DNA of 63,645 bases, filler included, from Octopus bimaculoides (Eukaryota), in the NCBI RefSeq assembly GCF_001194135.2. It is 8 parts of 8 records of this genome, joined end to end, with 100 filler letters (N's around TTAATTAATTAA, not from the genome) between each part and the next. Parts side by side here need not be neighbours in the genome. Positions count along the whole stretch, not along the records: positions 57,194 to 62,198 come from NC_068985.1; 7 more parts are not named here. One strand, written 5' to 3'. The stretch's first letter is position 1. Each line of letters begins with the position of its first letter. The notes beneath the pieces were generated by a model. The model was given only the letters and a program-made list of their open reading frames with translations, did no database searches and was not told where the DNA came from. A program made the translations under genes and the position numbers. Shown piece after piece: positions 1 through 63,645 of this stretch.

Positions 1-219
1 CTTCGAAGAATTATTAGTCGAATGAATCAACCCCAGTACTTCTTTTTTTAAAGCCTGATACTTATCCTATCGATCTCTTTGCCGAACCGCTATGTTACGG
101 GGACATAAACACACCAACAGCGGGTGTCAAACGGTGGTGGGGGACAAACACAGACACAAAGACACAAAAATATGTATATATATATACATATATATATGTA
201 CACACACACACACACACAC

Positions 220-256
<37 letters not shown>

Positions 257-370
257 GACGGGATCTTTTTCGGTTTCCGTTTACCAAATTCACTCACACG
301 GATTTAGTCAGCCCGAGGCAATAAAAGAAGACACTTGCCCAAGGTGCTACGTAGCGGGACTGAACTCGGT
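1..370 (-). mobile_element. SINE family E copy (tRNA-like head, CORE-like segment, central microsatellite, 3' body); truncated at window edge
   Basis: Shares GCCGAACCGCTA..GTTACGGGGAC..AAACACACC, (CA)n(TA)n and GAAGACACTTGCCCAAGGTGC..CGTAGCGGGACTGAAC blocks with copies at 3.6, 19, 41, 42.3-42.9, 47.2, 59.9 and 62 kb. Confidence 0.85.
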
Positions 371-574
371 TGGGATTTAATGAAATGTTTTTGACACCAA
401 CCCATATATTGAATTCTTTTCATGCTGAATGTTATCATCATCATCATTTTTTGCTTTATTTTATTGTAATTTCTAGCTTCAATTTTGTGTGTATATACAT
501 ACACAAACCCATTCAAGTATGTATGCGCGCGCGTCGAAGGTGGGGTATCTAAGGCTATCTGAAATATAATAGCC

Positions 575-715
575 TGTGTGAACTACACTGTTTAATATTT
601 CAACACCGCTCACTAAACTACCCATAGAAGGATATAACTTTCAAAATTAATTATTTTCAGTCGTCGTCTTTTGTTTAGGGCAGCGCAAAACGTGCAGCGT
701 CTGTCACGGTGCATG
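575..715. repeat. Unclassified dispersed repeat, copy 1 (direct copy at about 1478-1610)
   Basis: TTCAACAC..ACCCATAGA..TAACTT..TCTTTTGTTTAGGGC.G.GCAA..CGTGCAGC recurs about 900 bp downstream with moderate divergence. Confidence 0.6.
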
Positions 716-992
716 ACACACCTTTCAAACAATTTCTTTTGTCAATCCGGATCTTGTGACGTGGCAGTTCTGTTACTGTAGGATATGGATCTAGATGTAA
801 ACACTATCTTCCTGAACCCATAAGCCCAGATGGTAAGTCGGTAATCCTGGAAATAAAGAGCAAAAGTGGATGGTGGAGCCTTCAGACTTGTGATAGTTGA
901 GGCCACGACAAAAACTAACCGGCTTACCCCACTAAGAGACATTTCTATAAATATGATTACCTCATAGAGACCTACTATTATTAAAAAGAAAT

Positions 993-1187
993 AGGGCGGC
1001 GAGTTGTCAGGACCTTTAGCACGTTGGGCGAAATGCTTGGCGGCATTTCGTCCGTATTTACGTTGAATTCAAATTCCGGCGAGGTCAACTTCGTCTTTTA
1101 TCCTTTCGGGGTCGATAAATAAAGTACCAGTTGAGCACTCTAACCTTTCTCCCCCGCAATTGATGTCCTTGTACCAAAATTTGAAAC
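993..1187 (+). mobile_element. SINE family C (tRNA-like head plus GAGGTCGACTTTGCCTTTCATCCTTTCGGGGTCGATAAA core)
   Basis: AGGGCGGCGAG..TTAGCACG..GCGAAATGCTT..TTCAAATTCCGGCGAGGTCAAC..GGGGTCGATAAAT..AAGTACCAG; near-identical copies at 16.6, 45.5 and 63.4 kb. Confidence 0.85.
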
Positions 1188-2879
1188 TGTTAATAAGCAA
1201 AAATAAAGAGTGTCTGGGACTTCAAATTTTTGAAGGGAGTGATTCAACAGTCTGACAAACCACTGCCGGTAAAAATTCGAAATCATAGTCACTTTGTATT
1301 CGTTTAATAAAATATTTAGACTCCCCTCATGCATTGAGTTCTTTGTAATTTGAATGTTACTCATGTTTTTATTTTATTCATAAAACACCTTTAATTATAG
1401 GCGTATATGTGTGTGTGCGCGCGTGTCAATGTATGTTTGTTGTCTGTTCCTCAGTGTGTATGAATTATACCACGCCATGTGAATTATACTGTATTACATT
1501 TCAACACTATTCACAACACCCATAGACGGGTGTAACTTCCAGAATTTATTATCTTCAGTTGTCATCTTTTGTTTAGGGCGGTGCAACGTGCAGCACGTAT
1601 CACAATGTATATTGTTTTGTCACTGCGACTTCCGAAATCAGATATATATTTTCCCCTAATCACATGTCCATGAAAAAAGCATTATGGTAATTTAGTGTTG
1701 GTTGTATAAAACGTCCGCTCCATGACTTTATGTGACTTTATAGCTCATAGCTTGATGTGATTACTTTGTACTGTTCTGATAAGTCAAAGTTATTTGAGTG
1801 AAAAAAATTAAAACATCATGGTTCCAAGCAAGAGGTGTGGGTTCAAATTCAATCGGTTATTTATTTTTCTCTGATGTTTTCTTACGTTTGTAGCACTTTA
1901 AATATATATATTCAATCCGAGATTAATCTACAAAATAGTCAATCAAGGTAGTGTTTCCGCTTTTTCTCATCAACTGAATTTCAGTGAATTAGCCAGGCTC
2001 GGTCCCAAAATGTAAGAGAAAGAAACATGCAGTGCGTGAGAATCAACTAAATCATTTGCTGTTATTTCTAAACGAATGTAAAATGAATGAGTGAGAGAAA
2101 AAGACAAGAGCTTTTCTTACAGACAAATTTTCTCATAAAATGCAAACGACTAGTTTTATTTAATGAATACACCTCCACTTTCTAACCTGGGAATCTTATC
2201 ATGGACCATTCCTTTTTCTCGGTTGTCTATTCTTCTTCTTTTTTTTTACTTTAGTAATATACGAAAGAAGTCAAGCCTGTCAGCCTATTTTTTATATTGT
2301 TTAACTTTATTATATTATTCTTTTATATTTAAAAGCAGTAAATTTTATAGAGAAATAAGAGTTATGCAAATAGGAAACTGAAGTGGATAGTATAGAAAAG
2401 TAAGCATAATAATTGTTTTCAAAATACCGCCTACATGTATAGGCTTACTGTCTGATCTAACTAGAATATCAAGATAATTAGCATCTAGTGCTTACTTGAG
2501 GAAAACTCGAACTGGAATAATTTCTATAGCATTTAAACATTAAATTTGTTCGGTGTTTAAGCAGTTACAAGAAGGATGATAGTTCTAACTTCGATTTCTT
2601 AGCTAATTCATTCTGATATTTGCCTTTCTTAAATAATTTTCCAATACTGACGGTTACAATGCTCTTGGAAAGAATGGTTCGTCACAGCCTCTCAATCTGT
2701 GCTCCATTAAGAGTTGCTGACGCAAAGGATTTTTCACTTTTTTTTAAAGAAAACATTCCGTATTTCCACATGAACGTGGAGTAAGTATTGGAATGGCAAG
2801 TCGACAAGATTGATTAAAACTAAGGTTAATGCTTGAGTAATGACTAATATTTTTTTAAATATGGTTTGATTTGGAAGAA

Positions 2880-3805
2880 GGGAGCGCAGTAGCTTTGGAC
2901 TTCATAGGCCCTCCGATTGATAGTGAAACAGGTAGGGTTGATGTCCCTTTTGAACTACAGGAAAACATGAAGAGTGGAAATAATTCAGAGTAGACATTCT
3001 GGATACATAAAATTAGAAATAGTGGTTAATGCGATGCTTAGGTGAGAGAAAGAGAGAGAAGTGAATCAGATTGGCTTGGGTAGTTGTAGAATGAGGCCAG
3101 TCAGCTGTGAGATGTAGAGGATTATTATAGTGTCATTAGTAAAGGCAGGGTAGGGAGACAGCACGTCTCTAGTCCTGAGTTTGGAGGGTTTGGTGAGTGA
3201 CTCTCTGTCGCAGAGTCAGGCAGATTTTTATGTATAAAATAGAAGGACCGTCCCAGATATGGAAACTTTAATCCAGTGTGTGTTTTACATTGAATAGGAG
3301 ATATCCATTGACTCGAATGTGGAAGGTTAAGCTTTACATGTACATTTTTCTATGTTTCAGATGTGAGATTGCCCACAGAAATCATCAATAACTTTGAAAC
3401 CTAGCATTTGTCGTAACTTCGAAGGATTTTGTTACATATTGTCCATGACTTGATGGGAGCGTACCAGATTATTTTGGTGATACGTGTAGTCCTGTAGTCC
3501 TGGTTGATGTGACACCATTGTCGCATGTTTTCGATGTTTCTCTTCACTGAAAAAATACAGGTTTGGTGTGAAGTATTTACTCTTTTACTCTTTTACTTGT
3601 TTCAGTCATTTGACTGCGGCCATGCTGGAGCACCACCTTTAGTCGAGCAAATCGACCCCAGGACTTATTCTTTTGTAAGCCTAGTACTTATTCTATCGGT
3701 CTCTTTTTGCCGAACCGTTAAGTTACGGGGACGTAAACGCACCAGCATCGGTTGTCAAGCGATGGTGGGGGGACAAACACAGACACACAAACACACATAC
3801 ATACC

Positions 3806-3868
<63 letters not shown>

Positions 3869-3870
3869 AT

Positions 3871-3929
<59 letters not shown>

Positions 3930-4358
3930 TATAGATAGATAGATAGATAGATAAAATATTAACGAAATGTTTGCATGGCAGGTTAGGGAGGAGAAAAGGT
4001 TAGTATCATCAGAATAGGAGCTGCTGTTCTAGTTGCTGTTAGAAGCGACAGCAAATAGTTGATTTATAGGAGGAAGAAAAAGCTTAGGATACACCAGTGT
4101 AGGCCGGAGAGAGCTCATTTAGTATATATGATGTGTTAGTGTGATCTGTCATTGGCATCCGATCGAAGAGACGAGAAGCAAATGCATTCCAAAGAGAGAC
4201 AGTTTTATTTGGACAATTGCATCCCAGATATTGTCCAATACTGTGTTGATATCAAATGCAACAACAATTTTCTCCAAATTTTTTAAGGGTGACTCTCCCT
4301 CTGGTGAGTGATATAGGAGAGAAAATTCCAGTTTTAATAACTACCGTCCTGGTGATTA
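2880..4358 (-). mobile_element. 3' half of a decayed APE-RT LINE (RT domains and C-terminus); continues at 7722-9130
   Basis: Minus strand gives degenerate RT motifs (HQDG; AFDINTVLDNIW resembling ALDISKAFDRVW; YSDDTNLFSSL; SHIWDG); many stops and frameshifts; interrupted by a SINE at 3578-3955. Confidence 0.75.
3578..3955 (-). mobile_element. SINE family E 3' half with (TA)n(TG)n(GATA)n expansion, inserted in the LINE
   Basis: TACTCTTT tail, ACTTGTTTCAGTCATTTGACTGCGGCCATGCTGGAGCACC body, followed by compound microsatellite. Confidence 0.9.
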
Positions 4359-4525
4359 CGCTGGACAACAACAAAAAATTTTTGTTTGGTGCCTGGAATA
4401 TTTCAATGAATTCATAACTGATTTTGCCTGCTAAATTCAAAAATGACTTCAGTTTTTCTGCATCAGGTCTAGTTTTCTGACTTGACCTGATAGAGTAAGT
4501 ATTTTATTCATACAAAAGGCATATA

Positions 4526-5722
4526 TTAGGTTGTCAAGAAAGTTCTTGCGGAATTTTTAATTTTAGTTTTAAATGATGTATTTTCAAATTAATTTTCGTT
4601 GAATTACTCTGACTTCATATATCATTTTAAAGCCCATTTTTCGCTCTATCTAATCATGTTACACTTTTCCTTTTTGAATAATTCGGCTATTTTTTCAGGA
4701 ACGTTGAATACAACATGGACAAAAAGCAAATTCGCACAATTTTCTTATTCCAATTTAAGCTCGGCCGAAAAGCTGCTGAAGCAGCTCGCGATATCAACGA
4801 TGCGTTTGGCCCAGGAACCACTAATGAGCATACAGCATAACGGTGGTTCAACAAATTTCGTAGCGGTGACTAGAGTCTTGAAGATGATAAGCGTAGTGGT
4901 TGGCCATCGGATGTTGACAACGATCAACTAAGAACTTTAGTCGAAGCCAATCCACGCACAACTGTTCGNNNNNNNNNNNNNNNNNNNNNNNNNNNNNNNN
5001 NNNNNNNNNNNNNNNNNNNNNNNNNNNNNNNNNNNNNNNNNNNNNNNNNNNNNNNNNNNNNNNNNNNNNNNNNNNNNNNNNNNNNNNNNNNNNNNNNNNN
5101 NNNNNNNNNNNNNNNNNNNNNNNNNNNNNNNNNNNNNNNNNNNNNNNNNNNNNNNNNNNNNNNNNNNNNNNNNNNNNNNNNNNNNNNNNNNNNNNNNNNN
5201 NNNNNNNNNNNNNNNNNNNNNNNNNNNNNNNNNNNNNNNNNNNNNNNNNNNNNNNNNNNNNNNNNNNNNNNNNNNAGCAAATGGATGAAATGCATAAGAA
5301 ACTCCAACAACAGCCAGCATTGGTCAATAGAAAAGGACCAATTCTTCTCCACGACAACGCTCGGTGCACGTCGCACAACTGACCTTACAGAAGTTGAACG
5401 AATTGGGCGACGAAACTCTAACTCATCCACCATACTCACCAGACCACTCGCCTACCGACTACCACTTTTTCAAGCATCTCGGCAACTTCCTGCGTGAGAA
5501 ATGCTTCAAAAACCAAGACGATGTCAAACACGCCTTCAACGACTTCATCGCCACCAGAACGCAGGATTTTTACGCTACTGGCATAAATTAACTTGTTTCG
5601 CGTTGGAAAAAGTGCGTTGATTCTGATGGTGTTTATTTCGATTAATAAAGTTTTGTTTGGGCCGAGATATGTGCATCTGAATTTAAAGGTTAAAATCCAC
5701 AAGAACTTTCTTGACAACCTAA
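4526..5722 (+). mobile_element. Mariner transposon (Hsmar1/cecropia-like), both TIRs, nested in the Chapaev3 3' region
   Basis: TIRs TTAGGTTGTCAAGAAAGTTCTTG / CAAGAACTTTCTTGACAACCTAA, flanked by TA at 4524-25 and 5723-24; assembly gap 4969-5275. Confidence 0.95.
4715..5645 (+). pseudogene. Mariner transposase pseudogene
   Basis: MDKKQIRTIFLFQFKLGRKAAEAARDINDAFGPGTTNE..SLEDDKRSG..; LLHDNAR; HPPYSPDHSPTDYHFFKHL..FYATGIN*LVSRWKKCVDSDGVYFD*; internal stops. Confidence 0.92.
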
Positions 5723-5823
5723 TAGTATGAATCAATAAAGAGAGCGTAACACAAAACAAAACGAAGTACAAAAGAAAATTCAAAATCGAAAATGCATATT
5801 GGTTAAGATTTTTGGCAGAAAAT

Positions 5824-7480
5824 TCAAGGAATAAATTTACGCTTCGTTGTGCGTCGTAAATGTTGAGCAACAGGTGTATCTCGTTTTAAACACCAGCAAT
5901 AGTCTGCCATCATCACAGCGTCCCAATGTCCTTGGTGCCGAGTTTCCATCTCTTTGATGCCCTGATGGAATCGTTCGCCTTGTTCATCGCTAACATCTCC
6001 GAGATTTTCAGGAAAACAATCAAGATGACTAAAATGGTAATATTGTTTGATGCTCATATTCGCGCCAATATCACGAAAAATTGATATCAAGTTGGTAACA
6101 AGGTCTTTATAGTTTTCACTTTGTTTCCCAAGGAAATTTTGCACTACATCTGCAAAGTCTAGCTAAGCTGATGTTTCCTTTTCGCTCGTTACTTTCACGA
6201 AATTTGTGTCCTTCGAGAGCTTACGGATCTGTGGTCCATCAAATATCGCTGCTTTAAGTTTTTTAATCGACAAGTTTGTAAATACACTGCAGATATACTT
6301 GAAGCACTCCCCAGTTTTCTCAAGAGATTTGATGAATTGCTTGATCAATCCGAGTTTGATGTGCAAAAGGGGGAAACATGATCTTATCTCGCTCAACTAA
6401 AGATTCTTCCAATATATTAGCAGCTCTACATGGAGCCATATTTGTTCGAGGCAGCCAGTCTTTCTTAACATAGTGGTTTCCTTGGTCTCTACTGTCACAC
6501 ATGCAAAGAAAGCACGGGTATTTGATATAACCAGATTGCTATCCCATGAGAAAATTCACCATCTTTAAGTCAATGCAGATGACCCATTTATGGTCATAGT
6601 ACAGTAACTTCTCTAAAATCAACATAATTTCTTCATGTTTTTCCTTCAGAGCTTTTGAGTGGCCGAGTGGGACAGAGCCATACACGTTTTCGTTGTGCAA
6701 CGATACACATTTTAAACTACGCTTAGAGCTGTCTATGAAAAGACGCCAGTCCTCTGATTTGTATTCCTCAATGCCAAGTTTATTAAGAAGCCTACTGACA
6801 TCTCTGCAGTAAACCAGCTCTTCTTCCTCTTTTGTGAAAAAATAAAGGAACTCTACTTGCTGACTCCGATAAAATGTTATACGGACACACTCTCTAGAAG
6901 ATTTTTCTCTTTCAGTCGAGAAACCAACAGTTCTGCAGAATTTTTTGGGAGGTTCATGTCACGAACTAGATCATTCAACTCTACCTAGGAGAATAGCTGA
7001 GGTAAAGTCTCATCTGAAAAGTCTTGATCTCTAGTGTCTTCTTCAGGTGATGAATCTTCTTTGGTTGAGGGTAAAGTTATCTGAGGCAAGACATTGAAGA
7101 CAGGAAACTTTTCACCATGTGGAACCGATTAGGATACACAAGTGCTTGTCGACTTTTCTGGCTAATACCCTTCAAATTTAGATTACAAAAATAGCAGTCG
7201 TCCACGTGATTATAGGGCTCCCGCCATACAGTTGGTATAGTAACCTTCGTACTTTTCCTTGTCCCTTTCGTCCATTGTCACAAATGTTCTGTACATTGCT
7301 TTCAGACATTATGCGATGCCCAATATTTATTTTGGTCTCCCAGCTTGACCCCAAAATATGCTATATACGTCTTTTAACAAAATCAGTGATGTTTTTTCGA
7401 TTTTCAAGTAATGTGTATTCTCCACAAACATAACAAAACACATTTGGAGAATTAGCTCAACATTTTTTTGAAGAGGACAT
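5824..7480 (-). pseudogene. Chapaev3-type transposase pseudogene
   Basis: N-terminal FCYVCGEY..NITDFVK..VWREPYNHVDDCYFC; central LHIKLGLIKQFIKSL..IFDGPQIRKL; C-terminal HFSHLDCFPENLGDVSDEQGERFHQ..MMADYCW; broken by stops and frameshifts. Confidence 0.85.
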
Positions 7481-7721
7481 CTTGCTCATTTTCTATTGCT
7501 TAGTTCACCGCAACATCTAAAAAGTACGAAAAAAGAAAAAAAACATAGAATTAGAATAAGGTAATGAACATTGCGTACTGGACGTACACACATACATCGT
7601 GACTATAGGGATGTTCAATAACTTAAAAAATGGATCTGATAGGTCTATTAGGATTCAAGAGACCGATTTTGTATAGGAATGATGTCTATTTCCTAAACAC
7701 CAAAAACCTTGTAGACCAGTG

Positions 7722-9130
7722 TTATTGAAGAAAGAGGAGGAGGGATTCATGGTGTTGAAGAAGGTGGTTGATGACAACTGCCTTTGCTACCTTTAAGACG
7801 TTGGAAGTGGATGTGATGGACCGTAGTTAGAAACAATACACACTGTAGCGTATTTTTAAATATCATGATATATCTCTCTATATAGAGACTGAAGAGTTTG
7901 CGAGTGTTCTATCATTAGGGCACATTGTCTTAGGTTACTAGAAGGGACACTGTCGAATCTGACAACCTTGTTGGTTTAAAATGGTCGGAGATGCTTTTAT
8001 GCTTGATGCGTATGTGTACGAAGTTATGAAGATGATTGAATAGACTGGACGACTTCTGAAAGAGTTTTACCGACTGTATGTAGTGTGAAATTGGATGCAA
8101 AGTGTGCTGCAAATGTTGAAGCTTTCTTTACTGGAAAACTGTACTGAGCCATCACGATCGAGGATTGTAGGATAGGTTGACACCGAAAATCAGTAGAAAT
8201 CTTTTTAATAAATGACCAAAAGGAACGGCTAGATTTGAAAGGAAGTAGAACATGTGGGTTGTGCAATGGATGAAGACATACTTCGGATTTCGGATCCTGC
8301 CAGAATAAATTTCATGTTTGTAGGGGCTGTTGATTTTTTTCCAAGCCGTGTTCTCTTCCTGTACTGCATCACCTCTCTACAAGCACACTACATCTCGGAC
8401 TTACAGTGACGTATGTGTATGAGATATATTGGTACATGTCTAAGAAATATTTCGGTCACCTTGTCTCCGAAAGATCAGGAGTGAAGTACATATACTGTCA
8501 GGCCTGTTTAACGTTGAAAAAGCATAAATCCATAAATCCAGTAAATCTACATCAAGTGTCATAGAATCTGGTAGCTGGAGATATTCTGCAGCGAGTGTAG
8601 TGCATAGTCGCGATAAAGTAGTGTTTGAACATAGCGATAGGTGAAGAAAGGTTTAGCATGGTAGAAGCTGGATATGAAAGTGAGAAAATCACCAAGAGTG
8701 ATTTATGCCGATCAAGACGCATGTATAGGATTAAAGTTGTCGTTGTAGAGAGTAAAAGATCTGGTTTCGGTACCAGTAGTATTAAGTGCCAAGAAGAGTG
8801 GTAAACTCTGAAATAACCGAGGACGACGATTTTAGACATGAGTAAAATGAAATACTATCCTCAATACATAAAGAGCAATGACGATTGTTTGTTGGTGGTG
8901 ACTGGTGATCAGAGATCGGTAAAGGCAGAACATGCATTTGTAGGTGAGGAAATGATAGTGGTGAAGCGGAGAGCTATACACTGATACGAGGCTGGAAAGC
9001 AGAGCTGAAACACATCAGTCGATGCTGGTCAAGCGAATTAACAAGGCTGTTTGAGACTTTACAGCATAGAAATACGTCCCATTTTGCTGAACTTATAAAA
9101 TGTCTACAGGGTTAAGGTTGAGTCTCTTGT
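7722..9130 (-). mobile_element. 5' half of the same APE-RT LINE (endonuclease, linker, start of RT)
   Basis: KIVVLGYFRVYHSSW (resembling ILGDFNVHHSSW, APE domain), SSRSFWSFIKKI, KASTFAAHFASNFTL; sequence rejoins 4358 across the TTA TSD as FNNHQDG. Confidence 0.75.
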
Positions 9131-9249
9131 TGGTCACGTAGACAGTTTTGTGTCATCCAAATGTAGTGGGTTCTGCAGGAGTGGGAGAACCTCGTGAAGG
9201 GAATGACAAGTGATGGTAAGTATTCTAGTAATGCTAATATAACAAAGCA

Positions 9250-10460
9250 TCGAAAATCACAACCACTGTAGCTAACGGGATACGTGATTTGTTGTAATGC
9301 GGTACCACTAAACAGGGCGTTATATATCTCATATGCACTACGCTGGACAGAATCTTTTGTTCTTGAGTCCTGGTGTCTGATTGTAATACAGAGTACTGGA
9401 AATTATTCAGCAGTTTGGACTTGGCAAAACAGTTCTTTAAGAGACAGAAGGATGTGCACTAGTAAAACGCAGTCTGCACTCGAGTTCCTGTAGTTTGAGT
9501 TCAGCAACCGATAGAACTGCGGGCAAAACGACCAGTGAAACAAGATTGAGGACTTATCCTTTCGAAGCCACCTGCACTTGATGAAATGTCAATCGCATGT
9601 ATCTGACCGTAGCGTCGAAACTGTCTGTCATATAGTTGGCAGATGTGGCATCAGACTTGAACACTTTGACCTCAAGTTCAGTTCTCAACAAATTTGAGTA
9701 ACGGTTAATTTCGGCATGCCCACCTAATGTCTCATCATCTGAGTACCACAAATTAAAAGATACTAGATTAAAAGATACTGTCTTAAATACCAAGCGAAAA
9801 GAGAAGAAAACTTGATGGTTTTTTTCTGTTGCACACCGATGAAGGGTGACTGGAGACCCATAAGAGAAATAGACCAATAGGTAGGCGGATGAGTCTCAGA
9901 AAAGCAGACTTCCAGCATGTGGTCTTGTATGCAGTTGAAGATATTCATCCGACCAGCTTTCATAATGAGACGTCGAGAGGCTTTTTCTCCGGACTGGTGT
10001 GGATTCTTCAATGAATTGTCTCGCAGTGCGGACTTCGTCCTCACAAATGCTTGCGACACCAACACTATGTAGCACACAGATCAGTTGTTTTTCCAGTGAT
10101 TGCTTCCACTACGAGCCTCCTGGATATATTGCCAAGAATTAAGGGGTATATACCACTATCCTTCTTCCCCAGCGTAGTCGATTTGACCGGAAAGATTTTG
10201 CGAGCGTGGTAGATGAGACTCATTAATAGTTCTGTTGGTAAGCCCCACAATGAACCTTAGCAGATGCTCACTGGCTTTTGCAGTATAGAATAACACCAAG
10301 TCTTTAATGTAGCCAGGTTAGAGACTACGCTACTATTTACGAGTAAAGATTGTATCACAGATTTAATGTCTGATCGGAAGTCACGTACGGGGCTTGCACA
10401 TGGATCGGAATGATTGGACCAGATAATAATCAATACTTCCTCGGCGGTATAAAGCACAGA
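9250..10460 (-). pseudogene. Reverse transcriptase relic of a CRE-like (early-branching, RLE-type) non-LTR retrotransposon
   Basis: KKDSGIYPLILGNISRRLV (resembling KKDGGIRPIAVGNTLRRLV), FNCIQDHMLEVCFS, YGSP, WYSDDETLGG (resembling WYLDDGTLGG); heavily decayed. Confidence 0.6.
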
Positions 10461-10694
10461 TCCAAAGCAATTTTTCTAACGGTAGCTCAGACATCGCCTT
10501 CGCTGAGTTTTTAGTTTACGCACTCATGTAAACTTTTGAAACAATGTATGTGGGGGAGGATGGTGGGCACATACTCAACAACGGATGTCTTTGACTGTGC
10601 ATATTTTCGATGTGGAAACACAAACAAGAATAAGTATCTTCATGAATTGCTTTGTAGTCGATTTTTATAATTTAGTATATGTTTTCCTGTTTTA

Positions 10695-11607
10695 CGAGGT
10701 GGTGCCAAAAGGTTCCCGGACTATGTCTGTAACACACCAACAGATGGCAGTACACGGTTGCGCGCACAGTGAGGGCTAGCAGTGATCTTCATGAGGCAAT
10801 GTGCCAAGTGACATCACTGTGTTTGCTTCGCAAGTAGTGAAATTTATGTTTTTGTAATCACGTTCATGCTGTAGTCCGCGATTTTGTAGTGGGCAGGAAC
10901 AAAGACCCAACGGGAAATTTTGCGTTAAACTTGGTAAGTCTGCTACAGAGACATCGAGCATGCTTCAGCAAGCTTACGACGATGCAGCAATGGGTCGTAC
11001 GCGATATTTCAAATGGCATGGGTGCTTCAAATGTGGAAGAACGTCCCTGGAAGACGATGAACGATCTGGAAGACCTGCCACGAATGTCACCTCCGGAAAT
11101 GAGGTATTGTGCGTCTAGAATTCGTCCCCCAGGACCAGACCATCAATCGAGACTTCTATTGCAGCGTTTTGAAGCGTTTGATGGAGGACATTCGGTGAAA
11201 GAGAACGGAGCGCGAAGAACTGGATTCTTTACGACGACAATGCACCTTGTCTCCGAGTTCCCCTCACTCATGTGTTTCTCTCCAAAAACAACATGGTATC
11301 GCTTCTGTACCCGCCCTTTTTCGCCAGATTTAGCACCTGCGGACTGCCATCTCTTCCCCAAGATAAAAATGTAGCTTAAAGATCACCGTTTTAATACCAT
11401 TACCGAGATCCAGAGCGAATCACAAAAGATCCTCGACTCGATTACGGAAAACGACCTCTAGGCCGGATCCCAAAAGTGACAGGAACCCTGAGGCCGATGT
11501 ATTGCCGCGCAAGGTGACTATTTCGAAGGAAATGATGTTAAAACTTAGGTAACTAAGTTGTTTTTTATTAAACATATCTAGTCCTGGAATTTTTTGATAC
11601 CACCTCA
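10695..11607 (+). mobile_element. Second mariner (different lineage), internally deleted and non-autonomous
   Basis: TIRs CGAGGTGGTGCCAAAAGGTTCCCGGACT / AGTCCTGGAATTTTTTGATACCACCTCA with TA flanks; frames give KFCVKLGKSATET..SLEDDERSGRP joined to PFSPDLAPADCHLFPKIK and QGDYFEG. Confidence 0.92.
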
Positions 11608-12439
11608 TATAAGAAGTTTTGTTTTGGCAGCAAAACGACGGTGAGTTCACCCTGTGTAATATTCTGACAATTCTGTGTTTTGTAAACGTCGATGGCGCCA
11701 AGACGTTTACTCCGCATGCAATGAATCTGGCATGTGTGACAATACTAAAATAGTAATTAATTAATATTTTTTAAAAAATAGGAAAATTGTAACTTAACAA
11801 AACTACCGTGTTTTCATCCTCAAAACGTTTAGGCTTTTTACGCCCCTTGCAAATTTAGCACATCACTTCGTGGACTTCATGCAGATGATTCTCAAGGAAT
11901 AAAATCAAGGATTTCTTCGTTATCTTGTAATTCTGTCATTTTGTTTTGCAGATTTTATATAACTACTTCTCAAAGACCAAACCCATCACCATTATGCGTA
12001 TTTGCAGAATCAGTATTAACCTTTGCACTAGGTTTTCTAACTGTAGTTGAATCTCAACTGCCATCAATTCCGAAAGAATGGTCAACGTTGTTAACTCATA
12101 AAGTATTTTTCTGACAAGTACTTCTTATCTTGCTTTATGCATAACTTTATCCAATACTGCCTTATACATTTTTGCCTTCTTCACAGAATTAATTGTTTAT
12201 TCATTAATTTTGTAACTGATAACTTATAGTCACCCGAGGCACCTCAATGATTAAATGCAATTTATTTATGCAGTTGAGAAAATGCCTTGCCTTGAATCAA
12301 AATGGTAGAGTGCTTTTATAGTTTGTTTAGCCTTTAAAATGCAATCTATTAGATACAAGCCTATAAGTGGGTATCTCTATCAGTCTGTTTGATACTAAAG
12401 GTCTTCTGTTTGATACTAAAGTGGATGGTACTCTAAAAC

Positions 12440-13800
12440 GAGAAAGGACCTTAAACAACTTGTTTTTTAATCACTCGACGTGGATATACAAATGTGTCGA
12501 TCCATGTTAAATATGAATGCGGGACGACTAAGACGTTGCCAGTATTTGGGAAATATTCCTGATCTTCATGAACATGTTTCCATAGTTTACTAACAGGCTG
12601 TGTATCAAAATATTCTATTAGAGGCGGTCTGAATTTCTGGTTACTGTCATAAGATTTAATAAACTTTTCAATGGAATACCATAAAACCAGGCTACAAAAC
12701 ATAATCGCGAGTTCGTAATTGTTTGTTGTTTGCGACTTTATAATGAATAGAAATGAATGAAAGCTGTCATCGCCTTCGATATCAGCAAAGCTTTCGATTA
12801 TATCTGGTATGTGAATCTTCAATTGAAACTTTCTGTCAATGGATTCCGGTCATTCATGAATTGGTTACTTCCTAACATTACCATCTCGATATGTGCTGAC
12901 GGAACTCTTTCTATTCCACTATCAAATTTGATATATCCCAACATTCGATTTTGTTCCCCACTCTCTTCCTTCTATACGTCAACGATCTACTTTCCGTCAC
13001 GTCAACTACTCTCATTTTTATGTAGATGATATGCTCCTTCGGTATTCCACAACCTTTCCCAAATACATATTATCCTCACGCTAGAAACCATACGCCAAAC
13101 CGTCATGAACGATTATCTCGAGAGCATCCTCTATAAGGGTATCCTGCTTCTTTTAACAGAAAAATCACGAGATTCAAACACATGCATTCTAAACATCAGC
13201 TGTATTCAGTTTGAGTCCCCACGGTCACTTCATGTGCTAGACCTTCCATCATCGAGGATCTCTCCTTGTTAAAATCCATCCTTAGCATAGTAAATACATC
13301 ACAAAGGCTAGCCCTTCTCTTCAGAGACAAAAAATATATATTCTAGCTTCCACTCATGCTAACTTTCTACGAAGCTCAAGTGGAGTATTGCTCTTAGATC
13401 TGAAACGGTGCTGTTGTTTCGCACATAGACATCATACATAGACATCATACATAGACGGGCTATTCGACTGATTGACATTAAATCATTATAGACTCTCTCC
13501 AGCCTCTGGATCACAGATATGCAGTCTCCTTTCTTAGTACTTTTTCTACTTCAGCTATAGTGGCTATTGTTCCTCGGAGCGGGCTGATCATGTGCTTCTC
13601 CTCTCAGGCACTCTCTTGTCATCCTTGCTGTGCCTAACCTACTAGGTCTCGCTCTTTTGAACATTGTCCCTCTCGAATCCCTTGTTTGAGCACGTCTCTC
13701 TTCCAGGTGTCGACTTATAACAGCTTAAACAGAACATTAACGACATCAGTCTTACTGGTATCGGAGCGCATCCAAAGGTCATGGGTACTACACCTTCTTG
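12440..13800 (+). mobile_element. 5'-truncated LINE (RT and 3' end), related to the 2.9-9.1 kb LINE type
   Basis: AVIAFDISKAFDYIWY, IPQHSILFPTLFLLYVNDLL, YKAQVEYC-like segment; ends in an A-rich tail near 13815-13825. Confidence 0.75.
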
Positions 13801-13974
13801 ACCCGCAGGTTTAAAAAAAATAAAGATGATTTAAACACTATCCAAAAAATGAATACAATTATCTGGGAACCAGTTTCAAAATTGGAGTGAATACTTGCTA
13901 AAGAGAAGGAATTTTAAACTTCTAATAATGTTTGACTAATTCCGTTGTGAATGAATAAAAATATAATTTATGAA

Positions 13975-14470
13975 GCCTACTCGCTGTCCAACCTAGGATA
14001 ACACGCAGACACTGCAAATTTCGGTACATCCACAACAACAGGCTCGTTGTTTTTTTTTCTTTTCTTTTTCATGTAACAGCAAAACAGGGGCGTTAGTAAG
14101 ATGAATGATAAATATTCTAAATATCTTTTCTTCCTTTTTATCTCACTTGAACTCTTTTGATTTAGCTGAAACAACTGGTTCAGTTTTCTCAGCATATGCC
14201 GGAATATATTTTCTATAATAGTTTGTTAAGTCAAATATCTTTCCAATGTCCTCTTTTGATGTCGACGCCTTTATGTTTTAATTTCACTACAAGTCTTGAG
14301 ACTGAGAAATTCTTTTTTAAATATATTCATCCTCTGAAAAACTAGATTTGTTCTTCTGGAGAATGACTTTTCTTTAGGAATTTGCACCTTAGTTAATCTA
14401 GAAACTAGAGTATTTTCTCTGTTAATTGACTTTCCTTCAGGGATAGTATATATAAGGATATCATCTTCAC
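13975..14470 (-). pseudogene. Gypsy-type LTR retrotransposon RT/RNase H relic
   Basis: EDDILIY (YxDD region), LTNYYRKYIPAYAEK (resembling FLGLTNYYRKFIPNYA), LTNAPVLLL, VVVDVPKFAVSA (resembling DASKFAVGA); frameshifted. Confidence 0.7.
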
Positions 14471-15857
14471 ATTAAAAAAATGAACAAGGAGAAACAACGC
14501 GAAGTGGCCAGTGGCATATGTATTTTAATAACAGTTAAATACATGTTAATTGCCAAAAATATTTGTTAATTAGCAGTTAATAACAAATACTGGTTAATTA
14601 CCAAAAAAGAAAAATTCTTTATCTATGAAAATTATCTTCGCCTCTAGAGGATGTGTTATAATTACAAAATAGTAATTACAAAATAGTAATATTGACCAGC
14701 CCCAATTAAAAAGGGGGGGGGGGATAATCTCAAGATTCAAGATTTTTCCCAAACTAACATGCCATTAAGGAAAAGGACACGTTTATTGTTTGGAGATAAG
14801 AAGAGAGTTGAGGATACTGTCTGCCGTTCTCGTGTAGAACTGATGATAATTGCCATTTAATAAGTATTACACATCTCTCTCTAGAGGCGGAGATAATTTT
14901 AATAAATCAAGAATTTTTGTTGTATGACATTCAAGATACTCATATTTGTTTGTTATTCGAATACATGTCACTAGGCGCTTTGAGTTGTTTCTCTTAGCTC
15001 ATTTTTGTTTAAATTATGCATATGACCTAAACCATAACTGTTTTCTACTCTGTTTCGTATAAGTTTAAATCCTTTGGGTGCTGGAAATATGACTAAGCAG
15101 CTGTGCTAATAAAAGCTATTGAGTCAGAAACTCGTGTCCTCCACAGTACTCTTATCTCCAGACATTAAGCCTGTCCTTTCCCTAAATAGCATGTCCGTTT
15201 TGGAGAATACTTGAATATTTGGATTATCTTCCTTTCTCATGTAGAGCTGGTCATAGTTACCGTTTTCTAATCATGATACAGCATCTACGGACGGAGATAA
15301 TTTAAATAAATCAAAAGTTTTGGTTCTATAGTATTTGACATACTAGTATTCATCTTGACATACTCTGGTACACACAACCTCCTTCTGTATAAGTTCCATA
15401 TAGTTCTGTAAAACGCCATCTAAATTCTTAGGGCCAATTTGATGTTTTTTCGTTAATTATAAACAATTGGTTGTGTTAATACCACAAATACTATGTGCAT
15501 CTCTTAAGCTACAAGCATTTGTCATCACGTTTGAATTCAAGCGTTAAGAAAAATGTACAAAAATGTTGCACCTATCATGCCTCAGAAAATTGTATCAATT
15601 GGTGGTATAGTAAAAGAATATTGTAAATATGTGCCATTACTTGTGTCTTGGAATCAAATACGTAGAAGTCATATTTTTTTTTCTTAATTTGATCAAAGGT
15701 AAGGTACATCTGATTCCTGCGTAATCTGATGGTGTAATAATACCCATCATTTTAAATATTTGCGTTTCATTTTAAACTTTATCTTGTAAATGAAATGGAA
15801 CACGTCTAACTGAACTAATTCCATTCTTCGCGTATAAGTTTAAGCTTAATAATATTT

Positions 15858-16137
15858 CGTTTTTGGATTTGGTTTGCAAGATTCTTTATGTGAGTTCGAG
15901 TGTTGAAGGATATTCTGTTGTGTCTGGGGAGAGTCATTCTCTTTTGGTGCCTTATAATTTAATACACTCACCGGTAAAATTTCCACTTATTTCTTTTTTA
16001 TTTTTCAAAACCATTAAAAAGGTTGCAAGACGCAACAAAAATTTTAGAAAAATAAATAAGAAATAAGTGGGCATTTTACCGGTGAGTGTGTTAAATTATA
16101 AGGCACTAAAAGAGAATGACAATTCCCAGACACAACA
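15858..16137. mobile_element. Asymmetric fold-back repeat family 1, copy 1 (probable Penelope-type terminal-repeat derivative)
   Basis: About 80-bp inverted arms from 15916 and ending 16137, plus a one-sided extension TTTTGGATTTGGTTTGCAAGATTCTTTATGTGAGTTCG; second copy at 25049-25369. Confidence 0.7.
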
Positions 16138-16516
16138 TGATAATATTTGCTCTTAACAATATCTTTCTGACTTAACAAAAGTGTCAGGACTATCCACTAT
16201 AATAAAGTTATGAGATTCCACTATGCCAGTGAGCTTGAACTTTCATTGCACGCAACCATCTTTAGATCAGAACATAAAAAATGGTTAAGCGTTAGGTGAC
16301 GCGATTTCATTGAAAGGATTATCTTCATTGTTTACACCTATCACTTGCTTACAAATATCATTTAAAATCTGTCTTACCTGGAGTATCATCAACGTTGTTC
16401 ATTTTATAACCAAACTTGGGTCGACAGAATCTTGCAACATGCTTCAATTATCTACATTTGCAACACTTTTCTTTATGTCAGGCATTCACACTTATACGTC
16501 CCGCCCAAATTGTCAC

Positions 16517-16728
16517 ATTTCAAAATATTATCCAAAGCCAGCAACTTCGGAAGCGGGAATAAAGTGATTATATTGACCCCAGTACTCAAGTAGTATTTTT
16601 TTTTTATCGACCCCGAAAGGATGAGAGGCGAAGTCGACCTCGGCGGAATTTGAACTCAGAACGTAACGAGGGACGAAACGTCGCTGAGCATTTTGTCCAG
16701 CGTGCTAACGATTCTGCCAGCTCACCGC
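16517..16728 (-). mobile_element. SINE family C copy
   Basis: TTTATCGACCCCGAAAGGATGAGAGGCGAAGTCGACCTCGGCGGAATTTGAACTCAGAACG..GTGCTAACGATTCTGCCAGCTC. Confidence 0.9.
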
Positions 16729-16944
16729 ATTTCACAATATTTTACTATATTTACATTATTATAAGAGCCGCAGTTACTAGTTGGGGTGAGATTTTTATTA
16801 CAACTGAAATTTGTTGAAACTTATACAAGCTGTCAGTTGCCTGCAATTAACATTTCTTATTGTAAAGTTGAGTGGCTATTTCAGAGTATTTAATTTCAGG
16901 ATGATACCGTAATTCACGTGAAGTTCTTAATTGATCTAAACTAC

Positions 16945-17038
16945 CTCTGCTGGTGATAAGCCAGAAATACATTCAAATTGGACGTTTTCTTCTAGATTTT
17001 CTTTCATCCTGTTCAAATGACAAAGGCGCTTAAGAATT
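16945..17038 (-). CDS. Candidate 94-nt coding exon of an unidentified gene (ILKRLCHLNRMKENLEENVQFECISGLSPAE)
   Basis: Acceptor TTTTCTACTTAG, donor GAG|GTAGTT, one open protein-like frame; no homology recognised. Confidence 0.3.
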
Positions 17039-17541
17039 CTAAGTAGAAAATCATTGATTGATTTAATTATTAGGTTATTTTAATGCCAATAATTTTAGTG
17101 TATCTGTAATTAAAAGCCTTTCATTGGATTCTATCTTTTATTTACTAGTATATTGCAGATTTAGCATCTTGCAGATTTATAATAATAAAAAGAAAAAGGA
17201 AACATTTTTGAAGCTTCATTATAGTCAAAACTCCTGATGTTGAAAGGAACAGTGGCTTCTTTTTGATGCCTACTGTTATGTTTCCCTCGGGTGACTCGTA
17301 GAGATAACACAACGAGTTATACAATTTAATTATTACATTTATTGTTCAATTACATACAAAGAACGCACTCACCCAATGTTCGTTATGAATAAACAAAAGT
17401 CATGTCCGCCATATATATATCAATGACATTTTACTACGACAGTCCCACAAGACAACAACAATGAAACAATGAACTCAGACGAACCACATGACACACGGAA
17501 CGTCAGACGAATTACATATCTAACAGTCCATATAACACCTA

Positions 17542-17641
17542 NNNNNNNNNNNNNNNNNNNNNNNNNNNNNNNNNNNNNNNNNNNNTTAATTAATTAANNN
17601 NNNNNNNNNNNNNNNNNNNNNNNNNNNNNNNNNNNNNNNNN
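17542..17641. other. Assembly spacer: 44 N + TTAATTAATTAA + 44 N (also near 35622, 40317, 44717, 50146, 57094, 62199)
   Basis: Identical 12-mer always centred in a 100-bp N block; it places stops in all six frames. Confidence 0.95.
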
Positions 17642-17835
17642 ACACACGTGTGTTTGTGTAACCTTTATACAGGTGTGTGGTTCACCTTCACCTTGAACTA
17701 ACCCTTGGCGTGTCAAGACAGGTTTAGAATGTCTAGTGCTATCATTGTTTAATATTTCACTTGTGTGTTGACATTCGATGGACAGCTGAGTGTGATTTCT
17801 CCACCTGTTCAACTTTGTGTTTGACAATTCAACAC
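17642..17835 (-). CDS. Candidate exon (GVELSNTKLNRWRNHTQLSIECQHTSEILNND...), runs into a gap
   Basis: Strong acceptor TTGTTTTTCATGCTTTCAACAG; frame open to the gap while all plus frames are closed. Confidence 0.3.
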
Positions 17836-18131
17836 CTGTTGAAAGCATGAAAAACAAGTCCTGATCTCTTTCTCTCTCTCTCACCCTCTCTCCACACGCA
17901 CACTTACAAACATCTCAATGTACCATCTATGCTGGGTAAATAAGTAACTCTCTCACCTGAGCTACATCTCAGGACTGCTATGCCTCATCTTTAACACCCT
18001 CTCTTATTTTCTATCATTCTCATCACCCTTTCATCTGCTATCAACACCTTCCTTTCTTCCTTCCCCAGCTTTGTCCCCCAATCACTATAGCTTCCACTAA
18101 GTCCCTTTGACCTCCATCTCTGTCCCTGTAG

Positions 18132-18224
18132 AGGAACACATAGGACTGGGAGAAGTGGGGTGCACATTGAAGGATTGACTTCGGACCTTGAATATCTTCA
18201 CTCTGGGCATGTATATATTGTTAA
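18132..18224 (+). CDS. Candidate 93-nt symmetric exon (GTHRTGRSGVHIEGLTSDLEYLHSGHVYIVK)
   Basis: Long pyrimidine tract CCCTTTGACCTCCATCTCTGTCCCTGTAG, donor AA|GTATGT, length divisible by 3. Confidence 0.35.
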
Positions 18225-18396
18225 GTATGTCATAGAATTGCTTTTATTATATAATTCAAATTTTATTCTGCTTATGTTGCACCTTTGCAAACCAGTGTGT
18301 AGTTTATACATTTTCTGTATATACTTCAGACTAGCTGATTTGATTTCATTTTGGAAATGACACGAGTGTGTGACATTGAGAAGCAACAACAATTGT

Positions 18397-18648
18397 GGAG
18401 GCGCGTGGCTTAGTGGTTAGGGTGTCAGCATCATGATCGTAAGATTGTGGTTTCGATTCCTGGACCGGGTGACACGTTGTGTTCTTGAGTAAAACACTTT
18501 ATTTCACATTGCTCCAGTCCACTCACCTAGCAAAAATGAGTAACGCTGCGATGGACTGGCGTCCTGTCCAGCTGGGGAACACATACGCCATAGAAACCGG
18601 GAAACTGGGCCCATGAGTCTGGCTAGGCTTTAAAAGGGCGCATTTATT
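18397..18648 (+). mobile_element. SINE family B (tRNA-derived head with A/B boxes, CORE-like middle)
   Basis: TGGCTTAGTGG (A box), GGTTTCGATTCC (B box), TGTGTTCTTGAGTAAAACACTTTATTTCAC, GCGATGGACTGGCGTCCTGTCCAG; related copies at 45678-45790 (+) and 46510-46730 (-). Confidence 0.85.
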
Positions 18649-18829
18649 TTTTTTATACTTAATCAATTGACAAATAAGAATAAAGAAATGAAATAGAACC
18701 AGACAGTGTATCTATCATTAGCATAATGACTTTGCTGTGATGCAACAGAATATGTTTCAACAAATGAGTTTGTATCAATTCCTGCAAAACCAAACACACA
18801 AATGAAATATGTATACATATCTTTTTTTA

Positions 18830-19135
18830 TCTCTTACTTGATTGAGTCATCAAACTGTGGTCATGCTGGGGCACTGCCTTAAACAGTTTAGTTAAATGAA
18901 TCGACCCTAGTACTTATTTTTTTAACGTATGATAAGTTATTGTCAGTCTGTTTTACTGAACCACTAGGTTATGGAAATGTAAACAAATTGTGGGGAACAA
19001 ACGCACACACACACATTCATTCATTCATATATACACAAACATACAACAGGCTTTCTCACAGTTTTCAACTACCAAATTCACAGAAAACATTTGTTGACAT
19101 GGGGCTATAATAGAAGACACTTGCCCAAGGTGCCT
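18830..19135 (-). mobile_element. SINE family E, older degenerate copy
   Basis: CTGTGGTCATGCTGGGGCAC, ATCGACCCTAGTACTT, GAAGACACTTGCCCAAGGTGCC. Confidence 0.75.
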
Positions 19136-19185
19136 AGCTTAAAATTATTATTATAAGTAATCCAGATTCAGATGAATAGATAAGT

Positions 19186-19577
19186 GTGTTGTGTGTGTTG
19201 GCACTCCGTCGCTTACGACACCGAGGGTTCCAGTTGATGCAATCAACGGAACAACCTGCTCGTGAAATTAACGTGCAAGTGGCTGAGCACTCCACAGACA
19301 CGTGTACCCTTAACGTAGTTCTCAGGGATATTCAGCATGACACAGTGTGACAAGGCTGGCCATTTGAAATACAGGCACAGCAGAAACAGGAAGAAAGAGT
19401 GAGAGAAAGTTGTGGTGAAAGAGTACAGCAGAGTTTGCCACCATCCCCTGCCGGAGCCTCGTGGAGCTTTAGGTGTTTTCGCTCAATAAACACTCACAAC
19501 GCCTGGTCTGAGAATCGAAACCACGATCCTATGACCGCAAGTCCGCTGCCCTAACCACTGGGCCATTGTGCCTCCAC
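19186..19577 (-). mobile_element. SINE family A (tRNA-derived, about 390 bp), full length with TSD
   Basis: Reverse complement of the 32404 and 41532 copies; 13-bp TSD TGAAT(A/G)GATAAGT at 19173-19185 and 19578-19590. Confidence 0.92.
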
Positions 19578-20522
19578 TGAATGGATAAGTAGACATGTGA
19601 TATATGTGTATGAGAACATGTGGTTTTGAAAATCTCCCTGAAATCACAAATCAATATGAGCAGAAAGAATAGTTATCAACTAAATGTATTATATGGCTAT
19701 TTTTTATCTTTTGTTTATTATTATTTTTTTCTATATCCTCGAAAGCTACTGGGAATATATGCAGCTGTAGTTTCTACATAAATAGTTTTGGTATATATTA
19801 CTGCAGTAGATGAACCACTAGCAACCTCCCCACTCTTCCTGGCCACCACTTGCTACAATGAACTAGATTAAATTTGCTGTGCTAGCACGTTTCTTGAAAG
19901 TAAATATTTTTCTTTTGATCTCAGTTTTGTTATTATTTAACCCTAGGTCACCTCTTCATAGAGTAGACCCATGTTCAAAAGCTTTCCAGATATGATCAAC
20001 CTGTCATTTCTTCTTTTCGATTACTACATTATACTTCATGTCCCTTTTTCTTTCAGACATTACACTGGTATGAGGGGAGATTTAATTGCTATTTCTAGCA
20101 GGTCAAGCAGCCATGTAGAGGTTTTTGTTTAGTGCTAATCCAACATTTGATCAAAGTCATTCCAGCTATGACTAACACATGTTTTTACAATTAGGACTCA
20201 TTTGATAAATAGGTCTTCTGGATCAAAACTGACTTGGAGTTAAATAATAACACAAGAAATAGTTGCCACTGGTACTACCACATCCACTAGCTTCTCCAAT
20301 ATATGGCTATTTGTAACAAGATATAGGTCGGTAATTCTCAGCCTTATTCCTAGATTTCTTCATTTAGTTTGAGAGAAAGGATAAAGGGTGATAGTTCAAC
20401 TTCTAATATTTTCAACAAGGACTAAATTATTTATTTTGTTATTTTTTTTCTGCAAACTGAAGTGGCTTTCATTCAGTCAGTTTCTTAAGTGTCTGGATGC
20501 TATTTGTGTAAGATAGATGACT

Positions 20523-21345
20523 TTCATCATCATCATCATCATCATCGTCGTTTAACGTCTGCTTTCCATGCTAGCATGGGTTGGACGATTTGACTGAGGA
20601 CTGGTGGACCAGATGGCTGCACCAGGCTCCAATCTGATTTGGCAGAGTTTCTACAGCTGGATGCCCTTCCTAACGCCAACCATTCAGAGAGTGTAGTGGG
20701 TGCTTTTACGTGCCACCGGCACAGAGGCCAGTCAGGCGGTACTGGCAACGGCTACGCTCGAAATGGTGTATTTTACATGTCACCTGCACAGGAGCCAGTC
20801 CATCGGCACTGGCAACGATCTCACATGAATGTCTTACTGGCAACGGCCACGCTCGAAATGGTGTATTTTACGTGTCACCTGCACAGGAGCCAGTCCATCG
20901 GCACTGGCAACGATCTCGCTCGAATGTCTTACTGGCAACGGCCACGCTCGAAATGGTGTATTTTACATGTCACCTGCACAGGAGCCAGTCCATCGGCACT
21001 GGCAACGATCTCACATGAATGTCTTACTGGCAACGGCCACGCTCGAAATGGTGTATTTTACGTGTCACCTGCACAGGAGCCAGTCCATCGGCACTGGCAA
21101 CAATTNNNNNNNNNNNNNNNNNNNNNNNNNNNNNNNTGAATGTCTTACTGGCAACGGCCACGCTCGAAATGGTGTATTTTACGTGTCACCTGCACAGGAG
21201 CCAGTCCATCGGCACTGGCAACAATTTCGCTCGAATGTCTTTTCACGTTGGTAACAGTCACGCTGGTGATATTTACATGCCACCAGCACGGAAGCCAGAC
21301 AGATGCTCTGGCAACGATCACGCTCGGACGGTGCACGCTATTATA
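20523..21345 (-). mobile_element. SINE/LINE-tail family D with (ATG)n tail (RTE-tail-like), internally amplified
   Basis: (CAT)n-CGTTTAACGTC..CCATGCTAGCATGGGTTGGACG..CAGCTGGATGCCCTTCCTAACGCCAACC; inverted copy at 24755-24935; degenerate copies near 21580-21740 and 21960-22075. Confidence 0.8.
20741..21240. repeat. 95-bp minisatellite, at least 5 units, with 190-bp dimeric higher-order pattern
   Basis: GAATGTCTT starts at 20827, 20922 and 21017 (period 95); small gap 21106-21136. Confidence 0.92.
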
Positions 21346-22155
21346 AACACACACATATAGAGGACTCATTGATTTTAACTTTGTGTCTAACATCACATAC
21401 AGCATTTACAGCAAGTGGGACTGTCAGAAAAGTTTCAGTTTACTTGCTTTTTTTGTTTTGTTTTTTGAGTTATTTTTTCTTTTAGGGAATTAGGAATGTT
21501 ACTGAAAACATAATTGAATATTAAGATGAGCATTAAAGTTGGATATTTTTTGTAATATCAGTTACTGACTTAAAGCCATGTCATCATCACTTAATGTCTG
21601 TTTTCCATACTGGCATGGTTTCTATGACGGGATGCCCTTCCTAACACCAACCACTTTACAAAGTGTACTGGGTGTCTTATACATTATATATGCATTTTGC
21701 ATGGCACCTGCACAGGTGCTTTATATATGGTACTGGTATGGGTGTTTTTTTATGTAAAGCTGGTACCTTGTGGTAGACAAAAACTGAAAGACACCTGTTG
21801 TGTGGGTGTGTGTATTGTGTGTGTGTGTGTGTGTGTACCTCCTAATCTTGACATCGCATGATAATTGTAAATGAATGTCACTGTCGTACAAGCAGTGTCA
21901 TTTATTTACATCATTCCATGGAAACATGTTGAGCCAGGGCAAAGTATTACCTTGCTTGGAAACTAGTGATGGTCAGCAACTAGAATGGCATCTAGCTATA
22001 GAAACCCTACCTCAATGAACTCCATCTGACCCATGAAGCATGGTAAAGTGAACGTTAAAACAATGATGATGATAACCATAAAAATGGTGTTAATATATAC
22101 TTTATCTGATAGATTAGCTGTGCAAAGTACAGGGTTCCATAGCTCTTGCAATATA

Positions 22156-22684
22156 CAGGGTGTCCACAAAGTCTGGGTACATGGGATTAACACATACTTT
22201 TAAAACAAAACAATTTTATTTAATTATGATGTTAATAAATAATATTTTCAAAATGATTTCCATCATTTTCAATGCATAGCTTGATGCGCCTTGCAAAATT
22301 CAGGTGAACTCGATTAAATAAGTCTACATTGCCATCAATTTCAGCACACTGACTGGTAATGCGTTCTCTCATGTGGCTTAAATCTGTAATCTTTATTGAG
22401 TAAACTTTCTCTTTCAACATACCCCAGAAAAAGAAGTCAAGGGGAGAAAGGTCTGGTGAACAAGGGGACCATTCTACATGACCCTTTCTTCCAATCCAGT
22501 GAGGAAAAGTGTCATTAAGCCAATCTCTAACAGTTGTGACAAAATGGGCAGGGGCCCCATCCTGCTGAAAACAATTTGGAAACCAATTTGGAAGTAAAAA
22601 AGGAAAATTATTATTTTTTATATATTTAATTGTTTATGTTATGATTTGATTTGCTCCATGTACCCAGACTTTGTGGACACCCTG
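22156..22684 (-). mobile_element. Tc1/mariner (maT/Tc3-like) deletion derivative, 529 bp
   Basis: Perfect TIR CAGGGTGTCCACAAAGTCTGGGTACATGG with TA flanks; internal FQQDGAPAHF..SPDLSPLDFFFWGMLKEKVY..CIENDGNHFE. Confidence 0.93.
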
Positions 22685-22772
22685 TAGTTTAACCGTGAAA
22701 ACTCCTTGTTTTAACTCGATCTCACTTGATGTGTTTAACTTGATCTCAGTTCCTCGTGTTTATTTCGCACAG

Positions 22773-23135
22773 GTTGAAACTCTGACAGAAACAATCCATC
22801 AAAAGGATTTCCTCTTGGAAAAGTTAACCTACCAGTGCCAACATCTTGAAACCATTCTTGGTTACCAAAGTTCTCTACGGGATCTCCTTGAGACAATGGA
22901 ATCTTCCAGCATAAGTGTCGATAGTGCAAGAATTACACGTCCTCTTTCAGAGAATTCTACCTCTCTGAAGAACGGAGACATTGAAAATTCTTCACCATTC
23001 CCTTCATCGTCATCTTCTTCCTCGCACAAGGCGGTTCTAGAATATTCTGTGACTGAATTCAGTGACAACGAGTCACCCGTGAATGAGCGTAAAAAAAAGA
23101 ATTTTACTACCAAAGACAAGGAATATTATCTATAA
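22773..23135 (+). CDS. Probable terminal coding exon: coiled-coil segment followed by a Ser-rich acidic/basic tail; gene unidentified
   Basis: Acceptor GTTTATTTCGCACAG, phase 0; 120 open codons VETLTETIHQKDFLLEKLTYQCQHLETIL..SSSSSSS..ERKKKNF..YYL*; protein-like composition in an otherwise stop-rich region. Confidence 0.7.
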   Translation, partial: VETLTETIHQKDFLLEKLTYQCQHLETILGYQSSLRDLLETMESSSISVDSARITRPLSENSTSLKNGDIENSSPFPSSSSSSSHKAVLEYSVTEFSDNESPVNERKKKNFTTKDKEYYL

Positions 23136-24093
23136 AAAATATTATTTATAAAAGCATTATTTATGAAAAAGAAAGAAAAATACAAGCTAGGGTTATTTAG
23201 CTATTATCTACTTGAATACACTTTTACTTGTGTGCTTGTGTGTTCATGTGTCTTTATGTACAGAAATGTGAAACACTTCAAGGAACTTGGGTATTCACTG
23301 AAGATCTCATCTGTGCTACAACGATGTGGATCTTTTGAGTAGAAGAAAGGATCCTTGAATAGAAGTCTGTTAGAATATCAATCTGTTTTTATCCTTGTCC
23401 TTCTCTCTCTCTCTCTCTTTCTATCTCTCTCTCTCTCTATATATATATATATAAAGAATAAAACGTTTAGAATGGTACAACAATGCACTATAAAACAGAC
23501 CTCACGCACTTCTCATGAGTATTTCCGGAAGAAGCTTCGTGAGACCACTACTGAGACGCTTCCGAAAAAAAGAAANNNNNNNNNNNNNNNNNNNNNNNNN
23601 NNNNNNNNNNNNNNNNNNNNNNNNNNNNNNNNNNNNNNNNNNNNNNNNNNNNNNNNNNNNNNNNNNNNNNNNNNNNNNNNNNNNNNNNNNNNNNNNNNNN
23701 NNNNNNNNNNNNNNNNNNNNNNNNNNNNNNNNNNNNNNNNNNNNNNNNNNNNNNNNNNNNNNNNNNNNNNNNNNNNNNNNNNNNNNNNNNNNNNNNNNNN
23801 NNNNNNNNNNNNNNNNNNNNNNNNNNNNNNNNNNNNNNNNNNNNNNNNNNNNNNNNNNNNNNNNNNNNNNNNNNNNNNNNNNNNNNNNNNNNNNNNNNNN
23901 NNNNNNNNNNNNNNNNNNNNNNNNNNNNNNNNNNNNNNNNNNNNNNNNNNNNNNNNNNNNNNNNNNNNNNNNNNNNNNNNNNNNNNNNNNNNNNNNNNNN
24001 NNNNNNNNNNNNNNNNNNNNNNNNNNNNNNNNNNNNAATGTCTGGTAGAAAAAAAAATGCAAAAACAAAATAGAACATATTTTACCCTTCAAG

Positions 24094-24153
24094 GTTTCAA
24101 CACTTAAATTGAAGCCTTGTTTGGAATCAACATGTTATTGCCAAGAATGCGGC
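24094..24153 (+). CDS. Candidate 60-nt phase 0-0 exon (VSTLKLKPCLESTCYCQECG)
   Basis: Acceptor TTTTACCCTTCAAG, consensus donor GGC|GTAAGT, open frame. Confidence 0.35.
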
Positions 24154-24225
24154 GTAAGTGAATCTAAAAGACTGAAGTTTCAGTAATATAACATTGCTAA
24201 TAATGGTTCATGTAGATAATGGTGG

Positions 24226-24281
<56 letters not shown>

Positions 24282-24282
24282 G

Positions 24283-24490
24283 CTTTAAATTTTGGCACAA
24301 GATCAGCAATTTTAGGGGAAAGAGTTAGTCAGGTACGCTGACTCCAGTGCTTCTTGGCAGGTACTTTGTTTTTTCAACCCCAGAGAGCTGAAAGGCAAAG
24401 TTGAACTTGGCAGGATTTGAGCTCGGAACCTAAAGAACAAGGACAAAAAGCACAAGATATTTTGTCCTGTTATCTAATAGTTTTGCCTAT
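24283..24490 (-). mobile_element. SINE family C, degenerate copy next to (TAA)n at 24230-24279
   Basis: TTTTGGCACAAG..CAGCAATTTT, GAAAGGCAAAGTTGAACTTGGCAGGATTTGAGCTC. Confidence 0.65.
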
Positions 24491-24754
24491 CCATCACTTA
24501 ATCATCATTTTAACATCCACTCTTCCATTTTTGTACAGATCAAACAAAGTTTAGCGAGGCAGATTTTCTACAATTTGATGCTCTTCCTGTCACCACCCCT
24601 CACTTGTTTCCAATAATGAAGAAGAAAAAGAAAAAATGGAGAAATTCCCCAAATATAGAGATATTCTAGAAATGGAGATTGAAAAGAATAACAATTCCCA
24701 TAATAGGAGGTGTCTTTGGAATGATTTTTAAAAATTAGATACAAACATGCACAT

Positions 24755-24935
24755 AAAAGCACCCACTACACTCTCGGAGTGGTTGGCATTAGGAAGGGCA
24801 TCCAGCTGTAGAAACTCTGCCAGATCAGAGTGGAGCCTGGTGCAGCCATCTGGTTCACCAGTTCTCAGCCAAATCGTCCAACCCATGCTAGCATGGAAAA
24901 CGGACGTTAAACGATGATGATGATGATGATGATGA
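24755..24935 (+). mobile_element. Family D copy, inverted relative to 20523-20707
   Basis: About 180 bp, highly similar to the reverse complement of the 20.5-kb copy, with (GAT)n tail. Confidence 0.9.
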
Positions 24936-25048
24936 TACAGGAAAAGAACAGTATTAAACATTACGCATATTGAATACACTAGAAATCACAAAACATACAG
25001 AAAAATAGTACAACTAACTACTGTGTGTGTATATATATGTGTGTGTGT

Positions 25049-25369
25049 TGTTGTGGCTGAGGAGATTCATTCTCTTTTAGTGCCTTGTTTAAAACACTTA
25101 CGGGTAAAGTTTGCACTCATTTACTTATTTATTTTTCCTAAAATTTTCGTTGCGTTTTGCAACCTTTTCAGTAGTCAGTAAAACTATTGAAAAGGTTGCA
25201 AGACGCAACGAAAATTTTAGAAAAAATAAATAAGTAAATGAGTGCAAACTTTACCCGTAAGTGTGTTAAATAATAAGGCACTAAAAGAGAATGACTCTCT
25301 CCAGACACAACAAAATATGCTTCAACACACGAACTCACATAAAGAATCTTGCAAACCAAATCCAAAAAC
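25049..25369. mobile_element. Asymmetric fold-back repeat family 1, copy 2
   Basis: About 125-bp inverted arms around loop 25176-25182, plus about 57-bp one-sided extension; opposite orientation to copy 1. Confidence 0.8.
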
Positions 25370-28300
25370 AAAGTATATATATATATATATGTATGTATAT
25401 AAAATAGTACCACTCACTACTACTGTACATGTATATTACATAGAATTCTTTCAATACAAGAGCATTACATGGCACATTGTATATATANNNNNNNNNNNNN
25501 NNNNNNNNNNNNNNNNNNNNNNNNNNNNNNNNNNNNNNNNNNNNNNNNNNNNNNNNNNNNNNNNNNNNNNNNNNNNNNNNNNNNNNNNNNNNNNNNNNNN
25601 NNNNNNNNNNNNNNNNNNNNNNNNNNNNNNNNNNNNNNNNNNNNNNNNNNNNNNNNNNNNNNNNNNNNNNNNNNNNNNNNNNNNNNNNNNNNNNNNNNNN
25701 NNNNNNNTATATATATATATATATATATATATGAGGCAAATTGGCAAAGTCATGAGTGTGAGACAGAATTCTCCATAGTATTTGTTCCAGTTCCATATTT
25801 CCTGAGTTCAAATCCTGCCCAGTTGAACTTTAAATAAAAAATAATAATGACATAAAATATAGTACCACTCAAATACTGTGGTCATTGGTATCGACAAACC
25901 CATTCCCTTCAAAGCTGATGGCTTTGTACCTAAATCAGATACTACTACTACTACTACTATTGTTATTAGTTTATATCAGATCTTTATTTGTATAATTTTA
26001 TGTGAATATTCTTGTATTGTTATTAGACACATGAATCTCAATTCTTTTATTATTTTCTATGTGACATGACTTGTATACACAACAGTGTATAGCATATACA
26101 CATACACAGATTTCTGTGACAGTTGTACACTAGTCAGCGGTTCTACATGTTGAACCTGAATTAGCTGACTGGACAAAGCATCAAATGAACACCAGAAGGT
26201 CAAGAGTTTCACTCCTACCTTGTTGTTATATGACAAGAGAAATAGTGTGATTTAGTGTTAAAACATCTTTACCTTGTTGACAGAATTTGTGTGTGTGTGT
26301 GTGTTTAGTGGTATGTCTGGAGCAAAGCAATTTTGATTTGGATATATATATTTTGTTTACATTTTCTCTGTTTTTTATGTCTATCAATCTAGCTACTATA
26401 TTTGTTTATATCTGTAGATTCTACAGTAACAGCTGTTTTGCTGTAAAGATGGGTGTTATTAACTTACAGGGTTGATCTGTCAGTTAAATCCTTGATGTGA
26501 ACATTTTTTTCGTTAATCAGAAAGGAATAGCTGACAGCAATGTCATTTCAACTGAATACTTGAGTACTAAATACTTTGGGTCAGGTATAGCTCACCTCCA
26601 GCATTTCAGCTAATTCAGTCATCTGAGCCCCAAGATAAAAGCTGATCAGATAGTGCTACTAACAGTCAATTCTTGAAGCTTTAAAGGCTCACGTACCAAG
26701 TGGTTTTGCTTCAGCTGAATGCTCATTCTAGAATCTCACTTACAAAGCATGATTAATTTTTCATATCCCTCAGAGCTATTGCCCATGACTAACAGGGAAA
26801 TCTAAGTATTGTCCATGGCTGAAAGTGTAATATGAATACCATATTATTTATAATAGTTCTTCCACTGCAAAGAATTCTCTTTCAAGCCGACACTGGCTTC
26901 TGTGAAGTTGACTCAGTAAATATTTTCATAATTTCATGATTATATTCGCATGTATGAAAGATTCAGCTAATGTTTCAATATATTTTCACTACCTCTGACA
27001 TTATGCATTTGATTTGTCTACAAAATACTTTTCTCCAGCTATTCATACCCCTTAACAAACCCAGAACAGCAGGAGAGAAATGAAAAATTACTTATACAGG
27101 GTTATTCAAAAAGAATAACTGATTTCATTGAGCAATATTTTAATATTTGATTGTGAGTAAATACTTGTGACTTAGCTGGAGTTTTCTATTGCTTTTCCTT
27201 ATTAAAATATTGCATAATGAAATCAGTTCATTCTTTTTGAATAACCTTGTATAATGAGGACATAGTAAGAGGTATACAAAATCAATGTAAGCAATGTTTT
27301 CTTTTTTTAAGCAAACCTTGTCTGTTTGTTAGCATAATGCATACAACTCTATATATCTAATAGTTAGTCTATGTCTGACGTAGTTTCTTACATGTTTTCC
27401 TTTTTCATCAAAGTGGACAAAAATGAAGCGGTTGGAGTAGTTCAGTTAGTGGTAATACTAATACCATTTATTGCCGAATATTTCATTACCAGCCGACATA
27501 TCTATTATCACCTTCCTCTCTTTCATTTATTTCCCTTGTCCCATCTCGATTGCAGTCACAGCTGGTTGAGTGGATATGAGTGTCTTCTGCTGGCTAAAGC
27601 ATCAAGAAGTTACATATTATCAACAGTGATATATAGTGTCCATGGTCAAGACACTTTAATGCCTAATGAGTTGCTCCAAGTCACAAACAGCAGCACTGTG
27701 TAATATTGAGTAGAGGTCATCTTGCTCCTTCAAAATATGCTTACTCTTTCATATGAATCTTCTCATATTCCTCCTCCTAAGTGCCATGGTCTCTAATAGA
27801 AGAACTCTCTGTCTCTATCTATCTATCTGCTCAGTTCTAAGAATATTAGTCCTGACTGATATAGATAGCCATGGATTAAGACCAAGCTGCTGAATATGCC
27901 CCAAGACAAAACATACCAATGAAAGATAAATGCAGCGTCTCAAGTTAAGCTGATGTTCATGATTTTAGTATGTGTTTGATGAACGTAAAATTCTTTGCAT
28001 TTATTTTTTTATTCCCCAGTCTCAACTTGAACCCCCTACATTTTTCCACCATATATCTACGACTATTCTTTCTAAGAGACAGTCACCATTGTTCCATGAG
28101 ATGCATCTACAACTTCTTGGCTCTCAATGGTGATATGGGCACGTATGTCCCTGCATGACCTTAATTGAAGTTGGTGGATTTATTTAATGTATAAAACAAT
28201 TGTAAACATCTACATTTACCCCCACCCCTACCCACAAACACACAATTATCACCACTACCTGATTAACAGGCCTTTTCAAACATTCCATTTATGTCTTTAA

Positions 28301-31300
28301 AACAAAATGGTAGACATTCTGTCCAGCCCATGATAGTGGTGAGCAAGGTTTATGAGGATTGCTATTAATTTGACAAAAGTGTTTTAAAAAGATTGTGAAT
28401 TTCATTTATTTATATTTATACTTATATCTTTATTTTCTCTCCGGTTTTGAATTCTTATTTATTGTTGTTAAAATTTTTAATACTTTGTTTATAAAATTAT
28501 TTTTTGCTTTTTTAATAATTAATTTCCTAAAACAACAAAAATACCTGTTTTCACATAACATAATGAATATGAAGCAGTAAATATATATAAACGTCTATTC
28601 TTTGATGTTTTTTCATTTTCACGTGTGAGACGTCCTTACAACACTAGCCAATCAATTTTCACCAACTTTATTAAATCTTACATTACATCTGATGAGATGA
28701 GCTTTAATTTGGAAAAGGTATATTTTTTGCAAAGTTCCTCCAATACAATAAAGTTCTATAGCTTGATACTTGTCATTCAAAATGGGGGCATATTTGGTCT
28801 TCTAAAAGCATGTCCCATGAAAATTAATTTTTTTGAGCACAACATGCTATCAACTGAGAAAATCTGTGCTCTTGCAATCAGCCACTCATTGTTTTAGTAT
28901 TGGTGAAAATTAAACCCAAATGCAAATTATGAAAGAGAGGAATGCCCATCATTTATTTCTTCTGTTAGTGTTTCTGTTATTGTACATGTCTAAATACACA
29001 CAGACTTACACATAAACATGCACACACAGACTTACACTCAAACATGCACGCACACATTTTCATTGTGTATGGTTGAAATATGAAAACTTTTATTTTCTAT
29101 GTGAATCACTTTGCTGTAAAATTGTGGACAAGAAGTTTCCAATTCTCAGAATTTATCATTAATATACACCATTTATAATATTGTTTAGAACTGACAGTAA
29201 TAATTCTGCTGTGACTGTAACATTTGAATCTCAAGAAATTTTTCAGAAAACTAATCAATTTTTCCATGCTAAAACTAACCCAAAATAAATAGGAAGTATA
29301 CACACATCATCTGTGTGTTATACATACATACATATGTGTGTGTGTATGGATTAAAGCTACCATTGGTTTCATATTATCAAGCTTCTCACATAGAACATCA
29401 GTGTTCATTTTGTTTTTATCCAAAATGGAGATGAACACTAATGTTCCATGTGATAGGCTTCATATTTGTTGAAGGACTCCCCTTAGTATGAAACTAATGG
29501 TAGCCTTAACCCATGCATAAATAATTTTTATCCATCAATGTGGTGTTGAGCACTCATTGTCATTGTTTGATATGAGCGTATCAATGCTTCCACTATTCTC
29601 AAACATTGGATAAGCACTATATGTATTACACACATACATACATACATATTTTTAATATTTGAGATATATTTATCAGGTGGTGCTATTTGGGTAGATACAG
29701 TTTGAGTTGCTATCAGCCAAGTGTGTTTAGATACATGTGTGATGTACATAAGCATGTATACTTCATTGTAGACACTAGTTCAAAGTATACAGAGTGCTGA
29801 TGCGTATTTAAATTTTATGTAAATACAGTGTGTGTCAGTAGAACATGTATTTCTATACCCTGGAGTTCCTTATTACAATTTTCATTCATATGGATTTTAC
29901 AACTGATAGAAAAATCCAACTTCATTCTAGAATTGTCTATAGTTATATTCTTTATGTTTGTATTTTGAACTATTATATTATTATTAAAATTATTATTGTC
30001 CATAGTTTTGTAAAGCTGATGTAATGTTTAGAAAGAAGAACATCATTTTCTGAAATCAAGTTTAGTGGCTCAGATTTTTAAGTTCAAACCTCACCTAAGA
30101 CAACTTTTGTCTTATCCTTTTGAAGACGGTGAGAAAATCATTAGTAGTATATTTGGGTCATTTTGATTGAGTATAAACTTTTATTGTTTACAAATAATAA
30201 TTTGTATCTTAGAAATTGAACAAATGATTTTTTTTTTAATTAATTCCAACAGAGTATTTGGATCTACCAAATTGCTCTAGAAAGAGTCATAAGTTTAAAT
30301 CACAACTAAAAAGACAATTGAAATGCACAAAGAGGAGTACTAATGCACAGCCATATAAATCATGTCAACTTGAGGGAAAATAAGTATTAGTATCGGTAAT
30401 AATGATGTATCTGGGCCAGCTCTTAGCTGGTTATACTTACATTATATACCTTGCTTCAGTTTTATAAGAATATTTCTCTTGACTATCCTTAAATGAAATA
30501 TCTTAGACTATTTTTTTAAAGATCATAGCTGTTCTTCAAATATTATATAAAGGTACCTTACACTGTCTCATCTTAGTCTTTTTACCGACCATGTGGTTTC
30601 ATAAGACTGGTGGTGCTAAACTTCAGTTTCTGTAGCGTCAAACTAATAACAGTGTCACTTTAGAGACACCAGATACCGTTACAGATTTTACTGTTGAGTA
30701 GTCGATATTACAATGTGCACCGTCATTAAACACATGCACCAAAAATGCATCAGCTTATCCAAAGATTATTGAAACTTTCAGAATTAGCCAACCTATTATA
30801 AAGGATTTTTTTTTTAAATGTTACCATTCATGCATGTCTTGAATTTTTCTGAGAATTACTTTATACAACAAGGGCTCATTTTCCTACATATTTGTAATTT
30901 ATAATCCAATCTGTGTAATGAATCTATTGTTTGTAATAGAATCTATTTTTTCTATATTTTTTCAATTAGATTTCATCTTTTAATTATACTCAGGATTTCC
31001 TTACTTAAAACTAGTTTGCCTTATTACTTTACCTTCGACTTGGTTGTAGGTGAAGTAACTTGTTTTTATATCTCAGCCCTAGACTCTTCATTTTTTTTCC
31101 CTTGTTCATCATTGACCATGTCTTCTATTGTTTCTAATGATAAATATAATTTGCTCATTATCCAATATTAATCTTTTCTGATCTCAGATCAAATCCTACC
31201 CTATTCCATATTTCTTGATAATTTGTTCATTCATAATTCTTGTGAAGCCATCTCAACATTATTGATTTACTGTAGTTATGTATTCTTTGAGAATGTGGGA

Positions 31301-32403
31301 CAAATAAGTACTTTTTGTGAAAGCTTTTGCTAGGAGCTCAGTGAGCCAAGTTTACAATCTGGTTTCAATTCTCACTTGGAATCATTTTATAAGCATCTGT
31401 ATTCTTGAGAAAGTTAGAAACATCACATTTTCCATTTTCTTCTTCTTTTAAAGTCTAAAGATCTAATCAGCCATTGCTAATCATGACAAGTCAAACAATC
31501 ATACCTGTGTGTGTGTGTGTGTGTGTGTGTGAAGAGAGAGATTACAATAAAGTGATGTACGATAGCTGTGGAATTATGGGTAATTGACTGTTTTGACGCA
31601 TTGAATTTCCTCAAGTACAGAAATTTGTTTGTAAGCTGACTCACTAAATTACTCTTCATCAAATTGTGAGAAATAACCCCTTTTAATATACATGTTTTGA
31701 GAAAAATTGTAAGATGTTATCAAAGATGGCTTCATACTAAAATAATCATTAGTGATTTCTGATCAGGCTGAAGGTTATGACTTCTATGGTTCTAAGATTG
31801 AATGTGAATGAACTCTGAAAGATAAATTACAGCCCACATGGTCAAAAATTCAGATATTTTGTCGTCGTCTATAAGATGGATCCTTTTTTGTCAAAATTCA
31901 TTGGCTTGCTAAAAATAGGGACCAGGTCTCATTAATGATATGGATTAGCAGTAGAAATCTCAATGAGTATAGATAATGGAGGCAAAACTAAGAAAAACAA
32001 ATCATGGATTCTTGCAGATGGATGAAGGCTAAAATGTATATTTCTTGCTTTTGGAATCTAATATATTTTTTTAATTAGTAAGAGAGTCCAGAACCATGAT
32101 ATATGTAGGCCCTCACAATTTGTAGAGATAAATATAGTTGATACCCAGCCTGAACATTTTCAAAAGAAATGTAGGCAGGAAGAGAAATACAGATCTTACA
32201 ATAGAATGATCATGTGGTGGTGTTAAACTGGGTGATGTACTAGACCTGCCACTCATGAAAAAATAACTTGGTTTCCTTCTCACATCTAACCCTATAAAAC
32301 CTAAATTATCAATACTTTATTTATTTAAAGCTAAACAGTAAATTTCATGTAAAACAACAAAAAAAAAATTAATTTTCTTACATGTATATATATTTTTTAC
32401 TGT

Positions 32404-32786
32404 GGAGGCGCAATGGCCCAGTGGTTAGGGCAGCGGACTCGTGGTCATAGGATCGCGATTTCGATTCCCAGACCAGGCGTTGTGAGTGTTTATTGAGCGA
32501 AAACACCTAAAGCTCCACAAGGCTCCGGTAGGGGATGGTGGCAAACCCTGCTGTACTCTTTCACCACAACTTTCTCTCGCTCTTACTTCCTGTTTCTTTT
32601 GTGCCTGTAATTCAAAGGGTCAGCCTTGTCACACTGTGTTACGCTAGATATCCCCAAGAACTACATTAAGGGTACATGTGTCTGTGGAGTGCTCAGCCAC
32701 TTGCACGTTAATTTCACGAGCAGGCTGTTCTGTTGATTGGATCAACGGAACCCTCGACGTTGTAAGCGACGGAGTGCCAACAACAA
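32404..32786 (+). mobile_element. SINE family A, full length
   Basis: A box TGGCCCAGTGG, B-box-like ATTTCGATTCC, body shared with 19186 and 41532, (CAA)n tail. Confidence 0.92.
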
Positions 32787-34396
32787 AACAGAGCTCAAGA
32801 GATGTGAGTCATATTTTCCAACTTTCCAGTTGTGTATTTAGCATTTTAGATCATGCTTTCATCTGTTGTGAATTTCCAGTTAATATAAAACTAACTTAGG
32901 TAATATTTCAGTTGTTAAAGAACTGAAAAGTGTACAGAAATAGAGAATGCATTTTACTAGTACTGATCTCAGCTGATAAACTAATAAACATTTCCTTCCT
33001 TCAACTTAATATTCCCGCTAGACCAGATCTGTGATGCATAGTGAAACCTAAATGTGTGTCAGGGTGCCCAACACATCTTCAACATTGCAAAATATAAATT
33101 CCAGCACTATAAATTAACAAAGACTCATTAATTATAAAGTTTTATTGTTGCCAGTGTTGATGAATTAGAAACCTTTCTTGAAATTTCTTTATATTTAATT
33201 GAACTGAGCCATACAAGTTGTCATCGTCAAGTACACAATAATGTGTCAGGATTTCCAATAACGCTAATCTAAAATAATTCCTGCATTTCTGTACATTTAT
33301 AACCCAATGCCGACATTAGAAAAAAATAAAGATACAAAGTGTTATATATATAAAAAAAAAAGGAAAGAAATTTCTAAAACAAATTTGTTTTATATTTGTA
33401 ATTATTTTTTGCTTGTTTTTAATTATAACAAATATTTCGATATTTTCTCCACTAAGCAAAAAAAAAAAAATCGTTATACCAATATTTAATGTGTAGGGAA
33501 GGGTCTAAAAATAACCCTCTCAGAAATTTCAAAGCAATATAAAATTTCACCAGAAACATGTGATGAAGTGAGCTCTGACATTAAAGGTTTATATTACCTT
33601 GTATTTCTAAGTTTGAATCTTTAACATGCAGATCAACTTTGGTTTCGTAAGTTATCCAGGAATGCATAAGTAGCAGTAACATATTAGTTTTGAAACCAAG
33701 GCACTTGGCTTCACACCACCATCTCCTGCCTTATGCTGCTGAAGTCCTTCCTTCATCAGCATGATTAAAGTAAGGTTAGGGTTCTTGTTACTGCTGCTGT
33801 TTCATGTCATGCAAGGTATAATTAGCTTTGCAAGGGTCTGATGATTGGCACTACCTTAGGGAAGTTTACTATTTACAGATTTGTTGTGATGTATATGCCT
33901 TTCTCAAAGATATAAGAGATGTAGGAAGGAGAAAATAGATTCCAACTGGAAATCCAAATTGGTTCACAAACATACAATTTGCCAGCAGTTTAACTATAAC
34001 ACTGGTGAGGGTACTAATACTATGGTACTTACCTTTATGCCTAATTAAAATAATACAAATTCTTTTCTATATTTATTTACAGATGAGTTTTTTTAAATTT
34101 TATTTTTAACATTTGTTAAAATTGAACTACAGAAACAATACTGTCTGTAGAAGACAATTTTAGTATATGGTTTTTTTTTCTTTTTGATTAAAACTTAGTC
34201 TTGTATATTATTTGTTTGTGTTTTATTTCATGTGATCAGATTTAACAAGGGGGTGATATAAACCCCTGACCTAAGAACTAACTTGTAATGTTAATGATGC
34301 CAATGAAGGAACCTGTACACTAGGAGTGGGAAACCCATCTACTGTGAGCAAATTTTCAACCACATTCAATTTAGAAATCAATCATTAATGAATAAA

Positions 34397-34598
34397 TTAA
34401 TATAAACTAGCAATGTTAAATCTCTGAACGAGGTATTAACAGTAACTGTACGACAAAGTGAAGTATATTTGCCACACAGATGTGTGTCGATAGCCAGCTG
34501 GAGGAGATGTTCTCCTGGGGCTAAAAGCAACAGTAACATCCACCCTTAGGGGTCAGCCACATTTAAGTGGCAAATATACTTCACTTAATATAAACTAG
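34397..34598. mobile_element. Small insertion with 14-bp flanking direct repeat and internal 20-bp perfect inverted repeat
   Basis: TTAATATAAACTAG at 34397-34410 and 34585-34598; AAGTGAAGTATATTTGCCAC (34456-34475) / GTGGCAAATATACTTCACTT (34567-34586). Confidence 0.6.
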
Positions 34599-35551
34599 TT
34601 TTCTAATTAATGACATCACAAGAATACCTTGGGATTTGTAAAAATAAAATATTGTTCCTCTCAGCATAGATACATAAAAGACACTTGGTACCAAAAAAAA
34701 AAAAAACGAGTTTCCTGCTCCTGTTGTACATGGTTGCTCTACTTGCTAGAAACATCAGCCAAATCTCCCTCAAACTAGACTCTTTTGTCTTAAAACAGAA
34801 AGGACACACTGGATAATATAGTCTACTGCTTGAAAGAAAGAAGTGATGGTCAGAACTGGAATGCCTTTGGTCAGGACTGACCAAATAACAACCAATAATG
34901 TGTGAGCCATTGTGATGGAAGAGCCCTACTTAATTCATCTTCATGCAATGATCGAGAGGAAGATACATTGGAGAAGTTGATTTCCTGTTGCCTTATGGAA
35001 GCCCACCAGAACTGAAAGAGCCCAACACATCAAACTGATGAAACACCTTAATTATACAGTGTTAACTCTTTGGGACCAAGCCTACTCATACTTCTACATG
35101 GAATAAGATGCAAAAGAGAATAAGGATAAAATCATGTAAAAAACAAAAAAAAAATTCCCTTTTCTATTATATATATATATAGCCTGATAGACTCGGCTAT
35201 GTCAAGATGGATTTATGTATTCTTCCTCCCACTTGGATTTTTATGTATTCTTTCTCCCACTTGGATTTGAAATGTTGCCACAATTATATGTCTATTCTAC
35301 TGTAATTTTCTGCATTTTCGTGCAGCTGAAGATTGCTCTTCATATTGTATTTAATGTAATGCTCGCATTACTTAAATAAATGGAGTAGCATGAAACGTGC
35401 GTATTGCAATCATCTTTGAAATCCGTGTTGCTTATTTTGATCACCTATCCTTTTGGAATGGTTTTTATATAATACCATATCATACAATATTCTGGTGCCT
35501 ACGCATAAGTACCATATTCAATCTTGAATCTAAATCTAAACCTTCTATATT

Positions 35552-35615
<64 letters not shown>

Positions 35616-37649
35616 CATATANNNNNNNNNNNNNNNNNNNNNNNNNNNNNNNNNNNNNNNNNNNNTTAATTAATTAANNNNNNNNNNNNNNNNNNNNNNN
35701 NNNNNNNNNNNNNNNNNNNNNTATATATATATATATATATATATATTATACACACACAGCCTTATACAGATAATTCAATTCAATGCAACCTATAGAGTTT
35801 ATCTCTTAATGTAAGCAACGTTTCAAGTGTGGTAAGTCAGCTGAAACGATAATATATCGTATTAAATATACCCTGTAATGTTTGAGTACTTCACCCTTAT
35901 GTTCTGAGGTGAAATTTAGGCCGTCTTTATATTGCCTTTCATCCGCCAATGATCGATATACTATCAACTGCTAACATGGTGGGGTCTATTTAATCGACTG
36001 CCCGCTTCCTTTACAATGGTTTGTCTTGCCTGCAGTCCACGATAATCAATATATTCGAAGTTTTTGCACGGAATGAGGGCGTGGATGTCCGTACTGATAG
36101 AAGACTGAAATAAATGAGGATTAATGACTCGTGTCGTATTGAATGAGTTTTACGAGTCCATGCTCAATATACTTCACCATAAAATATCATATCAATCTTA
36201 CTTTAAGTATGTCCGTTTATAAAATATTTTGTGAAACTCCAAAATATAATAGTTAAAGGGTGAGAAAAATTTTGAAATTTAGTGTCGGATAAACAAACAT
36301 ATTTTTACTGATGCTCCACTACTAAATGTAGGCGTGATGAAACTTATAAAACTGACTCTAAACATACACAAAACATATATATGTATTAAGAATAATTATC
36401 ATTATGAGAATGAGAAGATCACAACGTTTAAGTATATAAAACTGTCCTGCAATTAGCCACCTCCTCATTTAGTGAAGGTATTTTGTTTCATAGCAGGCTA
36501 AATCATGTAAATATAGGAAATGTTTGGAGATTGTCAAACGGAAGAAATATTGCGTGAAACACTTAGGTTATATGAATATATTAAATGTTCGATTGGGGTT
36601 ACTCTGTTGACGAAAGAAAATGTGACATGCATATAGGAAGGAGTTGGGGAAGGTGGTTTGCTAACTGATATTAAGAAAGGATAGAAACACTTCTGTTATA
36701 TTGAAATGATTTAACGAGAAGGGCAACAGAGAAGTATTCAACCATTGGTTACTTGTAGTCCTTTCAATACCAGTAATGATCAAAGTCGTTGAACATCTCG
36801 TATTGTTGAAAGGTTACATTGCCGAATGTACCACTTCCTGGGTTTTCCTTTATTGTTTCGTTTGGATTAAATGTCTGCGAAAAACTTCGGAAGCTGGTGA
36901 GGAAAATATGTATCATTAATGACGGAGGTTTTAGTGCTATTTGTAACAGGTTAATCTACCACTGCAGGTTTCCTATGTGGCTTCTTAATCAGTCATTGAC
37001 TATGCTTTGTTAGTGGCCCTTTATCAAAAAACTAAAAAGCAGCTTGATTAGAAAACTACAGCAATGTTACTTTATAATATTAGAAAAAAATGTATTAAAA
37101 AGTTATGCATTATAAAGTAGAGATAACAACGAGGAAGTATATGGTTCTTTATCTGCAGCTCAGCCCTTCTCTATCAGCTCTCTATTAAGGTATGCAAAGC
37201 AGTTATATAACTCTAAATTCCCTTGTGTGCCTTTATTCTGTGTGGGAATGAATTCATTTGCTGGAGATTTGACTGGTATTTCTACCATTCTAGCCGATCA
37301 AACAGCCACATATACCTTCACATGTAAGCTAGTGCAGGAACTAATTATGTATATAGTTGTGTGTTAATCAATATAGATCGAAAATAATTTTTTTTTATAT
37401 ATATAATCGAACATCAATATTGACTGCTGACCTCCACACTTAGTTTAACTCTTGTCCTATCTCAAGTCATAATTAAATCTCCATTATCGATATATTTTAA
37501 TATACAATTTTGCAAAGTATTTTCGATTTAGTCAACATTGAATGGAACTGTAATAATTATCTCATTTTCTTTCGCTTATTATGTCATCAGATTGCCTCTT
37601 GATCTATCTTGCATTTATAGTATTGTTTTAATACCCCGCCTACTGGCTC

Positions 37650-37689
<40 letters not shown>

Positions 37690-37728
37690 TTAAACATATA
37701 TATATTTAAACATGTANNNNNNNNNNTG

Positions 37729-37797
<69 letters not shown>

Positions 37798-38618
37798 TTA
37801 TATTCAAATATAAATCGCTATATCATTTTATTCGAGTAAATTTTCCGAGTTAAGTCTCAATTTTTCGATCTTAGTCAATCAATTCACAACGACCAATTTT
37901 ATTTCTTTGATTTTCCTATAAAACTCCTCCCATTTACACAAACGTTGTGATATACAATTTACCTTAGTTATTCTCAGATAGTTGCAATTAATATAATAAA
38001 ACTGTAATTAGTTATAGATTGCCCTAGTTAAATTTTCACATGATTTAACATTTCGTCTTTTATAATGTTTTGTAAGCATTAAATTCAATACCGACATACA
38101 TTCCACCAGTTTCAATATTTAGAGATATATGTTCAGACATGGCCGGCTAGTGTTGTAGCTTCTTTTGCAATCATGTTTTGAAGATACCGATTCCAATCGA
38201 TGAGAACCTCTGGAGAGAAATTGGTTTGAGGATATCCAACAGTGAAACCTATATAATTCACGCCATCGAATTTATCATCGTCGCTTTGACTACATGAAGG
38301 AGATTAAACTTTATTTCAAATATTTGACTCGCATTCTCAATCAGAAGATATCTGTCGAGTTTAAAGAGAAATTCTAACGATTCCCAGATTCTCCTAATCC
38401 TCTGACTTTCAATCAGGGGTTGAATTCTCAAATAGGAATACGGAATGTTTTCCTTCTATTCGGAATTAGGGCGAATATATTTTAAGACGTTTTTCATGTT
38501 ATAAATATATTTGCCTACACTGTATATGAAATTTATTTTCGGCACAATCCCCACCACTGCTTTACTTACGTGGGATACTCAGAAATCAAGAATCTCTAAA
38601 ACATACTTTCTTATCATA

Positions 38619-38722
38619 TACATTATTTACAATTGACGGATATTTGTCATCGTCTTGTTTGTTGGTAACACAACGTTTCGGCTGATATACCCTCCAGCCT
38701 TCATCAGGTGTCTTGGGGAATT
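38619..38722 (-). mobile_element. Penelope-type terminal-repeat fragment with minimal hammerhead motif
   Basis: Reverse complement of 42675-42792; hammerhead-like core at 38667-38712. Confidence 0.75.
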
Positions 38723-40019
38723 ACCGGACAGGTTGAGTTGGACGAGACAGCGATTACTCTGCTGCAAGCATTCGGGTCAAGTTTTCAGTTTGAGGATACC
38801 TACTGTCCGCTACGCTAGCCCTTCTCTCTNNNNNNNNNNNNNNNNNNNNNNNNNNNNNNNNNNNNNNNNNNNNNNNNNNNNNNNNNNNNTCTCTCTCTCT
38901 CTCTCTCTCTCTCTCTTCCTTCTGTTCTCTCTATTCCTTTCTCTCTCTTCTCATCCTCTCACTCCTGCTCTCGCTTCCCCTGCCTTCTCACTTCTCTTGT
39001 CCCACCTCTTCACTCCCTCTCACCTTTATCTCTCCTCTCTCACCCTCACCTTCCTACAAATCTCGGTTGTCCTGTAGATAGTTCTGCTCAATCCACCCCA
39101 CTCCAACTAACAATACAAAACAGATAGATTCATTTGCCAAAAATTTTCCTTTCTGAACTGCATTTCTTGTATATGAAATTCAAATTCCTCTCGTGTTGTA
39201 AACTTGGCAAAGGCACAGCCATTCTTAACAGACAATGATGCCGTGAGTCCCACAAGTAAAACAACGACATGTGTAATCACCATCACCTACTCCAATATGT
39301 ATGTCTAGTTTATCATTAAATACTGCACTCGGTGCTATCTAGTTTCGTGAGTAAGATCAAGTGAGAATAGTAAATCAGCCAAGTTAATGAAGATAGAAAA
39401 GCAAAGAGTGAAACAAACGGATAGATCGTGTGTTAACTCTGAGTACATCGACCCTGATTACTTTAGTGGCGAAACAACTCTTTACATTTGCATTATGCCA
39501 GAAGAAACTACCTTGGCAACAGTTTAATGCATTTCATCATTCCGTCGTCTAGAATATCACAATGAAAGGAGAAGGGGTTAGTTGTATTTATTATTAATAG
39601 CTACCTTGTTTTCAAATAAATATTTATTTACACGTGAAAGTATTCATGAATTATTAATAGAATTTCTCTATGAATAAGAATACATATTGACAGACATGCT
39701 GCCAGTGATGTGTTCTATGCCATCACTAACCTCTTTCTTTTTTTTTTTTGTATACAACTGACCTACTGAATAAATGTTAAATATATTAATGAGAATAATA
39801 CACTTACATGCGTGTATAAATTCACACATACTTTTGTTGGTATAGAGAGATAAGGACACACGCACAAACATACGTGCATACACACACACATATATATAAC
39901 GTACATGCATACAATCATACACACACATACGTATATATTCATACATGTATGCTCACAAGCCAACTGACCTAGCTCTTGTTGAATCATGAAAATATACCAT
40001 TGTCTAACAACTACGTGAT

Positions 40020-40041
40020 GATACTACTACTACTACGACTG

Positions 40042-40100
<59 letters not shown>

Positions 40101-40227
40101 GCTGCTGATGCTGCCTTTGCTGCTGCAGGTGCTACTGCTGCTGTTGCTGCCCCTTCTGTTGCTACTACTACTAATTTTGCTATTACCACCACCACAACCA
40201 CCACCACCAACACCACCACCTGTACTG

Positions 40228-40270
<43 letters not shown>

Positions 40271-40316
40271 AACTACTACTACTACTGCAGTTGCTGCTGC
40301 TACTACTACTACTGCT
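40020..40316. repeat. Compound trinucleotide microsatellite (CTA)n/(CTG)n/(CCA)n
   Basis: Directly visible; ends at a linker gap. Confidence 0.95.
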
Positions 40317-40416
40317 NNNNNNNNNNNNNNNNNNNNNNNNNNNNNNNNNNNNNNNNNNNNTTAATTAATTAANNNNNNNNNNNNNNNNNNNNNNNNNNNN
40401 NNNNNNNNNNNNNNNN

Positions 40417-40488
<72 letters not shown>

Positions 40489-40792
40489 CACAATCATATG
40501 CACACATATATAAAAATACTTACATGCACTTATGTTCAGGTATACATAAGTATACACAAAGGTACACAACGGCATAAATACATACACACATTATACACAG
40601 GAAGCAATGTGAGTGTGCGTCTGCAAGTATGAGTGCGTGTGTGTTTGTATGTGTGTAAAGTGGGAAAAGATGAAACAGTTTAAAAGGAAAGGAAAATACA
40701 ATACCATCCTACATACAGTACAATGTATAATAACTGGTATGATTTAGTAAACATGGTATATCAAATATATATACTCACACGTATATGTATTT

Positions 40793-40844
<52 letters not shown>

Positions 40845-40926
40845 GTATGCATATATACATATACATGCATACGCACACATATATTAAATGTACGTTAGTT
40901 TGTATCCATTTATGTGCATGCACACA

Positions 40927-41124
40927 CGTATGACATGGTTATGTGTTAAAAAGCTTGTTCCCAAACTATTGGTTCCGAGTTCTGTTCTACTGTGTGGCAC
41001 CTTCTCCAAATGCTATTTGCTACATCTCTCTTTCTCTCTCTCTCTCTCTGTCTCCCTCTCTGTGTCACTTTCTCTCCCTTTCTCTCTTTCTCTCTCTCCC
41101 TCTTCCTGTCACTTTCTCTCTCTT

Positions 41125-41156
<32 letters not shown>

Positions 41157-41420
41157 ACTCTCTGTATGTATATATAAAGAGAGAGAAAAATGGTTGTGTG
41201 ATTTTGTGTTTGTGCTTGTCCCCCACCACCACTTGACAACCGGTGATCGTTTGTTTACTTTTTTCTAACCCAGAGGTTCGTCAAATCAGAACAATATGGA
41301 AATTGCCATCTTGATAATAAAAAAAAGTAATGTGATCGTTTTCTTCCACTAAAGCCTCCAGGGCGGTACCCCAGCATGGCCACAGTCCAATGACAGGATC
41401 AAAAGATAACGACAATATAA
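40927..41420 (+). mobile_element. SINE family E copy whose central tract is a (CT)n expansion
   Basis: Degenerate head TGGTTATGTGTTAAAAAGCTTG..TGTGGCACCTT, CT tract 41027-41163, 3' body TTTGTGCTTGTCCCCCACCACC..CCAGCATGGCCACAGTC. Confidence 0.7.
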
Positions 41421-41531
41421 ACATATGTATTTCATAAGTATATAAAATAATGTATTGACACAAGGCCAGACATTTCAAGGGAGCGGATAAGTAATCGACT
41501 TATTTATGTATGTATAATTATATATATATAT

Positions 41532-41912
41532 GGAGGCGCAATGTGGTTAGGGCAGCGGACTCGCGGTCATAGGATCATGGCTTCGATTCTCAGACCGGGC
41601 GTTGTGAGTGTTTAGTGAGCGAAAACACTTAAAAGCTCCATGAGACCCCCGGTAGGGGATGATGGCGAACCCTGCTGTACTCTTTCGCCACAACTTTCTT
41701 TCACTCTTACTTCCTGTTTCTGTTGTGCCTGTAATTCAAAGGGTCAGCCTTGTCACACTGTGTCACGCTGAATCTCCCCGAACAACTACGTTAAGGGTAC
41801 ACGTGTCTGTGGAGTGCTCAGCCACTTGCACGTTAACTTCACGAGCAGGCTGGTCTGTTGATCGGATCAACTGGAACCCTCGACGTCGTAAGCGACGGAG
41901 TGCCAACAACAA
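41532..41912 (+). mobile_element. SINE family A, full length, inserted in (TA)n
   Basis: Same body as 32404; (TA)n on both flanks. Confidence 0.92.
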
Positions 41913-42321
41913 ATTATATATATATATATATATGCATATAAATCCAAGAAAGTTAGGGGTTGTGAATCCAACCCCCTAAGGGATAATATCTATCCAATAT
42001 ACTGCCGGAAGAATACCCAATTATTATTAGACTAGTGTTTTTTCTTTGTATTACCAAATGCAATAAATGGGTGCGGGTAAAAAGATATTTTACCATTAAT
42101 TTATATAGCAATAAGAAAATGGAGGGGAATAGGTGGTATTCATCAACTTGCAGAGATTATATTGTGTCAATTTACCTGTTTATTTGTTTACTAAAAGGAC
42201 AATAATAACAATATACAAACACATGCGACATATTATGCCATATCAGTAATTTTAAAAGGACATCTAGTGACAGAAAATGGGAATATGATTTATCTTTTAT
42301 CTTTTATGCATAAGAGTGCGG

Positions 42322-42945
42322 TCAGGCTGGGGCACTACTTTGAGGAATTTTTCTTCGGACAAGTCGACACCAGTAGTTATTTTCTTTCTTAAGCCTGGTA
42401 CTTACTCCATCGGATTCTTTTCCCCGAACCGCTAAGTTACAGAAACGTAAACACACCAACACCGGTTGACTAGTGGTGGCGGAGGAGAAACACAGACACG
42501 AAGACACACACACACATGCACAAGCGTGGCTGTGTGGTAAGAAGCTTGCTTTCCAACCACATGGTTCTGGGTTTAGTCCCACTGCGTGGCAGCTTGGGTG
42601 TCTTCTACACCATAGCCTCAGGCAATAATAATAATAATATCGAAAAATATCTTAGAATGACATCCCAGGTTCGAAATTTCCCCAAGACACCTGATGAAGG
42701 CTGGAGGGTATATCAGCCGAAACGTTGTGTTAACAACAAACAAGATGAAGACAAATATCCGTCAAATGTAAATAATGTAAATATAGAACTGTATTACAAA
42801 AAATAAGTCTTGGGTCGATTTGTTCGACTAAAGGCGGTGTTCCAGCATGGCTGCAGTCAAATGACTGAAACAAGTAAAAGAATAAAACAATATATTTACG
42901 ACGAGCTTCTTTCAGTTTCCGTCTACCAGATCCTCTCACGAGGCT
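42322..42945. mobile_element. Nested cluster: SINE E(+) inside SINE E(-), with a Penelope-type fragment inside the (+) copy
   Basis: E(-) 3' part 42322-42515; E(+) head 42520-42622; (TAA)n plus PLE fragment 42623-42792; E(+) tail 42800-42890; E(-) resumes 42892-42945. Confidence 0.75.
42686..42731 (+). ncRNA. Minimal type-I hammerhead ribozyme-like motif (Penelope-type, would need to dimerise)
   Basis: GACAC-CUGAUGA-A-GGCUG(gaggguauau)CAGCC-GAAAC-GUU-GUGUU: stem I GACAC/GUGUU, 5-bp stem II, palindromic ACGU in place of stem III. Confidence 0.6.
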
Positions 42946-44304
42946 CTATTCATAATAGAACAGTTATCGATTTCGTATATTGGTCAAGTAATGGCTGGTG
43001 TCTGAGTTTTATCATTCTCTATGGCAACTACATTTGATAGCTACCAACTGTATTGTATTTTATTTCTATTGTTTCCAATACGTAGCCTCACCAGTTTCAT
43101 CGTAATCTGGATTTCACATTTGAAGTGTTTAACAATATATCTGCACTTTCTAAGTTCAGATTTCGCTTGGATCGGCATATATTTCCATTGCTGTTCGTAG
43201 TCAATAATTTTACACTAAATTCTGAAGTTGTTACTCTTTAAATCTGCAGCCCTGTGCCAAGGTTAAACATTTTTGTTTCCAATTTCTGTGGATTGCAGAA
43301 TCGGCAGAGTACTCAGCAGGAAACTTTCCGTTATTTATTGCTGTTGTTATTGTTTAACTCCGAGTTTGCTTTGTTTGACCATATCATTCTTCCTTCAGAC
43401 TCCATACTTGGTTTCTCTGGTCGTCACGACGGGAGGTTGTGATTTCAAAGACAGGCATTTAACTGCTATAATTCTTTGTCAAGTCAAATGGGGAACTATT
43501 ATGTACCGAAAGTCAACTTTTATTAATATTTCTATGAAACAAACATCATGAATGCTTTGATTAGATAAAAATGTAGTTCTGTTTATTATTGGGTATTTAA
43601 AATGTATCCTCATTATTATTATTTTTTTTTTTTTCAGAGAGTCTTCATTTGTCAAGTGAAGCAGAATGAATGTAACGCACTTCTGAAGAGAACCGGCTAA
43701 GTTTTATATCCCAACTTCCTGTTATATTCGAACTTGTGAATGAAGTAAGCCAAATACATAATCTATCTAGAGAATTTATTTTGAAACAACATCAAAGATG
43801 GGTGTGGAAATCAGTTTGCAAACTCGACAGGCATACTATTAATCTCTGGCTCATTAATCCCCTCCTGGAATGGCGTAATTATAGATATGTTAATAGAAGC
43901 GCTGAATTAAGAGGTCTTATATTTTGTCTTTATCCATTTACATTCTGAGTTCAAATTCTTTCACGGTTGACTTTTCTTTTCCTTCTTCAGAATCAATTTT
44001 GGTTGTTTTTCTAGATTATCTATTGGCCGTGATTTCGTCGTTAGCTCGTGGAACAGGTGTTAAACAAAACGTTTTTAGATGCACCAATATACGAAATCGA
44101 TAACTGTTCTATTATGAAATTTGTTTATTGAGCAACTTCTCAATCAGATAACACTTCTTCTGTATTGTTTATCGTCGAGTGATATACATTTTATAAAGAT
44201 ATGCACCAGAATTGACCGACACACATAGTCCCTATTTAAAAATATTGAATTGGGAATAATAATTAAAGTGATGCATGTTTTGCCCCAGTTATAATTCCTT
44301 AGGC

Positions 44305-44425
44305 CTAGATTCAGATTCCACCGAGGTCGACTTTGCCTTTCAGCTTTCGGAGTCGATAAAATATAGTATCACTTAACAACTGTGATCGACAAAATTTCAG
44401 GCCTTGTATCTATAGTAGAAAGGAT
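44305..44425 (+). mobile_element. SINE family C, 5'-truncated
   Basis: GATTCCACCGAGGTCGACTTTGCCTTTCAGCTTTCGGAGTCGATAAAA. Confidence 0.75.
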
Positions 44426-44815
44426 TATTTACAACCAGATTATCTTAGACTTAGTAAACCAATAACGACATTTTTGTCAAGGTTACGTTAGTGCGTTTGT
44501 TTTGACATATGTTCCTTCAAATTGCCCATGTGTAAGATGGATTATTATGTCATTTGAGTAAGGAAATATTCGTCTATATTTAAAATGGAAAGAGGTGGGT
44601 GATGCTGTGACAACCACAAGAGAGAAGTGAGACTCAAAGCAAACATTACTTCAACCAATTTCTCAGAGCTGTGAGATTATATTTTGGTTTACACCACTTA
44701 TATATATATATATATNNNNNNNNNNNNNNNNNNNNNNNNNNNNNNNNNNNNNNNNNNNNTTAATTAATTAANNNNNNNNNNNNNNNNNNNNNNNNNNNNN
44801 NNNNNNNNNNNNNNN

Positions 44816-44872
<57 letters not shown>

Positions 44873-45420
44873 ATATACGCTTACTAACACCCAGAAAAAT
44901 ATGCGTGCATGTTTAAACGTGCATGTGTGCGCTTATACCCACATCTATCCATATGCGTTTGTGTCTGTGTGTATGCGTGTGTATATGTGTGTGTCTACAG
45001 ACAATTATACACACATACATGTGTCTGCTTGTGTGAGATGTTTGTGTGTGTGTATTTGTACAAATATGTATATACTTGTAGGAGTATATATACACATTTT
45101 TATATTATCTATGTATGTTCATGTGCATATATGTGTATTTCTTAGCTTCTACTTAATTTATTTTCCTAAAACGTACACTTAATAACCTAATGAGGTAAAT
45201 TTATTGCTCGGTGTAGAACTTACATATAATACAAACGTAGTAATCAATATAATCTCTCTATTTGCTTGTCTGACTGTTTGTCTGTTCCCCCACCCTCAGT
45301 CACATACACATACACACACAACCACACACAGACACACACACACAACATGAACCAAGCTATCGGAAAAAGGAATCCTACACCGATAAAATGTATATTGGTT
45401 TGTCAATATTTCTTTCCTTT

Positions 45421-45630
45421 TTTCACTCTAGGCACAATGTCCGAAATTTCTGGGGAGGGGTCCAGTCGATTAGATCGACCCTAGTACGCAACTGATACTT
45501 AATTTATCGACCCCCGAATGGATAAAAGGCAAAGTCGACCTCGGTGGAACTTGAACTCAGAACGTAAAGACAGACGAAATACCGCTAAGCATTTCGCCCG
45601 GCGTGCTAACGTTTCTGCCAGCTCGGCGCC
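45421..45630 (-). mobile_element. SINE family C, full length
   Basis: TTTATCGACCCCCGAATGGATAAAAGGCAAAGTCGACCTCGG..GCATTTCGCCCGGCGTGCTAACG. Confidence 0.9.
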
Positions 45631-46509
45631 TTATCTACCTATGCTTTAACGCAATTCAATTTTTAACTCATCATCTGTGAAGGCAAGTGGCTTAGTGATT
45701 ATGAGTTATTCACTTCACGATCGCGAGGTCGTGAGTTCGGTTCTCGGCAGTACCCTTCTATACCTGAACAGGACACTATATTTCATCTTCCAATGAAGAA
45801 AGCTATAGATTGTGACATAAAATTTTTAAAAAAGGAAACTTTTCACACAAAACTCTACAGACAACCAAGCTTCAACTGGACTCGAACTTTCACACTTTAA
45901 AATTAATAATGCTGAATTTTCGGACCATATTTTGAATCAGAAATTCAAAGTAAGACATTATTCGTCACAATTTCTGACGATGGACTGCCTTTGTTTGTCT
46001 TTAATTTTTCCTATGCGCGGGAACCTTCATTCTTAGCTAGCGCAGCCATAATTGTCTAAATACGCTACCTTGGTAAAAAGAAGATAAATAAACATTTAAA
46101 TATAATAGGTCTGTTTTGTAACCAAAACTACTATTGTTCATTCTTAAAATTGCATGTTAGTTTTTCTTTACACTTAAGTTTCATTTGTAACTTTGAAAAA
46201 GCTTAATTTTGATCCAATTCCTTCAATAATATAAACATTGCCCTTGAATTGTATCAGTGAGAAATATTGTATTGAAATGTTTTTTATGCAGATGATATGA
46301 GAAAGAAACGGCAATATAGATTATATAACTTCGAGTTGATTTCTGACTGTACTTAGCACATCTAACGAGGAAAACTACAAATTGGGACATAAAATTTTAA
46401 GAAATAAAATCCAATCCTTCACACAAAAACTGAATAGACAACCAAGCTTTGAAAGTTAATTATTTAGAATATCATTTTTAAAAAAGGATAGAGTTCGTTC
46501 GTGAGTCAT

Positions 46510-46730
46510 ATAGACTCATAGGGCTGGTTTCCCGGTATCTGAGCGTATACATTTCTCATCTGGACGGAATACTGGCCCATCGCAGGATTTCTCATTTTGT
46601 CACCTGAGTGGATTGGAGTAACGTGAAATGTGGTTTGCCGAGGAACACAACGCTTTTTTCGGCCCAGGAATCGAAATCACAATTTTATGACTACGAGTCC
46701 GACATCCTTAATTACTATGCCAATTGCTTC
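46510..46730 (-). mobile_element. SINE family B, degenerate
   Basis: Reverse complement resembles 18397-18648 (GACTCATAGGGC..TTTCCCGG, GAGTGGATTGGAG, GGAATCGAAATCAC). Confidence 0.7.
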
Positions 46731-47137
46731 TATTCTAACGCCATTACTCATAGACATACCAATAAATGATGCATTCAACTGATATATATATATATATATA
46801 CACACAAATACACATGCATGCATACATACATACATACATACATACATACATACATACATACATACATACATACATACANNNNNNNNNNNNNNNNNNNNNN
46901 NNNNNNNNNNNNNNNNNNNNNNNNNNNNNNNNNNNNNNNNNNNNNNNNNNNNNNNNNNNNNNNNNNNNNNNNNNNNNNNNNNNNNNNNNNNNNNNNNNNN
47001 NNNNNNNNNNNNNNNNNNNNNNNNNNNNNNNNNNNNNNNNNNNNNNNNNNNNNNNNNNNNNNNNNNNNNNNNNNNNNNNNNNNNNNNNNNNNNNNNNNNN
47101 NNNNNNNNNNNNNNNNNNNNNNNNNNNNNNNNNNNNN

Positions 47138-47144
47138 ATATATG

Positions 47145-47185
<41 letters not shown>

Positions 47186-47395
47186 ATTTGTGAGTCTGTG
47201 TTTGTCCCCCTACCATCGCTTGACAACCTATGTGGGTATGTTTATGTATCCTTAACTTAACGTTTGGGCAAAGATACCGATAGAATAAGTACTGGGCTTA
47301 CAAAGAATAAGTCCTAGGGTCGATTTGTTCGACTAAAGGCGTTGCTCCAGCATGGCCGCAGTCAAATGACTGAAACAAGTAAAGAATAAAAGATT
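47138..47395 (+). mobile_element. SINE family E 3' half after (TA)n(TG)n; followed by (CATA)n
   Basis: TCTGTGTTTGTCCCCCTACCATCGCTTGACAACC..CCAGCATGGCCGCAGTCAAATGACTGAAACAAGTAAAG. Confidence 0.88.
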
Positions 47396-48739
47396 CAAGT
47401 TGTATTTACACATGTGCATACATACATACATACATACATACATACATACATACATACATACATACATACATTCATACATATACATATATTTATATTTATA
47501 CACGCTATCACACATACACACGTACGCACACAAACAGAAATATGTCTGTATTTGAGTAAACATATGTGCCTCATAACATATGTGTGTATGTGTGTTTGTG
47601 TGTTCAATAAGTAGGTGAATAAATATTTTCTCGAGCAAAACAAAATGATTGCTCAACATACATTTCGGGTGGACGTGTAATAAATAAGTAGGTATATGTG
47701 GCAATTAGCGTGGGTATTGCGCTAAAAACTGTTATCAACGTTGGAATTTCTGGAAATTATAAACGCAAAGTCATTATATATATATATATATAATAGATAG
47801 ATAGATAAAGATACACACAAACACACACACACATACACACACACACATACACACACACCCATATGCATATATACGTGTGTGTGTGTGGTTTGAGAAAGCG
47901 CATTAATGATTTTGACTAATGACTTTGACGTTAAGAAGAATTGTGTCTAAGTTACCTACAAGACGTATCTAGGAAACTAAATCCCCATAAGGAAATAAAT
48001 GTCTCTGACGTACAATGGGCTTGACTGCAAGTTCACAACAAGAAAGAGTGAATGTTTAGAATTATACCCTTAACTGTTACTAAGCACCCTATTTAAGTAT
48101 TTAATATCGACAATTCTGGAAAATCAGATGGCGTGATTTTAAGATATTTTCGATAAAATAACCTGATATCTGTTTGGCCTCTTGAATGCTGAAATCTTCG
48201 ATTTTTTAAAAATCGGAATATGGTTATAAGTATTTAAGGATGTGGTCAGTGAAATGATATATATCAACCGTAGGTTCGAATCGTTAGTAGATTGGTATTG
48301 AATCCTGATGAAAATCTCAACTTAATCTTACGAAACGGGTTAACCTATGTAATAACTGTTAATTCAGATAGAAGGTTATCGATCCTATTAGTTGACTGGT
48401 GCTTTAGGTTTTCGAATTCGAAACGATGAAAGGCAAAATTGATTTCGTTGAGAAATTGAATTCTGAACTCTAAAAGCGGTACAAATTCTGCAAGCGCACG
48501 TGCACACACACACACACACACACGCACACACACACACGCACACACACACACATACATTCACACANNNNNNNNNNNNNNNNNNNNNNNNNNNNNNNNNNNN
48601 NNNNNNNNNNNNNNNNNNNNNNNNNNNNNNNNNNNNNNNNNNNNNNNNNNNNNNNNNNNNNNNNNNNNNNNNNNNNNNNNNNNNNNNNNNNNNNNNNNNN
48701 NNNNNNNNNNNNNNNNNNNNNNNNNNNNNNNNNNNNNNN

Positions 48740-48842
<103 letters not shown>

Positions 48843-50109
48843 ATGCAGGGAGACCGAGTACTTCACATATATGATCGTAGATAGAAACCACTGTTAAAAG
48901 TAACAAGAGAATTACGCAAATTGGATTAAGGTCATATATCTGTGCAAAAATATTAATAAAAATGTTTTGCTAATTCGTAGATTTCATGGCAATGCTTTCA
49001 GCCATGATCAAGCGTAGAGAGAAACTATTTCGAAAATTTACAATGATTTGATTATGGCCTCAGCGACCATGCTTTCCACTCTTACCTTAAATGTAATAAA
49101 GTTCGTTGTCCTGTGGCGGGAATGTCAAAACAATAAATCTTCTGAGCAATTAAAATTGTTGCACTATTTATACAACAAGAAGATATCCTCTATAATGGAA
49201 CTTAGATAAGAAAAACATAATGGTCTCTAATATTGGAACTAGTAATAAAATACAAAGTAAATGGAACCGGAATGATACACTAGAAACAATCGAGATATAT
49301 ATAGACTAGAGACTAAATTTATCGACGTATGCATTACCCAAAAAGAAAAACAACAGTCTAGACTATTGGATGCAAAGGAACTCGCATATATTGCTGCAAA
49401 ATTGTTTTCCTTCTATAGAGATTTCTAGACAAAAGGTTGGGGTCTCTTACTCCCAGATTTTGGATGACTCTTAAATAACCTTAGTTCATCTACGCTTCGG
49501 CACGTTTTGCATTTCGTACTGCGGAGTGTTCAACGAAAGCCATTCTCCTCACTAAGAAACCTTGGTAAGGTTACCGATTTAGCCATCGACGGCTGACCAA
49601 GCAACAGAATGTATTGGATTATATTTTGCAAGTAGCACTAAGAGTGATTTCCTATACTTATATACATACAAGCATACGCACACATGTATACGTGTATACT
49701 TGCTTCCGTTAATAATATCACTGAAAATAACTTGAAAATATACTCACGGTGCTACCAGCATACTCACATACACGAATACACGTACACATATATACAGACA
49801 TACATGTAATGGTTAATGTAATTTTAAGTCTAACTCTCAATGAATAATTAATACATCGAAAGTATCTTAGCATACCTTTGGAAAGTCAGTGAGATAGATA
49901 GATAGATAGACAGACAAGACAGACTGATAGATAAATACATTACTTTTATTAGCCACACAGGGCTCGACAAAGATGGGACAAATATAATGAAGAGCTTTTC
50001 TATTTGGGAGGGGGAAGGGAAAAAAAGTAGGGGGTGTCGATCAAAAGGGATCGAAAAAAAAAAGCGGGGGGATCAATAGGGATCGTGTATCATACATATA
50101 TATGTGTGT

Positions 50110-50145
<36 letters not shown>

Positions 50146-51029
50146 NNNNNNNNNNNNNNNNNNNNNNNNNNNNNNNNNNNNNNNNNNNNTTAATTAATTA
50201 ANNNNNNNNNNNNNNNNNNNNNNNNNNNNNNNNNNNNNNNNNNNNTATAACATATATCATATATATTATAATATATATCTGTGTGTGTATACACAAACAC
50301 GTTACTTTTCTCTATTTTATTTTCTTACTGTCTTTTTTCTTTCCTTTTGTTTTTCACTGTTCATTATGCCCCGGGGCCAAACTCTAGAAGCCAGGTTAAT
50401 GTTCCCAGAGAGCGCCTCTCTCGTCGGCAACCAAGTAAACTTCCATATTTACGTCCTTCATATATTTTGTAATTCTATTTATGCTGTCCATTATCCAATT
50501 CCTAGTAACATATTGTTCATTATCTTGTCTGCCGTCTTCTCTTTTCTTCCATTTTTACCGCTGTATTTTTTTTTCTTTTCTTTGTGTTTATTTATTGTCT
50601 CCATCTCTTGCCGACTTCCTACAATGTCCGCCATGTTCTTCACGCTTTTAAAACAAAATAAATCAGTCCAAGCAATAGCTAATAAGAGCCACTTGGCTGA
50701 TTATAATTTGATATACCTCCATTACTTTAATGGAAGCGTATGACTGCGCCACTCTGTTAATGTATTCGGAGTGTGTTAGCTACAAAGGAACATAGCAATC
50801 CTCCTTACTCCACTTATCCACATACGTAGTGTCTTTGTTTTTAGAAGCCCCATCCATCCCGCGAGTGTGTGTGTACGTTTTGCAAACGTGTGTGTGTGTA
50901 TGTGTGTGTGTACCGGCATAGATGTAAACCCATCTTAACACGAATTAAGAATTATGCTATCAAAATTAGGATTCAGTTTCTTTCGATGGATATGTGTAAT
51001 TGTTCAGTGCACTTACATACACACTCACT

Positions 51030-51061
<32 letters not shown>

Positions 51062-51877
51062 TACATATACGTACAGACATATACATACACTCACACATTC
51101 GTGCATGCATACACAAATATAAATATATACATACATATACAAGTACACGCGTATATACATTCATATACATATTCTTCAGTTATATATGAGCGCACATGCG
51201 CACACACACGTTACGGCTAAATTTCTTCATTGTCTTTTCCAGTTATCAGTGTTTGGGTTGTTTTTGTTTTTTTTATATTTCAGTATTGAACATCTTCGGA
51301 TTTTGCATTGTTTTATGCGTTTATTTTATATATTGATAACGAGTATTATCACAACATCACCCTTATGTCTACTTGTCATGTAACCATTATATTGACAATG
51401 TTGACAACTTGCCAACAGTTCCGTTTCCTCACTTACAAAACTCTCAACAATCAACACTGGCCAAATCCACAAAGTATTACGATTTCTGTGTGCACTCCAT
51501 CCATGACTTCATAGTATTTCAGAGAGTTTCAGGAATGTTTGGTAGTGTTAGTTTCTGTTGATGTAACAAACACGAGAGCAATGTGAAAATGCACCTTAAG
51601 ATTTAGTCACACAATAAATATAAGGTGTACCGGGAAGGAGCCGACGAATTGTTTGGTTAGATCACAAGCTGTGACAAAAGAACTTTGTCAAACCAATATA
51701 ACTAATTAGTAATCAAATTGATTAATTTTATAAAACTGAAGCGAAATAACAAACGGCTTTTTTAAGTTCTGTTTTAGAAAATTACTATTTTTAAGATAGG
51801 AGAATATTGGAGTTCGCTTGAAGCTTTGTGTATTGTTTGTAAAGAATAAAAGTTTAGAATGGTACAACAATGCACTA

Positions 51878-52093
51878 TAAAACAAAAAAATGGACTATAT
51901 ACCTGTTGTAACTTGGTTATCTATAGTCCGATGATATTTCGGAATTACAATTCCTTCTTCGGATCTTCTTAGCTGGAGTCTCTATAGCAGAGACTCCAGC
52001 CAAGAGGATCCGAAGAAGGAATTGTAATTCCGAAATATCATCGGACTATAGATAACCAAGTTACAACAGGTATATAGTCCATTTTTTGTTTTA
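51878..52093. repeat. Near-perfect palindrome (about 105-bp arms, 5-nt loop at 51984-51988), fold-back family 2
   Basis: Arms differ by two substitutions and one base in an A/T run; 33 bp overlapping the left end (51852-51884) recur at 23465-23497. Confidence 0.95.
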
Positions 52094-52127
52094 CTATTTT
52101 TAAATCTCTCAACGAGAGATATTCAGC

Positions 52128-52368
52128 AACAGTACTTTGGAGTAAAGATTGTTTGCCAACATGACATGGCAGTCATGGTTTAGGACGAATGTTGCTGTAA
52201 TTAAGCCCCAGGAGACTAGTTGGTGCTAGATTCCCTTGTTCGAAAATATAAGGACACAGCTGTAATTTAGTCCCAGGATGTCTCCTGGGGCTAAATTACA
52301 GCAACATTCGTCCTAAACCAGGATTGCCATGTTATGTCGGCAAACAATCTTCACTCCAAAGTTCTGTT
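52128..52368. repeat. Second inverted repeat (about 89-bp arms, about 63-bp spacer), MITE/fold-back-like
   Basis: AACAGTACTTTGGAG..AGCCCCAGGAGAC (52128-52216) vs GTCTCCTGGGGCT..CTCCAAAGTTCTGTT (52280-52368); mismatches mostly transitions. Confidence 0.9.
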
Positions 52369-52510
52369 TGTTCAGAGTTTACTGACAAAGCGCTGTTCTT
52401 GTTTCTCTTTCTTTAATTACTATACTTGGAAAACATTGAGCAGTATTAACATGAAGTTTGAAAACTAATATACCATTTAAATAATAATGCCTAATTCCAC
52501 TAAATTTTAT

Positions 52511-52582
52511 TTTAACTATTTTTTTCTTTTTTACAGGTAAGTGATACGAATTATTTCCGAAATTGTCTATTGGAAGGTAAGT
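52511..52582 (+). promoter_or_regulatory. Candidate recursive splice site with 40-nt RS-exon
   Basis: TTTAAC branch-like motif, T-rich tract, CAG|GTAAGT at 52536/52537, second donor GAAG|GTAAGT at 52576/52577. Confidence 0.5.
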
Positions 52583-53143
52583 GTTTGCGTTTTATTTAAA
52601 TATAATGTTGTTCCGTTGAAGTCAGACATATAAGGTTGTCTCTACTATTATTATTATATTTGGAGTTGTTTACTGTAAGATTAAGATAATTCTATGTCTG
52701 CCATGTTATCAATAGAGTGACACTTAATATGCTTGTTGTACTTGGCTCTTGCTAATGAACAACCCATCCAGCTTCGTTTTGTCGTAAATAAATAAAATCT
52801 GAGACTATAATAACATTTATGTTTCCATTTCGTTATTTTACAAAAATAGAATAAATAAAATAAAATTTAAAATTAAAAAAAAAACAAACATACTAAAGGA
52901 AAATTCTTGGCATTTATCCACTAAATCATTTCTTTTCTCTTATTCTTTATTCATGAAATGATTTTAAAAATAAGTAATACATTAATTCTTCAGTTATGCT
53001 GTATGTAAATTTTAACATACAATTTTCCTTCACTTTGACAACATGCAGTTTACATGATTCCGCTTTAGCGCTGTTTGCATTTCGGTTCCGTTTCTTTCTC
53101 TCTTTCTTTTTTTGTTTTCTTTTTTTTTCTTTTCTTACTTTTC

Positions 53144-53180
<37 letters not shown>

Positions 53181-54441
53181 AAATCAGTTTCTATTTCACT
53201 TTTCCTTTTTCTTTCAGTATTTTTTTTTCATTTCACTTCTTCAATAGTAACGAAGTAGACCACACTCAAATACCAACGTTTTGTGTTAGAAATTTTTTTT
53301 TTAATAATATTTTCTGAAATATTTTCGAAACTGTAAAGTCGATAAAGCCGATTTCTCTAGAAATAATAATTAAAGAAAAATTAAATCAACTCCCAAATAA
53401 AAGTGTGATACAGATATTAGGAAAAGGGTTTATCATAAACGAAACAATTTGATTAGATAATGCTTTTTTTTTAATGAAGGAAAAGATCCGATCCAAAATA
53501 ATGGCAGGATCTTCACTAACTTTAAAAGATGCAACGTACATAAGTACACACATTCAATGGGGAAAAGATATATTACTTTCACCAGAAGGCAAAGCACAAA
53601 CTATGTGTGTACATAAACGGGTGCATAATAATGGTATTCATCATATCTATTTCAAAAAGTAATTGCTTAAATTTCATTTGTATTTTTGGTTATTAATATC
53701 GTAAAATTCTCCCTCGTTTTATACGATTTCAATTTACGCGGCAACTAACAACATTTGCTGTGGAAACCGAGGGTTAATTGAATCTCTCTTTTTTGAATAC
53801 TTCTTTTCTTTTCTTTTACAGCAGCTTATTGAACATTAAAATGTCTTGAACGAATGAATGAATGAAACATTTTCAGACCTTGTTTATTTTCATACTTTCT
53901 CGAAATGTAGACCATAATTATCTAAAATACTCGGCAAACCTGTTAACGCTGTTTTTAGTTGAAATGCCTGGTCATAATTGCATGTTTGCTGGGTGAAATA
54001 TTGTGCTATTATAGTTATTACTTAAATAAACGTTAAGTAACTATAGCGAGAAAGAAATTAATGCTGTGTTGCTTAGTGTTTCAAAGACGACTGTTACGCT
54101 GATACAGTAAGAGGTTCCAAGCTTAGGTTTATATATTAAACTCACAATATTCCTGGTCAAAGGGGGAATCTTAGTGCCTGTCGATGGACATTTTGTATGG
54201 ATTATCCTTGGACCGGAAGCTGTCTGGATGTTTGCAACAGAGTAGCCTCTGTTAAAGGAGTCTGGGAATTTATTGAGGAAGAGTAGTTATTTGGCGTGAT
54301 CCCAGTACAACTCTTTTTTTCTTTCTTACTTTAAACTCACCGTGAGAAACGGGTCAATAATCAGTCCCTCCTAACTTCTATGTTTTATGCTCTTATTTAT
54401 TTTTTAACAATTACCATTTTCTACTTTTTTCATTTCTACCT

Positions 54442-54831
54442 TTAGTTCTGATTTTTACGTAATCCTTGCTCTTGGTACAATCTCATGATGTTCCCATGCA
54501 GTCCTTGATTTTCATACAACCCCATCATGTCCCCACGTGGTCCTTGGTCTTCGTGCAACCACATCAAATTTCCACGTGGTCCTTGGTCTTCGAACAACCT
54601 GAAGATGTCCCCATATGGTCTTTGGTTTTCGTTCAACCCCATTGCTGTATTCGCGAAAGAGGTTCTTGAACTATCTTTCCAGCCTCTCGCATGGTTCATA
54701 CATTTCAGGTGATTAATCTGAAGTTCCTTCTTCAGGTCAAAAATCGCTTTGGTTCTTTCCTGAGAACGGCTTTGACCAGTGACTAACGTATATGTCTTGC
54801 TTTCTATTCTTGTTTCTTTAGCAAGAAAGGT
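54442..54831 (-). CDS. Probable (terminal?) exon with five 13-aa repeats (consensus MGLxE[D/N]QGPRG[D/N][I/M])
   Basis: 129 open codons from TAG|ACC at 54831 to TAA; 39-bp units without indels; acceptor weak, so exact start uncertain. Confidence 0.5.
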   Translation of the reverse strand, partial: TFLAKETRIESKTYTLVTGQSRSQERTKAIFDLKKELQINHLKCMNHARGWKDSSRTSFANTAMGLNENQRPYGDIFRLFEDQGPRGNLMWLHEDQGPRGDMMGLYENQGLHGNIMRLYQEQGLRKNQN

Positions 54832-57708
54832 CTAAACGCCTTTGAATTGCTCTTACAACCATCTAAATTTGGGAACAAAATTTGTATTAATAGTTGTCTA
54901 CTGTAACATGCCCACAAACAATCAGTAGCTGCCAGTCTTTGTGACTTTATGAAAGAACCCCTGCAATACATAGGAATCTTACTATAATACTAGTAAGTAT
55001 TTCAAGTGCGGAAGTACTTGAAAATATGTAAAGGTGAGGTTTACTACGGCGAGAAATTTTAATCTGGTTCCCTATATTTTATTCCGGTTATCTCTTAGGA
55101 GGGCTTACAGTATTACCATTGTTAACCAAATCTTCAAATTATACCTTAGCATATTATCAGATAATGAAGACGTCGTCAGTTATACAAAATGGATTGTCTT
55201 TGATTGTAGGTTCTCTCAATTAACCCTTTAGCATTCAGATTACTCAGTCAAATGTAATGCTTAATTTATTCACATTGTTTTGAATTAACCATGCATTGTC
55301 TCATAGTTTCTGGATTTCAATGAGATGATTGTTTATTTGTAGAAAGATAAATTTAGACTGGTGGTTCCAAGAGGCCAGAGTTGGCTGGCATGAACATGAA
55401 ATAGATAGGATGTTTTGGCCAGATAAGGTCGGTTTAAATGCTAACGACTTAAAGCTGGTCTAAGACTAAACAACAAATACGAGACAGCTCTTCTTCCTAT
55501 TTTTCTGAAGAAAGTCTGCCAGTACTTGCTTCAGTCTAGTAAACAACTGCAAATTATCGAGTTAGTATATGATGCCAGACAAATATTCCCCGAATTTATA
55601 GTTACAACTGATGTTGTGTTGTTCACTTAGTGATTCCAACACCAGTGAAAGTTATATTCAATTATATCGAACCCAGTGTTTACTCTGGTACTTATTTTAT
55701 CGATCTGTATGTGTCGAATGGAATAGGTCTAACTCTGGAGTAGTGGAACGTAACACCAAATACCACAAGGTATCCATAACACCGATTTTGGTTTTAACTG
55801 AATACAAGATTAACCTTTTTTCTTATAAGATAAGAGCTTGAAATCAATTGTAGACGCCCTAACTGCTAGAAAAAAACAGTCAAATCTTCCCCAAGTACCA
55901 GTTGTTGTTTAGCCCCATGATCGTGCAGATTTGTTAGCAAAAAATATTGAAGCCGTAAACTTCTTTTTGTATAATGAAGGCGGCATAATACAAAATGCTT
56001 AAAAAAGAATGAATAAAATAGTAGCGTGTGGCTCGAGAAAAATTTAGCTGTTATTTCTTCCAGCAGGAGTGACGCGTAAAGACCCGCCCATTCATGGTTC
56101 GGTTGGTTGTTCAATACCCTATCATCTTTATTTGCCTTATCAAGCTCTCATAAATTATTATAATCGCTAATAAACAACTCCTGTATCTTCCATTTTTTTT
56201 TTCAATGGATAGCAGACGTTATTGATATGGGAGATACTGTTGCTGAACGTGTTAAATATTGTTGTTAGACATTAAGGTATCTAAAGCGGAAGGGGTTGGA
56301 AACTACGGTCGTTTTTAAAGTTATAGCATGTAATTGCAATTATTGTGCTGTAGAATAAAGAGTGACTGTGTGGTGATGGCGGTGGTGTTTTGGAGTCTGG
56401 AAGTGGCTGACGTAGAGGATACAGTGGAAGATAAATGGACTGACTGGGTGTAGTGCAAGTAAATTCTGTGGAATTGCAAGTCTGAGGTATTAATTAAATG
56501 CTTTCACCCACCATTTACTCTTCATTTTGTTTTATGCTATAATGTCACTTTGATTATAGAGTTCAATGATTGATTGTAGTCTCTTCAGTCTATTCCTTCA
56601 ACCTCTCTTACTCAGTTTCGCCATATTTATTTATTTATCGTCTGGTCAATCATTTCTTTACGTGTAAAGGAGGAGACACTTTCCAACATATTCTTACATC
56701 CATTTATTTGGACTAGAAATGATGCTTCTATTCGACACTAAAAAGAATGGCATTTTGCATGTGATAATACGATTACACATATACTCCCTGCTCTCTCTCT
56801 CTCTCTCTCTCTCTCGCACGCACACAGACACATACACACACATTCTCTCTCTCTCTCTGATCCCTTTTGGTTGAAGTGAAAAAATATTTTTTTATGTACC
56901 ACATTTGATGGCATATAGACTCACTTCTTTTTTCTCAAAAAATATCTCTAAAAGTCACTTCGAGTCTTGTGTTAGGAAAATGGTCTATATTCCATGCTTT
57001 AATGCACTAAAATCTTTTTTTTTTTTTTCTGAGTTTTCGCTACTGAAATTGAGATGCATCTAGAACGCCTGTGCTTCTTTTGTGCCATAAAGTNNNNNNN
57101 NNNNNNNNNNNNNNNNNNNNNNNNNNNNNNNNNNNNNTTAATTAATTAANNNNNNNNNNNNNNNNNNNNNNNNNNNNNNNNNNNNNNNNNNNNATATATA
57201 TATATATATATATATATACATGCGAATTGTGAGTGTGTGTGTGGGTGTGTGTGTATGTGTGTGGGTGTTGTGTAAATGTATATATATATGATTCCTCCAA
57301 TTTGATTCCATAAAGATAGATTCTTTTCAAATGAAAAAAGAAAACGTTATTATAATTGTAAGTATATTGTTACAAGATAATATAATATGCTATAGCAGCA
57401 TAGAACGACACGGCCAAAACTAATTAAAAAGTTGTTAGAAAATCGCTTCAAGTCATTAGAGTTGTGATGTTAATCTTTTGGGATAGATGATAGCTATCAA
57501 TGAAAACGAACAAGGCTCCATTTATATTTTAGTAGGGTGGAAGTAAAATAGTTGATTTTATCAACACCATTGCTTAATTGATAACCGTTTTATCGATTCA
57601 GATGTGATTAAAATTAAGCTTGAGCACTGGACGGAGATGGAGAGATTAACTAGACGTCTAATCCGTATATATAGTTGAGAAGATGGACAACCAAAATAAG
57701 AATCTTAC

Positions 57709-57939
57709 CATTACTCCTTCGTTGAAACTGTCGGAATAAGAGCCAGAGTAAGAGCCAGGACCCATGTCGGAACCAAGGCCAGAGGTGAAATCTGATCTCA
57801 TGCCGGATTGCATGCCTTGTTGCATGCCGGACTGCATGTCTGTCCTCATATCTGACCTCATGTCTGATCTCATGTCTGACCTCATGTCTGACCTCATGTC
57901 AGGTCGCATGTCGGATGACATGTCATAACCCATGTTAGA
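57709..57939 (-). CDS. Met-rich low-complexity coding exon with (DMRS)n tetrapeptide repeats
   Basis: Acceptor CTCTTCTTTCTAG, donor ATG|GTAAGA, 231 nt = 77 codons, phase 0-0; repeat units vary mostly synonymously (AGG/AGA/CGA, GAC/GAT, TCA/TCC, CAG/CAA). Confidence 0.8.
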
Positions 57940-57954
57940 CTAGAAAGAAGAGAT

Positions 57955-57955
57955 A

Positions 57956-58024
<69 letters not shown>

Positions 58025-58054
58025 TTTAGTAATAATAATAATAGTAATAGTAAC

Positions 58055-58107
<53 letters not shown>

Positions 58108-58133
58108 GGAGGAGGAGGAGGAGGAGGAGGAGG
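57955..58133. repeat. Compound microsatellite (TAA)n-(GAT)n-(GAG)n
   Basis: Directly visible; abuts the acceptor of the 57939 exon. Confidence 0.95.
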
Positions 58134-59159
58134 ATTCTTTTGATGATGATCCCTTTGTCCTAACGTATATGAGCACAATTCTCGATAATAAAGTTGCAAC
58201 GGAGTGATCCTTACACATCATACTGTTGCAGTGCAGTTTCAAGGGCCAACATTTATAATAGTGTTTGAATAGGACATACTTAACTGATGTATAGGGTAAT
58301 GTAAACGTCTTCCGTACATGGCCGTTTAACAGGACCAATGGGCGAAGTAAAATCGCACTGAGCTGTACATAAAACGATCCAACCCCTGAAAACGAAGCTA
58401 AGAAAAAAGGCATAACCACGAAGCTTAAGGCAAACCCTGTCGAATGATCTATATTGATGTAAATGATTCAGAGCCAGATTTATTACCCACTTCCTTGTTC
58501 CAGTTCCACCTTAAGGTATGAGCACGCTGGGTAGTTGCCCGGGGGTCTCTCTAGGGACCCACTTCTAATATATATACGTGTGACGGCTTGCTGTCATTCA
58601 ATGAATACTCTAGGGCCTTGTGCAATGAATTGCCCGGAGGCCTATAATACTGCTAAAACGACCCTGCCCTGTACTATGATCGCATGAGAGAGAGGTTGAC
58701 TAAATAGCTCTGCCATAAATATATAAGTCTGTATGGCACCATCAAGAAATAGCAATAACACTGGTAGTACATTGTCAAACTCTAACTTTGCATTCAACAG
58801 ATTACTTAAAGTACAGATTATCAAATATATCTCTTTTGTTTACGTCTTTCCTCCCCAGTAAAATCATTTCCCAGCTCACAAAAGTAGAAATGTTCCCACT
58901 CCGCTGCCAGTTGAAGTGAATATATGTCAACAGAGTAGCGAACAAGCGTTGCATACAGAGCAAATACGAAGCTGGTAACGCAGACTAAATAGTGTTGTTA
59001 AATGTCTTTATATATTTCATCTGATGTATAATTGTCATATGCAATGTATGTTTGCATGCGTATTTAAGGGTTACTGTGTGTTGTTTGTGCTTTAACTTTG
59101 ACGTGTGCGACAGAAATTATGTGATGGTGAAATTGATTAACTGAATGTATTAAACAGGA

Positions 59160-59162
59160 AAC

Positions 59163-59220
<58 letters not shown>

Positions 59221-59221
59221 G

Positions 59222-59275
<54 letters not shown>

Positions 59276-59335
59276 GATAGATAGATGGGTGGGTAGATAG
59301 ATAGACAGATAGACAAACAGACAAATAAACTGACA
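59160..59335. repeat. (GATA)n tetranucleotide tract (others at 3872-3952, 48776-48841, 61077-61140)
   Basis: Directly visible. Confidence 0.95.
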
Positions 59336-59635
59336 GATGATATATGTGCATGGAAGTACTCAATAACTTATTAGAGTGTGAAACAACAAAATATCTAAAA
59401 GTTCTTACCATTCTACCATCAAGATCAGTGTAACGTTGACGCATGTCAGACATTCTGTCCCACTGTAAAGGAAATTAAAAAAAGCATGCAGATATCGTTT
59501 GTAACGTCGTAACAAATGTACAATATGGCAGCATTCCTACCTCATTAAAAAAAAATGAGGTCCGAAATAGAAATTAGATATACAATGCACTAAACCGTTA
59601 TAATAAAAGTGGCTTTAATTTCTTGATAAATGAAT

Positions 59636-59680
<45 letters not shown>

Positions 59681-59839
59681 TGTATTTTTTTTTATCTTAT
59701 TTTGTTTCAGTTCTTATCGTGAGCTGTGGCAAAGGTGGGGCATCTCTTTGAAAGAAAGGATTCATCAGAACAAATCGAAACTTTTTTATTTGCTTATTTA
59801 TTCATTTATATATATATATATATTTATTTATAAACTCTG

Positions 59840-60110
59840 CTTCTTATACTGTCGGTTTCGTTGCGGAAACGGTGTTACGCTGAACGTAAACAAACCAACT
59901 CCGGTTGTCACGTGATGGAGGTTACAAGCACAAACTTTAAGACACGCCACATACAAACGCACACACAGACACAGGCACGCGCGCGCTTTCACTCACACAT
60001 ATACGATAAGCTTATGCACAATTTGCGTCAACCAAACTCGCTCATATGGCGTTGGTCGGCCCGTGGCTATAATAGAAGATATTTGCCCATCGTGCTGTAC
60101 ACAGGGGAAA
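59840..60110 (-). mobile_element. SINE family E, degenerate
   Basis: CGCTGAACGTAAACAAACCAACTCCGGTTGTC, GGTCGGCCCGTGGCTATAATAGAAGATATTTGCCC. Confidence 0.65.
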
Positions 60111-60605
60111 GCTGAGTCTCTAAGCTGATTCACGCCTTATTCAGAGGTGGCCATTACTACGAGTCTATATTGCTTCTTCTTACATCCAATGAAGTCCTAC
60201 GTGCGCCATCGTTACGTAAGATGTGTGTTTATCATTCTAAACCTTGGAGGGCAATCTATATCCAGACCTAAGCAGAAGGAATGTCGTCGTGAGTGAGACA
60301 GAGACAGAGATGGAAGAAGGAAGGGAGAGAGAGAGGCAGAGATAGAGAGAAACGAAGACAAGCATCCACTGCAAGTACTGGTGTACTGCAGCTGTCTCTC
60401 CCACTTCAATTGCCACATCCTGCATCTGCCGTTGGGTCAAGAGCTTTACCAGATTAATGGAAACTTCAAATACACCTTGCACAGAGCTGGGGACGAATAC
60501 AGTTAGGCATTTGTGCCGAAGTCCTAGCAACTATCACAGTTCACGCCTCATATTTCATAAAGGTAGATACAGATATATAAATATATCTGTATGTACGTGT
60601 ACACA

Positions 60606-60659
<54 letters not shown>

Positions 60660-60993
60660 CGCGTGTGTGTGTGTGTGTGTGTGCGTGTGTGTGTATGTGT
60701 GTGTGTGTATGAAACATGTGTATGAAACATGTGTATAAACACAGGTTTATATTAAAGCTCTTATGAGATCTTACATTATGGTTGTTTGGAGCCCTTCGAT
60801 ATATGCTCCAAATACATATAGGGGCCCAACTATAATGGATCCTCAAGCGACAATCTATGGCATCAAGTTGTATATGAGTAGTGTAATATGTAGATTCAGA
60901 GAAGCCCCCTTACTGTGAGTGCTGCAAGATTCTCTGAATTCATGTCTTATATATATGCGTGCATGTGCGTGTATATGTATGTGTGTGTGTGTT

Positions 60994-61048
<55 letters not shown>

Positions 61049-61074
61049 AGAGAGAAAGAGAGAGAGAGAGAGAG

Positions 61075-61139
<65 letters not shown>

Positions 61140-61353
61140 TAGAGCTTGTGTGTGGGTGCGTGTTTCACCATGGTTACATCAAGAACGGAACAATAGTGTT
61201 TAACCTACCATCATTCTGCCGTCTCTGTCATGGTACATCCTCATGTAGTCATCCATGATATCAAAGAAACTATCAGAAATGTAATCGATGCGTGCCATAT
61301 CGATGTTGTTTTTACCGTGATAACCTGTAGAAGGAAGACGTTAATAATTACCT

Positions 61354-61424
<71 letters not shown>

Positions 61425-61668
61425 CACAGAGATAGATAGATTGATAGATGGATATGCATATTTAGGCAGACAGATAGATACATAAATATATCTTTAATGC
61501 ATAGTGCCTCTACAAATTGAAATAATAAGTAATATTTCGTATTACATCGAATAGACAAAATGACTTCGATAACCTTCAGGGATGAGTCAACGTTGATTTA
61601 TCTGAAGAAACGGTTACAAACTGTGGATACTCCAGAGTGTATATGTGCGTGTGTGTGTGTGTGTGTGT

Positions 61669-61706
<38 letters not shown>

Positions 61707-61914
61707 TTATGTATGTATGTACCCACAAAGTAACAGATTAAACCTTGACTATTATAGATGCTTTTTAGAAGAAAAATTTCATTCGTGTAATAATTGATTC
61801 TGCTTCCACTCTTGTATATCTGTTTAGAATTGTAATATTATCTATAATTTATAACGTTACGATAATTTCATTCAACATTAAAACTTAAGAAATCTCAACT
61901 TTTGATATAAATTT

Positions 61915-62148
61915 GGTGTAAACACGCCAGCACCGGTTAAGTAGTTGTGAGATAGTCAAGCACACACACACAGATACACATACACACAAACACAATGGGC
62001 TTCGTTCAATTTCCGTATACCAAATCTACTCAGAAGGAGTTGGTCGGCCCGATACAATAAAAGAAGACAGCTGCCGAAGGTGCCACGCAGTGGGACTGAA
62101 CATAGAACCATGTGGTTCGAAACCAGCCTTCTTACGACACAGCCACAA
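61915..62148 (-). mobile_element. SINE family E with head
   Basis: GAAGACAGCTGCCGAAGGTGCCACGCAGTGGGACTGAAC..CCATGTGGTT..CTTCTTAC..CACAGCCAC. Confidence 0.8.
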
Positions 62149-62156
62149 CAAAGCCT

Positions 62157-62198
<42 letters not shown>

Positions 62199-62727
62199 NN
62201 NNNNNNNNNNNNNNNNNNNNNNNNNNNNNNNNNNNNNNNNNNTTAATTAATTAANNNNNNNNNNNNNNNNNNNNNNNNNNNNNNNNNNNNNNNNNNNNAA
62301 AAAAGGTACTGAAACCTATTTGAAAATGATACCAGGCTTACCATCTCTCCAGGAAGTGCAAAACATCGTGTTAACTGTAATGCATCATGTACTGAGAAGA
62401 GCATTATCGCTGTGAAAATAACATCCATTCTTGAATTTATTTATTATTTAATTTTTTTACATACATATTTTACCTGTGAATTTGCGTGTGTAAACTGGGA
62501 ATGCATACAATGAGCTTCTCTGCCCTAGGTGTATGGAAAACACTTGGCGAGAAATGGAAGAAAATTTGAAGAAAGGAGACAAAAAACAATAATAATAATA
62601 ATAATAATAATAATTAATTCGTTTAATTGGCCACAAGGGCTAATATCAATTAAAAACATGTACGGACAAAGACAGGACGAAGGTTACAAAAGGTTTTGTC
62701 CGAAAAGGTAGGAAAGTCCGTAACAAC

Positions 62728-62960
62728 CTCTCATTATCACAGGTTTTCTTGGAACTCCTACCTACTACCTGCAGCCTACGGTACCATGCTATCCGTTCTT
62801 TTCAACTACCTTAAACTTTCCTGATTATTCTGGCCGTGACAAGGAAGCCAACCTTTTGTAACAGTTCTACTGGGCACTCTATTCAAATTTCCTTTATAAT
62901 CCCCTTGATGGCTTCTGATATTGTTCCCAAGGACCCAACAATAATTGGCATTATCTTCAC
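62728..62960 (-). mobile_element. 3' end of a Dong/R4-type (RLE) non-LTR retrotransposon, inverted copy
   Basis: Reverse complement aligns to 63093-63337 with moderate divergence. Confidence 0.8.
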
Positions 62961-63360
62961 TGCACCACATATGCTATATCGCTGATGTTGCATGCCGCTC
63001 TGACCCACGAATAATCAAGAAGGAAGGCGAAAACTTAGATAGATACACCCCTCTTAAAGTACAAAATAGCCCGGTTATGGAAAATGAAGAAGGTGAAGAC
63101 AGTGTCAATTATTGTTGGGTCCTTGGGGACAGTATCAGAAGGGCTCAAGGGGAATATAAAGGAAATTTGAATAGAGTACCCAGTAGAACTGTTACAAAAA
63201 ATTTGCCACCTTGGCGTGGCCAGAATCATCAGGGAAGTATTAGATAGATGAAAAGAATGGATAGCATGGTACTGTAGACTGTAGGTAGCAAGCCCGCTAC
63301 ACATGCAAGAGTTCCAACAAAACCTGTGATAAAGAGAAAATAATGAATAATAATGATAAT
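62961..63360 (+). mobile_element. 3' end of a Dong/R4-type non-LTR retrotransposon with (TAA)-like tail
   Basis: CYIADVACRSDPRIIKKEGENLDRYTPLK then, frameshifted, VKTVSIIVGSLGTVSEGLKGNIKEI*IEYPVELLQKICHLGVARIIREVLD, a typical restriction-like endonuclease C-terminus. Confidence 0.8.
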
Positions 63361-63361
63361 C

Positions 63362-63572
63362 ATTTCTACTATAGGCACAAGGCCTGGAATTTGGAGGAAG
63401 GGCTTATTCATTATATCGATCCCAGTGTTCCACTGGTACTTAATTTTATCGACCCCGTAAGATGAAAGGCAAAGTAGACCACGACAGAATTTGAACTCAG
63501 AACATAGCAACGGGCGAAATACCGGTAAACATTTCTTCCAGTGCGCTAACGATTCTGCCATCTTGCTGCCTT
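63362..63572 (-). mobile_element. SINE family C, followed by (TAA)n to window end
   Basis: TTTTATCGACCCCGTAAGATGAAAGGCAAAGTAGACC..GAATTTGAACTCAGAAC..GTGCGCTAACGATTCTGCC. Confidence 0.9.
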
Positions 63573-63588
63573 AATGATGATGTTGATG

Positions 63589-63635
<47 letters not shown>

Positions 63636-63645
63636 CATAATAATA

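Follow-up and report, generated by a model that had tools for sequence, protein, structure and literature searches.

S-crystallins are the lens-refractive proteins of cephalopods and are derived from sigma-class glutathione S-transferase (GST). A second set of optical proteins, the reflectins, is likewise restricted to cephalopods; these proteins self-assemble, are rich in Met, Asp, Arg and Tyr, and carry the motif [M/F]D-x5-MD-x5-MD-x3/4. In S-crystallins, the loop that joins helices alpha4 and alpha5 has long been known to vary and, in many cases, to be repetitive and rich in Met. In the octopus work of Tan et al. 2016 (PMC4976375), the S-crystallin-specific insertion sits between alpha4 and alpha5, the term 'long loop' denotes 11 residues, and the short octopus loop influences GSH binding and stability. 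The same study contrasts the pocket residues F98/N99/V102/F106 of active GST with L100/D101/M104/Q108 of S-crystallin. For the squid lens, PMC5703641, in its summary of Cai et al. 2017, relates the polydispersity of the loops to physical cross-linking, which yields gels of varying density across the lens; there the loops are held to give patchy-particle gelation, and phase separation alone is regarded as insufficient to explain the lens. High refractive increment in S-crystallins has been found to correlate with the replacement of Lys by Arg and of Glu by Asp and with Met enrichment (PMC4047532).

Here we analyse a Met-rich exon of Octopus bimaculoides in a window of 63,645 nt, by which we mean the whole stretch of DNA examined, joined from parts of several genomic records. 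The exon, named exon C, lies in a 5-kb piece of the window that comes from NC_068985.1. We propose that exon C very likely represents exon 5 of an S-crystallin gene from an octopod and that, judged from sequence, it would encode together with the preceding exon B a loop of about 95 residues between alpha4 and alpha5.

Results

Three in-frame exons on the minus strand

Only three exons (A, B and C) were found by tblastn in the 5-kb piece, with exons 1, 2, 6 and 7 lying outside it (Table 1). All three are on the minus strand with canonical AG/GT borders, and the A/B and B/C junctions are both in phase 0, which places exon C 1.5-3.3 kb downstream of, and in frame with, two S-crystallin exons. Exon C is preceded by the acceptor atctcttctttctag and followed by the donor gtaagatt, and its 231 nt (77x3) make it a symmetric exon. 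The symmetric exon with splice sites described in the original prediction is thereby recovered, since the translation matches its 77 residues exactly, between AG and GTAAG sites and in phase 0-0. Peptides of the SDFTSGLGSDMGPGSYSGSYSDSFNEGVM type are the predicted product.

The region is dense in microsatellites, and the piece has interspersed repeats in common with Octopus loci. ARAGORN, run on the SINE-like repeats, found no tRNA in them.

Table 1 Features of the S-crystallin-like locus, in positions of the window.
Feature	Position	Strand	Description
Exon A	61209..61324	minus	116 nt, (G)+38 residues; helix alpha4, GST-like C-terminal domain; octopus S-crystallin residues 78-115
Intron A-B	59463..61208	minus	1746 nt; SINE-like interspersed repeat at ~59995-60095; several microsatellites
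Exon B	59409..59462	minus	54 nt, phase 0-0, WDRMSDMRQRYTDLDGRM; first loop exon, long form of the family's central mini-exon
Intron B-C	57940..59408	minus	1469 nt; (AGAT)38; compound (ATA)n(GAT)n(GAG)n microsatellite abutting the exon C acceptor
Exon C	57709..57939	minus	231 nt, phase 0-0, 77 codons SNMGYDMSS...DSFNEGVM; probable exon 5 of the 7-exon layout and second loop exon
12-bp tandem repeat, 11 units	57793..57924	minus	DMSS DMRP (DMRS)x4 DMRT DMQS GMQQ GMQS GMRS
Tandem Repeats Finder call on exon C	57835-57900		period 12, 5.5 copies, 90% matches, score 111
Young core of the 12-bp repeat	57841-57900		near-identical units
Non-repeat tail of exon C	57709..57792	minus	DFTSGLGSDMGPGSYSGSYSDSFNEGVM; 84 nt, 28 codons, open; homologous to the squid-type long-loop core
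Antisense open frame over the repeat	57764..57928	plus	MSDL repeat

Exon A carries an S-crystallin signature

The closest named relatives of exon A are S-crystallins. It is 79% identical to P0003, an O. bimaculoides S-crystallin 3 (A1 alignment), and equally 79% identical by tblastn to P0001, an O. bimaculoides protein of 223 aa (XP_014783447.1); exon-level similarity to Octopus and Argonauta amounts to 71-81%. Against PDB 5B7C (S-crystallin OctvuS4) exon A aligns with E=1.8e-12 to chain residues 98-142, that is native residues 78-122, a segment formed by helix alpha4 and the beginning of the alpha4-alpha5 loop. A search of the joined A+B+C peptide against 5.8 billion protein clusters returned cephalopod S-crystallins and low-complexity noise. 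All named family matches were S-crystallins, including S-crystallin 3 of Argonauta hians and, from O. bimaculoides, both A0A0L8G7J7/XP_014783447.1 and S-crystallin 3; an unnamed fragment of genomic origin and an unrelated protein of low complexity were matched as well. A Pfam scan of A+B+C, a short and low-complexity fragment, assigned no family.

At the four pocket positions that separate active GST from S-crystallin, the alignment with 5B7C gives M/D/M/H for exon A. None of these is the GST residue, and named octopus S-crystallins such as P0092 likewise have His at 108; the pocket state is crystallin-type, not GST-type. The insertion after this segment is encoded by exons of its own, with B and C following A in phase 0, and the same holds for the two Octopus loci L010 and L012.

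The composition of exon C, rich in Met, Asp, Arg, Tyr and Ser, could also suggest an exon related to the reflectins. Nothing else is shared: a regular-expression search for [MF]D-x5-MD-x5-MD found no occurrence, exon C contains 9 DM and 0 MD dipeptides, no homology match is named reflectin (those checked are S-crystallins or unrelated low-complexity proteins), and the adjoining exons are derived from GST. We regard the chance of a reflectin relationship as negligible.

The repeat array of exon C

Twelve consecutive Met residues stand at residues 3, 7, 11 ... 47 of exon C at a spacing of exactly 4, just as the original prediction had noted, and a four-residue register, (D/G)-(M/F/L/S)-x-(S/P/T/Q/N), spans all of exon C. 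Our count does not agree with the further statement that differences among the 12-bp units are mostly synonymous. Compared with the consensus GAC ATG AGG TCA, the codon differences of the 11 Met-containing units number 7 synonymous and 10 non-synonymous; by nucleotide, the differences fall on codon positions 1, 2 and 3 as 8/8/11. The five central units hold just 2 synonymous differences and 1 non-synonymous one; being near-identical, they are recent copies and give no information on selection. The selection on the protein that had been read from synonymous differences therefore loses its basis. What does stand out is the ATG, which is invariant in all 11 units beside other codons that vary, and this is the sole clear constraint inside the repeat.

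The antisense frame over the repeat is open too (Table 1), so an open frame across the repeat alone says little about coding; exon C is recognised as an exon by its surroundings and its homologues. The same observation would suit a pseudogene or an unexpressed duplicate in an S-crystallin cluster, with (DMRS)n a neutral minisatellite inside a former loop exon whose frame is open merely because the 12-bp unit has no stop there. The youth of the central units, the microsatellite-packed region and P0001, which has no such exon, would fit this account as well. Against it, exons A, B and C are all intact, their splice sites are canonical and their phases fit one another, the ATG has stayed constant across units whose other codons vary, and the 28-codon tail beyond the repeat is open. 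We therefore consider a dead exon improbable, and further points that count against it are described below.

Octopod relatives of the locus

We compared the exon layout of the loop among octopod S-crystallin genes. The 205-aa gene of O. bimaculoides (L001) has no loop exon between exon 3 and the SE(R/K)RMRF exon. The 215-aa genes of Argonauta and O. vulgaris (L002 and L009) have one phase-0 mini-exon of 30 nt, F(Q/N)RS(R/K)DM..S. The 272-aa gene of O. vulgaris (L010; CAI9723148.1, named P0113) consists in this part of exon 3 with 116 nt, exon 4 with 54 nt (FDRISDMRSMYHQKFENM) and exon 5 with 147 nt, all in phase 0. The gene in the window follows the same order with its exons A, B and C of 116, 54 and 231 nt. 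Orthologues of the 272-aa protein, each also of 272 aa, are present in O. bimaculoides (XP_014783449.1) and O. sinensis (XP_036358738.1), and a 116-nt counterpart of exon A was found in both L010 and L012. No exon-C-like sequence was found in the short-loop loci of O. bimaculoides (L001), Argonauta hians (L002) and O. vulgaris (L009).

Exon 5 of the 272-aa gene in O. vulgaris (L010 27822-27968) is Met-rich (..SGMQSSMSSMSSMSSGMDSSMSSGFGNYSFNEDSM), encodes GGVMSSSRMNQGMFSGMQSSMSSMSSMSSGMDSSMSSGFGNYSFNEDSM and ends with TTCAACGAAGACAGCATG directly before gta. Exon C ends with TTCAACGAAGGAGTAATG directly before gta, so that the terminal TTCAACGAAG...ATG, the following gta, the position and the phase are shared by the two exons. 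Taken alone, the sequence score of exon C against exon 5 of the Octopus 272-aa gene falls short of significance (p about 0.07); the link between them rests on position, phase and end motif. Exon A is 71-74% identical to its counterpart in the 272-aa gene and the introns have no similarity, which makes the 272-aa gene a paralogue of the gene in the window and not its orthologue.

The 272-aa gene allows the constraint on a C-type exon to be assessed between species. Aligned between O. vulgaris and O. bimaculoides, the 147 nt of exon 5 hold 5 differences. Four of these are synonymous and fall on third positions, one is non-synonymous, and even with the (MSS)n repeat the exon has 0 indels. The intron flanks of the same exon (300 nt) are 83-90% identical in this species pair and contain indels. 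An exon that is nearly unchanged between diverged, indel-bearing flanks indicates that the C-type exon is a constrained coding exon in the 272-aa paralogue. This purifying selection on the equivalent exon is a point against a neutral minisatellite in the window.

The best octopod match to exons A and B together is P0001, in which exon B is present and exon C absent. Its genomic context is covered in part: L011, a 1.2-kb contig, contains exon A of P0001 alone, and its intron sequence does not resemble the window; L012, which is the locus of the P0001 neighbour with 10 kb on either side, stops short of the P0001 gene. As P0001 is annotated with exon B only, and family proteins have 0, 1 or 2 loop exons, a variant compatible with our main explanation would treat B and C as cassette exons, both multiples of 3 with phase-0 borders, whose skipping would give short-, medium- and long-loop isoforms from one gene. 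The loop-length classes seen so far are separate genes (L001, L002, L009, L010 and L012), not isoforms, and exon C has strong-looking splice sites; we consider the cassette variant rather unlikely.

Squid long-loop relatives of exon C

With HMMER, 1.84 billion representatives were searched exhaustively, giving 78 matches; most of those inspected are unrelated low-complexity repeats of period 4. True long-loop S-crystallins among them are P0012 and P0038; P0015, an S-crystallin of O. vulgaris, aligns solely with the end of the query that exon A contributes. P0012 and P0104, each of 311 aa, come from contigs of transcript length in Logan, the assemblies of public sequencing runs; P0012 was seen in many runs. 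A cluster-mate of P0038 is AAB22101.1, the lens S-crystallin of the squid Ommastrephes sloani.

Three segments connect exons B and C with the squid loops. At the start of the loop, P0012 and P0038 carry YD(R/Q)MSDMR(S/N)RYIDMDGRM, followed by an insert of at least 85 residues that ends in (A/S)F(T/A/N)(E/D)GRM; exon B is identical to YDRMSDMRSRYIDMDGRM of P0012 at 14 of 18 residues. In the core, the squid loops read MSSD(I/M)NSGL..GD.GP.G.YSDSY, with GDMSSDINSGL in AAB22101.1, against MRSDFTSGLGSDMGPGSYSGSYSDSF in exon C. At the end, exon C has DSFNEGVM, the squid protein SL18 has LSFNEGRM and others have AF(T/A)(E/D)GRM, so that squid and exon C loop ends align as (S/A)F(N/T/A)(E/D)G(R/V)M. 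The tail of exon C, MRSDFTSGLGS-----DMGPGSYSGSYSDSF, aligns with MSSDMNSGLFSEGRTGDMGP---SGVYSDSY of P0104 at 44% identity over 59 aa (BLASTP, composition-adjusted, E=3e-7). Smith-Waterman comparison of the tail gives z=5.0 with P0104 and z=4.5 with P0012, and the observed score was reached by 2 of 2000 composition-preserving shuffles. A tail that has kept squid-loop homology and the conserved end motif is another point against a dead exon.

The repeat unit itself has precedents in the family. DM(S/R)(S/P) occurs in other loops as DMSSDMNS and DMSSDMSS in P0104, as DMSPDMDP in a Nototodarus protein and as RDMSSS in the 10-aa mini-exon. The (DMRS)n array is thus a local expansion of an ancestral motif and not a new invention.

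An alternative is that exon C belongs to an unknown cephalopod-specific, Met-rich and phase-separating protein unrelated to known families, to which the missing Pfam match would lend itself. In a collection of 15 billion proteins, (DMRS)n was found in no S-crystallin, and none of the proteins in the large collections has it in a related context, which would equally favour this alternative. Exon C is nevertheless collinear and in phase with S-crystallin exons and shares homology with S-crystallin loops in its tail and end motif, which leaves such a protein most unlikely. Among the outcomes that would speak against it, the original prediction had listed a match to the tail of a well-known conserved protein; the S-crystallin match is in substance such an outcome.

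Neither a transcript nor an annotated protein with exon C was found in the same 15-billion-protein collection, and an exact look-up of the 91-aa read-through open reading frame in public assemblies gave no record. Such absence would be expected of an unexpressed duplicate. The annotated Octopus 272-aa paralogue, however, has no Logan transcript in the collection either, so the missing exon C transcript says little in either direction. A repeat of this kind would presumably break short-read assemblies.

Length, composition and predicted disorder of the loop

Loop length was surveyed in 62 proteins. Octopod loops measure 0, about 10, 18 and 67 aa and squid loops reach up to 103-106 aa; at 95 aa for exons B and C together, the window loop is the longest octopod loop in the 62-protein sample. 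The 95 residues of B and C include 17 Met, 11 Arg, 0 Lys, 15 Asp and 1 Glu. Their composition fits the refractive-increment bias described for S-crystallins (PMC4047532), and the crystallin-type bias of a loop with 0 Lys and 1 Glu also speaks against a dead exon. The predicted dn/dc of exon C, calculated from residue values, is about 0.195 and barely above that of an average protein.

In the charge-hydropathy calculation, B and C fall on the disordered side, and the repeat core is calculated to be a nearly neutral, well-mixed polyampholyte of Asp and Arg. Given 62 aligned sequences for P0113, AlphaFold models the GST fold with pLDDT above 90, the exon-4 segment as a helix of moderate confidence and the exon-5 segment as coil with pLDDT 47-60. 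An AlphaFold model of A+B+C from the single sequence, with a mean pLDDT of 56 and a weak helix across the repeat, is uninformative. Exon C is most likely disordered.

Discussion

What looked like an orphan domain turns out to be a piece of a classic gene recruitment, from GST enzyme to lens crystallin. Of the cephalopod-specific Met-rich domain put forward in the original prediction, the restriction to cephalopods, the Met enrichment and, most likely, the disorder hold; the segment is not a different domain of an unknown protein and instead corresponds to the alpha4-alpha5 loop of an S-crystallin. Similarly, the term phase-separating captured a segment of the kind known to drive self-assembly and was imprecise about the outcome, which for squid loops is given as gelation in the account of PMC5703641. 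The exclusion of a reflectin was correct, with the motif absent, 0 MD dipeptides and GST-derived neighbour exons.

The lens-gel role of such loops is known from squid and not from octopus, so the function of the loop in the window is drawn by analogy. As in squid, the loop would be intrinsically disordered and would project from the folded dimer, where it may act both as a weakly sticky flexible patch and as a spacer, its length setting the density at which crystallin particles are linked into a transparent gel. Long loops would then be suited to the low-density outer layers of the lens, in which squid long-loop forms are enriched. The Met-, Arg- and Asp-rich, Lys-free composition may keep the refractive increment high even within the loop, and replication slippage in the 12-bp repeat would offer a quick route to a changed loop length.

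Work on squid has already considered S-crystallins with very long loops; octopods too have loops of 67 aa and about 95 aa, made from two exons. To judge from the motifs common to exon C and the squid lens proteins, a long loop in two parts may have existed before octopus and squid split. Within the same exon, separate lineages have probably expanded DMRS, MSS, GSGMM and SGNMM independently, and repeat slippage would vary the length of a disordered linker that is held to govern lens gel density through its length. A tentative reading, which we put forward with some doubt, is that octopods, like squids, keep S-crystallins of graded loop length, among which the unannotated paralogue in the window has the longest octopod loop of the sample (at least 95 aa), an ancestral coleoid two-exon loop recently lengthened by DMRS slippage into a charged polyampholyte unlike the uncharged squid repeats. 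If this were true, changes of repeat number in exon C would let evolution adjust lens gel density quickly. Met-rich tandem repeats are already typical of S-crystallin loops; all that is new here is the DMRS unit and a length of 95 aa, and nothing in these data overturns current understanding.

Comparison with known systems

Reflectins resemble exon C in their restriction to cephalopods and in composition; exon C lacks their motif and lies in a GST-derived gene. Ordinary octopus S-crystallins (OctS1-4, 215 aa; PDB 5B7C) share with the window the helix alpha4 exon, the pocket residues and the insertion point, and differ in that their loop is one 30-nt exon of 10 aa, F(Q/N)RS(R/K)DM..S.

The 272-aa Octopus S-crystallins (S-crystallin 2 or 3-like) come closer, with the same exon 3/4/5 layout and a symmetric Met-rich exon 5 that ends in SFNE..M before gta. 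Their exon 5 also has an inner Met-containing tandem repeat, occupies the alpha4-alpha5 loop site and is modelled as low-confidence coil. In contrast to exon C, the repeat is (MSS)n of period 3 and not (DMRS)n of period 4, exon 5 measures 147 nt and the loop 67 aa against 231 nt and 95 aa in the window, and the loop is almost devoid of Asp and Arg.

Among squid proteins, the Met-repeat loops, which are (GSGMM)n in A0A8E6P5D3 of D. pealeii and (SGNMM)n in proteins from marine transcriptomes, likewise place a Met-rich tandem repeat in the alpha4-alpha5 loop. Their units are of period 5, made of uncharged Gly, Ser and Asn around the Met, and come without an exon-B-type segment; their expansion is probably independent of that of (DMRS)n. 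The squid long-loop S-crystallins (AAB22101.1 of Nototodarus/Ommastrephes, SL18, P0012 and P0104) match the window in the exon-B-type segment, the loop core and the loop end, with a loop of 103-106 aa against 95 aa. They differ in having no long DMRS array, merely the two-unit DMSSDMNS or DMSSDMSS, and in a decapodiform-type GST body, to which exon A is about 63% identical by hand count.

Length of the repeat-bearing loop in the 272-aa S-crystallin

Exon 5 of the 272-aa S-crystallin, which carries the (MSS)n repeat, was compared between the O. vulgaris locus L010 (27822-27968) and the O. bimaculoides locus L012 (20088-20234). The two exons differ by four synonymous substitutions and one non-synonymous substitution with the (MSS)n copy number unchanged, and the flanking introns have diverged, with indels. 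The repeat-bearing, predicted-disordered loop of this protein is kept at fixed length.

Possibly neighboring genes and a fused gene model

The accession numbers of two O. bimaculoides S-crystallins, XP_014783447.1 (P0001; 223 aa, with exon B only) and XP_014783449.1 (P0167; 272 aa, the long-loop form), differ by two, and the corresponding genes may therefore be close neighbors in this species. The collection searched contained the genes for P0167 and S-crystallin 3 (P0003) from the chromosome-scale O. bimaculoides assembly, and no exact gene record for P0001. In O. vulgaris, the 315-aa CAI9723161.1 (P0015), annotated as 'S-crystallin 3-like', spans 61.7 kb of OX597818.1 (L009 10001-71705), within which tblastn revealed two full exon sets. 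The model is a fusion of parts of two tandem S-crystallin genes and is probably an annotation artefact.

Repeats within and around the S-crystallin gene of the window

The introns of the gene carrying exons A, B, and C have an unusually high microsatellite content. The array at the exon C acceptor, (CCT)n(ATC)n(TAT)n on the coding strand, continues into the polypyrimidine tract. The two copies of a SINE-like interspersed repeat show 77-79% identity to several sites in the S-crystallin loci of O. vulgaris and O. bimaculoides, and ARAGORN found no tRNA gene in either copy. These shared repeats are the strongest indication of an octopod origin for this part of the window. The antisense reading frame over exon C was rejected as a gene, being a by-product of the 12-bp unit.

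Repeats and antisense frame located in the window
Feature	Position	Strand	Remarks
Compound microsatellite (ATA)33 (GAT)18 (GAG)10	57953-58134		Directly adjoins exon C acceptor
Long (AGAT)38 array	59163-59313		Intron B-C
(TA)n/(GA)n/(ATAG)n block	60996-61139		Ends ~70 nt from exon A donor
SINE-like repeat, copy 1	~59995-60095		
SINE-like repeat, copy 2	~61957-62146		
Antisense ORF	57764-57928	+	Contains MSDLMSDLMSDL; open across 12-bp repeat

Similar repeats in other proteins

Period-4 repeats resembling (DMR[PSTA])n were also identified in P0005 (an ENA metagenome protein of 183 aa), P0055, P0064, and P0008, all of them unrelated predicted proteins, and are taken to be convergent low complexity.
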